64,000 bases of DNA from Acidobacteriota bacterium (GTDB taxonomy: Bacteria > Acidobacteriota > CAIWXX01), in contig JBFMAF010000003.1 of assembly GCA_040755995.1 (NCBI GenBank), forward strand, positions 1-64,000. Direction: 5' to 3'. This document shows, in pieces, positions 1 to 64,000 of this stretch. Position 1 is the first letter of the stretch; every line of letters begins with the position of its first letter. The position numbers and the translations under genes were made by a program. A model generated the notes under the pieces. It was not told where the DNA came from, searched no databases, and worked only from the letters and a program-made list of their open reading frames with translations.

Positions 1-438
1 TGGCACTGCACTCCCGCGCCTTGAGACCTACGGATCATATCGAGCCCCGGTCGCCCGCCACGCGCACGGAGGCAGGCACAAAGGACACCTTCGATGGCGT
101 GCCCGTGGCATCGATCACGCTTGCGCCATCAACCAGGAGCTGTGTCGGCCCCGGCGCGTTAAGCCGCAGGCAGTGCAGACCAATCCGCTCCAGCGACAAC
201 GGCGCCGAGATGGCTGTCTCAGAGAAACCACCTGTCACAGCAATGCCCCCTCATGCTGCTTATCATGGCGAATACCACACTTCGAAGGCCGAGATCAACG
301 ATAACGATATTGTGATTGTTTTTTCTCTCGTCGTTTCTTCTTTCCCGAACATGAGCGGCACGTGCAGCGCGCGTAGATTACTGCGCTGAGGTAGAATTGG
401 GAGCGGCGGCGGGCGGGGCCCCGCGGGAGGTGCGCCGT

Positions 439-936
439 ATGCAGGTCTATATCGTCCGGCATGGGATCGCCGAGGACTACTGCGCCCAGGGGGACGCCTA
501 CCGAGCGCTCACAGATGAGGGGCGGAAGCGGATGTGCGAGGTCGCCGCCGGGTTGGTGACGCTCAGGGTTTCCACCGACAAGATCCTTTCGAGCCCGTTG
601 GTACGCGCGAAGCAGACGGCCGACATAATCGCCGATGCGATGAAGATGTGGGCGGAGCTTATGGACGAGCTGGCCCCGGGCCATACGCCGGACGAGGTCT
701 GCACTGAGCTCGCGCAGTTCGAGGACTGCCAGGGCATCATGCTGGTGGGCCACCAGCCGAACTGCTCGGAGCTCGCATCATATCTCCTTGCCGGCTCCGA
801 CGACCTCGACCTCGAGTTCAAGAAAGGCGCCGTCTGCCTGATCGACACTCCGAAGCCGGCGCCGGGGGCCGGCACGCTGGCCTGGCTCTATCCTCCCAAG
901 GTGCTCAGGTCAATAGCGAAGAACCGCGCCGTGTGA
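439..936 (+). CDS. sixA: Phosphohistidine phosphatase SixA
   Basis: RHG motif (IVRHGIA), SSPLVRAKQTA, LVGHQP; GGAGG RBS before ATG 439. Confidence 0.9.
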   Translation: MQVYIVRHGIAEDYCAQGDAYRALTDEGRKRMCEVAAGLVTLRVSTDKILSSPLVRAKQTADIIADAMKMWAELMDELAPGHTPDEVCTELAQFEDCQGIMLVGHQPNCSELASYLLAGSDDLDLEFKKGAVCLIDTPKPAPGAGTLAWLYPPKVLRSIAKNRAV

Positions 937-1074
937 ACGCCCGAATTCCGTCCACGTTCACATCGACGTTCGCCCTCGAATGTGCCGTGCCGCGAAATTG
1001 GGGGGCCCGCGGCTATCCTTGATACCCCAGGCCGGCGTCGCTATACTCGGCTCTGGGCGTGGGAGGAGAGACCC

Positions 1075-1956
1075 TTGGAGATCAACCTGGCGCGCACCGC
1101 CGGTTTCTGCTTCGGCGTGCGGCGCGCGATCAAGATCGCATTGCGTGAGGCGGCGAAGGACTCGAACGTCTTCATGCTGGGCGACATAGTGCACAACGAG
1201 CATGTTGTGGCGGACATCAATCGGAGCGGCATACGGGTGGTCTCAGACATGGAGCAGATCCCCCAAGGGAGCACGATCCTGTTGCGTGCACACGGCTCGA
1301 CACCAGAAGTTTACAGCGGCGCCACCGCTCAGGGGATCCGTCTGGTGGACGCCACCTGCCCCATGGTGCTCGAGATACACGAGCGGGCGAAGCGGCTGGA
1401 AACCGAGGGCTACACCGTCGCGATCATCGGCGATCACAATCACGACGAGGTCGTAGGAATCGCAGGGCATCTGAATTCGAGCGTCGTTTTCGCGTCCCCC
1501 CAGGAGGTGCGCGACCATCGCGGCGCCTACAAGAAGCTCGGCATCGTCGTCCAGTCGACGCAGGACATCGAAAACGTGCGCAGAATCGTGGCCGAGTTGG
1601 TGACCAAGACAGCCGAGCTGCGATTCTTCAATACGATCTGCAAGCCGACGAAGGACCACCAGGAAGAGATCCGGACCATGCCAGTCGCGAATGATGTCAT
1701 GGTAATCGTGGGCTCATTCACCAGCGCCAACACCATGCGCCTCACCAAGATCTCCAGGAGTCTCAACCCGCGGACCTACCAGGTCCAGTCTGCGGAGGAC
1801 CTGAAGGCCGAGTGGTTCGAGGGCGTGAGAAGCGTCGGCGTGTCGGCAGGAGCTTCCACACCGGACTACATCATCAGGAGCGTTGTCGATCAGATCGCGG
1901 CCTTCAGCGCGCAAGGCGCTGCGCGAGACGCCAAGCCACCCGCAGAGGGCCGGTAG
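1075..1956 (+). CDS. ispH: 4-hydroxy-3-methylbut-2-enyl diphosphate reductase
   Basis: GFCFGVRRA, IVHN, DATCP, TIC, SANT, GAST motifs; TTG start at 1075 after GGAGGA. Confidence 0.95.
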   Translation: MEINLARTAGFCFGVRRAIKIALREAAKDSNVFMLGDIVHNEHVVADINRSGIRVVSDMEQIPQGSTILLRAHGSTPEVYSGATAQGIRLVDATCPMVLEIHERAKRLETEGYTVAIIGDHNHDEVVGIAGHLNSSVVFASPQEVRDHRGAYKKLGIVVQSTQDIENVRRIVAELVTKTAELRFFNTICKPTKDHQEEIRTMPVANDVMVIVGSFTSANTMRLTKISRSLNPRTYQVQSAEDLKAEWFEGVRSVGVSAGASTPDYIIRSVVDQIAAFSAQGAARDAKPPAEGR

Positions 1957-2010
1957 GCGGGCGTCCGCTCGCCTCTGCTCTGCCCTCGCCAGCCGGCCGA
2001 GAGAGCGCGC

Positions 2011-2505
2011 TCAGGCCGTCGGCAGCGGGGCCGCCGAGGGCAACGACTGCACCAGCTCCTTGATCCTCTCGTTGGCCTCGCGCAGCCTCTGGGCCAGCGA
2101 GCGCCCGAACAACCAGAACCACTTCAACGCCAGATCTTGGTCCCGCGAGAGCAACTCGTCGAAAGCCGCGAAATCGAAGGCCAGCAATTGCGTATCCCCG
2201 ACCGCCACAGCCGTCGCGGAACGGGGGAACCGATCCAAAAACGACATCTCCCCGATCGTCTCGCCGTCACCCAGCTCGGCCAGCGAGCACTCCGTCTTGT
2301 GCGGGATCGACTGCGTTACCCGGATCGTCCCGTCGAGCACAAGGTAGAACTTGTCCGGCGGATCGCCCTCTGCAAACACCCGCTCGCCGCGAGCGAATTT
2401 CTCGACACTCGCGCACTCCAGCAGCCGCTCCACCTCCGCCTCCGAAAACACGTTGAACAGATAGCTGCGACTGACGGCCCTGAGCAGCAGCGTCTTGTCA
2501 TCCAT
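2011..2505 (-). CDS. Cyclic nucleotide-binding domain protein (no HTH)
   Basis: FAEGDPPDKFYLVLDG, GEMSFLD...PRSATAVA; start overlaps stop of upstream MglA-like gene. Confidence 0.85.
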   Translation of the reverse strand: MDDKTLLLRAVSRSYLFNVFSEAEVERLLECASVEKFARGERVFAEGDPPDKFYLVLDGTIRVTQSIPHKTECSLAELGDGETIGEMSFLDRFPRSATAVAVGDTQLLAFDFAAFDELLSRDQDLALKWFWLFGRSLAQRLREANERIKELVQSLPSAAPLPTA

Positions 2506-3544
2506 CTTTTTTCGTCCAGAGCCCACCGAGCAGTGAGCGTTTGTCGGAGTCCTTGGGCGCCCGGGCAGCCTCGGAAAGCTCATCCAGGAGCTGCCTGATC
2601 GCCGCGACAGCCTCCCTCGTCTTCACGGATTCCTCGAAGACCTTGTTGGACGTGACATTCAGATCGTTCAGCAGGCCCGGAGCCGTCTCCAGAAATGCGA
2701 CGCCCAACCCGTCCCGGAAGTGCTGCAGATTCTCCTTGATGAGCCGGTCGACTGCCACCAGGGTCTCAGACAAAAGCGAGCTCGGCAGCGCAGCGCCGCC
2801 AGGTTCAGCCGGTGACGGCGTCGCCTGTTGTGCCGGCGCGGCCTCCGGCGCCTGCACAGCCGGTGCGGATCCCCCGACTGCCGGCGGAGCGGCCGGCCTT
2901 GGCCGCGCCGCGCGAGCATCGCGGAGCTGAAGCTCTCCGGGAGCCCCGGCTTCCTGGAAGTAGTTCTTCCTCAGGTGCTCGTAGAGCAGCTTGGTCACGA
3001 CTTTCAGCGTCTGCGTCACTCCATCGCCCTTCACCGCTGCTGCCTCCGTCCGCGCCCAGTTCCGCGTGTTCAGCGTGCGGTCCATCTCGTCGACCGGCAT
3101 GATCTCCTGGAGGTCGCGCTTGTTGTACTGGAGAACGATCGGTATGGTCTGGACGTCCACCCCAAGCTCGCGCAGGTTCTCGAACAGATTGTTCATCGAT
3201 TCGATGTTTTTCTCGCGCATGGCCGACTGCGAGTCCAGCACCATAACGACGGCGTCCGCATTCTTCAATACCAGCTTCCGCGTCTCGTTATAGAAGACCT
3301 GCCCGGGCACCGTGTACAACTGCAGCCTGATCTTGACCCCTTTGATCACGGGCAGCTCGAGCGGCAGCATGTCGAAAAACAGGGTGCGGTCGGTCTGGGT
3401 GGCGAGCGAGAGCAACCGCCCGCGAGTGGCCGGGTCGGACATCTTGTGGATCATCTCGAGGTTGGTCGTCTTGCCGCATAGGCCCGGCCCGTAATACACG
3501 ACCTTCGCGGTGACCTCGCGCGCTGAGTAATTGACGAGTGCTAT
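2498..3544 (-). CDS. mglA: MglA-like small GTPase with C-terminal extension
   Basis: KVVYYGPGLCGKTTNL, DRTLFFD, LYTVPGQVFY, QYNKRDL; homology extends up to an ATA codon at 3544 preceded by AAGGAG. Confidence 0.85.
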   Translation of the reverse strand: MALVNYSAREVTAKVVYYGPGLCGKTTNLEMIHKMSDPATRGRLLSLATQTDRTLFFDMLPLELPVIKGVKIRLQLYTVPGQVFYNETRKLVLKNADAVVMVLDSQSAMREKNIESMNNLFENLRELGVDVQTIPIVLQYNKRDLQEIMPVDEMDRTLNTRNWARTEAAAVKGDGVTQTLKVVTKLLYEHLRKNYFQEAGAPGELQLRDARAARPRPAAPPAVGGSAPAVQAPEAAPAQQATPSPAEPGGAALPSSLLSETLVAVDRLIKENLQHFRDGLGVAFLETAPGLLNDLNVTSNKVFEESVKTREAVAAIRQLLDELSEAARAPKDSDKRSLLGGLWTKKDG

Positions 3545-3652
3545 GGCCGTCTCCTTTGTCAGAGAGACATTCTAGCAAAACCAGCGCCGCTCGCCAAGAC
3601 GTTTCGCGCGACAGGACGGCGGTGCGCTGGCGGCGCACCAGCCGCACCCAGG

Positions 3653-4351
3653 TCACGAGCGCGTCCTGACTGCCGAGTGGATGCAAGCGACCCCCAGCGT
3701 GAGCGGCACGCTTTCGATCGTCTCGAATCCGGATTGGGCGAGAGAGCGGTGCAGCTCGGCCGTCGCCGGGAATTGCTGGATGGATCTGGCGAGATGTTCG
3801 TAGGCCGGCCGGTCCCCTGTGAGAAATCCGCCGACGACCGGAATTATTCTACAAGTGTAGAAAAGATGGACGGCCCTGACGAGCGCCGAAGCGGGGCGCG
3901 TGAATTCCAGAATCACCAGCCGCCCGCCGGGACGGAGCACGCGGTGGAGCTCGAGGAGAACTCCTGGCACGTCCGGCATGTTCCGCAAGCTGTAGGCGAG
4001 GATGGCTCGGTCGCAGATGCCGGCCTGCACGGGAAGGCGTGCGGCGTCGCCGCAGATGCAGCAGCACCGCGGTGACGAGGGCAGCGCGGGTCGGGCCAGG
4101 CGGAGCATCTCGGTTGAGAGGTCCGACAGAAGCACACCCGAGAGCGCGGGCTGTGATCGCGCAGCCAGACCGGACATGCGGCCGCTCCCGGCACCGACCT
4201 CTATCAGGCGGTGGCCCGGCCGGAGGCGCAAGGCGCGCACCGCGCGTCGTTCCCAGAGCCGGTGGATTCCAAGGCTCAGGACGTCGTTCGCGAGATCGTA
4301 GCGATGGGCGATACTGTCGAAGATGCCCCGAATCCGGTGGTCGTGAGTCAT
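3653..4351 (-). CDS. menG: UbiE/MenG family quinone C-methyltransferase
   Basis: FDSIAHRYDLANDVLSLGIHRLW, GDA, RVLRPGG, AYEHLARSI. Confidence 0.8.
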   Translation of the reverse strand: MTHDHRIRGIFDSIAHRYDLANDVLSLGIHRLWERRAVRALRLRPGHRLIEVGAGSGRMSGLAARSQPALSGVLLSDLSTEMLRLARPALPSSPRCCCICGDAARLPVQAGICDRAILAYSLRNMPDVPGVLLELHRVLRPGGRLVILEFTRPASALVRAVHLFYTCRIIPVVGGFLTGDRPAYEHLARSIQQFPATAELHRSLAQSGFETIESVPLTLGVACIHSAVRTRS

Positions 4352-4407
4352 TCACGTCTCTTGGTTCGCTGCATGGGATCCACTTCGCGGTCTCATCTCA
4401 CATCGCG

Positions 4408-4413
4408 TATAAT
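4408..4413 (+). promoter_or_regulatory. -10 box TATAAT 6 nt before ATG (leaderless-type)
   Basis: TATAAT-tctcgc-ATG, no SD sequence. Confidence 0.6.
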
Positions 4414-4419
4414 TCTCGC

Positions 4420-5319
4420 ATGATAAGACCGCCGCGCCTAATGGCCGGAGATCTGGTGGCGATAGCAGCGAGTGCCAGCCCGATACGCGAAGAGTTCCTC
4501 GTGCGAGGCGTCGCAGAGATCGAGGCTCTGGGCTTCCGCTGCAAGCATGAGGAATCGATCTTCGCTCGCCGACTGTACCTCGCCGGATCCGATGAGCGGC
4601 GCGCAGGCGAGCTGATCCGATACCTGGCGGACAGCGAGGTCAAGGCGATTGTTTTCGCGCGAGGCGGCTTCGGGACTGCACGCCTGCTCGATCGTCTTGG
4701 CCCCGAAGTGCTGCGGGCTCCGAAGATCCTTTGTGGGTACAGCGATATTACGACCATGCATATTCACATCCAGCGATCAGTGGATTGGGTCACCTTCTAC
4801 GGGCCGATGGCCGCGTGGGATTTCGCGCGCGGCCCGAGCGCCTACGATCGCGATTCGTTCCTGGCAGCGGTCTCGGGAGAACCCCAGGCATTTCGTGGAT
4901 TGCGGACCGTCAAGCCAGGACGCCCGGTGACGGGCCGGCTGGCCGGAGGCTGCATGTCGCTCATCCAGGCGTCTACTGGCACAAGATACCAGCCATCATA
5001 CGACGGCTGCATCCTGGTGCTGGAGGATGAAGGCGTCAAACCGTATCAGTTGGACCGGATGCTGACTCACATTCGGCGGGCCGGGGTGCTGGATGGGGTC
5101 CGCGCACTCGTCTTTGGGGAGATGCCCAACTGCTCGCAGACGGAGTCTCAGGGGTACGAGCTGGCTGATGTTATCGCGGATGCCGCTCCGGATGTCCCCA
5201 TCCTGATGAATCTCCCCGCGGGGCACGCGCGGCGCGTCGTCACGATACCACTCGGTGTCACGGCCAGGCTCGATACCGAAGCCGGTCTCCTCGATATCAC
5301 GGAGTCTGGTGTGAGCTGA
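4420..5319 (+). CDS. ldcA: LD-carboxypeptidase (peptidase S66)
   Basis: YLAGSDERRA, ARGGFG, GYSDIT (catalytic Ser), LEDE, AGH. Confidence 0.9.
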   Translation: MIRPPRLMAGDLVAIAASASPIREEFLVRGVAEIEALGFRCKHEESIFARRLYLAGSDERRAGELIRYLADSEVKAIVFARGGFGTARLLDRLGPEVLRAPKILCGYSDITTMHIHIQRSVDWVTFYGPMAAWDFARGPSAYDRDSFLAAVSGEPQAFRGLRTVKPGRPVTGRLAGGCMSLIQASTGTRYQPSYDGCILVLEDEGVKPYQLDRMLTHIRRAGVLDGVRALVFGEMPNCSQTESQGYELADVIADAAPDVPILMNLPAGHARRVVTIPLGVTARLDTEAGLLDITESGVS

Positions 5320-7552
5320 GCCTCCGTGGCCGGCAAATCCAGCAGGCGACGACGACCCCAAGCAGGACCATGGCAAGGCCAACCTGCAGCGATCGCGGCT
5401 GAAAGCGCAGCCTCAGACGGTGCTCCCCCACTCCAACCGGCACCGCCATCACGAGCCCATTGGCGCGGTGGACGGGGACGCTTGCGCCATCCACCGTTGC
5501 TTTCCATCCGGGGTAGTACGATTCGTTCACCACCACCAGCCCGGCGCCTGAGAGCCTAACAACGAACTCGCGGTCGTCACGAGTGCCGCTCTCCGACTCT
5601 ACCGTCCCCAACGGCCCGGAGGCAGTCGCCTCCTCTCGCGCAACGCGGCCATCGAGGACTGCGTATCTCTGCCAGTCGAAATCACCTGCCAGGAGCTGTC
5701 TCAAGGCAGGACCGAACGCGGCGGGCACGCCAACGGCCAGGCGAAGGTCCACCGCCTTCTGGACATCGCCGCGGAGCCGCGCCAGGAAGAGAGGCGGCGA
5801 GTATGCGGCAGCGCGTGTCGGAAGAATCCTCGCGCTGTCGACCTGAGTCGCGTCGATTCTCTGGGCGATGATCCACGGGCAGGAATAGATGCGTGCGAGC
5901 CGGGAGAGATCTTGAAACGAGATAGACTGCGCCGTGTCGTGAAGCTGGCGCTGCCGAATCGTGTAGGCGGCGGCCACGTCGCGCTCGAACGGTGTCGACA
6001 GACCGAACTCGGATGCCGTGGCGTAGTTCAGGGTCTCCCGGTCCCAGAGCGTGCCCCAGAGCACGGAGTCATCGGGTGTTGTCAGTCGGAGGCCGGCCGG
6101 GTCGTCGAGCCGGGCGACGGCCGCTCGACCGGATTCCTGCGCAACTGCGTTTTCTTGTGGGAAGAAATCGGCCTTCGGATTCAGTCCGCCGGCGTGGTAG
6201 AGCATCAGGCAGAGCAGCGCCGCAAGGCCTGCCCAGGCGAAAGACCTGCGCGATGTCACGCGCGCACACACGAGCAGTCCCAACGGGATCGTGGAGAACA
6301 CGAGCCCCTGCTTCCAGTAGTGCCAGGGAATGACGACATTCGCGACTGCGGTGACGGCGAGCAACACGATCAGCACCGCGTTGGATCTCTTGCTCGACGA
6401 GTGCACCAGCCCCGCGATTCCATGCGCGGCCAAGATCGCCAGAGCCAGAGCGCTGAAGATCACGAATTTCTCCGGAAACCGGATCATCCGGGCCGGCGGC
6501 AGGAGGCTGACCAGGACCCGGTGCAGAAGCCCGTACTTGCCCAGAGCGAGTACGAGGAAGAACAGGCCCGTCAGAAGCAGCGGGAGGCGCAGAGCAGTGC
6601 CCGACCGAACGCTGTAGAAGAGAAGCACCAGAAGCACGACTCCGCCCACAAAGACGCTCGGGAGGTACGGGGCTTCGCCGAAGAGGCGGTAGCCGGCGTA
6701 GTATAGTGGCGAGGCGGAGAGGGCGTCTCCGAAGGCGCCCGGAACGAGCATCTCGATAAGCCGCGCAGGAGGCAAGGAATGAGCTGAGAGACGCTCGTAG
6801 GCGAAGCCGGCGGTGCGACCCGATTCACGGGCCAGCTCGAGGGCGGGCACCAACTGGAGGCCGGCGAGCAGCACGGCGAGGAAAAGCACGGTGGCAAGGG
6901 GCGCGAGTGCCCGCCAGCGCGTGCCTTTGCCGCCGGCCAGCGTGACAACCACCAGCAACACGGTGGCAGCCAGCACTGTGGCAAGCTCTCCTGCCGTGAT
7001 CACCGCGGCCAGACAGAGCGCGGCTGCGATGAGACTCCACCTCGCTCGGAAGACCACTGCGCGTCTGCCAAAGTAGAGCAGCCATGGCACGTATGCGAGA
7101 GGCATGATCAGCAGCGGCTGGACGGTCGCGGAGACCGCGGGGCCGGAGAGGCCGAACAGATGTGCGCCCATGACCGCGGAGGCACGATCGAGACCAAAGC
7201 TGCACAGGAGCGCGTAGAGCCCGCAGACGGCTAGGAGCCAGTGAAATGGGATGAACAGATTCATGTAGGCGTGAGGGTGCATCACGCGGAGGAGCTGCGT
7301 GAGCGGGTAGGTTGACATGAAAATCGGATTGGCCAGCAAGGGCTGGCCCATGGCGTGGTACGGATCCCACAGCGGCAGCAGGTCCGCCAGCCAGAGCTCC
7401 TTCAGAACGAAAAAAAGCGGGTACTGGCAAAGTGTAATGTCGCGGTAGTAGAAGACGCCGTGCCAGGGGCGGAAAACCAGTAGCGCGCATCCCAGCGCGA
7501 GGAGCACCGGCGGCGCATGACGAGCGATCCTGCTGTGGATCCCGGGATTCAT
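5297..7552 (-). CDS. YfhO-family polytopic membrane protein (GT-C-like)
   Basis: LPLWDPYHAMGQPLLANP, many TM helices, IRFPEKF, C-terminal ESYYPGWKATVDG. Confidence 0.85.
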   Translation of the reverse strand: MNPGIHSRIARHAPPVLLALGCALLVFRPWHGVFYYRDITLCQYPLFFVLKELWLADLLPLWDPYHAMGQPLLANPIFMSTYPLTQLLRVMHPHAYMNLFIPFHWLLAVCGLYALLCSFGLDRASAVMGAHLFGLSGPAVSATVQPLLIMPLAYVPWLLYFGRRAVVFRARWSLIAAALCLAAVITAGELATVLAATVLLVVVTLAGGKGTRWRALAPLATVLFLAVLLAGLQLVPALELARESGRTAGFAYERLSAHSLPPARLIEMLVPGAFGDALSASPLYYAGYRLFGEAPYLPSVFVGGVVLLVLLFYSVRSGTALRLPLLLTGLFFLVLALGKYGLLHRVLVSLLPPARMIRFPEKFVIFSALALAILAAHGIAGLVHSSSKRSNAVLIVLLAVTAVANVVIPWHYWKQGLVFSTIPLGLLVCARVTSRRSFAWAGLAALLCLMLYHAGGLNPKADFFPQENAVAQESGRAAVARLDDPAGLRLTTPDDSVLWGTLWDRETLNYATASEFGLSTPFERDVAAAYTIRQRQLHDTAQSISFQDLSRLARIYSCPWIIAQRIDATQVDSARILPTRAAAYSPPLFLARLRGDVQKAVDLRLAVGVPAAFGPALRQLLAGDFDWQRYAVLDGRVAREEATASGPLGTVESESGTRDDREFVVRLSGAGLVVVNESYYPGWKATVDGASVPVHRANGLVMAVPVGVGEHRLRLRFQPRSLQVGLAMVLLGVVVACWICRPRRLSSHQTP

Positions 7553-7588
7553 CGCACCCTCGTGCGGGCCCCGCTGCGGCCGGGCGGA

Positions 7589-8746
7589 TCAGAAGCGAAT
7601 TCGGGAGCTGATCGCGATCGCGGCCTGGTTGAACTTCGAGTCCGACCTCGCGCCGAAGTCGATGACCAACCGCCTGGATGCATATCCGACCCCCGCTGCG
7701 AACTCCCACCGGCTGCCTTCGATGTCGACGTTCTTGTTGGTGCCGAGCCTCAACGCGAGGTGGCGATTGGCCATGAGCCCTTCGCCTCCGATGCTGAACT
7801 CCCGTTCGGCCACACCGGGCAGCCCCTCGTCATTCTTCGAGAGATCGTAGTCGGCCGCCACGATCAGCGCAGGCGTGACCTGGTAGGCCACGCCCATCCG
7901 GTACTGGGGATTCAGCCGCGCCTTCCATGGGCCCACGTTGTCGAACTCAGGCTCGTTGAGATCCCTCCCTACAACGCCGATTCGGAATTCCGGAGTGAGA
8001 TTCGACAGCAACCCGACGTCGAATCCCCAACTCGACGAGGTGCGCTTGTTCTCGTGGGTCGCTTCATCGAGAATGTCCCTCAGCTTCAGGGATTTGTTGG
8101 ACGGATCGACGATCAGGCGCGTCGAATAGTACGAGGATGCTCGTATGTACTTCACATTGACTCCCCCTCGGAGGAGCTCGCCCAGCAACGGCAGGGCGTA
8201 CGTGGCCACGAACTGGTTGGTCACGACACCCGTGAAATCCAGAGTCGGGAGATCCGTGGGCAGCGGCTCGCCCGAGTTCGGATCGAAGTCCAGAATGTCG
8301 AGATCGATCACGGGCACCGCCGACGCATTGCCCAGATTGAGAACGGAAAAGGCCAGTCCTTTCGCGGCCACAATGAAATCCAGAGACGTGTCCCCGCTGA
8401 CGCCGCTGCCTTTCTCCGCCAGAGCCTCGAGCAGGTCGAGCGCCTTTGCGATGTCCTCGGGCGTGATGATCCGCCCGTGGGCTGCAAGGTTCATGTCGAT
8501 CAGCGCATCGACCTTGTCGATCGTCTCGTGCTCATCGGCGCCTTCGACCTCGAAGACAACCGCAACCTCACGGGGGCTGGCAACCGCAAGCCCGGCCGGA
8601 TTCCAGTAGACCGACGTTGCATCGTCGGCCACGGCCACGTAGGCCCCGCCCATCCCCATCGCGCGGGCGCCGAAGTGCGAGAACGTCTGCGCATCCGCGT
8701 AGGACGCGAGCAGCATCGTCAAGAGCATGTAGAGTAGTCTTCTCAT
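7589..8746 (-). CDS. Outer-membrane beta-barrel (TraF_2/FadL/PorV-like)
   Basis: Signal peptide, GARAMGMGGAYVAVADDATSVYWNPAGL, alternating beta strands, C-terminal Phe. Confidence 0.8.
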   Translation of the reverse strand: MRRLLYMLLTMLLASYADAQTFSHFGARAMGMGGAYVAVADDATSVYWNPAGLAVASPREVAVVFEVEGADEHETIDKVDALIDMNLAAHGRIITPEDIAKALDLLEALAEKGSGVSGDTSLDFIVAAKGLAFSVLNLGNASAVPVIDLDILDFDPNSGEPLPTDLPTLDFTGVVTNQFVATYALPLLGELLRGGVNVKYIRASSYYSTRLIVDPSNKSLKLRDILDEATHENKRTSSSWGFDVGLLSNLTPEFRIGVVGRDLNEPEFDNVGPWKARLNPQYRMGVAYQVTPALIVAADYDLSKNDEGLPGVAEREFSIGGEGLMANRHLALRLGTNKNVDIEGSRWEFAAGVGYASRRLVIDFGARSDSKFNQAAIAISSRIRF

Positions 8747-8757
8747 AACGGGTTCAC

Positions 8758-8786
8758 ACCCTACCGAAGCCCCGCTCGGTTGTCAA
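8758..8786 (-). promoter_or_regulatory. Putative sigma70 promoter of beta-barrel gene
   Basis: TTGACA-17-TAGGGT on minus strand. Confidence 0.45.
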
Positions 8787-8952
8787 TCGCGAAGCCACTC
8801 GATGAGGCTGCGCTGCCGCCCGGCTGGCGACGAGATGCAGCGAAATTGTACCTGGACTGTCGTGCTGGCACGTTCGAGGCCGGGATTCGTCGGTGCGCAG
8901 CAGCAGGTCCGAGCGCAGTCGAGTGTGCTATAGTTCTGGGAGGAGGTTTCGC

Positions 8953-9207
8953 ATGGTCACGACCCTGAGCCTTGTCACATCGATTCCACCCAGTCGAGAG
9001 GTGCGAATCACCTTGCCCGGGGATGTACCCACTGGTCCCGCCGAAATCGTTGTGGTTGTGGCAACACAGTCCGCGTCAACCTCACGTACACTTGGCGACC
9101 TGCTCGACTCGGACTTCTTCGGGATGTGGAGCGGACGCGAGGATATCACTGACAGCATTGAATTTGCACGGCGCCTGCGCTCGATAGCCTGGAGCCGCCC
9201 GGCATGA
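8953..9207 (+). CDS. Putative antitoxin upstream of PIN toxin
   Basis: 84 aa, AGGAGG RBS, TGcTATAGT upstream, FFGMWSGREDI..S..FARRLR, ATGA overlap with PIN gene. Confidence 0.65.
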   Translation: MVTTLSLVTSIPPSREVRITLPGDVPTGPAEIVVVVATQSASTSRTLGDLLDSDFFGMWSGREDITDSIEFARRLRSIAWSRPA

Positions 9208-9530
9208 CCGTCCTGCTGGACGCGGACGTGTTGATTGGCTGCCTGCGCGGTGTAGCGCCCGCTCGGGCCTGGCTCTCCGAATGCGCACCCCAAACCTTCG
9301 GAGTGCCAGGCATTGTCGCGATGGAACTACTGGTAGGATGTCGAAACTCGACCGAACTGAGGGACACGGAGGCGTTCCTGGGCTCGTTCAACGTGCTCCG
9401 GCCAGAGGCCGCGGAGTGCGCACGTGCATACGAATTGATGAAGATCTATCGCCTGAGTTCGGCTTCGAGCATTCCCGACTACCTGATTGCGGCCATGGCG
9501 CTGAGTCGCAACAGACGCCTCTATTCGTAG
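9204..9530 (+). pseudogene. vapC: VapC/PIN toxin, C-terminally truncated
   Basis: VLLDADVLI, MELLVG, IPDYLIAAMA; stops at LYS* before the usual T-x-N/D-x-x-H-F segment. Confidence 0.65.
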
Positions 9531-9588
9531 CTCCGGAGGCGACCGGCCTGAGTGACCGACTCTGCGACCTCGGACAGTTGGGCGATGG

Positions 9589-10482
9589 ATGATACCTCCG
9601 TCGAAGCAACAGAAACCCCGGATAGCGATCATCGGGCCTGGTAGGCTCGGGCAGACGCTGCTGCGCGCGCTGCTGTCCAGGCGCGAGCGGGTGGTTGCAG
9701 TCGGGGCCAGGAAGCGCCGCTCAGCGCCCAGATTGTCCTTGCCCGTCGACTCCAATCTGGCGCGCGTCGCGCAATCCGCAGATATCGTGCTTATCACCGT
9801 CCGCGATGACGACATCGCAAGGGTGGTGAAGCAGATCAGTCGTGGATCGTCCAGCCTGTGCGGCGTGGTAGCGATGCACTGCAGTGGAGTGCTGGCGTCC
9901 ACCGAGCTCGCGCCGCTGCGCGAGCTCGGCGCCGCGGTCGGATCGTTCCACCCCCTGCAGACTTTCGTGCTCCCCCCGGCTCCTCCGTCCATCTTCCGCG
10001 AGACCACATTTCACTTCGAGGGTGACCGAAGGGCGAAGCGGGCGGCGCTCTATCTGGCCCGCGCCCTGGGTGCCGGGATGAGATCACTCCGACCGCGGGA
10101 CAAGGTCCTATATCACGCGGCGGCGGCATTCGTGAGCAACTACCAGGTCTCGATCTTCGAGGCTGCGATCGAATTGCTCGAGGCGTGCGGGTTCGAACGC
10201 GCGCACTCCAGGAAGCTGTTGCTGCCGCTTGCTCGCGGGACGCTCGGCAGCCTGGCTGCGCATGACCCGCGATCCGCGCTGACGGGCCCGATCAGCCGCG
10301 GAGACCTGCGCGTGGTGAGAATGCACGTCGACAGCCTGCGCGATCGCGCGCCCGATCTCCTCCCCGCCTACGCGACTCTCGGCCTCCTGGCCGCCAGGCT
10401 TGCGCGCCGGCGCCGTACGGCCCGGCGCGAGATCGACCGGATCGTGGCGCTGCTCAAAAGTGTTGAAAAAAGACAGAGCTGA
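9589..10482 (+). CDS. Rossmann-like + DUF2520 oxidoreductase (PanG-like)
   Basis: IIGPGRLG, HCSG, SFHPLQTF, YHAAAAFVSNY, ALTGPISRGD. Confidence 0.85.
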   Translation: MIPPSKQQKPRIAIIGPGRLGQTLLRALLSRRERVVAVGARKRRSAPRLSLPVDSNLARVAQSADIVLITVRDDDIARVVKQISRGSSSLCGVVAMHCSGVLASTELAPLRELGAAVGSFHPLQTFVLPPAPPSIFRETTFHFEGDRRAKRAALYLARALGAGMRSLRPRDKVLYHAAAAFVSNYQVSIFEAAIELLEACGFERAHSRKLLLPLARGTLGSLAAHDPRSALTGPISRGDLRVVRMHVDSLRDRAPDLLPAYATLGLLAARLARRRRTARREIDRIVALLKSVEKRQS

Positions 10483-10503
10483 TGTAGAATAATCACGCCT
10501 GCT

Positions 10504-10588
10504 GCCGAAGTGGTGGAACTGGCAGACACATACGTTTGAGGGGCGTATGGAGCAATCCGTGGGGGTTCGAGTCCCCCCTTCGGCACCA
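10504..10588 (+). tRNA. tRNA-Leu(GAG)
   Basis: GCCGAAG/CTTCGGC acceptor stem, anticodon loop TT-GAG-GG, long variable arm, GGTTCGAGTCC, encoded CCA; TAGAAT upstream at 10485. Confidence 0.95.
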
Positions 10589-10661
10589 ACTACTCAGAGT
10601 AGGCGCTCGATCCCGCTCGATAGTGGCTGACACGCGTACGGGGTGGTTAGGCATTCGAACC

Positions 10662-10737
10662 GACGCGGGGACACGGAGACGCGGTGATGAAGCGCGGTAC
10701 GGTGTCCCGCGTCCCCCGCTCGCCGCGTCTCCGCGCC
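10662..10737. repeat. 8-bp-unit inverted repeat between convergent tRNA-Leu and sod
   Basis: CGGAGACGCGGTGA ... TCGCCGCGTCTCCG built from GACGCGGN units. Confidence 0.55.
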
Positions 10738-10741
10738 CGTG

Positions 10742-11437
10742 CTACTTCAGCCGCGCCTCAACGGCCTCCCAGCGGATGTTCTTGAAGAACGCCGTGATGT
10801 AATCGGCACGCTTCAGCCCGTAGTCGATCATGAACGCGTGCTCGAAGACATCGAGTATAAGGATCGGCGTGCAGCCGGCCGGGTGGCCCACGTCGTGCTC
10901 GTTGATCCACTGGTTGAACAGCCGTCCTGAGAGGTTGTCCTGGTAGAGGATCGTCCAGCCGATCCCTCGCATCGTGCCGGTGCCCTTGAAATCGGCCTCC
11001 CATGCTTCGACACTCCCGAACTCGGACGCCATCTTCTTCGCCAGGTTCGCGCCCTTGTCGATCGGGGGCTTGCCTCCCAGGTTCTCGAAGTACAGCTCGT
11101 GCAGGCGCATGCCGTTGAACTCCCATCCCAGCCGCCTCTTGAGCTCCGCGTAGTCCGGCGTCGAGAACTTGGCGTCCTTGGCCATCTGGGCGAGTGCATC
11201 CATCACCTTGTTCGTGTTGGTGACGTATCCCTGGTAAAGCGTGAAGTGGTTTTTCAGCAGTGTGTCGCTGAAACCTTCCATTCCGAGGATCCGTGAGTAG
11301 TCTTTCGGTTCGTACGCCATCTTGATTTTCTCCTCCTTTTTAGGGTCGACTTGGAGTGCCCTGAGCGGCCGCACTCCCGTTACCACCGCGCCGCCAACGG
11401 CTCCAAACCATCGAAGCAACGACCTTCGTGTCATCAT
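10742..11437 (-). CDS. Fe/Mn superoxide dismutase (Tat-like leader; alternative start 11320)
   Basis: [21 protein letters not shown] metal ligands. Confidence 0.9.
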
Positions 11438-11603
11438 GTCGTATCCGGATACCCATTATAGCCGCTCAACGCCATTCAGCAATGGGACGAACGCCCTACC
11501 ACCCTGTCGGCGCTGACATCTGAGCAGCAGGATCACGCACGAATAATGCGGCCACCAGCCTGGCCGACCGCCCGTGCTGGTGAGCCGGCCTATTGACCGG
11601 TTG

Positions 11604-11732
11604 CTACGGCAATCCGTTTGGCCTCGTCCAGCAGCGGCTGGTATTCGGGCCTCTCGAATGGCGTACCTTCGAAAACCGGCTTGCCCGGTCGAGCGGCCGG
11701 TTGAAGCAGCAGTTGTCGAGGTAGACTCTCAT
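11604..11732 (-). pseudogene. PIN-domain N-terminal remnant
   Basis: MRVYLDNCCFNRPLD start, similarity lost after ~15 codons, stop after 42 codons. Confidence 0.55.
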
Positions 11733-11742
11733 CTCTTTCGCT

Positions 11743-12783
11743 TCAAGCCGTCAGCCGGCTCTCCTCCATTGCGGCATCCACCGCCGCTACGGCCTTCGGG
11801 ATGTCACTCGAAGAAACGTCGCGGTGGGTGACCATCCGCACCGTCTCGGGCGCCACCGAACCGGCCAGGACGCCACGGGCCCGAAGCGCCTGCAGGAATC
11901 GCGGCGTAGATACGCCGGGGGTCCCGAAGATGAGGATGTTCGTTACTACATTCGTAGTATCCAGTGTGATCCCCCGGATTCCGGCGAGCCCCTCGGCCAG
12001 CCGCCGGGCGTTCTCATGGTCCTCGGCCAGGCGTTCGACCATCGTCTGCAGCGCGACAATGCCGGCAGCTGCGATGATCCCAGCCTGCCGCATGCCGCCT
12101 CCCAGCATCTTCCGCGCGCGGCGCGCGCGCACGGCGATCGCCGCGTCGGTGACGAGCAGCGAGCCGACGGGCGCGCAGAGACCCTTGGAAAGCGAGAACA
12201 TGACGGTCGACGCTCCACGGCTCAGCTCGCGCACCTGGGCTCCCTGTGCGACCGCTGCGTTGAAGATGCGCGCGCCGTCCAGGTGCAGCGGCAGGTTGCG
12301 TTCCGAGGCCCAGCGCACCACCGCGTCCCATTGCGCAGGCGTGTAGAGGGTGCCCCCGGCGAGATTGGCCGTGTTCTCGACCACCAGCAGCCCGGTTTCG
12401 CTCTTGTAAGGAACGCCTGGCGGCGAGTAGGCGGTATCCAGCAGCGCCGGGGCGAGGATGCCGCCCGGCGCCCTGACTGTCTTGGCGAGCACGCCGCTGA
12501 TCGCCGCTGCAGCCCCCATTTCGTAGTTGAAGACGTGGCTCAGCTCGTCCCCGAGCAGCTCCTGGCCCGGCTGTGTGAGCGAACGGATGGCAGCCTGGTT
12601 GGCCATGGTGCCGGTGGGAAAGAAGATGGCGGCTTCGCGGCCGAACATCGCAGCGGCTCTGGCTTCGAGCGCGTTTACCGTCGGGTCTTCGCCGTACACG
12701 TCGTCGCCGACCTCGGCCCTCGCCATCGCCTCCCGCATCTCGCGTGTCGGCCGCGTAACAGTGTCGCTGCGCAGATCGATCAT
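11743..12783 (-). CDS. ltaE: Low-specificity L-threonine aldolase
   Basis: [35 protein letters not shown] (PLP Lys), GGGMRQAG. Confidence 0.95.
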
Positions 12784-12789
12784 CTCGCC

Positions 12790-13764
12790 CTACCTCGCGA
12801 TCCGTGCCACTGCGTCGCGCGTCTTCTGCAGCGACGCCATGTCCTCGACGTTGTACACCTCCATGCGCCGCCCGTACTTCTTGCCGGCCCTGGCCACGAG
12901 CTGGGCAAGGACTCGTCCCGGCCCCACCTCGACGAAGAAGTCCACCCCCATCCCGGCGATGAGCAGCTCCATGGTCTCCGCCCAGCGCACCGGCCGGCTG
13001 ACCTGACGCCGCAGTGCGTCACGCGACCCGACGCCCGAACGGACCTCCGCCGCGTCCACGTTGGTGATGATCGGAAACCGCGGATCGGAGAAGTGAGTCG
13101 CATCCAGCAGTGGAGCCAGCCGCTCCTCGGCGGGTCTCATGAGCGAACAGTGGAACGGGGCGCTGACCGGAAGCAATACGCTCTTGGGCGGATTCAGCAC
13201 CCTGACGGCCTCGTCCACACCGTCGACGCTTCCGGCGATCACGATCTGCGCGTCGCTGTTGACGTTGGCGATTTCGGCGACTCCTTTCTTGACCTCCTTC
13301 AGGCCGGCGGCGACGGCCGCCACATCCATTCCGAGGATCGCCGCCATGCTGCCCGCCCCCGCGGGCACGGCCTCCTGCATGAAGGCCCCACGCTGCTTCA
13401 CGAGCCTGACGGCGTCCTCGAAACGCAGCCCGCCCGCGGCGACTTGCGCGGAGTATTCGCCGAGACTGTGGCCGGCGCCGGCGTTAGGCAGGAGACCGAG
13501 AGCTATGTATGCGGCGAAACTGCACGTGAGCAGAGCGGGTTGGGTGTTCTCCGTGAGCTTCAGCTCCTCCTCCGGGCCCTCGAAGCAGAGCTTCGAGAGC
13601 GCGAACCCGGCGGCCTCGTCCGCCCGTCCGAAGATGTCGCGGACCTCTCCGAAGGTCTCGTACAATTCCCGTCCCATGCCTACTGCCTGGGACCCCTGGC
13701 CTGGGAACAGAAGTGCGACGTTTCGTCCGGTCGCCTGCTGTGTGGTGCTCTGGTTCTCAGTCAC
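12790..13764 (-). CDS. fabD: Malonyl-CoA:ACP transacylase
   Basis: FPGQGSQ, GHSLGEY, VSAPFH, EVGPGRVL. Confidence 0.95.
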   Translation of the reverse strand: MTENQSTTQQATGRNVALLFPGQGSQAVGMGRELYETFGEVRDIFGRADEAAGFALSKLCFEGPEEELKLTENTQPALLTCSFAAYIALGLLPNAGAGHSLGEYSAQVAAGGLRFEDAVRLVKQRGAFMQEAVPAGAGSMAAILGMDVAAVAAGLKEVKKGVAEIANVNSDAQIVIAGSVDGVDEAVRVLNPPKSVLLPVSAPFHCSLMRPAEERLAPLLDATHFSDPRFPIITNVDAAEVRSGVGSRDALRRQVSRPVRWAETMELLIAGMGVDFFVEVGPGRVLAQLVARAGKKYGRRMEVYNVEDMASLQKTRDAVARIAR

Positions 13765-13906
13765 GTTCGACTCCTTGATCTGTTGATGGTCCAGCTGGTG
13801 TGCCTCGCGCCTCCGTCCGGTGTTGATCGAGGCAACGGGTCCGCGCCGTCCAGCGCGCCGTCACGTCCGTTGATCTCGCACGCTCGTCCCCGGACGCCTC
13901 GGCCCG

Positions 13907-15166
13907 TCAAGCATCGCGGATGACGCTCTGCATCATTTCAGATTCGCAGCGGCCGAGGCGCAGGGCGCCGAAGTCGTCCACGGGCCGCTCTCGGATCAGA
14001 TAAAGAGACCGCAGCGCGATATACTGAAAATTGTCGCGGTAGCTCTTCTTGGACTCGGAGTCGTACATGGCGCGCAGGACGCGCAGCTGCTCGTCCAGGC
14101 CCACCGAATCGCCCGTTGGCGGCGCCTGGGCCGGCTGGACAGCCTTCTTGGGCGGTGGTGCCGCGGGCCTGGCCAGGCCCACGTAGAGCTGCCGAAGCTC
14201 GCGTACCTTGTCTTCCACGACGTCCCGTTCGCGCTGCGGCTTCTGCGCGGGGGCGATCGGGTCGAGAATCGCCGGCCTGCGCATCCCGTTCAACCGGTTG
14301 ATCTCTTCGTCATCGACGACCCAGCCGAGGTTCATGAGCTGGAGCCCCTCGGCCACGGTCTCCGCTATTCTGCGGCAGAACGGCCCGACCACCGAATCCA
14401 CCGACTCGCTGATGCCGTTGAAGCGGTTCAGCACGTAGTAGACCCTGAAGTCCTTGACCGCCGAGTGGATGAAGCGCACGACCTTTTCGACGTGTATGGC
14501 GCCTTCGAGCTCGGCGACGAAGGCGTCGAGATTCGCGAAGGTCTGGTCGTAGGTGTCCTCGATCCGATCCAGAAGGTCGTTGAAGAGCTTGTAGTAGTCC
14601 AGGCCGGAGATCATCTTGTAGATGGGGGAGCTGCGTGAAAAGATCGTCCGGAGCTTCCTGAACAGCGATGCCTTCACGATCTCAGCCGCGGTGTAGACGG
14701 CCGCAGGAAGATGGGGCGTGAAGATGAGAATGCCGGTGTTCGTATGGGGTAGGAAATCGAGCACGCGGCTGTCGAGGCCGGCCTTGAGGTCCAGAACGAC
14801 GTAGTTGGCCTTGATGGAGTTCAGCCCTTCGACCAGGCGGTCCCTGTACTTTTCCTGGAAGTTCGTGATCTCGTCGATCATGCCCATGGGAGACGCGATG
14901 AAGCCGAACAGCGGGTGCTTGTTCTTGGGGTCGAGCCGAGGGCCGAGGGTGGTGATGCAACGGTCCAGGGGGACATTCCTCTTGAAGAAGTGGTACAGAT
15001 CGTAGCTGACGTCGACGTCCATGCTGTTGCGCAGGCTGGAAGTGCCCATGTCCATGTCGACCAGTATCGTCCGGCCATACCTGCTCAGGTTGATCGCGTA
15101 ATTGATGGCGAACGTCGTTTTCCCGACCCCGCCTTTGCCGGAGGACACGGGTATGATGCGAGCCAT
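13907..15166 (-). CDS. MinD/FlhG/ParA-family ATPase, enlarged (419 aa)
   Basis: Deviant Walker A SGKGGVGKTT, VDMD, LDLKAG, VLNR. Confidence 0.8.
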   Translation of the reverse strand: MARIIPVSSGKGGVGKTTFAINYAINLSRYGRTILVDMDMGTSSLRNSMDVDVSYDLYHFFKRNVPLDRCITTLGPRLDPKNKHPLFGFIASPMGMIDEITNFQEKYRDRLVEGLNSIKANYVVLDLKAGLDSRVLDFLPHTNTGILIFTPHLPAAVYTAAEIVKASLFRKLRTIFSRSSPIYKMISGLDYYKLFNDLLDRIEDTYDQTFANLDAFVAELEGAIHVEKVVRFIHSAVKDFRVYYVLNRFNGISESVDSVVGPFCRRIAETVAEGLQLMNLGWVVDDEEINRLNGMRRPAILDPIAPAQKPQRERDVVEDKVRELRQLYVGLARPAAPPPKKAVQPAQAPPTGDSVGLDEQLRVLRAMYDSESKKSYRDNFQYIALRSLYLIRERPVDDFGALRLGRCESEMMQSVIRDA

Positions 15167-15376
15167 ATTACCGACCGCTGGCGCGATGTGCCCGGCCGCG
15201 GGAGGCCCGGACTCTGTCGCCTTCGGATAGCAAGGCCGATCGCGGTGGACACGGGCCGAGACATCCAGAGGTCCACGTCTCGTGGCGCATCGTCATCCCT
15301 CCTCGCCGTGCTCCATCCTCTAAGGGGAACTCCGCCGCTGCGTCCGTTCCGATCGAGTGATCAGCGACCTGCGGCC

Positions 15377-15406
15377 ATAGTATTCCAGCGTTTCCGCGGA
15401 TGTCAA
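15377..15406 (-). promoter_or_regulatory. Putative sigma70 promoter of MinD-like gene
   Basis: TTGACA-18-TACTAT on minus strand. Confidence 0.5.
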
Positions 15407-15427
15407 ACCTCGCGAGGCTGCCTGTCG

Positions 15428-15480
15428 GACGGAAGACGGGAGACGAAAGACGGGAGACGAGAGACCGCGGACGGAGGACG
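15428..15480. repeat. Degenerate 7-bp tandem repeat (GACGRRA)
   Basis: GACGGAA GACGGGA GACGAAA GACGGGA GACGAGA GACCGCG GACGGAG GACG. Confidence 0.7.
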
Positions 15481-15552
15481 AATCACGCACCGTTCACGCA
15501 GCCGCGCAGCCGCACCCGGCTGCAAGCTGGCGGCATCTCGGCTTGAGATCGG

Positions 15553-16506
15553 CTACTTCGCCGCGGCCTCCGCGGGCGCTGCCGCCTGAGCCTCCTTCTG
15601 CTTCTTCTTCAGCGTGATGTACTCTTCCTTGAGCTTGTCGGCCTCCGCCTCGAGCTCCCCACTCCTCTTCCGATCATTCATCGCCACCTTCTTGGCCTCC
15701 TCGCGGAGCAGAAGGCTCTTGTAGATGACCGGCTCGGGGTAGGCCGGGTCTATCTCCATGGCCTTGTCGAGCGCCTCGTAGCCCGTTTGCAACGTTGCCT
15801 TGCGTTCCTCGACGGTCAGGTCGATCCGGCGGAAGCTCTTCGCCCATGCCGTCACGCCGATCGAGTAGTACGCTTCCTTGAGATCCTTCGGGTCCGTGAG
15901 CAACGCGATCCGCCTCCGGTGAGCCTCAATCGACTTGTCGAAGTCGGGCGGGCTCATGTCGCCATAGAAGCGGGCCAGGTACAGGTACCCTTCGGGGTTC
16001 TGCGGATCGAGCGATATGCGCTGCTCGTATACCTTCGCAGCTTCATCGTTCTTTCCGTGGCGGCGGTAGAACTCCGCCATGACGTAGTATCCGGTCGGCT
16101 CCTTGGGATTGTTGGCGATACGCTTCTTGTAATACTTGAGCGCTTCGTCGAAGTTGCCCTCTTTGTCGTAGAGGTCGGCCAAGGACAGCAACGCGTCGAT
16201 GTTGTTCGGCTCCTTCTCGAGAACCCTGGTGAAGGCGTCGACCGCCTTCTTGGCTCTATTCTTGTTCTTCTCGTCGTTCACGCCGGGTTTGAAGAGCGAC
16301 AGGTAGGAGCTGCCCAGGTAGAAGTACGCCTTTGTGAACTCGGGATCCGCATCGAGGGCCTTCTCGTACATTACGATCGCCCTGTCGAACTTGTTGTCTC
16401 TGAAGAACGTGTTGCCCTTGTTAAAGTAGTATTGCCTGACGAGTACCTTGCACCCGCTGAGGCACACGGCCAAGATCAGTACGGCGCCCAGGGCTCTCTT
16501 GCTCAT
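15553..16506 (-). CDS. TPR-repeat lipoprotein
   Basis: Lipobox LSGC, multiple TPR motifs, GAGGAGG RBS. Confidence 0.85.
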   Translation of the reverse strand: MSKRALGAVLILAVCLSGCKVLVRQYYFNKGNTFFRDNKFDRAIVMYEKALDADPEFTKAYFYLGSSYLSLFKPGVNDEKNKNRAKKAVDAFTRVLEKEPNNIDALLSLADLYDKEGNFDEALKYYKKRIANNPKEPTGYYVMAEFYRRHGKNDEAAKVYEQRISLDPQNPEGYLYLARFYGDMSPPDFDKSIEAHRRRIALLTDPKDLKEAYYSIGVTAWAKSFRRIDLTVEERKATLQTGYEALDKAMEIDPAYPEPVIYKSLLLREEAKKVAMNDRKRSGELEAEADKLKEEYITLKKKQKEAQAAAPAEAAAK

Positions 16507-16542
16507 GCTTCCTCCTCGAATCGCTTTCGGAAAAGCAGTTCT

Positions 16543-16572
16543 ACTATAGGCAGGCCCGGCCGGCATTGTCAA
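16543..16572 (-). promoter_or_regulatory. Putative sigma70 promoter of TPR gene
   Basis: TTGACA-18-TATAGT on minus strand. Confidence 0.55.
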
Positions 16573-16724
16573 GCAGCGTGAACGGTGCGCAGACCGGTGG
16601 CACCAGGGTCGCGGTCGTGGAGTGGCGGATTCGCCAATCACGTCAACGCCGCGCGATGGCAGCGGAATCCGGGCCGGTGGCGGCGGGCGTGGGGATGCGG
16701 GTGGAGCCTGGTGTGCGGCGGCTG

Positions 16725-18290
16725 TCACTTCTCGGTCTTCGCCGCGGCATCCGACCCGCCATGGGCCCCAGCCGGCTTCTCCTCGACCATCTTGCCCAGG
16801 TAACTCGGGAGCTCGACGCCGGCCATGCCGGCGATGTCGTGCAGAGGCGGAAGGCTCTTGATGAGGCCCGAGAGAAACCCAGCGGTCGAAGAACCCTCAT
16901 GGCCTCCGGAATCCCACACCGTGACCTTGTCGATCTTGAGGTTCTTGACGGCCTCGACCTGATTCCTCACGATCTCTTCGATTTTCTCGACCATGAGGAA
17001 CGTTGCGGCGTTCTTCGCATCTCCGCCGCAGCTCTGCACCATCGAGGCGTAGCCCGCGGCCTTCGCTTCCAGGACCTGGCGTATGCCCTTGGCCTCGGCC
17101 TCGTACCTCATGAGCACAGCGTCGGCGTGCCCCTTGGCCTCGCGTCTGACACGCTCGGCTTCGGCGTCGGCGGCGATCTCGATCTTCTGCTTCTCGATTT
17201 CCTGCTTCACGATCAGCTCCGCCTTGAGCCGTTCCTGCTCCGCCAGGTACTGCGCGCGCTGGATGGCGGCAAGCGCCTCGCGCCTCGCCACTTCGCTCTG
17301 CTGAGTGGCCACTGCCTGCCTGACGCTCAGATCGGCGTTGGCCACAGCGATCTCGGCCTGTGCCAGGTTCTCTCCCTTGACCGCCTCGGCCTCCTGCTGC
17401 TGCACGTACACGCGCCGATCTGCCTCGGCCTTCTTCTTCCCCTTCTCCGCCCCCGCGAGGTTCTCGGCGATGCCGATCTCCTTGCTCCGATTCGCCTCGG
17501 CTTCGCCGACGGACGCGCCGGCTTCCTGTTGCTGCACATAGACACGGCGGTCGGCGTCGGCCTTCTTCTTCCCCTTCTCCGCCTCGGCGGCGAACGTGGC
17601 GACGCTGACCTCTTTCTCGCGGTTCGCGCCCGCCTGACCAATTGCGCCCATCTTATCCTGCTCGGCCACGTCGACCTTCGCGCGGTTGATCGCCTCTGAC
17701 GCTGCCTTCTTTCCGATGCTCTCGATGTAGTCGGACTCGTCGGTGATATCTGTGATGTTCACGTTGATCAAGTAGAGCCCGATCTTGTTGAGCTCGGCCT
17801 CCACGTTCTTTCTCACGGCCTCCAGGAAGCTCTCCCGGTCCTGATTGATCTGCTCGATCGTCAGGCTCGCGACCGTGAGTCTCAACTGCCCGAAGATGAT
17901 CTCCTTCGCCATCTCCTCGATCTGCCGCGGCATGAGGTTCAGGAGGCGCTCGGCCGCGTTGTTCATGATGGCCTTGTTGGTGCTGATCCCGAAGGTGAAT
18001 GTGCTCGGGACGTTGATCCGGATGTTCTGCTGAGAGAGCGCATTCTGCAACGGGATGCTGATGGTCATAGGCGTCAGGCTCAGATACGCGTAGTCTTGGA
18101 CGAGAGGCCACACCATGGAGCCTCCACCGTGTATGCATCGCGCCGACTGTCCCTCACCGACCTTCCCGAATACCACCAGGATCTTGTCCGACGGGCACCG
18201 CCGGTACCGTCGAGCGAGGAATGTGATGGTCGAGACCATGAGACCGATGAACGCTGTGACTGCCACTCCCCAAAAGCTGACGTCTTCCAT
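16725..18290 (-). CDS. Flotillin / SPFH-domain protein
   Basis: N-terminal TM, RYRRCPSDKILVVFGK, SPFH core, AEA-rich coiled coil; start 18290 or 18299. Confidence 0.92.
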   Translation of the reverse strand: MEDVSFWGVAVTAFIGLMVSTITFLARRYRRCPSDKILVVFGKVGEGQSARCIHGGGSMVWPLVQDYAYLSLTPMTISIPLQNALSQQNIRINVPSTFTFGISTNKAIMNNAAERLLNLMPRQIEEMAKEIIFGQLRLTVASLTIEQINQDRESFLEAVRKNVEAELNKIGLYLINVNITDITDESDYIESIGKKAASEAINRAKVDVAEQDKMGAIGQAGANREKEVSVATFAAEAEKGKKKADADRRVYVQQQEAGASVGEAEANRSKEIGIAENLAGAEKGKKKAEADRRVYVQQQEAEAVKGENLAQAEIAVANADLSVRQAVATQQSEVARREALAAIQRAQYLAEQERLKAELIVKQEIEKQKIEIAADAEAERVRREAKGHADAVLMRYEAEAKGIRQVLEAKAAGYASMVQSCGGDAKNAATFLMVEKIEEIVRNQVEAVKNLKIDKVTVWDSGGHEGSSTAGFLSGLIKSLPPLHDIAGMAGVELPSYLGKMVEEKPAGAHGGSDAAAKTEK

Positions 18291-18369
18291 GAAATCCACC
18301 TCTCATCAGGTTACAGAATGACGAATACCGGCATCGCGGCCTACTCTCGATTCCTCCTTCGACGCCGGC

Positions 18370-18942
18370 TCACATCTTCTCGACGATCAACATTTCGCCC
18401 TTCACCATCGCGACGCGCACGGGCTCGCCCGTCTTGATCTCCACCTTGTTGAGCGACATCGCATCGTACTCCCCCAGGCGGTCCTGTACGACGACCTGCA
18501 CTCGACCGACCCCTGCGGCCGGGATGGTGAGGTAGACGGTGCCCTCCTGCCCGATGGCGTTGAGAACGTCGATAGTGCCGCTGGACTGCAATCGCTTCAT
18601 GAACGCGGTGAGCCTGCCGATCAGGTAGACAGATGCGGATCCGGCCACGAGACCGCCAATGATCGACAGCGTCGCACCGACATGGCTCTGCTTGTGCAGG
18701 GCAACGCCCACGAGCCCGAACATGACGAAGAACGCCGTGAGCCCCTGCAGGGTGAGAATCTTGAAGCTCGTGTCGGCATCGTCGTGGTGCACGTCGCCGC
18801 CGCCGTCATCCACCTGCACGTCAGCATCATGGCCGCCGGCGAGTAGTTGGAGGATGATCCTGACGGCAAACAGGATCCCGCCAAATGCGGCGCTGCCGAG
18901 AAAGAAGTAGTCCATGCCGGTGAATCCCCCTAGCGTACCCAT
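18370..18942 (-). CDS. NfeD-like (YqiJ-type) membrane protein
   Basis: TM helices plus C-terminal OB fold (IGQEGTVYLTIP...GRVQV), directly upstream of flotillin. Confidence 0.85.
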   Translation of the reverse strand: MGTLGGFTGMDYFFLGSAAFGGILFAVRIILQLLAGGHDADVQVDDGGGDVHHDDADTSFKILTLQGLTAFFVMFGLVGVALHKQSHVGATLSIIGGLVAGSASVYLIGRLTAFMKRLQSSGTIDVLNAIGQEGTVYLTIPAAGVGRVQVVVQDRLGEYDAMSLNKVEIKTGEPVRVAMVKGEMLIVEKM

Positions 18943-19246
18943 GTCTCACCCCCAGGTCATGCAGGCCCTACACCTGCGCCGGATGGGACCCAAATGGAGC
19001 CGCGGGCCCTGCGCCGCCGTGAGAAGCCATCTCCCCTCACTCGCCAGATTCCCTGCCTCGCATTCTCGGCGCTTCCGAAGCGGATGTCAAATGATATAGA
19101 TGAGCGGGTGCGCGGAATGATGGCATTGGCACATCCGCGGATTTCGTAGATTGGGAGGATATCGCGGAGAGCCCGGCCCGGGAGCGCCGGTCCCGAGTGT
19201 GCTCGCGGACACCGCGCGCAGCCGTCCTCGGGCACCGCAGTCTGAC

Positions 19247-19792
19247 TCATAACAATCCGCGGAGCTTTTCTCGAATCCGATCCCTCCCCCGGCTGAGCCG
19301 GCTCATCACAGTCCCGATCGAGATATCGAGCGTATCGGCGATCTCCTGGTAGCTGAGCTCCTCGAAGACCCGCAGCGTGAGAACCACCCGGAGCTTCGGC
19401 GGCAAAGCCGCAACTGCCTCCGCCGCGGCACGAGCGAGCTCGGCGGAGCGCGCGGCCGCCTCCTGGTCGCCCGCGGGCGTCTCGGAGAAGGACTCGGGCA
19501 GAGCCACGTACGGCGACTCGTGAGCCGCGGTGCTGATCGCGCGGTTGACGGCAATCCTGACGAGCCACGGGAGAAGCGGACGGCTCTGGTCGAAGCGCCT
19601 CAGAGCGAAGTACGCGCGCACGAAGGCCTCCTGGGCCGCATCCTCGGCCGTCGCTTCGCAACCCGTGATTCGATAGCAGATCCGGAAGATCCGGCGCTGA
19701 TACTTCCGCAGAATCTCCTGGAAGGCGGCCTCATCGCCGGCGAGGGTTCTCCGCACGAGGGCAAGGTCCACCTCGTCGACCGGCGGTTTCAT
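19247..19792 (-). CDS. ECF sigma-70 factor
   Basis: AEDAAQEAFVRAY, WLVRIAVN, LSYQEIADTLDISIGTVMSRLSRGR. Confidence 0.92.
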   Translation of the reverse strand: MKPPVDEVDLALVRRTLAGDEAAFQEILRKYQRRIFRICYRITGCEATAEDAAQEAFVRAYFALRRFDQSRPLLPWLVRIAVNRAISTAAHESPYVALPESFSETPAGDQEAAARSAELARAAAEAVAALPPKLRVVLTLRVFEELSYQEIADTLDISIGTVMSRLSRGRDRIREKLRGLL

Positions 19793-20012
19793 GTCTGACT
19801 CCCCTCTGAACATAGCTCAGCGATCAGAGTAGAAGCCGGTGCGCATCGTAGGAACGCCGTGATGGATGTACGAAGTCAGGAGCTGTCTGGAGCGAGGTGT
19901 GTCTCGCCATCTCGCACTCTGATCGGGAGTCTATTCCCGCGATCTACGAGCCGTCAAGTTGCACGCAGACACGCTCGCGCGTGGCCAGTAGTCGCACGAC
20001 GGACCCGGCTGT

Positions 20013-20075
20013 ACAGCGCGTAATAAGTCGACAACAGATTCAAGGAGTATACTCAGTGTGTGACGCGCTGTATGG
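20013..20075. repeat. 63-bp inverted-repeat element, copy A
   Basis: TACAGCGCGT...ACGCGCTGTA arms; 48/63 identical to reverse complement of 33525-33587. Confidence 0.8.
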
Positions 20076-20124
20076 TGAACCGGCGCATCCTGACTGATCG
20101 GAGCCGGTCGCGCACTCGACGGTG

Positions 20125-20958
20125 TCAGGGGTGGAGGTCCTCGAGCCACCGCCGCGCCTCCTCGGGCGCCGGCGGCATAAGGCGCAGGTAGGAGGCGACG
20201 TGAATCCTGGCTCGTTCGCGGTCCTCCGGTCTGCGGGTCTTCTGGTACAGCCTGTAGCTTAGTTTCGCTCGCATCGAGAGGGTGTAGAGCGACTCCTCGG
20301 CCCCAAGCGCCTCGATGCGAATGGCCTCCCACGCGTCCAGCCCCGCGCGCAGCGACTCTTCGTCCAGCATGTCGAAGCTCGCTCCGGCGTCATTCAGCAC
20401 TCGTTCGTAGTAGGCCGCGGCAGCCGCCAGGCTGCTCCCCGCGAACCTCGACTGGACCTCGACAAAAAGCTCCCTCGCTCGCGCCAGGTCGCCGTTCCTG
20501 TAGAGCTCGATGCCGCGGTAGTAGAGGGTCCGCGCATCGGCCTCGTCGGCAGACGAGAGCTCGATGAAGGGTTGCTCGGGGTGCGATTTCACGAGCGGCG
20601 CGGCAACGGGTGCCATTGTGGGACCAGCAGTCTTGCTGTGCCAGACAGCCAGTCCCACGGCGCCGGCCACGAGTGATGCAGCGGCGGCTGTCGCCCACCA
20701 GTAGACGTGAGGTGTACCGGGCGTTTCACGCCTGGCGCGGATGCGTGCCATGACGCTCCGCTCGAAGCTCCCGGTCCACTCGGGTTCACGTGGCTGACCC
20801 CATCGCCGAAGCGCAGCATCCGTTGCGGCCAGCTCGGCGAGCTTCTCGGAGCACCGCGTGCAGGCCCGCAGGTGGCCGCCACACTGCCGCCACTGGGTCT
20901 CCGTGACGTAGCCGTCATGGTAGGCCAGCAGCATGCGTTCGAAATCGCGGCAGCTCAC
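20125..20958 (-). CDS. Zinc-finger (zf-HC2) anti-sigma factor with TM and TPR-like domain
   Basis: SC...YHDG...HLRACTRC, one TM helix, LYYRGIELYRNGDLARA. Confidence 0.8.
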   Translation of the reverse strand: MSCRDFERMLLAYHDGYVTETQWRQCGGHLRACTRCSEKLAELAATDAALRRWGQPREPEWTGSFERSVMARIRARRETPGTPHVYWWATAAAASLVAGAVGLAVWHSKTAGPTMAPVAAPLVKSHPEQPFIELSSADEADARTLYYRGIELYRNGDLARARELFVEVQSRFAGSSLAAAAAYYERVLNDAGASFDMLDEESLRAGLDAWEAIRIEALGAEESLYTLSMRAKLSYRLYQKTRRPEDRERARIHVASYLRLMPPAPEEARRWLEDLHP

Positions 20959-21178
20959 CGACCGCTCCCCGTTCTCGGCGGCTGTGCCGCGTGGGCGGCG
21001 TGTTCGTCCAAACAACACTGGCAGAGCCCTCCTCAGCCCTCCTCAGGCTTCCACAACAGAAGTACCGCTGGCGGGCCGAGGTTATTCCACGCCGCCGCCA
21101 GAGGCGGCGATCATCGCCTGTATGTCCCTGAGCGCCAACAGGTTGGCAGCGAATGGGGTATGAGAGCAGCTGCCGGCT

Positions 21179-21448
21179 TCAGGCGACCAGCGCCTTCTCA
21201 CGCAGGTAGTCGCGGCCTGCCTTTGTGATCTTCACCCATGTCGAGATCTGGGATGGGTCCATAGGGGTAGCGGTTTTCACGAAGCCGCTCTCCAGCAGGC
21301 ACTGGATAACCTCCTGCACATCCGAAGCGTCGATGCCTGTCTTGACGGAGATATCCTCGACAAGCATGGATCGGGATGCGCTTTCCATGCGAACCGCGTA
21401 GAGAACTCGGAGCACCTTCTCCTTCCCGCTGAGTGGTTGTCGAAACAT
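21179..21448 (-). CDS. Small winged-helix protein
   Basis: 89 aa, VEDISVKTGIDASDVQEVIQCLLESGFV...KITKAGRDYL; GGAG RBS. Confidence 0.65.
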   Translation of the reverse strand: MFRQPLSGKEKVLRVLYAVRMESASRSMLVEDISVKTGIDASDVQEVIQCLLESGFVKTATPMDPSQISTWVKITKAGRDYLREKALVA

Positions 21449-21453
21449 GGTCC

Positions 21454-21870
21454 TTACTCCCCCATGATCTGGCAGACAATCTCGCGCCGCCTTGGGCGGT
21501 TGTCGAAATCCATGAAGACGATCTGCTGCCACGTGCCGAGATGCAGCTTGCCGGAAGAGAATGGGACCGTAAGAGACGGCCCCAAGAGACACGCACGCAG
21601 ATGGGAAAACCCGTTTGCATCACCCCATGCGGCGTCGTGGTGATAGGGGTGGCCCTGAGGGACGAGGCGCTGAAGGAGCTCATCCAGATCCTTCAGAGCG
21701 CCCTCCTCGAATTCGATGGTCGAGAGCCCGGCGGTGGAACCTGGGACGAAGAGCGTGACCGTCCCGTCCTTGAGCCCGCAGTTCTGGACGATTGCAGACA
21801 CCTGGCTCGTAAGATTGATGAAATGATTGTTACCGTTCGACTGGAGCTTGAGATATTCCGTGAGCACCAT
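21454..21870 (-). CDS. yjbQ: YjbQ/UPF0047 family protein
   Basis: FVPGSTAG, YHHD, NGFSHLRA, LGTWQQIVFMDFD. Confidence 0.9.
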   Translation of the reverse strand: MVLTEYLKLQSNGNNHFINLTSQVSAIVQNCGLKDGTVTLFVPGSTAGLSTIEFEEGALKDLDELLQRLVPQGHPYHHDAAWGDANGFSHLRACLLGPSLTVPFSSGKLHLGTWQQIVFMDFDNRPRRREIVCQIMGE

Positions 21871-21954
21871 GAATCACCTGAGCTAAATATCGCCCGCGGC
21901 GTGACCATTGTCAATATGACGGTCGCGTGAGTGCGGGGAATCCGCAGGCGAGAC

Positions 21955-22515
21955 TCAGACCTTCGGCGGGGTAACTCCCTGTTGGCCCTGGTACTTGCCG
22001 CCGCGGTCGGCGTACGAGATCGAACATGGATCGCATTCGAAGAACAGCGCCTGGGCGATCCCCTCGCCGGCGTATATCTTGATCGGAACCACGGAGAGGT
22101 TGCCCAACGCGATCGTGATGTGGCCCTCCCAGCCGGCCTCCAGCGGCGTCACGTTGACGAGCAATCCGGAGCGCGCATAGGTGGACTTGCCCTGGACAAT
22201 CGCCAGCACGTTCCTTGGAATCCTGAAAAACTCCAGACTGCGCGCGAGGATGTAAGAACCCGCGGGGACCAGGAAGCTCTCGCCTCTGTATCGAATGAAG
22301 TCGGCCAGGACCAGGGTCTTTGGATCACTCACCACAAGCCCGCCCGACTCACTCGACTCCTGCCTCGTGTAGAACTCGTCGGCGAGGCGCAGATCGTAGC
22401 CGTACGAGGAAAGCCCGTAGCTGATACAGCCATCTCGTACCAGGCGCTCCTCAAAGGGCTCGATCATCCGCTCGTCCAGAGCTTTCTGCTTGATCCAGGA
22501 ATCCGGTTTGAGCAT
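21955..22515 (-). CDS. dcd: dCTP deaminase
   Basis: ISYGLSSYGYDLRL, GKSTYARSG, TPLEAGWEG, KYQGQQGVT. Confidence 0.95.
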   Translation of the reverse strand: MLKPDSWIKQKALDERMIEPFEERLVRDGCISYGLSSYGYDLRLADEFYTRQESSESGGLVVSDPKTLVLADFIRYRGESFLVPAGSYILARSLEFFRIPRNVLAIVQGKSTYARSGLLVNVTPLEAGWEGHITIALGNLSVVPIKIYAGEGIAQALFFECDPCSISYADRGGKYQGQQGVTPPKV

Positions 22516-22585
22516 CCGGGTTATTCTAGCACAGTCCTCGCGCAGAATCGGCAACCTCCTGATATGATTCGAGCGGGGAGGCAGC

Positions 22586-23383
22586 ATGAGCACGGATTTC
22601 AGAGAACACAGACTCCTGGGACGCACGGGCTTGAAGGTCAGCCGGCTTGGCATCGCATCCGGCTACGGCGTGCCCGCCGCCGCCGTCGAGAAGGCCTACC
22701 ACGTTGGCGGCATCAACTACTTCTACTGGGGTTCGCGGCGGACCGATGCGATGCGCGACGTGCTTCGCCGGTTGGCGAAGAGCGATCGAGACAGGATCGT
22801 CATCGCATTGCAGTCTTACGACCACCACGGCGCGTTCCTCGCGCACTTCTTCGAGAAGGGCCTTCGTGAGCTGGGCACCGAGTACGCCGACGTGCTGATA
22901 CTCGGCTACCACAATCGGCTTCCGCGACGCCGGGTCATCGACCGGGCGATGCGGCTCAAGAGCGAGGGGAAGCTGCGATTCCTCGCCCTCTCCGGCCACA
23001 ATCGCCCGTTCTTCCGGAAGCTCGCGGGGCAGGCGGACTCGCCTGTAGACGTCTTCATGATCCGCTACAACGCCGCGCATCGCGGAGCCGAGGAGGAGAT
23101 CTTCCCGTTCCTGCCCGCGGAGAACCGCCCGGGCATAACGACCTACACTGCGACTCGTTGGGGGCGCCTGCTCAAAGTCCGCCGAATGCCACCCGGCGAA
23201 GAGCCGCTCAGCGGGTCCGACTGCTACCGGTTCGCCCTCTCGAACCCCAATGTCGACCTCTGCATGGCGGGTCCGTCGAGCCTTCAGCAGATGGACGAAG
23301 CGCTGCGAACGCTCGACCTTGGCCCCCTGTCGCCCGAAGATATGGCGCGGGCCCGGCGCATCGGGGACTTCGTACACGGATAG
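22586..23383 (+). CDS. Aldo/keto reductase family protein
   Basis: LGRTGLKVSRLG, LGTEYADVL, GKLRFLALSGH, FALSNPNVD. Confidence 0.85.
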   Translation: MSTDFREHRLLGRTGLKVSRLGIASGYGVPAAAVEKAYHVGGINYFYWGSRRTDAMRDVLRRLAKSDRDRIVIALQSYDHHGAFLAHFFEKGLRELGTEYADVLILGYHNRLPRRRVIDRAMRLKSEGKLRFLALSGHNRPFFRKLAGQADSPVDVFMIRYNAAHRGAEEEIFPFLPAENRPGITTYTATRWGRLLKVRRMPPGEEPLSGSDCYRFALSNPNVDLCMAGPSSLQQMDEALRTLDLGPLSPEDMARARRIGDFVHG

Positions 23384-23532
23384 AAGGCACGGGGCCGGAG
23401 CCCGACCATCGCACGCGATACTACAACTGTAAGAAAACCCTCTTGACTCGGTTCCATGCGGAGGGCTACTATTCGGAGGGAGTTCCCCAGTGCCGACCAG
23501 TCCACGCACGGTTCCAGAGGTAGAATGACAGG

Positions 23533-24843
23533 ATGAGAGGCCGTGACCGGGTTACGCGAGGACGCGGAGCGCTCCTCGATGCGCCCCGTCGCACGCGGCC
23601 GGCGCAGGCGCTGCTGGTGCTGCTGCAGGCACTGGTTGCTTCGGGCGCGACGGCAACCTCATCGGAGCGACCCCAGGTCACCAACGTACGCTACTTCGTC
23701 GGGCAAGGATACACGCGGGTAGTGGTTGACCTGACCGCCAAGACGGAATACGCGGTCGGAAGGGTGGACGAACCGGGCAGAATCCGGATCTTCTTCGACG
23801 TGGCCGAGGCCACGCTCACGAAGGAGCTCGCGAACCGCAGCATGCCGCTGGAGGCTGGGCTCTTGAAGCAGATCCGGGTGGGGCAACATGATCCCAAGAC
23901 GGTACGCGTGGTCCTCGACTTCACCGAGGAGACCACGATGTCGTCTTTCATGATCGCGAGCCCATACAGGATAGTCATCGACGTGCTCGGCACCGGCACA
24001 CCGGCTTCACCTCAGGCGGGTGCCGCGTCCTCCCCGACCGTCGCGCTTCCGGTGCCGGAGCCCGTGAGACCCGTCGCGCCGCCCTCGGCCAACTCCAACG
24101 GCACCTACTCGATGGCGCGGCAGCTCGGGCTGGGCGTGCGGGTAGTTGTCGTCGACGCCGGCCACGGCGGCACCGACCCGGGATGCATAGGACGGTCCGG
24201 TACGCAGGAGAAGACGGTGACGCTCGATATCGCGAAGCGGCTGAAGCCGTTGTTGGAGCAGCAGGTGGGCTGCCGGGTGGTCCTCACGAGAGACGAGGAC
24301 CGATTCGTGCCGCTGGAGGAGCGGACGGCGATTGCCAACACTCTCAAGGCCGACCTGTTTCTCTCTATACACGTCAACAGCTCCAGGCGGACTACGACGT
24401 ACGGGACAGAGACTTACTTCCTCAATTTCGCGACTGACGAACGAGCGATGGAAGTGGCGGCGAGGGAGAATGCGATGTCCACGAAGAGCATGAGTGAGCT
24501 GCAGACGCTGGTCCAGAGAATCGCGCTCAACAGCAAGATTGACGAAAGCCGCGAGGTTGCCGGGATTATCCAGCGCAACCTCGTGACCAGGATGCTGCGC
24601 TACAACTCGAAGGCGAAGAACCTCGGCGTCAAGCAGGCGCCGTTCTACGTGCTGATCGGAGCGCAGATGCCGTCGGTGCTCGTAGAGACGAATTTCATGA
24701 GCCAGAGCGCCGAGGAGAAGCTGCTGCGCAGCACGACTTACCGCCTGCACGTGGCCGAGGCGCTGCTGGCCGGGATCAAGGAATACATGGGGACGTTGAG
24801 CAAGGCCGTCGCACCCGCGGCGGCCGCCCCGTCGGCAAGATAG
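23533..24843 (+). CDS. N-acetylmuramoyl-L-alanine amidase (AMIN + Amidase_3)
   Basis: TRVVVDL AMIN repeats, DAGHGG, EK, SIHVNS, FYVLIGAQMPSVLVET. Confidence 0.92.
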   Translation: MRGRDRVTRGRGALLDAPRRTRPAQALLVLLQALVASGATATSSERPQVTNVRYFVGQGYTRVVVDLTAKTEYAVGRVDEPGRIRIFFDVAEATLTKELANRSMPLEAGLLKQIRVGQHDPKTVRVVLDFTEETTMSSFMIASPYRIVIDVLGTGTPASPQAGAASSPTVALPVPEPVRPVAPPSANSNGTYSMARQLGLGVRVVVVDAGHGGTDPGCIGRSGTQEKTVTLDIAKRLKPLLEQQVGCRVVLTRDEDRFVPLEERTAIANTLKADLFLSIHVNSSRRTTTYGTETYFLNFATDERAMEVAARENAMSTKSMSELQTLVQRIALNSKIDESREVAGIIQRNLVTRMLRYNSKAKNLGVKQAPFYVLIGAQMPSVLVETNFMSQSAEEKLLRSTTYRLHVAEALLAGIKEYMGTLSKAVAPAAAAPSAR

Positions 24844-24894
24844 GAGCTACGGCGATGCATCGACTCTCGACCTACGCCGCCAGGCAGGACGGCC

Positions 24895-26391
24895 ATGCCG
24901 GAAACCGCTGAGACTCAACTGACGCTCGACAACCTGCTGCGCGGCATGGCCGAGCTCAAGGCGTCGGACATACATCTCAAAGTCACTCGACCTCCGCTGG
25001 TGCGGCTCCGCGGGGAGCTTGTGCCGATGCCCGGGATGGAAGGAAGGCGATTCGCCGAGAACGAGATTCGCGGCATGCTGGAGGCGATCATGAATCCGCG
25101 CCAGCGCGAATGCCTGCAGGAGAACATGTCGGTCGACCTCGCAGTGAGCATCAAAGGCGTCTCGCGATTCCGCATCAACGCGTTCCACCAGCGCGGGAGT
25201 CTCGAAGCGGTGTTCCGGTACATTCCGCACCAGATCGGGGGCCTGGAGGATTGGGAGCTGCCGGATGTGTTGCTGGATCTGGCCAGGAAGAACCAGGGGC
25301 TCGTGCTCGTGACGGGCCCTGCCGGCACCGGCAAGTCCACTACACTCGCGGCGCTGCTCAAGGAAGTCAACGACACGCGGAACATGCACATAGTGACGAT
25401 CGAGGACCCGATCGAGTTTCTGTTCAGAGACGTGAAGTCGTCGGTGAGCCAGCGGGAGATCGGCACTGACACTCCGTCTTTCGCCCGCGCCCTGCGCGAC
25501 GTGCTGCGACAGGATCCCGACCTCATCATGGTGGGCGAGATGCGCGATCTCGAGACGATGGAGACCGTCTTGACCGCCGCCGAGACCGGCCACCTGGTGT
25601 ACAGCACGCTCCACACCAACTCCGCCGCGCAGACGCTCGATCGCATCCTGGACATGTTCCCGCAAGACAAGCACAAGCAGGTGCAGACGCAGCTGGCCGA
25701 AGTTCTCGTGGCCATCGTCTCGCTCCAGCTGGTGAAGAGCCGATCGAGGTTCGGGAGGTCCGCGGCAGTCGAGATCATGTTCAACTCGCCCAAGATCCAG
25801 CGGATGATACGTGAGGGGGAGCTGAAGGAGCTGAAGGAGGAGATCGAGAACTCGGTCTCTTACTACAAGATGCAGTCGATGAACCAGTCGCTCATAGCGC
25901 TTCTAGTCAACGGTCTGATCAGCAAAGAGGAAGCCATCGCATGCTCGCCGTCGCCCGATGAGTTCGAGCTGCTGGTGCAGAAGCTCGTGGGCGAGCTTCT
26001 TGGAGCAGGCAAAACGTCATGGGGAGGAGAGGAAGTGAAAGAGTCGCCGGCCGACTATTCGAAGATAGAGGAGCTGAAAGAGCTCAAGAAGATGTACTCC
26101 GAGTCCACAGCGACGCACCAGGATCGTCTGGAGGAGAAGGACCAACAGCTCCGGTCCATCGAACTACGGCTGCGGCAGACCGAGGAGGAGATGCGGAAGC
26201 GGACGGAAGGATTTGCCGCGGCGAGCAAGAAGCTGGAGGTGCTGGAGCGCGAGGTGGCGTTCAAGAACCAGGAGAAGCAGAGGTTGGTGGACATGCTCCA
26301 GCAGAAGGACAAGCGGATTCAGGAGCTCTCGACCGAGCTCGAAGAGGCACGCAAGTCCGGGTTCGGGAAGCTCTTCGGTAAGAAGCCGTAG
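24895..26391 (+). CDS. pilT: PilT/PilU retraction ATPase with C-terminal coiled coil
   Basis: GPAGTGKSTT, TIEDPIE, LRQDPD, GEMRD, AAETGHLV, STLHT. Confidence 0.88.
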   Translation: MPETAETQLTLDNLLRGMAELKASDIHLKVTRPPLVRLRGELVPMPGMEGRRFAENEIRGMLEAIMNPRQRECLQENMSVDLAVSIKGVSRFRINAFHQRGSLEAVFRYIPHQIGGLEDWELPDVLLDLARKNQGLVLVTGPAGTGKSTTLAALLKEVNDTRNMHIVTIEDPIEFLFRDVKSSVSQREIGTDTPSFARALRDVLRQDPDLIMVGEMRDLETMETVLTAAETGHLVYSTLHTNSAAQTLDRILDMFPQDKHKQVQTQLAEVLVAIVSLQLVKSRSRFGRSAAVEIMFNSPKIQRMIREGELKELKEEIENSVSYYKMQSMNQSLIALLVNGLISKEEAIACSPSPDEFELLVQKLVGELLGAGKTSWGGEEVKESPADYSKIEELKELKKMYSESTATHQDRLEEKDQQLRSIELRLRQTEEEMRKRTEGFAAASKKLEVLEREVAFKNQEKQRLVDMLQQKDKRIQELSTELEEARKSGFGKLFGKKP

Positions 26392-26477
26392 ATCGGACTT
26401 TGCGCCTCGCCCACCGGCAATTGGCGTCGCAGGGCGGCTCTAACGCGCGCGGCCCCAGTTCTGCTACACTGTGCGCC

Positions 26478-28355
26478 GTGCTCAGATACGCCAGGTTGCT
26501 GCTTCCACTCGGCGTTTTCGTCTTCTATTTGTGCTTCACATCGTTCGATCTCGGCTGGAGTGACAACTACGGATACGTCTCGCTGGCGCTCCGAATGGCC
26601 GACCTGCACTTCGCTGAACCTGAGACCACTCTCGAGTCGCTCGGGCTCCACGGCGACGGTGCGATCACGACACCTCTGGCATACAATTGGGTCGACGGGC
26701 GATCGGTCCCGCTGTATCCTCTCGGGGCGCCTGCGCTGATGGTCCCGCTGGTCTGGATGCTCGGCTCCAAGGGCCCCTTCGTTCTACCTCCGCTCATGGG
26801 TGCGCTGTGCCTGGTGGTGCTGTACAGGCTCGGCAAGGAGATCTCGGGGCGGGCGGCGGGATATGCCGCGGCTGTGCTCGCTTTTCTATCGCCGCCGCTC
26901 GTCAGCTTCTCCACAATCGCCATGAGCGACGTGGTCGCCAGCTTCTTCATCTGCCTCGCGACGCTCTTCCTTCTGCTGTCCAGGCGCCGAATCGCGTTCG
27001 CAGCCTATGCGGGCCTTTGTCTCGGCGCAGCGCTGCTGACGCGGCCCAACATGGCGCTCTTCGCGGTGCCGGCCGGGTTGTTCTTCCTCGCCGAGCGTCG
27101 TTTGAAGGCGGCCGTGTGGTTCGCCGCGGGGGTGTTGCCCGCGATCGTTCTGCAACTCACAGTCAACCGCGCATACTACGGCGGATGGCTAAGTACTGGT
27201 TACGGAGCTCATACCGGAGTGTTCACAGCAGCTCACTTCTGGACGATCCTGAGTGCCTATCTCGGGTGGCTCGTGCAGTTCGGGGTCGTATTCCAACTGC
27301 CGTTCATCCTCTGGGCACTCTGGGACCGGCGGGTATCGCGAGGGCTCAAGTGGCTGGCTGTGAGCTGGTTCGTGGTGCTCCTGTCGTTTTTCTGCTTCTA
27401 TCCGTTCTGGTATCACTGGCTACTGTCCCGGTACGTGCTGCCTGCGTTGCTGCTGGCCCATCTTCTTGCGGGGTATGGAACGGTGGAGGCCGCTCGAGCC
27501 TGCTCGAGCAGATGGCTTGCACGCACCGCGGCGCCCACGCTGGCCGGGCTGTGCGCCCTCTACGCCGGCCTCTTCCTGTACGGCGAGAACATGCACCGTG
27601 TCCATCTGGCCTGGGCGAAGGTGGCGGATATGGCCCAGGGGGTTCACGACGTCGTCGATGATCGGTCTCTCGTCTTCGCATATTCCCACAGCGGCACCCT
27701 TCGCTACTACCAGGGCATCAAGACTGCGAATCTCAACAACGACGCGCCGGAGTGCGAGAAGGTCATCACCGACTGCCACGTTCACGGGATCGCCGTCTAC
27801 GCCTTGTTGGACACTGAGCCCGACGAATGGGCCTTGTTCGATCGCCTGCCCTCAAGACGCTTCGCCGTCGAGATCGCCCGGCCACAGGAGAAGCATCTTT
27901 TCCGTGTCTTCAGCGACGAAGCCGAGGTCGAGAGTTACTTGAGGACTGGGGCGAAGATGCACATCGAGATGCGTTCCGTCAGGCCGCTGCCCAGCTGGGT
28001 GGGGAGGGGCTGGGATCGAAAACAGGACCCCGACGGACGCTACATGCACTCGAAAGGCCCGAACTCCTCCTTACTCCTCCTGATCCGGCAGCCCTACCGA
28101 TTCCGCCTCAAGGTGCGCCTGCGACCTCTGTCGCTGCCCCAAGGCTCTACGGCGTTCGTCGATCTCTTCTTCAACGGCGCCAAGATCGGATCGGGCGCGG
28201 TGACAGCCGGCTGGTCGGTGATTGAGGGGCAGACACCGGCGGCTGTCGTCGGCAGCAACACGCTCGAGCTGAATTACCGGCTGGCAGGCGATCCGCGGCG
28301 ATCGTTCTTCGCAGTGCTGGCTGACTGCATCGATCTCGAGCCGATCGACGAATGA
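26478..28355 (+). CDS. GT-C (ArnT/PMT-like) membrane glycosyltransferase with C-terminal beta domain
   Basis: SDNYGY, YPLG, MSDV, LTRP, RYVLP, many TM helices. Confidence 0.75.
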   Translation: MLRYARLLLPLGVFVFYLCFTSFDLGWSDNYGYVSLALRMADLHFAEPETTLESLGLHGDGAITTPLAYNWVDGRSVPLYPLGAPALMVPLVWMLGSKGPFVLPPLMGALCLVVLYRLGKEISGRAAGYAAAVLAFLSPPLVSFSTIAMSDVVASFFICLATLFLLLSRRRIAFAAYAGLCLGAALLTRPNMALFAVPAGLFFLAERRLKAAVWFAAGVLPAIVLQLTVNRAYYGGWLSTGYGAHTGVFTAAHFWTILSAYLGWLVQFGVVFQLPFILWALWDRRVSRGLKWLAVSWFVVLLSFFCFYPFWYHWLLSRYVLPALLLAHLLAGYGTVEAARACSSRWLARTAAPTLAGLCALYAGLFLYGENMHRVHLAWAKVADMAQGVHDVVDDRSLVFAYSHSGTLRYYQGIKTANLNNDAPECEKVITDCHVHGIAVYALLDTEPDEWALFDRLPSRRFAVEIARPQEKHLFRVFSDEAEVESYLRTGAKMHIEMRSVRPLPSWVGRGWDRKQDPDGRYMHSKGPNSSLLLLIRQPYRFRLKVRLRPLSLPQGSTAFVDLFFNGAKIGSGAVTAGWSVIEGQTPAAVVGSNTLELNYRLAGDPRRSFFAVLADCIDLEPIDE

Positions 28356-28771
28356 GCCTGCTCCGCAACCACGCAGCGGCGCTCGCGACCTTCACCGACC
28401 TCACCATCGTGTACACCCATCCGCTTTCGCTCTCGCCTGCGACCCTCACGGCTGACGGTGGGGTCGACCAGTATCTTACGAGCTGGATACTCGCGTGGGA
28501 TGCGCACGCCATTGCTGCAGACCCACTGAGGATCTTCGACGCGAACATTTTCTACCCGCACAGGAACACACTAGCCTTCTCCGAGAACCTCATCTCGACG
28601 GCGATCCTCGTGCTTCCCGCGGCGCGGCTGGGCGGTTCCGCCATGCTCGTGCAGAACCTCGCCGTACTGCTCTCCTTCGTGCTCGCCGCGTACGCGGCGT
28701 ACTTGCTCGCTCACGAGCTCGTTCGCTCCAGGGCGGCGGCACTCGTCGCGGGCTTCATCTTCGGATTCTGA
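28352..28771 (+). pseudogene. Truncated N-terminal fragment of a GT-C/YfhO-like protein
   Basis: WILAWDAH...FDANIFYPHRNTLAFSE...AALVAGFIFGF then stop at 139 aa; ATGA overlap with previous gene. Confidence 0.7.
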
Positions 28772-28786
28772 TACTGCGAGGTGACG

Positions 28787-29254
28787 ATGAATCAGATGTT
28801 CATGCGAGAAGCAATCCGGATCTCGATCGAGAAGATGCGACGCAATGAGGGCGGGCCGTTCGGTGCGGTAGTCGTAAGAGGGGGACGGGTGGTCGGACGG
28901 GGCTGGAACAGGGTCACGTCAAGCTGCGATCCGACCGCGCACGCGGAAGTCGTCGCCATCCGCGATGCGTGCAGGCGGCTCAAGCGGTTTCAGCTCGCCG
29001 ACTGCGACCTGTACACCAGCTGCGAACCATGCCCCATGTGCCTCGGGTCCGTCTACTGGGCGCGGATCAGATGCGTCTACTACGGCAACACGCGCAGGGA
29101 TGCCGCTCGCATCGGCTTCGATGACAGTCTGATCTACCACGAGATATCGCGGCCGCTATCGAAGCGCAAGATCCCGATGAAGCGGCTTCTGCACGAGGAG
29201 GCTCTGGTGGCATTCGACGAATGGGAGCGCAAACCCGACAAGGTGCCATATTGA
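28787..29254 (+). CDS. guaD: Guanine/nucleoside deaminase (cytidine-deaminase fold)
   Basis: GGPFGAVV, DPTAHAEV, SCEPCPMCL, IGFDD. Confidence 0.85.
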   Translation: MNQMFMREAIRISIEKMRRNEGGPFGAVVVRGGRVVGRGWNRVTSSCDPTAHAEVVAIRDACRRLKRFQLADCDLYTSCEPCPMCLGSVYWARIRCVYYGNTRRDAARIGFDDSLIYHEISRPLSKRKIPMKRLLHEEALVAFDEWERKPDKVPY

Positions 29255-29516
29255 GTCGGCGCGCCCGGAGATGTCGCCGTGGGATGAGGGGGCATCGAGG
29301 TCCCAGCCTGGATGGAGGGGCAGGCGCCCAGGCCCGCGGCGAGCTCGGACCGCACACGCCTTCGCTCATCCGCGCTCGGGCCACAGCCCGTTCCAGGTCG
29401 AAATCGGGAACGGGTACGCAGACGGCCTCAGGGCGAAGGATGCCGTCGGGCCTTTGCGCATCTTGACACCGCGAATGTTCCTCGGGGAGAATCGCCTTCA
29501 CATTGGAAGGTCAGAG

Positions 29517-30821
29517 ATGATCCAACATACGGAGAGCAAGATGTTCGAGGGGGCCGAAGGGAGGAAGCTTGCCTGGAAGGTGCTCATCGCGAGCCTGGCG
29601 GGGAGCTCCGTGGAATGGTACGACTTCTTCCTGTACGGCACGGTGTCGTCGCTGGTCTTCTCCAAGATCTTCTTCCCGAGCTTCGATCCGAAGACCGGGC
29701 TCCTGCTGTCCTACACCTCCTTCGCCATTCCGTTCTTCGTACGCCCGCTCGGCGGCATCTTCTTCAGTCATGTCGGCGATCGCTCCGGCCGCAAGAACAC
29801 GCTGGTAGCCACGCTCTCGCTGATGGGCGGCGCTACGTTTCTCATCGGCCTGCTACCGAGCTACGCCGCGCTGGGATTCTGGGCGCCGCTCATGTTGGTG
29901 CTTCTCCGCATGGTGCAGGGGCTGGGGATCGGTGGGGAGTGGGGTGGGGCGATGCTGCTGGCGGTCGAGTACGCGCCGCCGCGGCTGCGCGGGCTCTTCG
30001 GCAGCGTGCCGCAGATGGGTGTCACCATCGGCATGCTCCTTGGCACGTTCTCCATGTCGCTCATGACATCGCTTCCTGAGGATCAGTTCATGAGCTGGGG
30101 ATGGCGGATACCGTTCATCCTCAGCATCCTGTTGGTTGCGATCGGGTTGGCGATCCGCAAGGGCATAGGCGAGACGCCGGTCTTCCAGCAGGCGAAATCC
30201 AAGGGGCAGATTGCACGCGTTCCGCTGATCGATACGCTGCGCTACCAGTGGCGGTCGGTGCTGGTGGCGGTTGGAGCCAAGGTCGTCGAGACCGCGCCCT
30301 TCTACATCTATTCGACTTTCATCATCTCGTACGGCACGATCAATCTCGGCTTCACCAAGGCTCACGTGCTCGACGCGGTCGCCATCGCTACGGCGGTCAC
30401 GACCATCCTGATCCCGCTGATGGGCAGGCTCTCGGACATCGTCGGTCGAAAGATGCTGTACATCTCGGGCGCGGTCGCCATCATCGCCTTTGCGTTCCCG
30501 TATTTCCGTTTGCTGTCGCTCCGGTCCCCATTCTGGTTGATCGTAGCCACAGTGATCGGGCTTGGAATGCTGTGGGCGCCCGTGACGGCCGTGCTCGGCA
30601 CCCTCTTCTCCGAGATCTTCCGGACGGGCGTGCGGTACACCGGCATCACGCTGGGCTACCAGCTGGGCGCTGCCGTGGCCGGCGGCACCGCCCCGCTCGT
30701 CGCCACCGCGCTGCTGCTCGCATACGACGGCTCGTCGACGCCCATTTCGATCTACATGATCGTCACAGGGCTCATCTCGGTCACGGCCGTTGCGCTGGCG
30801 CGGCCTGCTTCGGAGCAGTAG
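29517..30821 (+). CDS. MFS transporter, MHS/ShiA-like
   Basis: EWYDFFLYG, RPLGG, GDRSGRK, GGEWGGA. Confidence 0.9.
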   Translation: MIQHTESKMFEGAEGRKLAWKVLIASLAGSSVEWYDFFLYGTVSSLVFSKIFFPSFDPKTGLLLSYTSFAIPFFVRPLGGIFFSHVGDRSGRKNTLVATLSLMGGATFLIGLLPSYAALGFWAPLMLVLLRMVQGLGIGGEWGGAMLLAVEYAPPRLRGLFGSVPQMGVTIGMLLGTFSMSLMTSLPEDQFMSWGWRIPFILSILLVAIGLAIRKGIGETPVFQQAKSKGQIARVPLIDTLRYQWRSVLVAVGAKVVETAPFYIYSTFIISYGTINLGFTKAHVLDAVAIATAVTTILIPLMGRLSDIVGRKMLYISGAVAIIAFAFPYFRLLSLRSPFWLIVATVIGLGMLWAPVTAVLGTLFSEIFRTGVRYTGITLGYQLGAAVAGGTAPLVATALLLAYDGSSTPISIYMIVTGLISVTAVALARPASEQ

Positions 30822-30895
30822 GAATCGTCCGATCAAGACAGGCGAGCCGCCGAGCTCAGCGAGCCCGCCATTCGCCGATTCGCCGATTTCTGCGT

Positions 30896-30924
30896 TTGAC
30901 GGAATTCTACATTTGTGGTATAAA
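30896..30924 (+). promoter_or_regulatory. Putative sigma70 promoter
   Basis: TTGACG-17-TATAAA with extended TG. Confidence 0.6.
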
Positions 30925-31166
30925 CGCCCTCGGATGTGGCAGGCGCGATCGCAAGAATGCGGCCTGGCGACATTCGCTCTTAGTTCTCACATGCTGAGTA
31001 GGTCCTTGGATGTTGCCTGTTCCTGAACGCGGAGGATCTCCAGTTTTCCGGTATCGCTGCGGGTCCATCGCTGGGTCTGCAGCCAGCTACATTGGCGAGA
31101 TTCGAGAAGCAGTTCGACCAGAAACAACGCGGCGCAGGGGTCGCAATTCCAGCTCAGGAGGAGCTC

Positions 31167-31913
31167 ATGATTGATCGAACCAGGCGGAAACAGACGTTCT
31201 TGCTCGCTGGCGCACTCATCTTGGGGCTTGGCATGCTGGCCGTGCTTGTGCCCGGCAAGGTGACGAGTGCACCACCTGACGAAGCACCCGAGGGGATTCT
31301 CATCTCCGATCCTATCCCGGGCACCCAGACCGACCAGCAGTACTACGACCCCACCGTGCAGGCAAGCTTCAACGGCACTGCGGGGCGAGACGCCTTCGAG
31401 GGGGCGGCGCACTTCAGGTTCCCCCCTATCAAGGCAGGGTATCTGGAGATAGAGTACAAGGAGATAAGACTTGTGCAAAAGGGTCCCAGATGGCCGATAA
31501 TCCTCGAGTTCAGCAATGGGCTGTCGGGGGCGGCGCGCAACCTGTACAACTACTCCAGGGTGGAGACGCGTACCAAGAGGCAGATCATCATGATGGGACT
31601 GTGCTGGATGTACAAGTGCGACCCCAATGGTAACTACACGAACTGGCCTAGCCCGACGGGTGCGGATGGATGGTATGTCTTCACCGTGAAGTGGGATGAG
31701 AGAACCTGCGGGATCTACACAGGGAAGGGTACATCCGCGAAACTCGTCAAGAGCCTGCCTAACAAGCTCGGCAACTCGCCTTTCAAGGGTAAATGCCTGA
31801 ACCCAGGGGCCACAAAGGGGACCTTCGTCGCCTCCGCGCTGGATATCCCCGGTTCCCAGAGTACTGTGAAGACGTATGTCTTCAAGAACCTGCTGCTGTA
31901 CAAAGAACGATAA
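31167..31913 (+). CDS. Hypothetical secreted protein
   Basis: AGGAGG RBS, signal peptide, beta-rich mature region. Confidence 0.7.
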   Translation: MIDRTRRKQTFLLAGALILGLGMLAVLVPGKVTSAPPDEAPEGILISDPIPGTQTDQQYYDPTVQASFNGTAGRDAFEGAAHFRFPPIKAGYLEIEYKEIRLVQKGPRWPIILEFSNGLSGAARNLYNYSRVETRTKRQIIMMGLCWMYKCDPNGNYTNWPSPTGADGWYVFTVKWDERTCGIYTGKGTSAKLVKSLPNKLGNSPFKGKCLNPGATKGTFVASALDIPGSQSTVKTYVFKNLLLYKER

Positions 31914-32222
31914 GTCAGCGGCAAGCAATCAGGGGAGTCCTGCCGCCCGGGAGTCCCGGATCGAGGGATAGGGCCTCCCGGGCTAGATACTCTCCATCTC
32001 CGATTTCGAATTGTGGATATCGGATCGGGTCCATTCAGAGCTGGTCCGGGATCCATGTTCTGAAATCCCACACCGAGGCCCCGCCTCCGGCGGAGGTGGC
32101 AGGTCGAGGTTCCTAGTGACTCTACGAGTCGCGCATCGGGCGCAATACCACCATCTCGGTGGTTTCGCACGGTGGATTGGATTCTTGGATGGCAGTGGGC
32201 GCGAATCAGGAAGCTCGACTCG

Positions 32223-33398
32223 ATGACCGTCCTCTTCATCTCGCCGGCGCCGTTCTACCAGGAACGGGGGACGCCGATCGCAATTGACCGGATCTTGAGG
32301 GTGTTGTCCGAGCGCGGAGAGCGAGTGGATGTCCTCACGAATCACCTGGGGCGCAACGTAGACTATCCGAACGTCACAATTCACCGCACGGCAGCCCTGC
32401 CGTTCATTCGCAACATCAGGCCGGGCTTCTCGTGGAACAAGGTGCTCTGCGACGTTCTCATACTCGCCAAAGCGATCCGGCTCGTGCTCAGGAAGCGCCC
32501 GCATCTGGTGCACGCAGTAGAGGAGGCGGTCTTCATCGCTGTTGCGCTCAGAGGGTTCTTCCGGATTCCCTATGTGTATGACATGGATTCGTCGATTCCG
32601 GACAAGCTCGTCGAGCAGTACAGTTGGCTGCGCCATTTCTGGCATGTCTTCATGTACCTGGTGGGACGCGCCGTACGGCATGCCGAGGCGGTAGTACCGG
32701 TCTGCGACGCCATAGCCGCCGTTATCGAGAAGTATGAGCCCAAGAAAGTGCTGGTGTTGCCCGATTTTTCGCTGCTCGACCGGGCGGAACCGGGGGCCGT
32801 CGAGGATCTCAGGTTGCGACTCGGAATCGGCGGGCTCCTCATGATGTACGTCGGGAATCTCGAGATCTACCAGGGGATCGACCTGCTTCTAGACAGCTAC
32901 GCCGTGCTGCTCCGGCAGCCGGATAGCGCGGACCTGGTGGTGATCGGCGGAGACCCGGCCGGCATCGTTCGCTATCAGCAGAAGTCCCGCGATCTCGGCA
33001 TTGCGGAGAGGGTGCACTTCATCGGGCCGAGACCTGTCGAACACCTTTCAGCCTACCTGTCCCAGGCGGACATACTCGTCTCGCCGAGGATCAGAGGAAG
33101 CAACACTCCGATGAAGATCTACTCGTACCTGGACAGTGGGAAGCCTGTCGCAGCAACCGATCTCCCGACGCACACGCAGGTTCTCACCGCCGAAGTGGCG
33201 GTGCTCTCCGGGCCGACGCCGGAGGAATTCGCGGGCGGAATACGGCGTCTGGTGGAGGATGCTGCCTTGAGGGCCCGGCTGGGGCAGGCGGGCAGGCGGC
33301 TGATCGCGGAAAAGTACAACGAAGCGGTATTCCGCGATCGTGTCAACGAGCTGTACGATTGGCTGGAGAGAAAGGCAGCAGGGCCCGGGAGCCGCTGA
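32223..33398 (+). CDS. Glycosyltransferase family 4
   Basis: YVGNLEIYQGIDLL, ADILVSPR, NTPMKIYSYLDSGKPVAATD. Confidence 0.9.
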   Translation: MTVLFISPAPFYQERGTPIAIDRILRVLSERGERVDVLTNHLGRNVDYPNVTIHRTAALPFIRNIRPGFSWNKVLCDVLILAKAIRLVLRKRPHLVHAVEEAVFIAVALRGFFRIPYVYDMDSSIPDKLVEQYSWLRHFWHVFMYLVGRAVRHAEAVVPVCDAIAAVIEKYEPKKVLVLPDFSLLDRAEPGAVEDLRLRLGIGGLLMMYVGNLEIYQGIDLLLDSYAVLLRQPDSADLVVIGGDPAGIVRYQQKSRDLGIAERVHFIGPRPVEHLSAYLSQADILVSPRIRGSNTPMKIYSYLDSGKPVAATDLPTHTQVLTAEVAVLSGPTPEEFAGGIRRLVEDAALRARLGQAGRRLIAEKYNEAVFRDRVNELYDWLERKAAGPGSR

Positions 33399-33524
33399 CG
33401 GGGCGCGTGTTCGTGGACGCGCGCTGAGACATGCCAAGCCGCCGGCAGGCGGCGCAGTATTGTCGTCCGCGTCCACCAACAGATGGTGCCCGCACACGCG
33501 ACTTTGCCCATGCGGGCATTCCTG

Positions 33525-33587
33525 CAATACGGCGCGTCACACACCGCATGGACCTGTTGAATATGTTGCGGACTTGTGACGCGCTGT
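33525..33587. repeat. 63-bp inverted-repeat element, copy B (overlaps TTGCGG-17-TAGAAT promoter)
   Basis: GCGCGTCACA...TGTGACGCGC arms; homologous to 20013-20075. Confidence 0.8.
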
Positions 33588-33630
33588 GTAGAATCATGCT
33601 TCGCGGGCGGTGATCTTGGAGAGAGATGAA

Positions 33631-35097
33631 ATGGATGTTCTGTTGATACTCCCCCCCGGCGGGTACTACGCCGAGAGATGGCAGAGGGGTTCGCTGCAGC
33701 CGCCGCTGGGTGTACTGTACCTGGGTGCAGTTCTGGAGGAGAACGGTTTTCAGGTCGGGATCATTGACGCGCATGTCGAACGTCTGACGTATGCAGGACT
33801 GGCCGGGAGGGTGTCTGAAGTCGGCCCCAAGATCGTGGGGATCTCGTTCTGTACGGACAACCGGTTCGAGGCGTTTCAGACGATCAGCGAGATTCGGAAG
33901 GCGCTCCCGAAGGTGCCGCTTGTGGTGGGCGGGCCGCATCCATCGCTTGCCGCGCAGGATACGCTCGAAAACATCAGCGGCATTGACTACGTCGTGCAGG
34001 GCGAGGGAGAGGTCTCGTTCCTGAAGCTGGTGAGAGCCATTCTCGGCAACAAGGAGGAGGTGTCCGGCATCGCAGGCGTGTCGTACCGGAAGAACGGCAA
34101 CATCGTCCACAACCCGGGGCACGAATTCATCCTCGACCTCGACAAGGTCCCATTCCCTGCCCGGCATCTCATCCCGTGGAAGAAGTACAACTTCACGATG
34201 GAGGTCCCTGGAAGAGGAGCTCTGCGAGGCGGCACGATCATGGCATCCAGGGGATGTCCCTTCACCTGCAATTTCTGCTCCTCGGCAGAGATGTGGGGAC
34301 GCAAGGTGCGCTTCCGCACGCCGGCCAACATCGTGCAGGAGATCCAGCTGATGAAGGAGAAGCTCGGCGTCCAGGCGCTCTGGTACCTGGACGACGTCTT
34401 CGCGATCAAGAAGCAGCATGCGATGGATCTCTGCAAAGCGATGGTCGAAGCGAAGCTCGACATTCCGTGGATATGCGAGATCAGGGTGGATATCGTCGAC
34501 TTCGAGCTGCTGGAGACGCTGAAGAACACGGGCTGCTACTGCGTCGGCTTCGGCGTCGAGTCCGGCTCGCAGAGAGTGCTCGACCGCGTGGTCCACAAGA
34601 AGATCAAGGTCGAAAAGGTCAGACAGGTCAGAGACTGGTGCCAGAAGCTGGGTTTGATTTCGAATCCGTTCTTTATCTACAGCCATCCAGATGAAACCGA
34701 AGAGGACCTCAGAATGACCCTAGACCTGATCAAGAGCTTCCCCAAGGAGAGCTGGATCGGGATGAAGCTGCTACACATATACCCGGGCACGGAGGTTGAG
34801 CGGATAGCATACGAGAAGGGGATGCTGCCCCGGGATTTCTCGTGGGCGAAGCCGATGGACAAGAGGGTCGAGGTGCTCCCATCCACGCAGGGGGACGTGC
34901 CGATATTCAGAGACAAGCTCTCGTGGGAGCAGCTCGGCCGAGCGATGTTCGAATGGGCGAGCATCCGCAAGTACCCCGTCTGGAAGAAGATACCGACTGT
35001 GCTGAAGGACATCCGCTCTCCGCGGGACATAGCCAGGTACATCTCGCTCGCCTGGAGCTTCCTCGGTTTCAAGCTCGGGTGGGGAGCGAAGGCCTAG
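33631..35097 (+). CDS. Cobalamin-binding radical SAM protein
   Basis: PPLGVLYL, GGPHPS, GEGE, SRGCPFTCNFC, GVESGS, YPGT. Confidence 0.9.
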   Translation: MDVLLILPPGGYYAERWQRGSLQPPLGVLYLGAVLEENGFQVGIIDAHVERLTYAGLAGRVSEVGPKIVGISFCTDNRFEAFQTISEIRKALPKVPLVVGGPHPSLAAQDTLENISGIDYVVQGEGEVSFLKLVRAILGNKEEVSGIAGVSYRKNGNIVHNPGHEFILDLDKVPFPARHLIPWKKYNFTMEVPGRGALRGGTIMASRGCPFTCNFCSSAEMWGRKVRFRTPANIVQEIQLMKEKLGVQALWYLDDVFAIKKQHAMDLCKAMVEAKLDIPWICEIRVDIVDFELLETLKNTGCYCVGFGVESGSQRVLDRVVHKKIKVEKVRQVRDWCQKLGLISNPFFIYSHPDETEEDLRMTLDLIKSFPKESWIGMKLLHIYPGTEVERIAYEKGMLPRDFSWAKPMDKRVEVLPSTQGDVPIFRDKLSWEQLGRAMFEWASIRKYPVWKKIPTVLKDIRSPRDIARYISLAWSFLGFKLGWGAKA

Positions 35098-35137
35098 GGT
35101 CCGGTCCGCGGGGCCCGAGAAACCGGCAGGAGGCTCT

Positions 35138-35932
35138 GTGTCCATGGGTGCAGGATTGAAGGGGTATCACCGCTACAGCGATTACGCGCGCTTCCCCGGG
35201 GGCCGCAAGAAGATCGACTACCTCATGACAGCCATCTCACGGCTGGCAGCCCCGGGTGTCGAAGGCAAGCTGAGGGTACTCGACGTCGGGTGCGGCAACG
35301 GAAGCATCTCGTTCCCGCTGGCAAGCGTCGGGCACCAGGTGATCGGGGTCGACATCGACGAGGCCTCGGTCGCGTACTGTCGCGGACATTCATCTTTTAA
35401 CAATGCCTCGTTCCAATGCGTGCCGGATGGACGCCTGCCGTTCAAGGATTCTTTCGACGTGGTCGTCTGCTCGGAGGTGCTCGAGCATCTCGCAGAACCG
35501 CAGGTGCTCGTCAACGACATGTTCAACGCCCTTCTCCGCGGAGGCTTGCTGCTCATAACAGTGCCGAACGGCTACGGCGCGCGCGAGGTGCTCGGCCGCT
35601 TCGAGAAATTCCTGCGCGTGCGACTCCGCCTCGACGGCCTCGTACGATTGCTCAGGCGCACCGCCGGGATGATGTCGGCCGAAGAGAAACATGCGATGCA
35701 TACGTCGAACCCTGACCAGGAACATGTCCAGAAATTCAAGTGGGGCAGGCTGCGACGCACGCTGGAGCAGTCCGGGCTCACGGTCCTGGAGCAGGTGAAT
35801 TCGTTCGTGATCCTCAGCGTGTTCCTGAGGAAGGGCCGGATCGGAGAACTGGTGGAGCGCGTGGACTGCCGCGCCGCCGATCTGCTTCCGGCATTTATGG
35901 CGAGCGGCTGGTACGTGGCCAGCAGGAAGTAG
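35138..35932 (+). CDS. Class I SAM-dependent methyltransferase
   Basis: VLDVGCGNG, FDVVVCSEVLEHL, LLITVPN. Confidence 0.88.
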   Translation: MSMGAGLKGYHRYSDYARFPGGRKKIDYLMTAISRLAAPGVEGKLRVLDVGCGNGSISFPLASVGHQVIGVDIDEASVAYCRGHSSFNNASFQCVPDGRLPFKDSFDVVVCSEVLEHLAEPQVLVNDMFNALLRGGLLLITVPNGYGAREVLGRFEKFLRVRLRLDGLVRLLRRTAGMMSAEEKHAMHTSNPDQEHVQKFKWGRLRRTLEQSGLTVLEQVNSFVILSVFLRKGRIGELVERVDCRAADLLPAFMASGWYVASRK

Positions 35933-36137
35933 AATCGTCGGCGCTCTCAACAGCGGCGGGGACGCGGTGCGGTCCAGGCGGGTGTTGCCTGGCTCAGCGT
36001 TCCAGATCACCCTGGCGCCTGCGAATGACCATGCCGCGGCCTTTCGCCACGCCGACACCCTCTTGCCTTCTTGCTCGGCGGTGCCCGAAACCAGCCTGTC
36101 TCTTGGTAGAATGTGGGCAGGGTGAGGAGCTGCGATC

Positions 36138-37142
36138 ATGCGAGCGATGATACTCAGAGCACAACGGCAGCCGCTCGAACTGGCGGATCTGCCGGATCCC
36201 AGCCCGGGCGATGGGCAGGTCTTGATCCGGGTTCACGCATGCGGCGTGTGTAGGACGGACCTGCACGTGGTGGACGGCGACCTGAAGGATCCCGTCCTGC
36301 CCGTTGTCCCAGGGCACCAGATCGTCGGGACCGTCTTGGCAGCTGGCCCCGGTGCGAAGGCGTTTGCCGCCGGCGACCGGGTCGGCGTGCCGTGGCTCGG
36401 CGGGAGCTGCGGCGAGTGCCGTTTCTGCCGGTCGGGCCGAGAGAACCTGTGCGACGCGGCGCGTTATACGGGATACCAGATTCACGGAGGCTTCGCCGAA
36501 AGTTGCGTTGCAGACGAGCGCTTCTGCTTTCCGATTCCCGGAGGCTATCCGGACCTGCAGGCAGCTCCGCTGCTCTGCGCCGGCCTGATCGGCTACCGCG
36601 CGTTGCGGATGGCGGGAGACGCCGAGCGCTTGGGGCTCTACGGCTTCGGAGCCGCAGCACACATCGTCGCGCAGGTCGCGGTGTATCAGGGACGCACGGT
36701 CTACGCCTTCACGCGCGTCGGCGACAGGTCGTCGCAGGAGTTCGCGAGAGGCCTTGGAGCGGCCTGGGCCGGAGTCGCCGATGAGCAGCCTCCGGCCCGC
36801 CTGGACGCCGCCATCATTTTTGCGCCGGTCGGCAGCCTGGTGCCCGCAGCGCTGAAGGCGGTTGACAAGGGTGGGGTCGTTGTGTGCGCCGGAATCCACA
36901 TGAGCGACATCCCGTCGTTCCCTTATTCGATTCTATGGGGAGAGCGCGTTGTGCGCTCGGTAGCGAACCTGACGCGCAGAGACGGAGAGGAGTTCCTCGC
37001 GTTGGCACCGAAGGTCCCGGTGAGGACGGAGGTCATCCCGTATCCGCTCGAAGAGGCCGATCAGGCCCTCGAAGACCTGCGCGAAGGTCGCTTCAACGGG
37101 GCGGCGGTAATCGTCACACGCGCTGACGGTCCGGTCCCGTGA
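36138..37142 (+). CDS. Zinc-dependent alcohol dehydrogenase
   Basis: CGVCRTDLH, GHQ, CGECRFC...ENLC, GLYGFG. Confidence 0.92.
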   Translation: MRAMILRAQRQPLELADLPDPSPGDGQVLIRVHACGVCRTDLHVVDGDLKDPVLPVVPGHQIVGTVLAAGPGAKAFAAGDRVGVPWLGGSCGECRFCRSGRENLCDAARYTGYQIHGGFAESCVADERFCFPIPGGYPDLQAAPLLCAGLIGYRALRMAGDAERLGLYGFGAAAHIVAQVAVYQGRTVYAFTRVGDRSSQEFARGLGAAWAGVADEQPPARLDAAIIFAPVGSLVPAALKAVDKGGVVVCAGIHMSDIPSFPYSILWGERVVRSVANLTRRDGEEFLALAPKVPVRTEVIPYPLEEADQALEDLREGRFNGAAVIVTRADGPVP

Positions 37143-37212
37143 GGGCGGTGCAGGGCTAGCGGAGGGCGGGTCGAGCGGGGACGCGGGAGGTAGTTGAGTA
37201 ACTCATTCCACT

Positions 37213-37246
37213 TCTCCGCGTCTCCGTTTCTCCGTATCTCCGCGTC
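37213..37246. repeat. 8-bp tandem repeat (TCTCCGNN x4)
   Basis: TCTCCGCG TCTCCGTT TCTCCGTA TCTCCGCG between convergent genes. Confidence 0.65.
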
Positions 37247-37306
37247 GGTGGCGGAGAGAGCCGGCCCCGCTTGGGAACGAGAGCAGTGTACGATCGCGCT
37301 CTGCCC

Positions 37307-38055
37307 CTACATCGGCGGGTCCATCACGCAGCGGAAGCCTAGCCAGTAGATCCCGATCTGCGATTTCGGATCGGCGGTGCCGCGCTGCGTCAGGCGGCAG
37401 CCTTGCGGGTCGGTGGTGTATGAGCCTCCCCGCAGCATCGCCCGGCCGCGACGGTTGGGTGCCAGGGACATCTGGTCGACGACCTTGTCGAGCGGGTACG
37501 GGTTGAACGGCGAGCCCGTCCACTCGGTGACGTTGCCTGCCATGTCGTAGACGCCGTAGGGACTGACGTCGGAGGAGTATGTGCCGACGGCGGTCGTCGA
37601 CTTCAAGCCTTCCTCCACCGAGTTGCACTTCTTCGGCTGGAACTCCGGTCCCCACGGATAACGCAGCTGCTTCGTGCCGCGCGCGGCCTTCTCCCATTCG
37701 GCCTCGGTGGGCAGCCGCTTGCCGGCCCAGGTGGCGTAGGCGAGGCAGTCGGAGTATGTCAGATTTTGGACGGGATGGTTGCCGAGCTTCTCTCCGGCGT
37801 ACTTGCGCCAGTCGCCCTGGCTCTTGAAGCCGGTTGCGTTCACGAACTTCTCGTAAAGGGCATTGGTGACCTCGTATCTGTCGATGTAGTAGGCCGGCAG
37901 ATCGAGCTCGTGCACCGGCTGCTCGACCTTGACGTCATCGCTGCCCATCTTGAACGGGCCGGCGGGGATCAGGACCATCTCCGCGCCGTCCTTCGTGCTC
38001 GTGATGGTCGACGGAAGTGCGGCTTGCGCCAGGAGGAGGAGACAGAGGCCGAGGA

Positions 38056-38059
<4 letters not shown>
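37307..38059 (-). CDS. FGE-sulfatase (SUMF1/PvdO-like) domain secreted protein
   Basis: Signal peptide, FKMGS, YEVTN, RLPTEAEWEKAARG, DMAGNVTEW, RGGS, GFRC. Confidence 0.9.
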
Positions 38060-39171
<1,112 letters not shown>

Positions 39172-39354
39172 GCCCTCCGTAGTTCGTATTCTCGACCCAT
39201 TATGCTTCAGGACTCCTCGCCGAGACAAGTCGCCTTTGGTCCGTTTCGCTCGACAGATGCCAGCGTTCGGACGAAGCAGCGGGGAACTCGACGCAGTTCC
39301 CCTGCTTTGATGTGCTACAAATGATCTCGCCTGGTAGTGGCGGAGAGGAAGTCC

Positions 39355-39660
39355 ATGAACAGCCAGTATGTCGAGGAGATCGAGGGGGTCTTTCGGGTGA
39401 CCGGCAGCCGCGTCTCGCTGGATTCCATTGTCCATGCTTTCTGGGGCGGACAGACAGCTGAGACCATCGGGCAATCATTTCCTGTGTTGACGCTCGAACA
39501 GGTATACGGAGCCCTTACCTTCTATCTGGCCAACAGCTCGGAGGTGGATGCCCGTCTGGCGAAAGCGGAATCCGAGTTTGAGGCTCTGAGGAGGGCATCC
39601 AGGGAGAAGGACCCGCTCTTTTATCAGAAACTGGCGGACGCGCGCCGCCGGGCCGCGTGA
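39355..39660 (+). CDS. DUF433 protein (VapB45-like antitoxin)
   Basis: GSRVSLDSIV...AETI..SFPVLTLEQVYGALTFY. Confidence 0.85.
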   Translation: MNSQYVEEIEGVFRVTGSRVSLDSIVHAFWGGQTAETIGQSFPVLTLEQVYGALTFYLANSSEVDARLAKAESEFEALRRASREKDPLFYQKLADARRRAA

Positions 39661-39672
39661 GCGCACTTCCTG

Positions 39673-40023
39673 ATGACGGTGCGCTATCAAGCTGACGCCG
39701 ATCTCAATCAGATCATACTCCTGGCGACCGTACGGCGCGCGCCGACTATCGATTTCCAAACGGCGGTTGCTGCCGACCTGGCAGGCGTAATCGACGCTGA
39801 GGTGCTGGCAAGGGCGGCCTTCCAGGGTCGGGTATTGGTCACGCATGACCGAAAGACCGTGCCGCGACGATTCGCTGAATTCATCGCTCGGGAGACCAGC
39901 CCAGGACTTATACTTATTCCGCAATACCTCTCAGTGGCCAGCGCAGCAGAGGACCTTGTCTTGATCTGGTCGGCCTCGGAGGCCGAGGAGTGGATCAACC
40001 GAATAACTGTTCTCCCTCTGTGA
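39673..40023 (+). CDS. DUF5615 PIN-like protein (VapC45-like toxin)
   Basis: YQADADL, DAEVL, GRVLVTHD, SPGLILI. Confidence 0.85.
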   Translation: MTVRYQADADLNQIILLATVRRAPTIDFQTAVAADLAGVIDAEVLARAAFQGRVLVTHDRKTVPRRFAEFIARETSPGLILIPQYLSVASAAEDLVLIWSASEAEEWINRITVLPL

Positions 40024-40144
40024 AGCGACGCCAGTCCCGCTTCCCGTTCGGTTGACAGCGAAACGCTCCGAACGGTCATCGCACGCGCCTTCACGGAGAC
40101 CCAAGATCGCATACACCAGGCCCAGGCAGCCCCGCGGCCGGGGC

Positions 40145-40834
40145 TCACAATAGCGACAGGATCGGCAGCGGGTACTCCTCACGCAGCGTGGCGAGCGCCA
40201 TCTTTTCTACATATGTAGTAAAGGCGTCGTGGGATGAGTATTCCGCCAGGTCGCGCCGCGCCCTTGCGCGAGCCTCCTCGACGACATCCGGCTCCAGCGA
40301 AGCCGGTAGCGCGCGGTCCAGCCCGGCAGCTGCCTTTCCCAGCCATTCCTCGGCCTCGAACACAGATGCATCCGGCCTCGCGCGCCGGAGGTAGCCGGCG
40401 ACCGCAAGCAGCCGGGCGGCTAGTTTCTGGTGGCCGCGCGATTCCGCCGTCGCGGTCGCGGCGTCGAGCTGCTCCAGGAGATCCCGGAGTCGCTGCATGT
40501 GGCCCGAGACTCGACCGAAGTCCGCTTTCCTGCGCCGGCCGCCGGCCCGGCGCGCGCCTGCGCGCAGCTCTTTGTATGCCTCCCACGCGCGCTCCACGTG
40601 GCGGACGGCGAAGTCGAGGTTTCTCGGAGGGACTCTGCGCAGCCGTCCATGGCGCAGGCGAGCGAGGTAGGCCGAGTCGATGCCGGTGAGCACCACCCCG
40701 CGCGGGATCCTCAGGTTCCACCAGGACTGTATGATCTCGTAGTCCCGGGACGAGAGGAAGAGACGGTGGAGGCCGTAACGAAGGCAGTGGGTGGCGAGCG
40801 AGTCCACGTACTCGGACCGCTCGAAGTCTGCCAT
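40145..40834 (-). CDS. Hypothetical protein (DnaD-like N-terminal motif)
   Basis: LSSRDYEIIQSW...IPRGVVLTGID...LDFAVRHVERAW; start overlaps upstream stop. Confidence 0.6.
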   Translation of the reverse strand: MADFERSEYVDSLATHCLRYGLHRLFLSSRDYEIIQSWWNLRIPRGVVLTGIDSAYLARLRHGRLRRVPPRNLDFAVRHVERAWEAYKELRAGARRAGGRRRKADFGRVSGHMQRLRDLLEQLDAATATAESRGHQKLAARLLAVAGYLRRARPDASVFEAEEWLGKAAAGLDRALPASLEPDVVEEARARARRDLAEYSSHDAFTTYVEKMALATLREEYPLPILSLL

Positions 40835-41841
40835 CAGGCCGCGTCGAGCTTTGCGGCGCCCGTGGTCTCGGGCAGTGGGCGTGAAACCTCGACGATGCGG
40901 TACGTCCACTTCACCATCTCGCGGGTCTCCTCGGCGGCTGCGCGGTACTTCGCGAACTTCACCATGTCGGCGCGGCGAAGGAATTCGCGAAGCAGCTGGA
41001 ACACCTCGGATGGCAATACGGCCGATGAGTCGCGAACGATTTCGTCGGTGGTCCGCTCCTCCACGGCCACACCGTGCCGCCTGTAGACGTAGTGCTTGAG
41101 GATCTCGGTCAGCTCGACGTAGAACTCCTTGATCCGCCCCTCCACAAGCAGGCTCGATGCTTCGAGACGCTTCAGCGCCTCCAGGGCCTCCTCCTCGGGC
41201 GAGAGCTGCGGCACGGCTGCGAGAGGCGCCAGGCCTCCGCCTGCGCGCTTTCCCCGTCGCAGCCACCACACGAGCGCTGCCAGCGCGAGGGCGGCCAGAG
41301 CGAGAGCCAGGACCCACATCCACTGGACCTCGAAAGGAATGGTCATCGGGCTCTTGATATCTTCGATGTCGGTCTCTTTGCCCGTCAAGATCGTCACGAT
41401 CTCGACCTCGCCCGGCTGGCTCGGCAGCACCATTGCCTGCGGCGCGGTCTGCTTTATCTGGACGGACGGAATCGTGAACTTCCCGGGCTTGTATGCGGTG
41501 AGCTGGTAGGTGACCGTCTGGACATAGCTTCCATCAGGCTGCCGCTGGACCTCACCGATTTCGTGGCTCAACACATCGAGGTCCCCCAGCTTCTCACCCA
41601 ACGGCGGCACGGAGAAGGCGGCCCCCTCCTTGAACCTGAGGGTCACCTTCAGGTTGATCGGATCGCCCACGTGCGCCTTGGCCGGCGCGATCTCGGTCGG
41701 CAGGTACTCCGCAGAGAACCCCAGCGACACTGCGCAGAGCAGCGCCATGGCAGCGTGGCGGATGACATGGTGCCGGGCACGGACGGCCCTGGGCCCGCCG
41801 CCCCCCCAATCTGAAATCTGAAATTTGAAATCCGAAATCAT
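40834..41841 (-). CDS. BatD-like/DUF4381 protein
   Basis: Signal-like stretch, AHVGDPI Ig-like domain, DIEDIK, TM, ERTTDE, ADMVKFAKY; start 41841 or 41748. Confidence 0.8.
   Translation of the reverse strand: MISDFKFQISDWGGGGPRAVRARHHVIRHAAMALLCAVSLGFSAEYLPTEIAPAKAHVGDPINLKVTLRFKEGAAFSVPPLGEKLGDLDVLSHEIGEVQRQPDGSYVQTVTYQLTAYKPGKFTIPSVQIKQTAPQAMVLPSQPGEVEIVTILTGKETDIEDIKSPMTIPFEVQWMWVLALALAALALAALVWWLRRGKRAGGGLAPLAAVPQLSPEEEALEALKRLEASSLLVEGRIKEFYVELTEILKHYVYRRHGVAVEERTTDEIVRDSSAVLPSEVFQLLREFLRRADMVKFAKYRAAAEETREMVKWTYRIVEVSRPLPETTGAAKLDAA
41808..41840. repeat. 7-bp tandem repeat (AATCTGA x4)
   Basis: AATCTGA AATCTGA AATTTGA AATCCGA at DUF58/BatD junction. Confidence 0.7.
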
Positions 41842-42716
41842 CTCCGTCTCTTGGCACGGGCACCGAAGAACGCCTTCAGGCTGGCGTCGTAAGGGCGGTC
41901 GGTCGAGAGTTCGATCTTGTCTACACCTGTCGTAAGAAACAGCCGCGCAGCCTTCGCGCGCCGTTGTTGCATGGTCTTCTCGATCGTGGAGCGGACTCGC
42001 GGGGAGCTGGTGTCGACGAGCTCCTCCCGTCCGGTTTCGGCGTCGCGCAGAGCGACGATTCCGACGTCCGGCACGCGGAACTCGCGCTCATCCCCGGTCA
42101 GCACGGCGATGAGGTCGTACTTGTGGGCCGCCACGCGAAAGACCTTCTCGTAGCCGTCGTCGATGAAGTCGGACAGGATGAAGACGACGGCGGTCTTCTT
42201 GAGGGCGTTGATGAGGTAGCGGAGGGCCGTGTCGAGCGAGGTGCGGGTGCCCTTCGGCTCGAAGTAGAGCACGTCGCGGATGATGCTGAGTGCGTGCGTC
42301 CTCCCCTTCTTCGGCGGGATGAACTTCTCGACCTGATCGGTGAAGACGAGCATCCCTACGCGGTCGTTGTTGAGGACTGCCGAGAAGGCGAGGGTCGCGG
42401 CGATCTCGGCCTGCAGCTCGCGTTTCGTCCGCACGGCTGTGCCGAACAGGGACGACCCGCTGGCGTCGAGGACCAGCATCACGGTGAGCTCGCGCTCTTC
42501 CATGAACTGCTTCACGAACAGGTGACCCATCCTGGACGACACGTTCCAGTCGATGAGCCGCACGTCGTCGCCCGGGACATACTCGCGCACCTCGGCGAAC
42601 TCCATCCCGCGCCCCTTGAACACGGAATGGTACTCGCCGGCGAAGGTATCTTCGACCAGCTTCCGCGTCCGGATCTCCAGCCTCCTGATCCGTCGCAGGA
42701 ACTCACGCGGTATCAT
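41838..42716 (-). CDS. DUF58 protein (MoxR-associated)
   Basis: GEYHSVFKGRGMEFAEVREYVPGDDVRLIDWNV, EEREL, DASGS, SDF. Confidence 0.92.
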   Translation of the reverse strand: MIPREFLRRIRRLEIRTRKLVEDTFAGEYHSVFKGRGMEFAEVREYVPGDDVRLIDWNVSSRMGHLFVKQFMEERELTVMLVLDASGSSLFGTAVRTKRELQAEIAATLAFSAVLNNDRVGMLVFTDQVEKFIPPKKGRTHALSIIRDVLYFEPKGTRTSLDTALRYLINALKKTAVVFILSDFIDDGYEKVFRVAAHKYDLIAVLTGDEREFRVPDVGIVALRDAETGREELVDTSSPRVRSTIEKTMQQRRAKAARLFLTTGVDKIELSTDRPYDASLKAFFGARAKRRR

Positions 42717-42910
42717 GCCCTGATGTCCATTCGTCGCAGCTGATCTAAATATCACATCAGCGCGCCGACTGCCAGACGAGTTTACGGTCCCACGGTCCCC
42801 TACCTAGTCCGGTGGCAGCGTCCTTGCACGGCCCCTGGACCGGCGGGCTCGTCTATGCATTGGTGGAGAGCCTCATTGCGAGGAGGGACTGTTGTGACTA
42901 TGATCAGGCT

Positions 42911-44959
42911 ATGCACGTTCGCTCGATCGGCATCGCGATGATCCTCGCGCTGTCGGTGTCGGCATCGAGAGCAGCCTCGACGGCGCCGGATCACGTCGTG
43001 CTAATCTCGATAGATACCCTCCGTGCAGATCACTTGGGCTGTTACGACTATGAGGCCGTGACCTCGCCCGCGATCGACGGCCTGGCTCGCGACGGAACTC
43101 TCTTCGAGAACGCCTTCACCCCCGTCCCCTTGACGCTCCCGGCTCACGCCTCGCTGCTCTCCGGACTCTACCCGACGCGCACGTCCGTGCGCGACAACGG
43201 CGGCTATCGGGTGCCGGAGTCGATCGAGCTGCTGAGCGAGTCGCTCCTGGGCTTCGCCACCGGGGCGTTCGTATCGGGCTTCCCGCTGAACAAGCGGTTT
43301 GGTTTGGGCCAGGGGTTCGGCGTCTATGACGACCGCCCGGAGTCGCAGTCGGCGCCCGCGCACGCTTATCTGGAGCGGCGTGCCGAGCTCACTGTTCAAG
43401 CCGCCATGGACTGGGTGCTAGAACAGCGCGGGCGATTCTTCCTCTTTCTTCACCTGTTCGATCCTCACGCCCCGTATCTTGGTCATCCGGGCTTCGAGCA
43501 TCTCGCGCCGTACGACGGCGAGATCGCTTACGCGGATCGCCATATCGGGCGGCTTCTGGATATGCTGCGCTCGAAAGGTTTGTACGAGCGGTCGCTGATC
43601 ATCCTCACGTCCGATCACGGCGAGAGCCTGGGAGAACATGGTGAGAAGACACACGGCATCTTTCTGTACGACTGCACGCTGCACGTGCCCCTGATCATAC
43701 ACGGCGGCGGATTCCCCGCGGGCCGGCGCGACGGACGACTCGTATCGCTGGTTGACGTTGTGCCCACAGTCCGACGAGTCTTGGGACTGCCTGCGCGTCC
43801 TGATCTCGACGGGATGGACCTCAGGGAGGGCCGTGCAATCGACTCGATTTATGCCGAGAGTCTGTACTCGCGGATCGAGCTTGGATGGTCGGACCTGCGC
43901 GCACTCAGGACGATCGACAGCAAGTTCGTTCTGGCTCCGAAACCCGAGCTCTACGACCTGCGCAAGAACCCGGCGGAGACGGTGAACATGTACGCGACGG
44001 ACAGGGCCAGGGCTGCACGATTCGAGGAGACCATCAGGCAACGCTTCATGACCCGTGAGTCGGCGGCATACGCAATGCGACCAGACGCCGAGACTGCACG
44101 CATGCTGCAGACGTTGGGCTACGTGCAGGGCGGAGACCCGGCTGCAGCCGGGTCGTCCACCCGGCCGCTGGCCGATCCCAAGGATCGCATTGGACTGGTC
44201 GGGAAGATCGACGACGCCGTCGCGCTGTCGCAGCAGGGCCGTGCCAAAGAGGCGGCCGAGCTGCTATCGCCCGAGATAGCGGCCGACCCGGACAATCCGG
44301 AAATGGCCATGATCTATGCCGACCTGCTCGGGAGTGCCGGCCAGACAGCGGAGCTGGAGAAGTTCCTCTGGTCTTGCCGGCGGCTCCGGTATCCCCGGCT
44401 TCTGATCGCATTGGCCAACGCGCTGTCGAATCGCGGCCAGATCGAGCAGGCACGGGAGCTGTTGCAGGACGCGCTGGCGACAGGGGGTGACGAGGCGCAG
44501 ATCCGAAACGAGATGGCGATCTGCTTCTTGCAGGAGGGCGACATGACGAGGGCGGAGTCCGAGCTGCGAATCGCCCTCGCGCTCGATCCCAACTTCCGTG
44601 AAGCCTGGGTGAATCTGGGGCACCTTCTGTGCCAGCGCGGGCAATACGGGCAGGCGATCGAGTGCTACCGGCGCGCCATGGGCCTAGGCGAACCGTCCGT
44701 CTCGCTGCTCAACGGAGCCGGTGTTGCGGCTCACCTGGCGGGCGACGACGCCGGCGCCGAGGCGCTGCTGCGCCAGGCCCTGCGTATCGAGCCCGATAGC
44801 GCGGAGGCCCAGGTGAACCTGGCGCGCATTCTTGTCAGGCTCGGAAAGAAGGCCGCTGCGCTGGAGATACTGAGAGCGCTGGCGGAGAGGTCCGGGCTGC
44901 CCGAAGCCATCGCTACGGCGGCACGGGCCTTGCTTCGCGAGGTGTCGGCGCCAAAGTAG
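42911..44959 (+). CDS. Sulfatase-like (alkaline phosphatase superfamily) hydrolase + TPR
   Basis: SIDTLRADH, LTLPAHAS, FDPHAPY, YDGEI, SDHGE, C-terminal TPRs. Confidence 0.88.
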   Translation: MHVRSIGIAMILALSVSASRAASTAPDHVVLISIDTLRADHLGCYDYEAVTSPAIDGLARDGTLFENAFTPVPLTLPAHASLLSGLYPTRTSVRDNGGYRVPESIELLSESLLGFATGAFVSGFPLNKRFGLGQGFGVYDDRPESQSAPAHAYLERRAELTVQAAMDWVLEQRGRFFLFLHLFDPHAPYLGHPGFEHLAPYDGEIAYADRHIGRLLDMLRSKGLYERSLIILTSDHGESLGEHGEKTHGIFLYDCTLHVPLIIHGGGFPAGRRDGRLVSLVDVVPTVRRVLGLPARPDLDGMDLREGRAIDSIYAESLYSRIELGWSDLRALRTIDSKFVLAPKPELYDLRKNPAETVNMYATDRARAARFEETIRQRFMTRESAAYAMRPDAETARMLQTLGYVQGGDPAAAGSSTRPLADPKDRIGLVGKIDDAVALSQQGRAKEAAELLSPEIAADPDNPEMAMIYADLLGSAGQTAELEKFLWSCRRLRYPRLLIALANALSNRGQIEQARELLQDALATGGDEAQIRNEMAICFLQEGDMTRAESELRIALALDPNFREAWVNLGHLLCQRGQYGQAIECYRRAMGLGEPSVSLLNGAGVAAHLAGDDAGAEALLRQALRIEPDSAEAQVNLARILVRLGKKAAALEILRALAERSGLPEAIATAARALLREVSAPK

Positions 44960-45080
44960 ACAACGCGACCCATCCTGCCCGGTTGCGCGATCGTTCCGCT
45001 TCACTCCGGCGCTCCAAAGGTGTACAATCATTTTTCGGTTGTTCGGTGTAGCACTCGGGTCGGACAAGGGGGGAGAGTAA

Positions 45081-45341
45081 ATGCCGTTCCAAGCGGGACA
45101 GAAGGCGTCTTTGAATGCCGGACAGATGGCGAGGGATGTCCTGACGCCCATCCTCGGGGAGTTCGTGGCGAAGACTTCCGTGAGCATGGCGGCGAAGCGC
45201 ATTGGGAAGACGCCGGACACGCTCGTGCAGGAGGACCTCCCGAAGCTTTCCGAAGCGCTCAGGCCGGCGCTGCGTACTCTATTGGGGCTTCAGGCCGCCG
45301 AGTCGCTGGTCGAGCAGCTGCGCGCGCTCGGCCATTCGTAG
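45081..45341 (+). CDS. Small helical hypothetical protein
   Basis: GGGAG RBS, TTCACT-17-TACAAT promoter at 45000-45028, 13-nt gap to next gene; start 45081 or 45126. Confidence 0.6.
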   Translation: MPFQAGQKASLNAGQMARDVLTPILGEFVAKTSVSMAAKRIGKTPDTLVQEDLPKLSEALRPALRTLLGLQAAESLVEQLRALGHS

Positions 45342-45354
45342 AAAGGATTCAAAC

Positions 45355-46179
45355 GTGGACAACGACCGAGGCTCCCCGAATGCTCGCGCTGCCGGGCGCG
45401 TCCGATACTCCTCAGTGGTCGCCGTCATCGCGGCCATTGCGCTGCTGGTACTGCTGCTCGCAGCCAGAGGTGCTTGGCTCGAGCCGCGCGTGTGGCTGCG
45501 CACGTATGCCGTCACAGCCCTTGTGACCCTCGTCGCCGCCGCCGTGTCGTTCTGGCAGGTCTCGCACGCTACCGGTGGAGGCACGGCAGCGTCGGCGGCA
45601 TGGCGGGTGCTCTTTGCAGGAATGGCCATCTTTCTCCTGGGTCATGCGCACTTGACCTACCAGCGATTCGTGAGCCCGACGGCCGACACCGCTTTCCCAT
45701 CGCTCGCCGACGTCTTCTTCGTCGTGGGGCAGACCCTCTTGATCGCCGGCCTCGTCATCCACCTCATCGCCTACCTTCGAACAGGGCTGCCGGTAGGCCA
45801 CCGGCTGTCGTACGTGCTGATGTACGTCATCGTGGCGGTCGTGGTGGCCTATCTCACCGCGAAACTCAATCTCCCGATGTGGGATGATGTCACAAGAACT
45901 TTCGGCTGGAAGATGGTGAACACGGTCTATCACGTCATCGACATGTTGACGCTTTGCGTTGCCCTGGCGTTACTCCGCATGGCCCTGCTCTTCCGGGGAG
46001 GCGCGCTGGCGCAGGGATGGGCGGCCATTGCCGTGGGGTTCGTGTTCATGATGGTTGCCGACCTGACCTTTGGCATAGGCGTACCCGCCGAGTACTCGGC
46101 CCTGGGCTACTTCGCCTCCTACGCGTCGATTACTTACGGAGTCGTGCGCCACCGAGAGGTGATACTAAGCGTGCGCTAG
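45355..46179 (+). CDS. Multi-TM membrane protein resembling a sensor input domain
   Basis: About 7-8 hydrophobic helices, FPSLADVFF motif, AAGGA RBS. Confidence 0.7.
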   Translation: MDNDRGSPNARAAGRVRYSSVVAVIAAIALLVLLLAARGAWLEPRVWLRTYAVTALVTLVAAAVSFWQVSHATGGGTAASAAWRVLFAGMAIFLLGHAHLTYQRFVSPTADTAFPSLADVFFVVGQTLLIAGLVIHLIAYLRTGLPVGHRLSYVLMYVIVAVVVAYLTAKLNLPMWDDVTRTFGWKMVNTVYHVIDMLTLCVALALLRMALLFRGGALAQGWAAIAVGFVFMMVADLTFGIGVPAEYSALGYFASYASITYGVVRHREVILSVR

Positions 46180-46336
46180 CAGGCCGGGATGCGATTAGTG
46201 GCCGACGCAGACCGTTTCCTGGGCGAGCAGCAGCCGAACGACGGTCTGTCGCTGATCGTGCTGAAGCGGTCAAGCTGAAGACGAAGAGGAACGCGCGTGG
46301 CCATCGCGCTCAGACCGCGCGCTCTCTCTTGCCGGG

Positions 46337-46870
46337 CTATTCGCCGGGGGCCTTGACGTGCTGGACCTGCTGCTTGGACTTCGCGTGCACGTCCACCCTC
46401 TCAGCTGACCTATCCTTGCCCTTCCGCTCGGGCGTAGGCCTGCCCTCTTCCTTCTTCGCCTCTTCCTTCTTCGCCGCCTTGCCCTTGGTCTTCTCTTTGA
46501 TTTTCGGCTTGAACTCGCTTCCGATGAGCTCCAGGTAGGCCATCTCGGCGCCGTCGCCCTTGCGAGGTCCCACTCGGATGATTCTGGTGTAGCCGCCATG
46601 CCTGGCGGTGAACCGAGGGGCGATCTGGTCGAAGAGCTTCTTCACTGTGCTGCGGCGCGGGACCACCTTGATCACCTGCCGGCGATGGTGGACCTCGCCG
46701 CGCTTGGCCAGTGTGATCAGCCGCTCGGCCACCGATCTCAGCTCCTTGGCCCGCTGGACCGTCGTGCGGATTCGTTCCTTCTCGAAGAACGACATCGCGA
46801 GGTTCCTCAACATGCTGATACGATGGCCGGTGGGCCGGCCCAGCTTCCTGCCATCCACTAGGTGTCTCAT
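46337..46870 (-). CDS. rplQ: 50S ribosomal protein L17 (Lys-rich C-terminal tail)
   Basis: MRHL...RKLGR, GGYTRII, GDGAEMAYLEL. Confidence 0.97.
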   Translation of the reverse strand: MRHLVDGRKLGRPTGHRISMLRNLAMSFFEKERIRTTVQRAKELRSVAERLITLAKRGEVHHRRQVIKVVPRRSTVKKLFDQIAPRFTARHGGYTRIIRVGPRKGDGAEMAYLELIGSEFKPKIKEKTKGKAAKKEEAKKEEGRPTPERKGKDRSAERVDVHAKSKQQVQHVKAPGE

Positions 46871-46945
46871 CTCACTCTCACTTCTTCTGGAAAGTCGCGA
46901 GGATTGCGGGGGTAACTTGTGACTCGATTCGCAGCCAGCAGGGCC

Positions 46946-47977
46946 CTACTCCTGATCCTCGATCTCCGACTCCTCCTCCTGCCCCATCTCGATGCCGGCG
47001 GATTCCTCCGACGGCCTTGCTATGCCGCCCTCAATCCTCATACCGAGGCTCAATCCCATCTGTTTCAGTATGTCCTTGATCTCGGACAGCGACTTGCGTC
47101 CGAAATTCTTCGTCTGCAGCATTTCGGTCTCGGTCTTCTGCACGAGCTCGCCGACGGTCTGGATGTTCGCGTTTTTGAGACAGTTGTAGCTTCGCACGGA
47201 GAGCTCAAGCTCATCGACGCGCTTCGACAGGATGTCGCTCATCTTCTCGGACTTCTTCTCTTCGACCTGGGCCTCGCTGATCGGCTCTTCCTCGAAATTC
47301 ATGAAAATCGTGAGGTGGTCCTTGAGCAGCTTCGCGGCCAGGCTGACGGCGTCTGACGGCGTCATGCTGCCGTTGGTCCAGACGTCCATGATCAGCTTCT
47401 CGTAGTCGGTTGTCTGCCCGAGGCGGGCCATCTCAACTTCGTACTTCACCTTCCGCACAGGCGAGTGGACGGAGTCCATCGGGATGAAGGTGAGGTCCTC
47501 TTCCGAGTTCTTATCGGCCGACACGTATCCGCGCCCGAACTTCAGCCTCATCTCCATGTTCAGCTTCCCGGTCTCGGAGATGGTGGCGATATGCTGGTCC
47601 GGGTTCAGTATCTCGACGTCGCCGTCGGTCTGGATGTCCCTCGCCCTGATGTCGCACGGACCGGTGGCCTTGATATACAGACTCTTGGATTGCTGGCCTC
47701 CCATCCTGAAGAAGACCTGCTTCAGGTTCAGGATGATGTCGGTCGTGTCTTCCACGACACCTGGCACCGAAGAGAACTCGTGCAGCACACCGTCGATCTT
47801 CACGGCGGTGATTGCCGGACCTTCGATCGATGAGAGCAGCGTCCGGCGCAAAGCGTTGCCAATGGTCGTGCCGAACCCGCGCTCGAACGGCTGCGCCGAG
47901 AACTGCCCGAAGTCGGACTTCGTCACCTCGGCATTCCATTCTATCTTCCTGGGCTTCTGAAACCCTTTCCAAAGCAT
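46946..47977 (-). CDS. rpoA: RNA polymerase alpha subunit
   Basis: [33 protein letters not shown]. Confidence 0.98.
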
Positions 47978-48010
47978 GTGCCCTCGCCTCCTTCCGTTAC
48001 CCCTGGCTCG

Positions 48011-48646
48011 CTATACCTTGCTGTAAAGCTCGACTATCAAATGTTCGCTGATCGGGTACTGCACATCCTCGCGCCTGGGCATCGCCAACACCTTCCCGGC
48101 ACGCGCCTCCCAGTCCATCTCGAGCCAGGGCACGAGTCCGCCCTTGCCGCGCGCCGACTCCAGCGAGCTCTGGATGTGAACGTTCTTGAGATCGCGCTCC
48201 TCGACCGTTATCAAATCGCCCATGTTGACAAGGTAAGACGGCACGTTCACTCTTCTGCCGTTGACCCGCACATGGCCGTGGCCGATCAGCTGGCGCGCGT
48301 TGGCCATGGAGGAAGCGAAACCGAGGCGGCGCAGGACGTTGTCGAGCCGGCGCTCGAGCAGGCTCAACAGGTTCTCGCCCGTGACGCCCTTCATCTTCTC
48401 GGCCCTTTCGAAATATCGCCTGAACTGCTTCTCCAGCAACCCGAACATCCTCTTCAGCTTCTGCTTCTCGCGCAGCTGCAGGCCGTAGCCCTGTATCTTT
48501 GCGCGCCGCGCGCCGCCATGCTGCCCCGGCGGAACGCTGTGCTTCTCCATCGCGCACGAATCCTTGAAGCATCGCTCGCCCTTCAGGTAGAGCTTCGCGC
48601 CCTCCTTGCGGCACAGCCGGCATACTCCCTCATGATATCGCGCCAC
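48011..48646 (-). CDS. rpsD: 30S ribosomal protein S4
   Basis: CRLCRKEG...C...C, LERRLDNV, IVELYSK. Confidence 0.98.
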   Translation of the reverse strand: MARYHEGVCRLCRKEGAKLYLKGERCFKDSCAMEKHSVPPGQHGGARRAKIQGYGLQLREKQKLKRMFGLLEKQFRRYFERAEKMKGVTGENLLSLLERRLDNVLRRLGFASSMANARQLIGHGHVRVNGRRVNVPSYLVNMGDLITVEERDLKNVHIQSSLESARGKGGLVPWLEMDWEARAGKVLAMPRREDVQYPISEHLIVELYSKV

Positions 48647-48688
48647 GTTTCCTCCCCTGCGAATGTCCTATGTCCTGCGTCCCATCTC

Positions 48689-49102
48689 CTACACGCGCCT
48701 GCGCTTGGGCGGACGGCACCCATTGTGCGGGATGGGCGTCACGTCCCGGATCGACTTGATCTCCAGCCCGGCCGACTGCAGAGCGCGGATGGCGCTTTCG
48801 CGGCCGGCGCCGGGCCCCTTGATCAGCACGTCGAGCTGCCTCATCCCGTGGTCTCTGGCCAGATTGGCTGCGGTCGTGGCGGCGACCTGGGCGGCGAAGG
48901 GTGTGCCCTTGCGCGACCCCTTGAACCCCTGTGCGCCGGCACTGCTCTGGCAAACCAGGTTCCCCTCGACGTCGGTAATCGACACGATCGTGTTATTGAA
49001 CGTCGCCTGGATGTGGGCGATACCCACGAAGACGTTCTTCTTCTCTTTCTTCTTCTTGTAGCTGCGTTTGGCCCCCTTGGCCGGAGCCTGCTTCTGTGCC
49101 AT
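48689..49102 (-). CDS. rpsK: 30S ribosomal protein S11
   Basis: [32 protein letters not shown]. Confidence 0.98.
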
Positions 49103-49117
49103 GATGCATCCCCTCCG

Positions 49118-49504
49118 TTACTTCCTGGGCGGAGTCTTCCTGCCCTTGACGATGCCGCCCTTGCGCGGGCCCTTCCGCGTGCGGGCATTTGTGCGTGTGC
49201 GCTGGCCGCGCACCGGCAGGCCGCGCCTGTGCCGCATGCCGGCGTAACATCCGATCTCCATGAGGCGCTTGACGTTCATGGAGACCTCTTTGCGCAGATC
49301 GCCCTCGACGTTTCCTTCCCGCTCGATGATCTGCCGGATGCGATTGATCTCTTCCTCGGTCAGCTCTTTCACGCGCTTTGCGCTGCTGACACGCGCCTCT
49401 TCCAGGATCTGGCGCGACCGGCTGCGGCCGATCCCGAAGATGTACGTCAGTCCGATGTCTGCGCGCTTTTCACGCGGCAAATCGACGCCCGCAATTCGTG
49501 CCAC
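49118..49504 (-). CDS. rpsM: 30S ribosomal protein S13
   Basis: [27 protein letters not shown]. Confidence 0.98.
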
Positions 49505-49516
49505 CCCTGACCTCCC

Positions 49517-49630
49517 TTATCCCTGCCGCTGCTTGTGCTTGGGGTTCTTGCAGATGACCCGTATCACACCCTTGCGGCGAACAATCTTGCACTTGTCGCA
49601 GATGACCCTGACCGAGCTCCGCACTTTCAT
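49517..49630 (-). CDS. rpmJ: 50S ribosomal protein L36 (not in ORF track)
   Basis: Translated by hand: [37 protein letters not shown]. Confidence 0.97.
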
Positions 49631-49682
49631 AACTGCACCTCTTTCGAGCCTAATCTCCCCGGTCGCACTCGCGCCTGCCCAT

Positions 49683-49901
49683 TCACTTGAGTCTGTAGGT
49701 GATACGGCCGCGCGTGAGATCGTATGGCGAGAGTTCCACCATAACCCTGTCGCCAGGAAGAATTCGAATGAAATTCTTCCTCATCTTGCCGGAGATGTGG
49801 GCGAGCACCTGGTGCTTGTTGTCGAGCTCCACGCGGAACATCGCGTTCGGCAGCGGCTCGACCACCGTCCCTTCGACTTCGATTGCATCTTCCTTCGGCA
49901 T
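49683..49901 (-). CDS. infA: Translation initiation factor IF-1
   Basis: [25 protein letters not shown]. Confidence 0.98.
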
Positions 49902-49906
49902 ATCTC

Positions 49907-50662
49907 TCAGCTACCCTCCCACTCCGACAGCACAACCGGGCCGTTGTCGGTCACGGCGACGCTGTGTTCGAAGTGAGCCGACAACTTCCCATCCGCGGTT
50001 TCCACGGTCCAGTTGTCGGGCAGTACCTTCACCTCGTGCGTGCCCTCGTTGACCATTGGCTCGATGGCCAAAACCATCCCCTGCTTCAGCTTCGGGCCCT
50101 TGCCGCGTGTGCCGAAGTTCGGGATCTGCGGATCCTCGTGCAGGTGCGTCCCTATGCCATGCCCGACGTAATTGCGGACCACCGAGTACCCGTTGGATTC
50201 GACGAAGTCCTGGATCGCGCACGAGATGTCTGAAACCCGGTTTCCGACCCTGGCCGGTTCGATTCCGATCGCAAGCGCGCGACGCGTGATGTCAATGATG
50301 CGCTGGGCGCGCGGGCTGGCGCGCCCGGCGACGGCCGTGAGCGCCGCGTCGCCGTAGTATCCGTCGAGCAGCACGCCCATGTCGATCGAGATGATATCGC
50401 CTTCGCGAAGCGGGCGGCTGTTCGGGACGCCGTGCACGACTCCCTGGTTGACCGACGCGCAGAGTGTCGCGGGGTAGCCGCGATAGCCCTTGAATGCGGG
50501 CTGAGCGTGAGCGGCGCGTATCTCAGCCTCGGCCATGGCATCCATTTCTTTCGTGGTCATTCCCGGCACAACTGCTTTCTCCAGCATTTTCAGGATCCGC
50601 GCCACCAGCTGGCAGCTGGTGCGGATCTTTCTGATCTCTTTTTCGGACTTGCAGAAAATCAC
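49907..50662 (-). CDS. map: Methionine aminopeptidase type I
   Basis: [36 protein letters not shown]. Confidence 0.96.
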
Positions 50663-50676
50663 TTCCGGCGCTCGAA

Positions 50677-51315
50677 CTACAGCAGCGCGGCGATCCGCCT
50701 CTGGACCTCCTCCACCCCACCCGATCCGTCCACCTTCTGGTAGACCCCGCGGCTCTTGTAGAAGTCGATCAACGGGGCGGTCTGCTTGTGGAAAACCGCC
50801 AATCTCTGTGCGACCGTCTCCGGCCTGTCGTCGTCGCGGAGGATGAGGGAACCGCCGCAACCGTCGCACACGCCTTCGGTCTTGGGCGCGTTGGAAATCA
50901 CGTTGAAGGTTCTGGCGCAGCTCTTGCAAACTCGGCGGCTGGACAGCCGCTGGACGATCGCCTGGTCCTCCACGGCGACGTCGATCACCTTGAACGCGCC
51001 GCCGGCGTGTGTCGAGATTTTCTCGAGCATCTCGGCTTGCGCTACGGTTCTGGGGAAGCCGTCCAGCAGAAACCCCATGGTGCAGTCGGGTTGGGCGAGT
51101 CTCTCCCGGACGATGCCGACCACGATGTCGTCGCTCACGAGTCCGCCGGAGTCCATTATGGCCTTCGCCTTGCGGCCGAGCTCGGTGCCGTCCTTCACGG
51201 CCTGGCGCAGGATATCGCCGGTCGAGATCTTCGGTATGCCGAGTTTCCCGGCAACCATGTCGGCCTGGGTTCCCTTGCCTGCGCCTGGCGGGCCCAGCAT
51301 GATGATCTTCTTCAT
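50677..51315 (-). CDS. adk: Adenylate kinase
   Basis: GPPGAGKGTQA, LDGFPRT, zinc-lid CKSC/CDGC. Confidence 0.97.
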   Translation of the reverse strand: MKKIIMLGPPGAGKGTQADMVAGKLGIPKISTGDILRQAVKDGTELGRKAKAIMDSGGLVSDDIVVGIVRERLAQPDCTMGFLLDGFPRTVAQAEMLEKISTHAGGAFKVIDVAVEDQAIVQRLSSRRVCKSCARTFNVISNAPKTEGVCDGCGGSLILRDDDRPETVAQRLAVFHKQTAPLIDFYKSRGVYQKVDGSGGVEEVQRRIAALL

Positions 51316-52694
51316 CCTCTCCTCCCTCGCAGTCTGCTGCTCTTCATGAAACCGTCGTAGTGCCGCATGATGAGCTGCGACTCAATCTGCTGCATGGTGT
51401 CCATGGCGACGCCGACGACGATCAGCAGCGAGGTGCCTCCGAAGTAGAAGTTGATCCCCATGCCGGTGGTGATGATCTCGGGGAGGTTGCGGTCGAGCCA
51501 GGCCCCGATGAACGGGAGGGGCGCGACCTTGAACCCTGCCATGAGGAATTCCGGGAGAATGGCGATTGCGGCCAGGTATACGGCACCGCCGAAGGTGATC
51601 CTGGTGAGGATCTTGTCGATGTACTCGGCCGTGCGCTTGCCCGGGCGGATGCCTGGGATGAAACCACCGTACTTCTGGAGGTTGTCTGCGACGTCGTTCG
51701 GGTTGAAGATGATTGCAACGTAGAAGTAGCAGAAGAAAATGATGCCGGCCACGTAGAGCAGATTGTAGAGCGGCATGCCCCACTGGAGCTGCTTGGCGAT
51801 TGCAGCGGTGATGGGATGCGTGATCAGCGAGGCGATTGTGGCTGGGAAGACGATGATCGACGAGGCGAAGATGACCGGGATGACGCCGCCGGTATTCACG
51901 CGCAGCGGCAGGTGTGTGGACTGCCCACCCATCATCCGGCGGCCGACGACTCGCTTCGCGTACTGGACCGTGATGCGCCTCTGACCGCGTTCGACGAAGA
52001 CGATTACAGCCACGACGGCCACCATCAAGACCACGAGCGGAATGAGCTGCAGGAGGCTGAAGCGGCCGGTCCGGAGGCTGGTCAGGAGGTCGGCCATGGC
52101 TGACGGCAGCCCGACTACGATCCCGGCGAAGATGATCAAGGAGATTCCGTTTCCGATCCCCCGTTCGGAGATCTGTTCGCCGAGCCACATGATGAAAGCA
52201 GTGCCCGTGGTCATCGTGATGACCGACATCAGCCGGAATCCCCAACCGGGGGTCTGCACGATGGCGGCCCCGCCGGGAGCTGTAAGTTTCTCGAGACCGA
52301 TGGCTATTCCGAGCGACTGGACGATGCTCAGCACTACCGTGCCGTAGCGCGTGTACTGGGTGATTTTCTTCCGGCCGGTCTCGCCTTCTTTCGAGAGCCT
52401 TTCCATATACGGCCACACGACGGTGAGCAGCTGCAGGATGATGGACGCGCTGATGTACGGCATGATGTTCAACGCGAAGATAGTCATCCTGGAGAGGTTC
52501 TTGCCGGAGAAGAGATCGACGAAACCGAAGACCGTGCCCTTGGCGGACTCGAAGAGCGCCTGGAGCGCATCGGCGTTGATCCCGGGTGTCGGGATCTGGG
52601 CGCCGAGCCTGTAGACCGCCAGCAGGGCGAGCGTGAAGAGGACTCTCTTCCTGAGATCGGGAATGCTGAAGATGTTCCGAATAGACGCGATCAC
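51312..52694 (-). CDS. secY: Preprotein translocase SecY
   Basis: IMPYISASII, GIGNGISLIIFAGI, GGTSLLIVVGV. Confidence 0.98.
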   Translation of the reverse strand: MIASIRNIFSIPDLRKRVLFTLALLAVYRLGAQIPTPGINADALQALFESAKGTVFGFVDLFSGKNLSRMTIFALNIMPYISASIILQLLTVVWPYMERLSKEGETGRKKITQYTRYGTVVLSIVQSLGIAIGLEKLTAPGGAAIVQTPGWGFRLMSVITMTTGTAFIMWLGEQISERGIGNGISLIIFAGIVVGLPSAMADLLTSLRTGRFSLLQLIPLVVLMVAVVAVIVFVERGQRRITVQYAKRVVGRRMMGGQSTHLPLRVNTGGVIPVIFASSIIVFPATIASLITHPITAAIAKQLQWGMPLYNLLYVAGIIFFCYFYVAIIFNPNDVADNLQKYGGFIPGIRPGKRTAEYIDKILTRITFGGAVYLAAIAILPEFLMAGFKVAPLPFIGAWLDRNLPEIITTGMGINFYFGGTSLLIVVGVAMDTMQQIESQLIMRHYDGFMKSSRLRGRRG

Positions 52695-53131
52695 GCTGTG
52701 ATCACCTCCCAGCTCCCCCCAGCCGCCTTGATCTTTTCGATCGCCGCGTGGGAGAACTTGTGGGCGCGGACCTTGACGGCCCGTGTCAGCTCGCCGTCAC
52801 CGAGCACCTTCACTCGAGCGCCTGGACGAACCATCTTCTGAGCCGCCAGCTCGACCGGCCCGATCTCTACGCGGTCCGTCTTCTCCAGGGCGCCGACATT
52901 GACGATTTCGTAAGGAGTCCTGAACACGTTGGTGAATCCACGCTTCGGCACCCGCCTGTGCAACGGCATCTGGCCGCCCTCGAAGCCGCGTTTCTGCGAT
53001 GTCCCCGAGCGGCTCCACTGGCCCTTGTTCCCGCGGCCCGCCGTCTTGCCGTTGCCGCTGCCTGGACCGCGCCCTCGACGCTTGGACGTCTTGGTCGACC
53101 CCGACGCTTTCCTCAGTTGGGAGAGATTCAT
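52691..53131 (-). CDS. rplO: 50S ribosomal protein L15
   Basis: GRGPGSGNGKTAGRG, FEGGQMPL, PKRGF. Confidence 0.97.
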   Translation of the reverse strand: MNLSQLRKASGSTKTSKRRGRGPGSGNGKTAGRGNKGQWSRSGTSQKRGFEGGQMPLHRRVPKRGFTNVFRTPYEIVNVGALEKTDRVEIGPVELAAQKMVRPGARVKVLGDGELTRAVKVRAHKFSHAAIEKIKAAGGSWEVITA

Positions 53132-53143
53132 GATCGGTCTCCT

Positions 53144-53347
53144 CTACTCGCCCGTGCCAATCACCTTGACCAGATGCGGGACCTTGTTGATCATCCCGCG
53201 GATCGAAGGGGTGTCCTTCAGACTGACCGTCTGATTCAGCTTGAGCAATCCCAAACCCCTCAGAATCTCCTTCTGATCCTTGCAGAATCCGATCCCGCTC
53301 TTGACCAGTTTCACCACAACCCTCTTGGCTTCACCCTGTTCCGCCAC
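53144..53347 (-). CDS. rpmD: 50S ribosomal protein L30
   Basis: LVKSGIG, LGL, DTPSIRGMINKVPHLV; GTG start after AAGGAG. Confidence 0.93.
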   Translation of the reverse strand: MAEQGEAKRVVVKLVKSGIGFCKDQKEILRGLGLLKLNQTVSLKDTPSIRGMINKVPHLVKVIGTGE

Positions 53348-53402
53348 GACGAACGCTCCTTGGTCCATCCGCAGACAAGCCGCGGAAAATCGTCATCATA
53401 TC

Positions 53403-53453
53403 AAAAAAACCCTTGGGAGACAACGGAAAGAACCCGTCGGTTCGCCCAGGGCT
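53403..53453 (-). terminator. Candidate intrinsic terminator between rpsE and rpmD
   Basis: Interrupted hairpin CCCTGGG..GACGGG/TCCGTT..CCCAAGGG followed by T7. Confidence 0.45.
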
Positions 53454-53466
53454 CGTCCCTAACCTG

Positions 53467-54027
53467 CTACGAGGATGCAACCGGCGCAGGCACCTCGGGA
53501 GGCGGTGCAGGCGCAACCTCGGGTTGCGCGACCGGCACCTCTTTGCCCCGTCTCTGCAACACTTCGACTGTGGTCTTGAGCCTCTTCAGCGCGTCGAATG
53601 TAGCCCTCATCACGTTGTGAGGGTTGGTGGTGCGGATGGATTTTGTCAAAACGTCCCGCACCCCCGCTGCCTGCAAGATTGAACGTACCGGCCCGCCCGC
53701 GATCACTCCGGTGCCCGGAGCCGCCGGCTTGAGGAGAACGCGGCCGGAACCATACTGGCCGATGACGGCATGCGGGATTGTCGAGCCCACCAGTGAGACG
53801 TGGATCAGGTGGTTTCGGGCCCGTTCGATCGCCTTCTTGATCGCCAGGGGCACCTCGCGCGCCTTGCCCTTGGAGAAGCCGACGTGCCCCGCGCTGTCTC
53901 CGACCACCACCAGAGCCGAAAAGCTCAGGTTCTTTCCCCCCTTGACCACCTTGGTGACGCGGTTGATCGAAACCACGTAGTCCTTCAACTCAAGCTGGCT
54001 AGGGTCGATCTTCAGTGTCTTGTGCAA
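53467..54027 (-). CDS. rpsE: 30S ribosomal protein S5
   Basis: [22 protein letters not shown] start after AGGAGG. Confidence 0.97.
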
Positions 54028-54055
54028 ACGATTTCCTCCTACCGGGTATCCCGCG

Positions 54056-54571
54056 TCAGAAACTCAGACCCGCCTCTCTGGCGCCGTCCGCAAAGGCCCT
54101 CACCCTGCCATGGTACAGGAAACCGCCGCGGTCGAAGACCGCCCGTGTGATACCCTTGGCCTTCATCTGTTCTGCCATGTACTTGCCCAGCTGCCGTGCG
54201 ACCAACACCGCTCGCCCGTTGTGGACCTTGGGCACGCTGTCGTCGACCTTTTCCACCGGCTTCTCGGGCTTGCCCTTTTTCTTCTTGGTTTCAGCGCCGG
54301 CATCCGGCGCCTTCTTCTTCTCCTCGACCTTGGCTTCCACCTTCTCCGGCATCGGAACCGGCTCGATCTTCAGCTGGTCGGCGAATTCCTTCTGTAGAGT
54401 CGACGCTGCGGCCAGCGTCTGCCCATGCAGATCATCGATCGCCTGCGCGTAGAAGTGCTTGCTGCTCCGATACACCGCCAGCCTCGGCCGCTCCGGCGTC
54501 CCCAGAACCTTCTTCCGGATCCGCAGGTGTACGCGGCCTCGCCGGTAACGCCTCAGGATGCTCCTATCCAT
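54056..54571 (-). CDS. rplR: 50S ribosomal protein L18 with ~50-aa insertion
   Basis: [35 protein letters not shown]. Confidence 0.95.
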
Positions 54572-54635
54572 TCTCTACCTCGACATGACTGACACAAACT
54601 TCAACATACTGCCGCCTTTCAAAAAGGCGAGAAGC

Positions 54636-54663
54636 ATTATACGCAAAACCGGCGCAAGTTCAA
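54636..54663 (-). promoter_or_regulatory. sigma70 promoter of rplR
   Basis: TTGAAC-16-TATAAT with upstream A-tracts. Confidence 0.7.
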
Positions 54664-54927
54664 GAGCTTTTTCGGGCTTTTTCGAAGTTGGGTGACATGA
54701 CAGACGTCGACCGCCCCACCACTGTTCGGCCAAGGCGGCCCGCAGACCGTTGCGCCGAGGCGGAGTTGATTGAAGTAGTGCCATGTCCGCGCGGAGCGGG
54801 GAAGATGGTGTCGACGATGGGACGACGGCCGCCCCGGCGGATGCTCCTCCCATCGCGCAGGGAGCGCGGGACTCGGCAACGGCTGGCCGAAGTCCCGCGA
54901 CCCACTGCTACGCGATCTGGAGTAGAG

Positions 54928-56448
54928 CTACTTGCACTTGAGCAGGGGTCTGGTGATCGTCGATGTGGCGCCGTTGCCCGCTTCGTCGGTCGCCGTGAGT
55001 GTCACCTCGACCGACCACTCATGTCCGTTCGGGTAGACGTAGATGTCGTTGCGGATGATGTCGTAGACGCCGTTGCCGTGCACCGGGTTGCCGCCGTTGT
55101 TGAACACCTGCACGTTGTCGATAGACACAGTGCTGGACTGGGTGCAGTTGTCGCTCGCCCCCGCGGTAAGCTTGTTCGCGGTCTTTTTGCCTTTGCCCAC
55201 GGTGACGCAGATCGGATCGGTAAGCGTCGGTGCCGGGACCGTGTTGTCGACCACCCTCACGGTGGCATGGCAGCTGTCGGACTCGCCGTGCTCCTCGGTC
55301 ACGGTCAGTGTCACAGGGTGCTCGCCGAGCGGGAACGGCCCTGTGTCGTCGAGTGACAGCGTGATGTCGTCGCCGTCGGGATCGTAGGAGCCGCCGTCGA
55401 TGTCGCCCGCGGCGATCGTCGCTTCGCAGTTCTCGTCTGCTGAGACCTGCGCGTCCTTGCAGACGGCCACCGGTGGGTTGTTGGGCGGGATCGATAGGGA
55501 CTGCCAGTCAGGCATGGTATCTTCCGCGGAGTTCTTCGTCAGGTTTTCCTGGTCGCTTCCGTCGTGCGCATCCATCTCGTAAATCTCCCCGTTGCCATCC
55601 CGATTGCTGTAAAAGGCGATCTTCGATCCATCCGGGGACCAGGTGGGGAAGCAGTCAATCGCCAGGTTGGCGGTGAGGCGGATGACGTTGCTCCCGTCGG
55701 CCTTGGCTCTGTAGATATCGGGCTTGAACAGCCCTGCATCCCGGTCGCTGGGGAATGCGATCAGGGCGCCGTCGGGCGAATAGGCCGGATCGTCATCGTG
55801 TCCCGGCCCCGTGATGAGGGGAGCCTGCCCGGTGCCGTCACTGGAGTTCATGACATAGATGTCGATCCTTCCTGCAGCCGCGCCCACATCCCTTGGAAAC
55901 GCGATCAGGAGCCCATCGGGAGACCATTCGGGACAGCCTTCTCCGGCTGTGCTGTTGGTCAGATTCCTCGGATGGCTGCCGTCGGAGTCCATCACATAGA
56001 CTTCGCCGTTGCCATCTCGGTACGACAGGAAGGCGATCATGCTACCGTCGGGCGACCAACAGGGGCAGAGGTCCTCCGACACGTGGTTGGTCAAACGGGA
56101 ATGGTCGCTGCCATCGGCGTCCATCAGGTAGATCTCGGCGTTGCCGTCCCGAGTGGAGACGAACGCGATCTTGGAGCAGTCAGGCGACCACGCGGGATAG
56201 CGATCGTAGGCGGAGTTGTAGGTAAGCCGCATCACGCCGCTGCCGTCGGCTTCCATCGCGTAGATCTCGTAGTTGCCGTCGCGATTGGAGGCAAAAGCGA
56301 TCTTACCGCTGCATTCCTGACAAGCAGCTCGGTCGGCGGTGGCGGACATGGCCAACAAGAGCAACACGGCTAGCGCGGAGCGAACCACTGTGGACACGGA
56401 GCCAGCGCGGCGGGCAGGCGGGCTCGACGATTCACCCTTGGCGTTCAT
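54928..56448 (-). CDS. Secreted TolB-like (PD40) beta-propeller with C-terminal Ig-like domains
   Basis: Signal peptide; about six repeats of P.WSPDG.KIAF.S.RDGN.EIY.M; NNPPVA...GSYDPDGD; AGGAGG RBS. Confidence 0.88.
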   Translation of the reverse strand: MNAKGESSSPPARRAGSVSTVVRSALAVLLLLAMSATADRAACQECSGKIAFASNRDGNYEIYAMEADGSGVMRLTYNSAYDRYPAWSPDCSKIAFVSTRDGNAEIYLMDADGSDHSRLTNHVSEDLCPCWSPDGSMIAFLSYRDGNGEVYVMDSDGSHPRNLTNSTAGEGCPEWSPDGLLIAFPRDVGAAAGRIDIYVMNSSDGTGQAPLITGPGHDDDPAYSPDGALIAFPSDRDAGLFKPDIYRAKADGSNVIRLTANLAIDCFPTWSPDGSKIAFYSNRDGNGEIYEMDAHDGSDQENLTKNSAEDTMPDWQSLSIPPNNPPVAVCKDAQVSADENCEATIAAGDIDGGSYDPDGDDITLSLDDTGPFPLGEHPVTLTVTEEHGESDSCHATVRVVDNTVPAPTLTDPICVTVGKGKKTANKLTAGASDNCTQSSTVSIDNVQVFNNGGNPVHGNGVYDIIRNDIYVYPNGHEWSVEVTLTATDEAGNGATSTITRPLLKCK

Positions 56449-56663
56449 CGTACTCCTCCTTCTCTACACGCAGCAGTGTGTGGGTTATGTTTGGGCTTGA
56501 TCCCGCACTGACTGCACATCGCAGCCAGGGAGTCAGCCCCGGTGTGTGCATCACACGGAAGTTGACGATACTGGGTCACCCGGAGGGCATCCCGGACGCA
56601 TTCCTGGGCGCACAACGCACATCGGCGACCACTGGCGAACCGGCAAGCTAGACACGAATGCAT
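56445..56663 (-). CDS. Possible small Cys-rich protein (three CxxC)
   Basis: GAGGGG RBS, ATGA overlap with downstream gene, just downstream of a motif copy. Confidence 0.3.
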   Translation of the reverse strand: MHSCLACRFASGRRCALCAQECVRDALRVTQYRQLPCDAHTGADSLAAMCSQCGIKPKHNPHTAACREGGVR

Positions 56664-56685
56664 CCTGAGCTTCCCCCCTCACTCG

Positions 56686-56716
56686 TATAAGTGTCATGAC
56701 CGGACCGCCGTCTTGG
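56686..56716 (-). promoter_or_regulatory. CCAAGA-N15-GACACT motif, copy 1
   Basis: CCAAGA cggcggtccggtcat GACACTTATA. Confidence 0.75.
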
Positions 56717-56905
56717 GTTTTAGCGAAGAGGAGTGTGACTTGAAAGTAGCAGTCAAGCGCTGTGGAGAAGACGCTGACGGACCGCGCCACACCAGGCACG
56801 GGAGTGCGTGGCCTCAGTAGCTACGTGCGGCGCTAGCGCTGCGAAGACCCGGTCGTTCGGCGGCGGCGACGGATGGTCGCCGTTATTGGACTTCGCGGAG
56901 AAGCA

Positions 56906-57169
56906 TCAATAGCCAACTCGCCGAGGGTCCCAGCCGAAGGCGCGCACCATCAGTTCGGGCTCGACCGATCGCGACGCGAGGCGGAGTGCCAGCTCACGCG
57001 AGTCGGCGTCCGGGTGCCGGCGGCGGATGTCCATAAGAGCGAGCTCCTGGACAGCGCGTGTAAGGGCCCGGACGCGATCGAGCTTCTGCGCAGGCGACAT
57101 CCGGCGGAGGCCCGCCACGAGCATGGCCTCGATCTGGGGGTGGGTATCGTTCGGTGTTCCAGCGGTCAC
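56906..57169 (-). CDS. Small hypothetical protein (antitoxin-like)
   Basis: DTHPQIEA...LRRMSPAQKL...IRRRHPDA...ELALRLA pattern. Confidence 0.6.
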   Translation of the reverse strand: MTAGTPNDTHPQIEAMLVAGLRRMSPAQKLDRVRALTRAVQELALMDIRRRHPDADSRELALRLASRSVEPELMVRAFGWDPRRVGY

Positions 57170-57336
57170 ACGTCTAGTCCACCAGCACAGCCCGCTCTCA
57201 AGTTCCTGCCACACGTACCCGTCGCACAATCCGATCAGGGCCCGGCAATGTCCGCCGGCTCTCCGGTGGGGCCGGCGGCGTGTGAGAGGCGGTACGGCGA
57301 GTAGAGAGGAGATGCCGGAGATACTGGGCAGAGGTT

Positions 57337-58992
57337 TCATTGTGATTGGAGCAGTGCCGAGACATCGCGGACGGTGTCGAGGTAGTGAGTTGTCAGTTCC
57401 CTGAGCCTGTCCACTGTCATCGGCGGCACCATTCCGTCCGGGACGATGGGTAGGAGCGCGTTCACGACCCTGTTGACGTCTTCGGCCTTGACTCCGCGGC
57501 GCAGCCGATCGAGAAGATCCGTCATCGTGTTCCCATTCATCGCTTCCATGAGCGCTTTCTGAAATTGGACGCTGATTCCGCGGAGGTGTTTCTGCTCATC
57601 GTCGGTGAGTCCTGCAAGATCGACAAACGGAATCCGGAGCAGCTCGTTGAGGAGAACCGAAGGATCCTTCGCGTACTCCAGGACCGAGAGGAGGTCCGGT
57701 GTTTCGAGGCCGTGAGCCAGGAGCGACTGGAGCTTGACGATCGCCTGACGTTCGGTCACCTCGGGTACGTCGAGGTAGTAGTAGTCCCTGCCTGAAAGAC
57801 CCAGCCGATGGAGAAGGATCTCCGCGCCTTGGGTGTCACCTGGGTCCACCCCTTCCAGTTGCACGGACGGGACTCTGAAAATCTTCTGTAGGTCATCTTG
57901 CAGAGTGCGGGCGAATGCCTCGAAGGTATCCTCCTGCGTAGCTCCAGCGGGCGCAACCTGCTCTCGAGGGACCAGGCCGATTCTAGCGTTCTGCGTGTAC
58001 TGGCGGTAACTGTAAGTAGTGCTCACGCCCTCAGACTGAAGCCGAGCCCAATTCAGAGGTTCGCTGAGGGCGTTCAGTCGTTGAGCCACACTCCCCCTCT
58101 CCGGGTTGCTGAAGGTCAACAGATACGCCTCGTGGTGCCGAGAGGCCAGGTAGCGCTCGATGACGGCGGAGGGCAGCGAGGCGAAGAGGTCCTGCAGCGC
58201 CGTCCTCAACCACGGCCTGTTGTCCAGCAGCTCCTTCAGCGAAATCGCGAAGCGGCGCGGACTCCGAGGATTGTAGGTTTGCCGCAGCACCAGCGGAAGG
58301 GAGGTAGGCCACTCGCCAGCTTCCAGTTTCTCCCGGATCGCTTGCAGCTCCTTCTCGAAGCCTGGTCCCAACTCGCGCCGACGCTTCTCGACGCGTGCCT
58401 TTGCATTTCGGAGCAGATAGTCAAGCGAAACGAATCCGTCAGTCCCGAGGGTTCCGCGCACGGCCAGGTCCTCGCGAAACTCGAGATACGCGTGGACGAC
58501 AGGCAGCGTTTGGTGATCGGCTGCGGCCTCCTGGCATGCCCTGGCCCGCAACGCCGGCGCGTCTCGCAGGAACGTGGCAATCGACACGAGCGCATAGCTG
58601 CGAGGCTCGGCAACGATTGGGGAGTATCTTGATACCTCCTCGATAGCCAGCCCTTTCAGCAGATCGTACCGCGGGTCGCCTGACAACGAGAGCCAGCGCC
58701 GCGCGCCTTTCAAGAGGAGCATGACCGGCGACCTGCGCTGAGGGTGAAGGCCGTTGCGTTCCAGGAAAGCCAGATACTGCATCGCGAGGCGGTGCGGTGT
58801 CGTCTCACGGCGCCAGTAGGATAGTCCCAAGAGCAGGTAGCCGAAGAGGATCAGCACGGGCTCCTGTTGGAACGGGAGGGCTATGTCAAGGATCCAGGTG
58901 AAGAGAAGCACGCAGCAGGCAACGGTGATAACGACGAACAATGTGGTGAGGATCCTCCGCCTCAGGTTCTCAGCCTTGATTGTCTTTGTCAT
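57337..58992 (-). CDS. Hypothetical protein, 2 N-terminal TM + ~480-aa soluble region
   Basis: GGAGG RBS, 551 aa, 26-nt gap after DUF6765 gene. Confidence 0.75.
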   Translation of the reverse strand: MTKTIKAENLRRRILTTLFVVITVACCVLLFTWILDIALPFQQEPVLILFGYLLLGLSYWRRETTPHRLAMQYLAFLERNGLHPQRRSPVMLLLKGARRWLSLSGDPRYDLLKGLAIEEVSRYSPIVAEPRSYALVSIATFLRDAPALRARACQEAAADHQTLPVVHAYLEFREDLAVRGTLGTDGFVSLDYLLRNAKARVEKRRRELGPGFEKELQAIREKLEAGEWPTSLPLVLRQTYNPRSPRRFAISLKELLDNRPWLRTALQDLFASLPSAVIERYLASRHHEAYLLTFSNPERGSVAQRLNALSEPLNWARLQSEGVSTTYSYRQYTQNARIGLVPREQVAPAGATQEDTFEAFARTLQDDLQKIFRVPSVQLEGVDPGDTQGAEILLHRLGLSGRDYYYLDVPEVTERQAIVKLQSLLAHGLETPDLLSVLEYAKDPSVLLNELLRIPFVDLAGLTDDEQKHLRGISVQFQKALMEAMNGNTMTDLLDRLRRGVKAEDVNRVVNALLPIVPDGMVPPMTVDRLRELTTHYLDTVRDVSALLQSQ

Positions 58993-59018
58993 GACCGAAC
59001 CTCCATTCTCATCTGCCG

Positions 59019-60188
59019 CTAAATCAGGACAATCCCGTTTGAGGGCAGGTACTCTCTGAGGACAAACTCTCTGTACCAGCTCGCGGCCTGGTAGAACCTG
59101 TAGATGGGATGCTGGACGGCGTCCCATGGCTTCGGAAGCGAGCAGAGCTGATCGCGGCTGTCTGACCACGCCTTCAGGTTGTACGGGGGTATCGTCTGCT
59201 CTTGGAAGGTACCCGACTGCTGCGCAGAAAAGGCCGTCTGCCACGCGCGTGAGCGCGTTTCGATGTCGCCTGTCGTGCCTAGAATCTGCGCAACTTGCGC
59301 CGCCTTGAACAGGTGGGAGACTTGCGAGTCTGCAATCCGAGGCGCCGCGTTCGCGAGTTGTACGAACCATACGTAGAGGGCCTCGCATGCCTCCAGGTAG
59401 TCGACAGGGTTGCTGCGTGCCTGTGTCTGGGCACGGGTCCTGTCGGAGTCGTGTGCCTCGTACTGGAAACTCCATTGGAGAAAAGGCACGTCGGGGAGAG
59501 TGGCCACGGCGCTATGGCCCAGGGCGCCCGAAATGTCCTCTGCGAAGAAGGACGCGATCGGGAGAAGCCGGCGCTTCGCCCAGTGCCTGACGCGGTCCCA
59601 GAAACCCTCGGGCGACCTGTTCTCTGTTCTCAGTCTGGGGTAGGCGGGGGCGCGGCGCCTGATGCTCCGTTCCAGTTCGCTCATCACGGCGGCTGGCGCC
59701 TGGCCGGAGGGAGGCCGGCCAAGCGTGATTGACCCGCCCTTCACACGGTTCAGGCTCGTACTGATCCCGGCGAATCCGTGATGGGCGAACGTATCAGCGT
59801 ACATGTGGGCAGCCACCCCCGCGAGCTGGAGAAAGCAGGGCCTCTCGATCTCCTTCAGGCAGGCGGCCAGGACTCCCTGGGCGTTCTTGCTGTTCTTCGT
59901 GCAAACCAGCATGTCACTCAGGTGCGGGCCTTCTCCGCCCGGCATGAAGTGGAAGGGAACCCAGACCTGGAGCTGATCATCCGGATCCGTGTTCGCGTCG
60001 AGATCGAGCAGACTGTGGGCCGTCGTCTCGACTTTGAACCGAGCGCAGTCGTTGCGTATCAGGACGCCTTCCGCCGTCGAGTCGTCCACATACTGCGATA
60101 CCCCGGCGATTGTCTCGGCGGCATCCTGCCTCAGCCCGGCCATCCGAGCCAGACAATAGACGCCATAGTAGTGCATGTCGATCTGCAT
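59019..60188 (-). CDS. DUF6765-like putative metallo-phosphoesterase
   Basis: MQIDMHYYG, SQYVDD, PFHFMPG, HMYADTFAHHGFAG, GHSA...PD. Confidence 0.75.
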   Translation of the reverse strand: MQIDMHYYGVYCLARMAGLRQDAAETIAGVSQYVDDSTAEGVLIRNDCARFKVETTAHSLLDLDANTDPDDQLQVWVPFHFMPGGEGPHLSDMLVCTKNSKNAQGVLAACLKEIERPCFLQLAGVAAHMYADTFAHHGFAGISTSLNRVKGGSITLGRPPSGQAPAAVMSELERSIRRRAPAYPRLRTENRSPEGFWDRVRHWAKRRLLPIASFFAEDISGALGHSAVATLPDVPFLQWSFQYEAHDSDRTRAQTQARSNPVDYLEACEALYVWFVQLANAAPRIADSQVSHLFKAAQVAQILGTTGDIETRSRAWQTAFSAQQSGTFQEQTIPPYNLKAWSDSRDQLCSLPKPWDAVQHPIYRFYQAASWYREFVLREYLPSNGIVLI

Positions 60189-60239
60189 GATTCACCTCGC
60201 TAGCCAGGATGGGAGCATTACACCATCCCCTGCTACATC

Positions 60240-60270
60240 TATAAGTGTCTTAAGCAGGACAGAATCTTGG
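60240..60270 (-). promoter_or_regulatory. CCAAGA-N15-GACACT motif, copy 2
   Basis: CCAAGA ttctgtcctgcttaa GACACTTATA. Confidence 0.75.
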
Positions 60271-60359
60271 CCACCGCCGGGAGGAAGACCCTGGGCTTGA
60301 TGGCCTCCCGGTTGCGGCTGGTGCCGCGCAAGCGCCTGTCCCGCTTCGAGGCGGCCCCG

Positions 60360-62522
60360 TCAGAGTTGCCCCTCGAAGTAGTCGCGGAACACGGCATCCC
60401 AACTCAATGCGTCGTCCAGAGGCAGTGCGCCTTCAATGCGAGCCAGGCGGTCGACTAGCAGCGCATTCCTGACGGATTTGGCGCACTGCCTTGCGACGGC
60501 ATCTTCGATCCGTGCCCGCGCGGCCGAGTCGACGCGTCCGTGCAAACCACCGTGGGCGATGTAGTCCGCCAGCACGAGGTTATTCAATCCCGCCCCGCCG
60601 GTGCGTTGGAGAAGCTCAGCGCATCCGAAGGCATCCGAGAGCACGCACACTTTCCCGGAGAAGAACGGCTCCAGTGGAGCGAGCCCGAAGGGCTCATACA
60701 CCGACAGGCCCAGCTCGACGTCCGAGCCAATCCGCATCTCCTCGAACTTGGCGCCGAAGAGATCATCGGCGGGCGCGTCTGGTCCGAACCCGAGCGCCCG
60801 CCCGCTCCAGCCAAACTGGTTTATGAAGACGATCAATGCCTCAGGGCCCGAGGGTTGCCAGAAATGGAGGAGATTGAAGCGTTCAATCCGTCCGTAGTGT
60901 GGACAGTCTCTGTCCAGCAAATCTCCCCCGGGTGCCCGTGAACTATGTGCAAACGGCCACCCGAAAGCACTACGCCACCGTTGCGTGTCAGCCGGGGAAG
61001 GCACATCGGGGTACGGACTCGCCAGCCAAAGCATGACGACCCGGCGACCGGGGTGTGCCCTTACGTATTCGTGCAAGAGACCGGCTAGTCTCCAGGGGCC
61101 CTTGCTGGTTTCGGTACGCGACACAGACGTCCAGATCTCGATCTGTCCCTCCTCCAGTCCGCCTGCGAAGCTCTGAAACTTCTCGACATCGGGTTCGGAT
61201 GCCTTGGTGCGCCGGTCGGCTTCCTGCGAGAACCATTTCGCAAGTGCCACGCGCAGCTTCCGTGTCGCATCGTCCACGACCGACTTGATGCTTTGTGCGG
61301 CATCCTGGGGGCTCTTCTTGGAGATCCTGGGAAGGTGATTGCGGAGAGCCGGTAGGGTCGGGATGCCGTTGGGTGCCATTGTCAGTCGAGAACCCAGGTT
61401 CGGCAGCATCCACGCGGTTTCATCCCGCACCCACTTCCCGACGGCGAACACGCGGCCGAATCGGTCCGCCTCGCGATTGATAGAGTGGAAGGGGATTTCC
61501 TGGAACGGTCGCCCAGGCACGGCAGCGACGTTCGCGAAGGCGACGTCGAGCGAAACGCCGTCCCTCGATGCGTCCTGCATGAACGGGTAGAAACCGACAT
61601 CGTGACCGCGAAGGTCGTATCCTGCGGAGAGAAGCGCCGCGCGTTTGTCAAGGAGGGCGCCCTCAACGAGGAGTCGGGCGATCCGGCACTCATGCGCCAT
61701 GTAGACGCTCCGGCATCCGATGTCCGGGGCCGCCATGCGCATCGCCCACCACAAAGGCACTCCGAGCCAGTCGTGCACGATGAAGACATCGGGGACGCCC
61801 GCGCAACGCGGTGGCTCCGTGAGGCCCAGTGTGACGGTCCTCGTAGCCGCCCAAAGGAGAGGAGCCGCGTGGACATAGAACTCGGTCTCCACGAGGAAGG
61901 GATTGCATTTGTACGGGCGGACCACGTCTTCGGGGTAGTACGCTCTGCCTCGATGGAACTCGACCCCTCCTGAAAGAGGCTTTCCAGACGCGAAGACGCG
62001 CTCGTCGTCGCAGAGGACCGGGCCGGACTCCGGGTGGATGGCTGGAAAGCGCCGCTCGTACCAGCGGAGGTTGAAGTACCCGGAGCGGGCCAGATCGATC
62101 GTGAATCGCCGTATGCGGTCTTCGCGAAGGCCGTGGGGGGATGCCACGACAATGCCGATCCAGCGTTCCTCGCCCAGCTCCGTGACGAAATGGCGTTCGC
62201 CGTATGCGATCCGCCCACCCCACTCCGCGACGAGGGCGTCAAGTTTCGAAAACGTATCCGCGGGCTTACAAAGGAGTTCTGATTGCGCCGGTGGGCCGGT
62301 TCGCCATTGCTGGGAGTCGTACAGAAGGGATCCGCTGGTCCCCCATCTGCTCAAGCGTCCGGCGGGCTCCCTGAATTCGTACGCCCCTGCGAGGATCGTG
62401 GTGCCGGCATGCTTGTGGTAGCGGTCAAGGAGCAGCAGCCCCTCGTAGAGGACCGCGCCGATCCCCGCGATCTTTCCCGCCGCTTCGTGAGTGGAGTGAA
62501 CGGTCACCTTTCCGTGCGTCAA
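60360..62522 (-). CDS. Glycogen-synthase-like GT-B glycosyltransferase (GT3-like)
   Basis: THEAAGKIAGIG (cf. E..K.GGI), HDW, NGI, SR...KG, SVYEPFGLAPLE; TTG start after AAGGAGG. Confidence 0.75.
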   Translation of the reverse strand: MTHGKVTVHSTHEAAGKIAGIGAVLYEGLLLLDRYHKHAGTTILAGAYEFREPAGRLSRWGTSGSLLYDSQQWRTGPPAQSELLCKPADTFSKLDALVAEWGGRIAYGERHFVTELGEERWIGIVVASPHGLREDRIRRFTIDLARSGYFNLRWYERRFPAIHPESGPVLCDDERVFASGKPLSGGVEFHRGRAYYPEDVVRPYKCNPFLVETEFYVHAAPLLWAATRTVTLGLTEPPRCAGVPDVFIVHDWLGVPLWWAMRMAAPDIGCRSVYMAHECRIARLLVEGALLDKRAALLSAGYDLRGHDVGFYPFMQDASRDGVSLDVAFANVAAVPGRPFQEIPFHSINREADRFGRVFAVGKWVRDETAWMLPNLGSRLTMAPNGIPTLPALRNHLPRISKKSPQDAAQSIKSVVDDATRKLRVALAKWFSQEADRRTKASEPDVEKFQSFAGGLEEGQIEIWTSVSRTETSKGPWRLAGLLHEYVRAHPGRRVVMLWLASPYPDVPSPADTQRWRSAFGWPFAHSSRAPGGDLLDRDCPHYGRIERFNLLHFWQPSGPEALIVFINQFGWSGRALGFGPDAPADDLFGAKFEEMRIGSDVELGLSVYEPFGLAPLEPFFSGKVCVLSDAFGCAELLQRTGGAGLNNLVLADYIAHGGLHGRVDSAARARIEDAVARQCAKSVRNALLVDRLARIEGALPLDDALSWDAVFRDYFEGQL

Positions 62523-62655
62523 GTCTGGCCTCCTTACATCGTCTTGGTCTCACAGACCGAGGGTAGATCGCGCCTCACCGTTCCGTCCCGGCGCCGACGA
62601 TCGCCCGCTGAGGAACCCGCGAGGCTCGAACCGAGGCAGCGACCACCCTCACACA

Positions 62656-62686
62656 GAGAAGTGTCACGACCCCATCGGCATCTTGG
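62656..62686 (-). promoter_or_regulatory. CCAAGA-N15-GACACT motif, copy 3
   Basis: CCAAGA tgccgatggggtcgt GACACTTCTC. Confidence 0.75.
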
Positions 62687-62862
62687 CCTCCGACCCCGGG
62701 TCTTCGGCAACGAGCCCTCCACCCGAGTTCCGGTTGCAGCTGCATTCGAGACCGTTTCCGTGAAGCGTGGATCGCCTCCTCCCCGACTGAGTAGCCACAG
62801 CGCTTTTCATCCTCCACGACCACCACGTGCCCGCTGATCGTGGTGTGTCGCGCCCGGCGTCA

Positions 62863-63207
62863 TCATCTGCTCGCCGGTGACGGCGCCAGAAGACCCGCCA
62901 AGGCGCCGATGGCAGCGGCACCTAATGCAGTCAGGGCATCAGGAATGTTCGGCGCACTGCCGGCGGAGGCAATGGCACTGAGGTAGATGGCCCCACCTAT
63001 CGCCGCGATGCAGACGATGCCAAGGGCGAGCACGACGATGCGGTAAGTCCAGCGATCTGAGACGAATGCAGGGGGCGGCCACTCGCGTGTGACTTGTTCG
63101 GCAAGGTCGCGAAGGACCGCTGGATTCGACTTGACCTGGTCGAGGAGGCCAGGCGTGTCGAGTAGACGGTCGACGAGAATCTTCGCGGAACGTGGCGGTT
63201 CGCTCAT
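62863..63207 (-). CDS. Small hypothetical protein with two C-terminal TM helices
   Basis: GGAGGA RBS, DRWTYRIVVLALG...ALGAAAIGALAGLLAPSP. Confidence 0.7.
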   Translation of the reverse strand: MSEPPRSAKILVDRLLDTPGLLDQVKSNPAVLRDLAEQVTREWPPPAFVSDRWTYRIVVLALGIVCIAAIGGAIYLSAIASAGSAPNIPDALTALGAAAIGALAGLLAPSPASR

Positions 63208-63265
63208 AGTATCCTCCAATCCCTTCAGGGCTACCGAAGAACACGCAGCCAACAACCTGGTTGGC

Positions 63266-63289
63266 GAGCCACGGGGGTTGACCCGTGGC
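63266..63289. repeat. REP-like hairpin
   Basis: GAGCCACGGGGGTTGACCCGTGGC; related copy near 63836. Confidence 0.45.
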
Positions 63290-63533
63290 GGCCAACGGCT
63301 CGCGTCGGCCATCGCGTTGAGGCCCGGGCCAGGCTGCAGACCAGGTCTCATGACGGGCGTTACTTCTTTCCTCACAAGGTTCCGGGTTGAGGAGAACTAA
63401 CCTCGACTCGCGTCAAGCGCGGTGAATGATCGATCCGCCTCAGCCCCGCATTGTTCACGAGCGAGACGGGTGTTTGCCTGCTCACGACCCGGCAAACGTC
63501 ATGCCAGCGCGCCATACACTTCTCTCCTTATCA

Positions 63534-63564
63534 TAGTAGTGTCGCGAGCGCATGCGTATCTTGG
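63534..63564 (-). promoter_or_regulatory. CCAAGA-N15-GACACT motif, copy 4
   Basis: CCAAGA tacgcatgcgctcgc GACACTACTA, followed by AAGGAG and ATG 63515. Confidence 0.7.
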
Positions 63565-63892
63565 TAGACGTGTAAGAGATGCGACTGGGCCTCCCGCGAG
63601 CGTTGCGCCAGGGGCTCCTGCCAGCGGTCGCGGGGTTCTGATGCAGGCATCGCCTTCCCGTGCAGCGGGCTGACTCCCCTCGCCCGGTGCTTCAATCCTT
63701 GCAAGCAGGTCCTCGTTCACGATGTCGTCGTGGCTTGAGCGTGGCTCGTCGATGAGAATTTCACGGGCACCGCAATTCGTAAGTAACAGAAAAACAAAGC
63801 ACCGGAACCACATCCAGCACGTGCTCCCCGTGACTGAGCCCGGGGTTGACCGGGTCGGCAGTCGGAGTACCAGAAGAATGCGGCGCCGCGGT

Positions 63893-63924
63893 CCAAGATT
63901 TCTGCCGCTGTCGAGACACTTATC
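63893..63924 (+). promoter_or_regulatory. CCAAGA-N16-GACACT motif, copy 5
   Basis: CCAAGA tttctgccgctgtcga GACACTTATC, followed by AGGAGG and GTG 63943 (ORF runs off window). Confidence 0.7.
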
Positions 63925-64000
63925 ACTCTAGGAGGGAGTTCGGTGACCAGTCTTGAACCTTGCGATAGGAAGGGAGCACGACGACGATGCGGGCGAAATC

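Follow-up and report, generated by a model that had tools for sequence, protein, structure and literature searches.

The window examined here, a stretch of 64,000 nucleotides from an Acidobacteriota bacterium, lies on contig C3 of a genome assembled in 56 contigs (G000). Towards its end is a gene island that contains five copies of the bipartite motif CCAAGA-N15/16-GACACT (Table 1). The TolB-like protein of the island is 64% identical to a paralog on contig C4 that is itself preceded by the motif. The C4 counterpart of the 87-aa gene precedes a nucleotidyltransferase-like gene (a label given by eye) that is absent from the window island. The initial annotation called the 720-aa protein 'GT3-like'; its only match is to Glycos_transf_1, below the cutoff (E 0.0012). 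PADLOC gave no match for the six window-island genes tested, and for this reason 'defence regulon' is only partly apt as a name. We also considered whether the island had been inserted into the spc operon and rejected the idea, as unrelated genes lie upstream of rplR in 3/3 genomes of the class. No tRNA gene flanks the C3, C4 or C56 blocks described below.

Table 1. Features of the window island and the sigma genes discussed in the text. Positions are those of the window unless a contig is named.
Feature	Position	Strand	Remarks
Canonical sigma-70-type promoter TTGAAC-16-TATAAT	54636..54663	-	Before rplR; downstream edge of the island
TolB-like beta-propeller (PD40) protein	54928..56448	-	Predicted signal-like N-terminus; last gene of the island
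Motif copy 1	56690..56716	-	Purine run 56676-56680; faces the TolB-like gene, 241 nt off
87-aa gene	56906..57169	-	82% identical to C4:112113-112376
551-aa gene	57337..58992	-	No known family; co-oriented, after DUF6765
DUF6765 gene	59019..60188	-	Target of copy 2; E 6e-77
Motif copy 2	60244..60270	-	Purine run 60230-60234; DUF6765 gene 55 nt downstream
720-aa glycosyltransferase-like gene	60360..62522	-	Target of copy 3; weak PF00534 match
Motif copy 3	62660..62686	-	Purine run 62646-62650; 720-aa gene 137 nt downstream
114-aa hydrophobic protein	62863..63207	-	Probable target of copy 4; no known family; weak coding score
Motif copy 4	63538..63564	-	Purine run 63524-63528; 114-aa membrane protein gene ~330 nt downstream; divergent from copy 5
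Motif copy 5	63893..63920	+	Spacer 16; purine run 63930-63934; broken DUF6119 gene 66 nt downstream
DUF6119/TIGR04141 gene start	63987..64000	+	Frameshifted; truncated beyond the window
s1, divergent ECF gene	G000:C3:106888-107487		43 kb beyond the window end; head of the C3 island
s2, paralog of s1	G000:C56:36108-36704		Head of the C56 block
Anti-sigma-paired sigma	C24:245727-246281		Asp171; has sister promoter
Anti-sigma-paired sigma	C36:197662-198216		Asp171; has sister promoter

The five copies are the only exact matches in the window, so the first 56 kb hold none, as had been judged by eye. Shuffled windows hold 0.01 matches on average, and none of 100 reached five. The number of copies therefore stands, although the intervals first given for them overran the motif by 4 nt. 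It also holds that the copies face the next gene downstream and that their boxes are kept while their spacers have diverged. What fell was part of the list of targets. Two of the proposed targets, a 72-codon Cys-rich ORF and a 47-codon ORF, have dicodon scores typical of non-coding sequence (LLR -34 and -12.5) and lack homologs in the genome; they are probably not genes. The real genes of the island begin 55-330 nt downstream of the motif copies. Behind copy 5 the ORF leaving the window is a DUF6119 gene that is frameshifted and truncated. Copy 5 is the sole site with a 16-nt spacer among those listed; before the intact C4 paralog of its broken gene, the motif has a spacer of 15 nt.

How far does the motif extend beyond the window? 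Exact matches number 15 genome-wide at spacer 15 and two at spacer 16, and the remaining spacers between 8 and 25 have 0-2 each, against an expectation of 0.39 per spacer. A looser search found about 32 oriented sites with the consensus CCAAGAT-N10-TNR-NNN-CACT, followed 10-14 nt downstream by a run of purines. The sites' targets are spread over 11 contigs, and one site precedes a type III-B Cmr operon; 19 of the sites lie in paralogous accessory blocks on C3, C4 and C56 (gene order suggests that the end of C4 is contiguous with the start of C56). The initial annotation had proposed a co-regulated island of 7 kb. Co-regulation is supported by these data, but the putative regulon is genome-wide.

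The wider set of sites retains the properties seen in the window. Among the 11 spacer-15 exact matches outside it, seven have purines at all five positions from +10 to +14 (background 4.6%) and nine have at least four, three of these nine being paralogous copies of one unit. At spacers other than 15 or 16, 0/6 matches have five purines and 3/6 have four. The matches at C23:264589 and C54:33171 and the spacer-16 match at C30:1748 look like chance occurrences. Nine of the 11 exact matches outside the window lie upstream of a co-oriented gene and face it, as do 25 of the top 26 matches to a position weight matrix (20 of the 26 being seed sites), the 26th lying at a contig end. In 12 site pairs, chosen for a motif in both members and in two cases paired by position only, identity is 93% in the -35 core and 98% in CACT; it is 57% across nine spacer positions and 42% in the 30 nt upstream. 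DNA homology to a locus in a sister genome (G001) starts at the -35 box.

Two short boxes at a fixed spacing of 14-17 nt, here 15, are the hallmark of promoters read by ECF sigma factors, and the motif is very probably such a promoter. Its fixed spacer, orientation, conserved boxes and freedom from hairpins, attC boxes and Rfam matches all fit this reading. In recognition of the motif, region sigma-4 would read CCAAG(A) and sigma-2 would melt the DNA at xCACT; transcription would begin about 7-10 nt past CACT, within the purines, and the transcripts would carry leaders tens to hundreds of nucleotides long. The housekeeping consensus is unlike the motif, as the rplR promoter illustrates. A likeness to the consensus promoters of sigma-54, sigma-28 or T7/SP6 was considered and dropped.

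Could the motif instead be an operator, bound by a transcription factor other than a sigma that works with the housekeeping sigma? Strict spacing of the half-sites would suit a dimeric factor as well, and A+T-rich DNA directly follows CACT. The two halves, however, do not repeat each other in direct or inverted orientation; neither of the two sigma-70-type promoters in 54.4-64 kb overlaps any of the five window copies, and the geometry is that of ECF promoters. We regard an operator as very improbable.

It is just as hard to believe that the element acts on RNA, where a small RNA or a translational regulator would bind over a purine-rich, Shine-Dalgarno-like run at a fixed distance. The run itself invites the idea: purines occupy +10 to +14 in 94-100% of cases across 18 non-redundant sites, and at a few sites (C3:96568, C24:188833) the real gene begins 22 nt past the motif. 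At most sites, though, what follows from the start codon behind the run is a non-coding ORF, with the start of the real gene 50-330 nt further on. No Rfam covariance model matched 54-64 kb at E<=1, no structure is conserved, and the same run occurs in the sister promoters described below, even within the coding sequence of a sigma gene. The fixed run is more likely the transcript start than the ribosome-binding site of the real genes.

The initial annotation had named the end of an IS or MITE as a finding that would overturn its reading, and this applies in part, and to only 3/32 copies, those beside a PF02371 transposase; the motif at large is thus no IS110 end. These three copies, on C55 and 88-92% identical, belong to a unit joined to IS110 transposase fragments near integron-integrase fragments. 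Homology between paralogous units often begins at the motif, and the genes downstream are heterogeneous and mostly co-oriented, as though cassettes had been stacked behind a recombination junction or a part of a mobile module (an IS110 end or attC-like site). Yet every one of the seven IS110 matches is on C55 or at C24:196.6 kb; C3, C4 and C56 have none of them, and none of the 28 integrase matches either. The attC boxes RYYYAAC/GTTRRRY are found at 0/18 non-redundant sites, upstream folding z is below -2 in 2/18, and no other shared k-mer stands out. The motif is non-palindromic, and in C3 and C4 alike two copies point apart. A junction of this kind is a remote prospect, and we return to the ECF-type promoter.

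Which sigma would read it? The initial annotation held that the cognate sigma probably lies elsewhere than the ECF gene at 19.2 kb, and we agree: no site occurs within 37 kb of that gene, and its residues Met171, Ser172 and Arg56 predict other bases. A candidate, s1, stands at the head of the island beyond the window, and its paralog s2 at the head of the C56 block. When 62 sigma genes are ranked by distance to the nearest of the 32 sites, s2 (3.2 kb) and s1 (3.9 kb) precede all others, the next being at 6.6 kb; downstream on their own contigs lie four and 11 sites, respectively. Both proteins have the ECF fold: PF04542 matches, an AlphaFold model (pLDDT 90) finds ECF sigmas as its best structural matches, and Atlas feature matches reach 0.95-0.96, with NCBIfam ECF models matching below cutoff. 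With dN/dS of 0.20-0.24, they look functional by sequence and model. If the motif is an ECF-type promoter, s1 and s2 are probably its readers; the full reading, in which the motif is the -35/-10 promoter of a lineage-specific ECF sigma encoded by s1/s2 at the upstream ends of motif-rich islands, is the one we favour with some reserve.

Residues that contact DNA give evidence on both sides. Tyr at the position of RpoE residue 171 occurs only in s1 and s2 among 47 aligned ECFs of the genome; 27 have Lys or Arg, one Phe and two Thr. In the published substitution series at this position (PMC7776599 Dataset S3), Tyr directs 0.86 of activity to G at -31, whereas Lys and Arg direct 0.98 and 0.88 to C; Phe, Trp, Thr, Asn and Cys likewise favour G. 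Tyr in s1/s2 would accordingly give the G at -31 of the motif. This G does not single out s1/s2, because it is also present in the own promoters of the two anti-sigma-paired sigmas, which have Asp171. A published rule counts against s1/s2: for promoters with A at -11 it calls for an acidic residue 56, where they have Leu and two other ECFs have Asp or Glu. It also counts against them that 13/32 sites lie on contigs or regions far from either gene.

ECF sigmas usually, but not universally, drive their own transcription. The initial annotation looked to a copy upstream of an ECF gene as a check, and the usual autoregulation test fails: no copy was found in or ahead of s1, s2 or any other of the 65 sigma/HTH loci scanned, where the best score is 10.9 against 17-31 for listed sites. 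No anti-sigma-like gene adjoins s1, s2 or their G001 ortholog. The neighbours are subtilase (+1 of s1), MBL-fold and trypsin-like genes (the last at +1 of s2, with a CHAT gene further downstream), and none is a type III secretion or two-component gene. What does precede both s1 and s2 is a sister promoter, GCAAGAT-N9-TCRCC-AAATC, which also lies inside the coding sequence of the C24 sigma. It has 13 matches in the genome and none in the control, and is not recognisable before the G001 ortholog. A tree places s1/s2 beside the two anti-sigma-paired sigmas (SH-aLRT only 82; the search was a quick one and the branches are long).

These relatives raise a further explanation, to which we give an appreciable but minor probability: the ECF promoter is read by another sigma (that of C24 or C36, or one unassembled or unrecognised), and s1/s2 are passengers or read only the sister promoter. 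Of the motif, CAAGAT recurs in one sister family and TCRN-G-A(C/A)ACT in the second, and no copy is found at s1/s2 themselves; moreover, in a genome of 56 contigs in which Pfam missed one paired sigma, others could be missed. Against this, the sister promoters have -10 cores (AAATC and AAACT) very unlike CACT, and their distance to the conserved T differs by 1 nt. On C20 and C51 the motif and a sister promoter stand in tandem before one gene, suggesting separate readers. The site nearest the C24 sigma is 57 kb away, a second sister genome (G002) has a relative of the paired sigmas yet no perfect motif, and a sigma profile trained on the genome found no further paralog of them in six frames.

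With s1/s2 as readers, a two-step cascade suggests itself, since they lack an adjacent anti-sigma and stand behind a sister promoter that also lies inside another sigma gene. Transcription from that promoter, probably by the C24 sigma, would control s1/s2, which would in turn switch on secreted beta-propeller and RHS proteins, the type III-B CRISPR operon, TIR proteins, proteases and a glycyl-radical cluster. On these sequence grounds we consider such a cascade evenly balanced between right and wrong. More doubtful is a lineage-unique version in two tiers, in which an anti-sigma-gated sigma with a promoter in its own coding sequence activates two orphan sigmas and these about 30 CCAAG/CACT promoters over duplicated accessory islands, RHS loci, the CRISPR operon and an integron-like array. 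Equally tentative is the view that it forms an inducible conflict programme, recently expanded in one genome by recruiting new genes behind one promoter.

Other genomes place the system in a very narrow lineage. The refined pattern has 15 perfect matches in the source genome, one in G001 and none in G002. An s1/s2 ortholog was found in G001, alone of the sister genomes, and not in G002; the sole perfect G001 motif lies 2.6 kb from it. This site is the ortholog of one in the source genome and came along with the island, so that it does not count as a separate gain (n=3 genomes), and G001 shows no motif enrichment despite having the sigma. Among 401 genomes of the phylum (tallies that include the unpublished G025, which supports none of our claims), the clade appears at high score only in the source genome (two copies) and G001 (one close, one distant). 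CCAAGA-N17-CACTWA occurs 14 times in the source genome and at most three times in each of the other 400; as none of these is enriched, a co-occurrence test has no second genome to draw on. Exact matches in G016 (two), G002 (one) and G029 (one), which have neither purine run nor context, were set aside as chance. Three proteins match at E<1e-10 among 1.84e9 representatives, a count that omits relatives hidden inside 50% clusters, and outside the three orthologs no representative exceeds about 40% identity. A metagenome scan returned at least 36 loci, among the matches listed only distant ECFs, mostly 22-38% identical; a genome-collection scan with C-terminal alignment returned only the G001 locus, and viral contigs held no match to a strict pattern.

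An ECF regulon on an island is a well-known kind of system. The hrp box has N15-16 spacing and a CCACNNA tail. It resembles our motif in a -10 core xCAC at an equal distance from the 'AA' of the -35, and HrpL (ECF32), like s1/s2 as read here, is not autoregulated, is controlled through transcription of its gene and acts on both a clustered island and scattered genes; but its -35 is GGAAC rather than CCAAG (PMC7826278). Its -10 is CCAC; here CAC is invariant and the preceding base mostly A. The present loci differ from those of HrpL in lacking type III secretion genes, a two-component system and sigma-54 control, and the searches run gave no specific similarity of s1 to HrpL. DdvS-DdvA of Myxococcus xanthus is similar in that an ECF sigma acts on several promoters across a defence island including a type III-B Cmr operon. 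As described in PMC6061681 and PMC11506125, DdvS promoters are GTAA-n16-CGT, and the system is autoregulated and gated by an adjacent, membrane-bound anti-sigma; here the motif differs, no anti-sigma adjoins the candidate, and targets on 11 contigs include secreted and metabolic genes. Among the groups covered from PMC7826278, the closest catalogued boxes are those of ECF218 s41/s28/s33 (TGCAAG at -35, CGACA at -10), an Actinobacteria-only group with an anti-sigma at +1, which s1/s2 lack; the likeness is partial, as our motif keeps CACT invariant and varies in the preceding bases. ECF54, also Actinobacteria only, shares with s1/s2 the lack of an anti-sigma and a place beside subtilase and CHAT genes, but its predicted promoter is GTATCAG / CTCC (PMC7826278). 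Neither our motif nor the sigma clade is reported in the literature covered; the logos and Table S2 of PMC7826278 and Datasets S1-S2 of PMC7776599 lie outside that coverage and could hold a matching motif.

If the assignment to s1/s2 is right, it would provide a complete sigma-promoter pair for an uncatalogued ECF clade known from only three proteins, with boxes unlike the usual AAC/CGT. Such a pair would lend itself naturally to testing the published ECF specificity code and could be tried as an orthogonal switch in synthetic biology. The assignment would also extend the single studied case of an ECF-controlled defence island, DdvS, to a possible cascade. The motif is likely the promoter of a rare, uncatalogued sigma, through which secreted, defence and metabolic genes would be switched on together; in this way an uncultured bacterium may put its island, CRISPR, TIR and RHS genes under one inducible sigma.

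The initial annotation described five copies of a bipartite motif, CCAAGA-N15/16-GACACT, near the end of the window. All five are present within 4 nt of the positions assigned to them and the window holds no others; a shuffled window is expected to hold 0.01. Across the source genome (G000; 7.7 Mb in 56 contigs, labelled Acidobacteria and from a class represented by three genomes), exact matches occur 15 times at a spacer of 15 nt, where 0.39 are expected, twice at 16 nt and 0-2 times at other spacers. Outside the window there are 11 spacer-15 matches. All five of positions +10 to +14 are purines in 7 of them (background 4.6%) and at least four in 9; the remaining two seem to be chance matches. 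This exact-match test is free of the circularity of PWM seeding. With the PWM, 25 of the 26 best matches face a co-oriented gene, a partly circular figure, the PWM having been seeded from listed sites.

One-mismatch and PWM scans of G000 were curated by hand into a list of 32 sites: 11 on C3, whose first 64,000 nt (C3:1-64000) are the window, 4 each on C4 and C56, 3 on C55, 2 each on C11 and C24, and one each on C16, C20, C29, C31, C36 and C51. A borderline match at C36:105013 and matches without the purine run were left off. The refined consensus is CCAAGAT-N10-TNR-NNN-CACT, followed by an A+T-rich stretch and then the purine run, where purines make up 94-100% at each of positions +10 to +14. 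In 12 site pairs, two of them matched by position alone, identity is 93% and 98% in the boxes, 57% in the spacer and 42% in the upstream flank. Only one listed site has a spacer of 16 nt, and the DUF6119 gene behind it is frameshifted; the C4 paralog of that site combines a 15-nt spacer with an intact DUF6119 gene. We conclude that the motif is real, lineage-specific and bipartite.

Is it a promoter? A known cis-regulatory RNA was rejected for want of any Rfam match at E<=1 in 54-64 kb, as was an integron attC site: attC boxes occur in 0 of 18 sites, and there is no common hairpin. Nor are the main islands associated with an integrase or IS110, neither of which has a match on C3, C4 or C56. 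An insertion-sequence end, which the initial annotation had named as one of the cases that would overturn its reading, fits in part the three C55 copies, but not the other 29 sites: those three belong to a duplicated unit that is joined to IS110 fragments and has remnants of integron integrases nearby. The motif is very likely an ECF-type promoter, as originally proposed. The housekeeping promoter ahead of rplR is canonical sigma-70; rplR opens a unit of its own, and in each of the three class genomes the spc operon is split between rplF and rplR. L18 carries a Lys/Glu-rich insertion of 45-55 residues in G000 and in G002, one of two further genomes of the class, that is absent from the other, G001.

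The window targets are a TolB-like propeller, DUF6765 and its 551-aa partner, a glycosyltransferase-like gene, a small hydrophobic protein and a broken DUF6119; PADLOC matched none of these six genes. Two ORFs previously taken for genes, one Cys-rich and one of 47 codons, score as non-coding. Further targets on C3 are caspase, astacin and B12 radical-SAM genes and a lipoprotein with a glycyl-radical cluster. Elsewhere they include a type III-B Cmr operon starting 415 nt after site C11:111195, two TIR proteins, RHS proteins on C16 and C24, and more propellers. The C3 block spans 54.9-108.8 kb and has 52 predicted genes, 12 of which have paralogs that keep its gene order, three at the end of C4 and nine on C56; 19 of the 32 sites therefore appear to fall in two copies of one island, with a putative C4-C56 join. 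No gene of the glycyl-radical cluster has an NCBIfam equivalog at its cutoff.

Coordinates of features, on contigs of G000 unless another genome is named
Feature	Location	Remarks
Candidate sigma gene s1	C3:106888-107487	
Candidate sigma gene s2	C56:36108-36704	
Subtilase and MBL-fold hydrolase	C3:103335-106651 (L005:3335-6651)	directly behind s1; PADLOC LmuA/Avs1a-like
Remoter s1/s2 clade member	G001:C68:20974-21441 (L055)	28% identical; also Tyr at RpoE-171 position
C24 sigma gene	C24:245727-246281	
C36 sigma gene	C36:197662-198216	
Sister motif GCAAGAT-N9-TCRCC-AAATC	C24:234004, 237605, 246200, 323707; C4:86669; C32:369433; C33:68073; C3:107554; C56:36771	
Second sister family GCGAG..TCGCGAAAC	C36:193607, 193653, 197747; C24:244258; C33:60695; C20:322; C51:73831	
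Cmr operon	C11:101249-110754	Cmr1-6, Cas10; motif upstream; contains two genes of no known family
Duplicated glycyl-radical cluster	C3:86320-93013; C56:11298-20222	uncharacterised glycyl-radical enzyme, activase, two membrane proteins, old-yellow-enzyme gene
C5 DNA methylase, receiver-domain protein, HATPase gene	C3:67914-72292 (L001)	one unit; weak type II restriction enzyme match
Integron-like cassette region	C55:221000-241000	six IS110 transposase fragments, integron-integrase remnants
Full-length integron integrase	C36:325985-326929	one internal stop
spc operon split and L18 insertion	window 54056-54571; C34:5050-5592; L044; L045	
Second, partial ribosomal protein L6 match	C29:1886-2113	apart from main cluster
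FliA/WhiG-like sigma, divergent	C25:14116-18448	adjoins small genes resembling type III secretion chaperone and needle genes (by eye)

Each block is headed by a divergent, co-oriented ECF-like gene, s1 on C3 and s2 on C56. The two are 61% identical, with a dN/dS of about 0.2, and among 62 sigma genes s2 and s1 lie closest to any motif site. Structural searches with the predicted s1 model (pLDDT 90) matched ECF sigmas best, Foldseek giving E 0.006 and weaker and VIA a Z of up to 9.7 over 81 residues at rmsd 2.5, which is modest for a helical domain. s1 and s2 belong to an orphan clade: among 1.84e9 representatives, three proteins reach E<1e-10, and 2 of 401 phylum genomes contain it at high score. 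G001 carries an ortholog, and the sole perfect match to the refined pattern in that genome is 2.6 kb from the ortholog, ahead of the lipoprotein gene that also follows a site in G000. This site came by inheritance along with the island; wider motif enrichment is absent from G001, and neither an ortholog nor a perfect match was found in G002.

Todor et al. (bioRxiv 10.1101/2020.06.23.168245) showed that the -31 base is set by the residue at RpoE-171. Substitution values in PMC7776599 Dataset S3 are 0.86 G for Tyr, 0.98 C for Lys and 0.88 C for Arg; several residues besides Tyr likewise favour G. Tyr occupies this position, assigned through the pattern G-T-V-R-S-R-I-F without direct RpoE alignment, in s1, s2 and the G001 ortholog. 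It does so in only 2 of 47 aligned ECFs of G000, 27 of which have Lys or Arg. The same paper pairs -11 A with an acidic residue 56, a rule that s1 and s2 fail, having Leu there.

The system resembles HrpL (PMC7826278 supplement) in its lack of autoregulation, CAC-type -10 and island regulon, and DdvS (PMC6061681, PMC11506125) in having several promoters across an island with a Cmr operon; tests of membership failed for both types, and both were rejected. In the supplement text covered, the closest catalogued boxes are those of the actinobacterial ECF218 subgroups and the closest gene context is that of ECF54. A literature search, whose reach stopped short of ECF group logos and two large datasets, found no report of the motif.

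How might s1 and s2 themselves be controlled? The initial annotation suggested that autoregulation would show as a motif copy upstream of an ECF gene; a scan of sigma loci found no copy at any sigma gene. Both s1 and s2 are preceded by a sister motif, GCAAGAT-N9-TCRCC-AAATC, which has 13 matches with at most one mismatch and 0 in the control. One copy lies in frame within the C24 sigma gene, which has no Pfam match at 1e-5, and a third motif, that of a second sister family, occupies the same codons of the C36 sigma gene. On C20 and C51, copies of this second family lie about 165 nt downstream of a CCAAGA/GACACT copy. The C24 and C36 sigma genes are each followed by a zinc-finger anti-sigma-like gene (by eye; TPR matches). 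In a quick tree of 47 ECFs from G000, 5 from G001 and G002 and 16 database matches, s1 and s2 fall next to this pair of sigmas, though the support is weak (SH-aLRT 82).

This arrangement hints at a sigma cascade with s1 and s2 as its second tier, a possibility we regard as rather doubtful: they would be switched on from the sister promoter and then fire the motif promoters. Because the sister promoter is not recognisable ahead of the G001 ortholog, the cascade may be peculiar to G000, or the idea may be mistaken. Taken overall, the orphan pair is the probable reader of the motif; s1 and s2 would recognise it as a promoter and drive its accessory targets.
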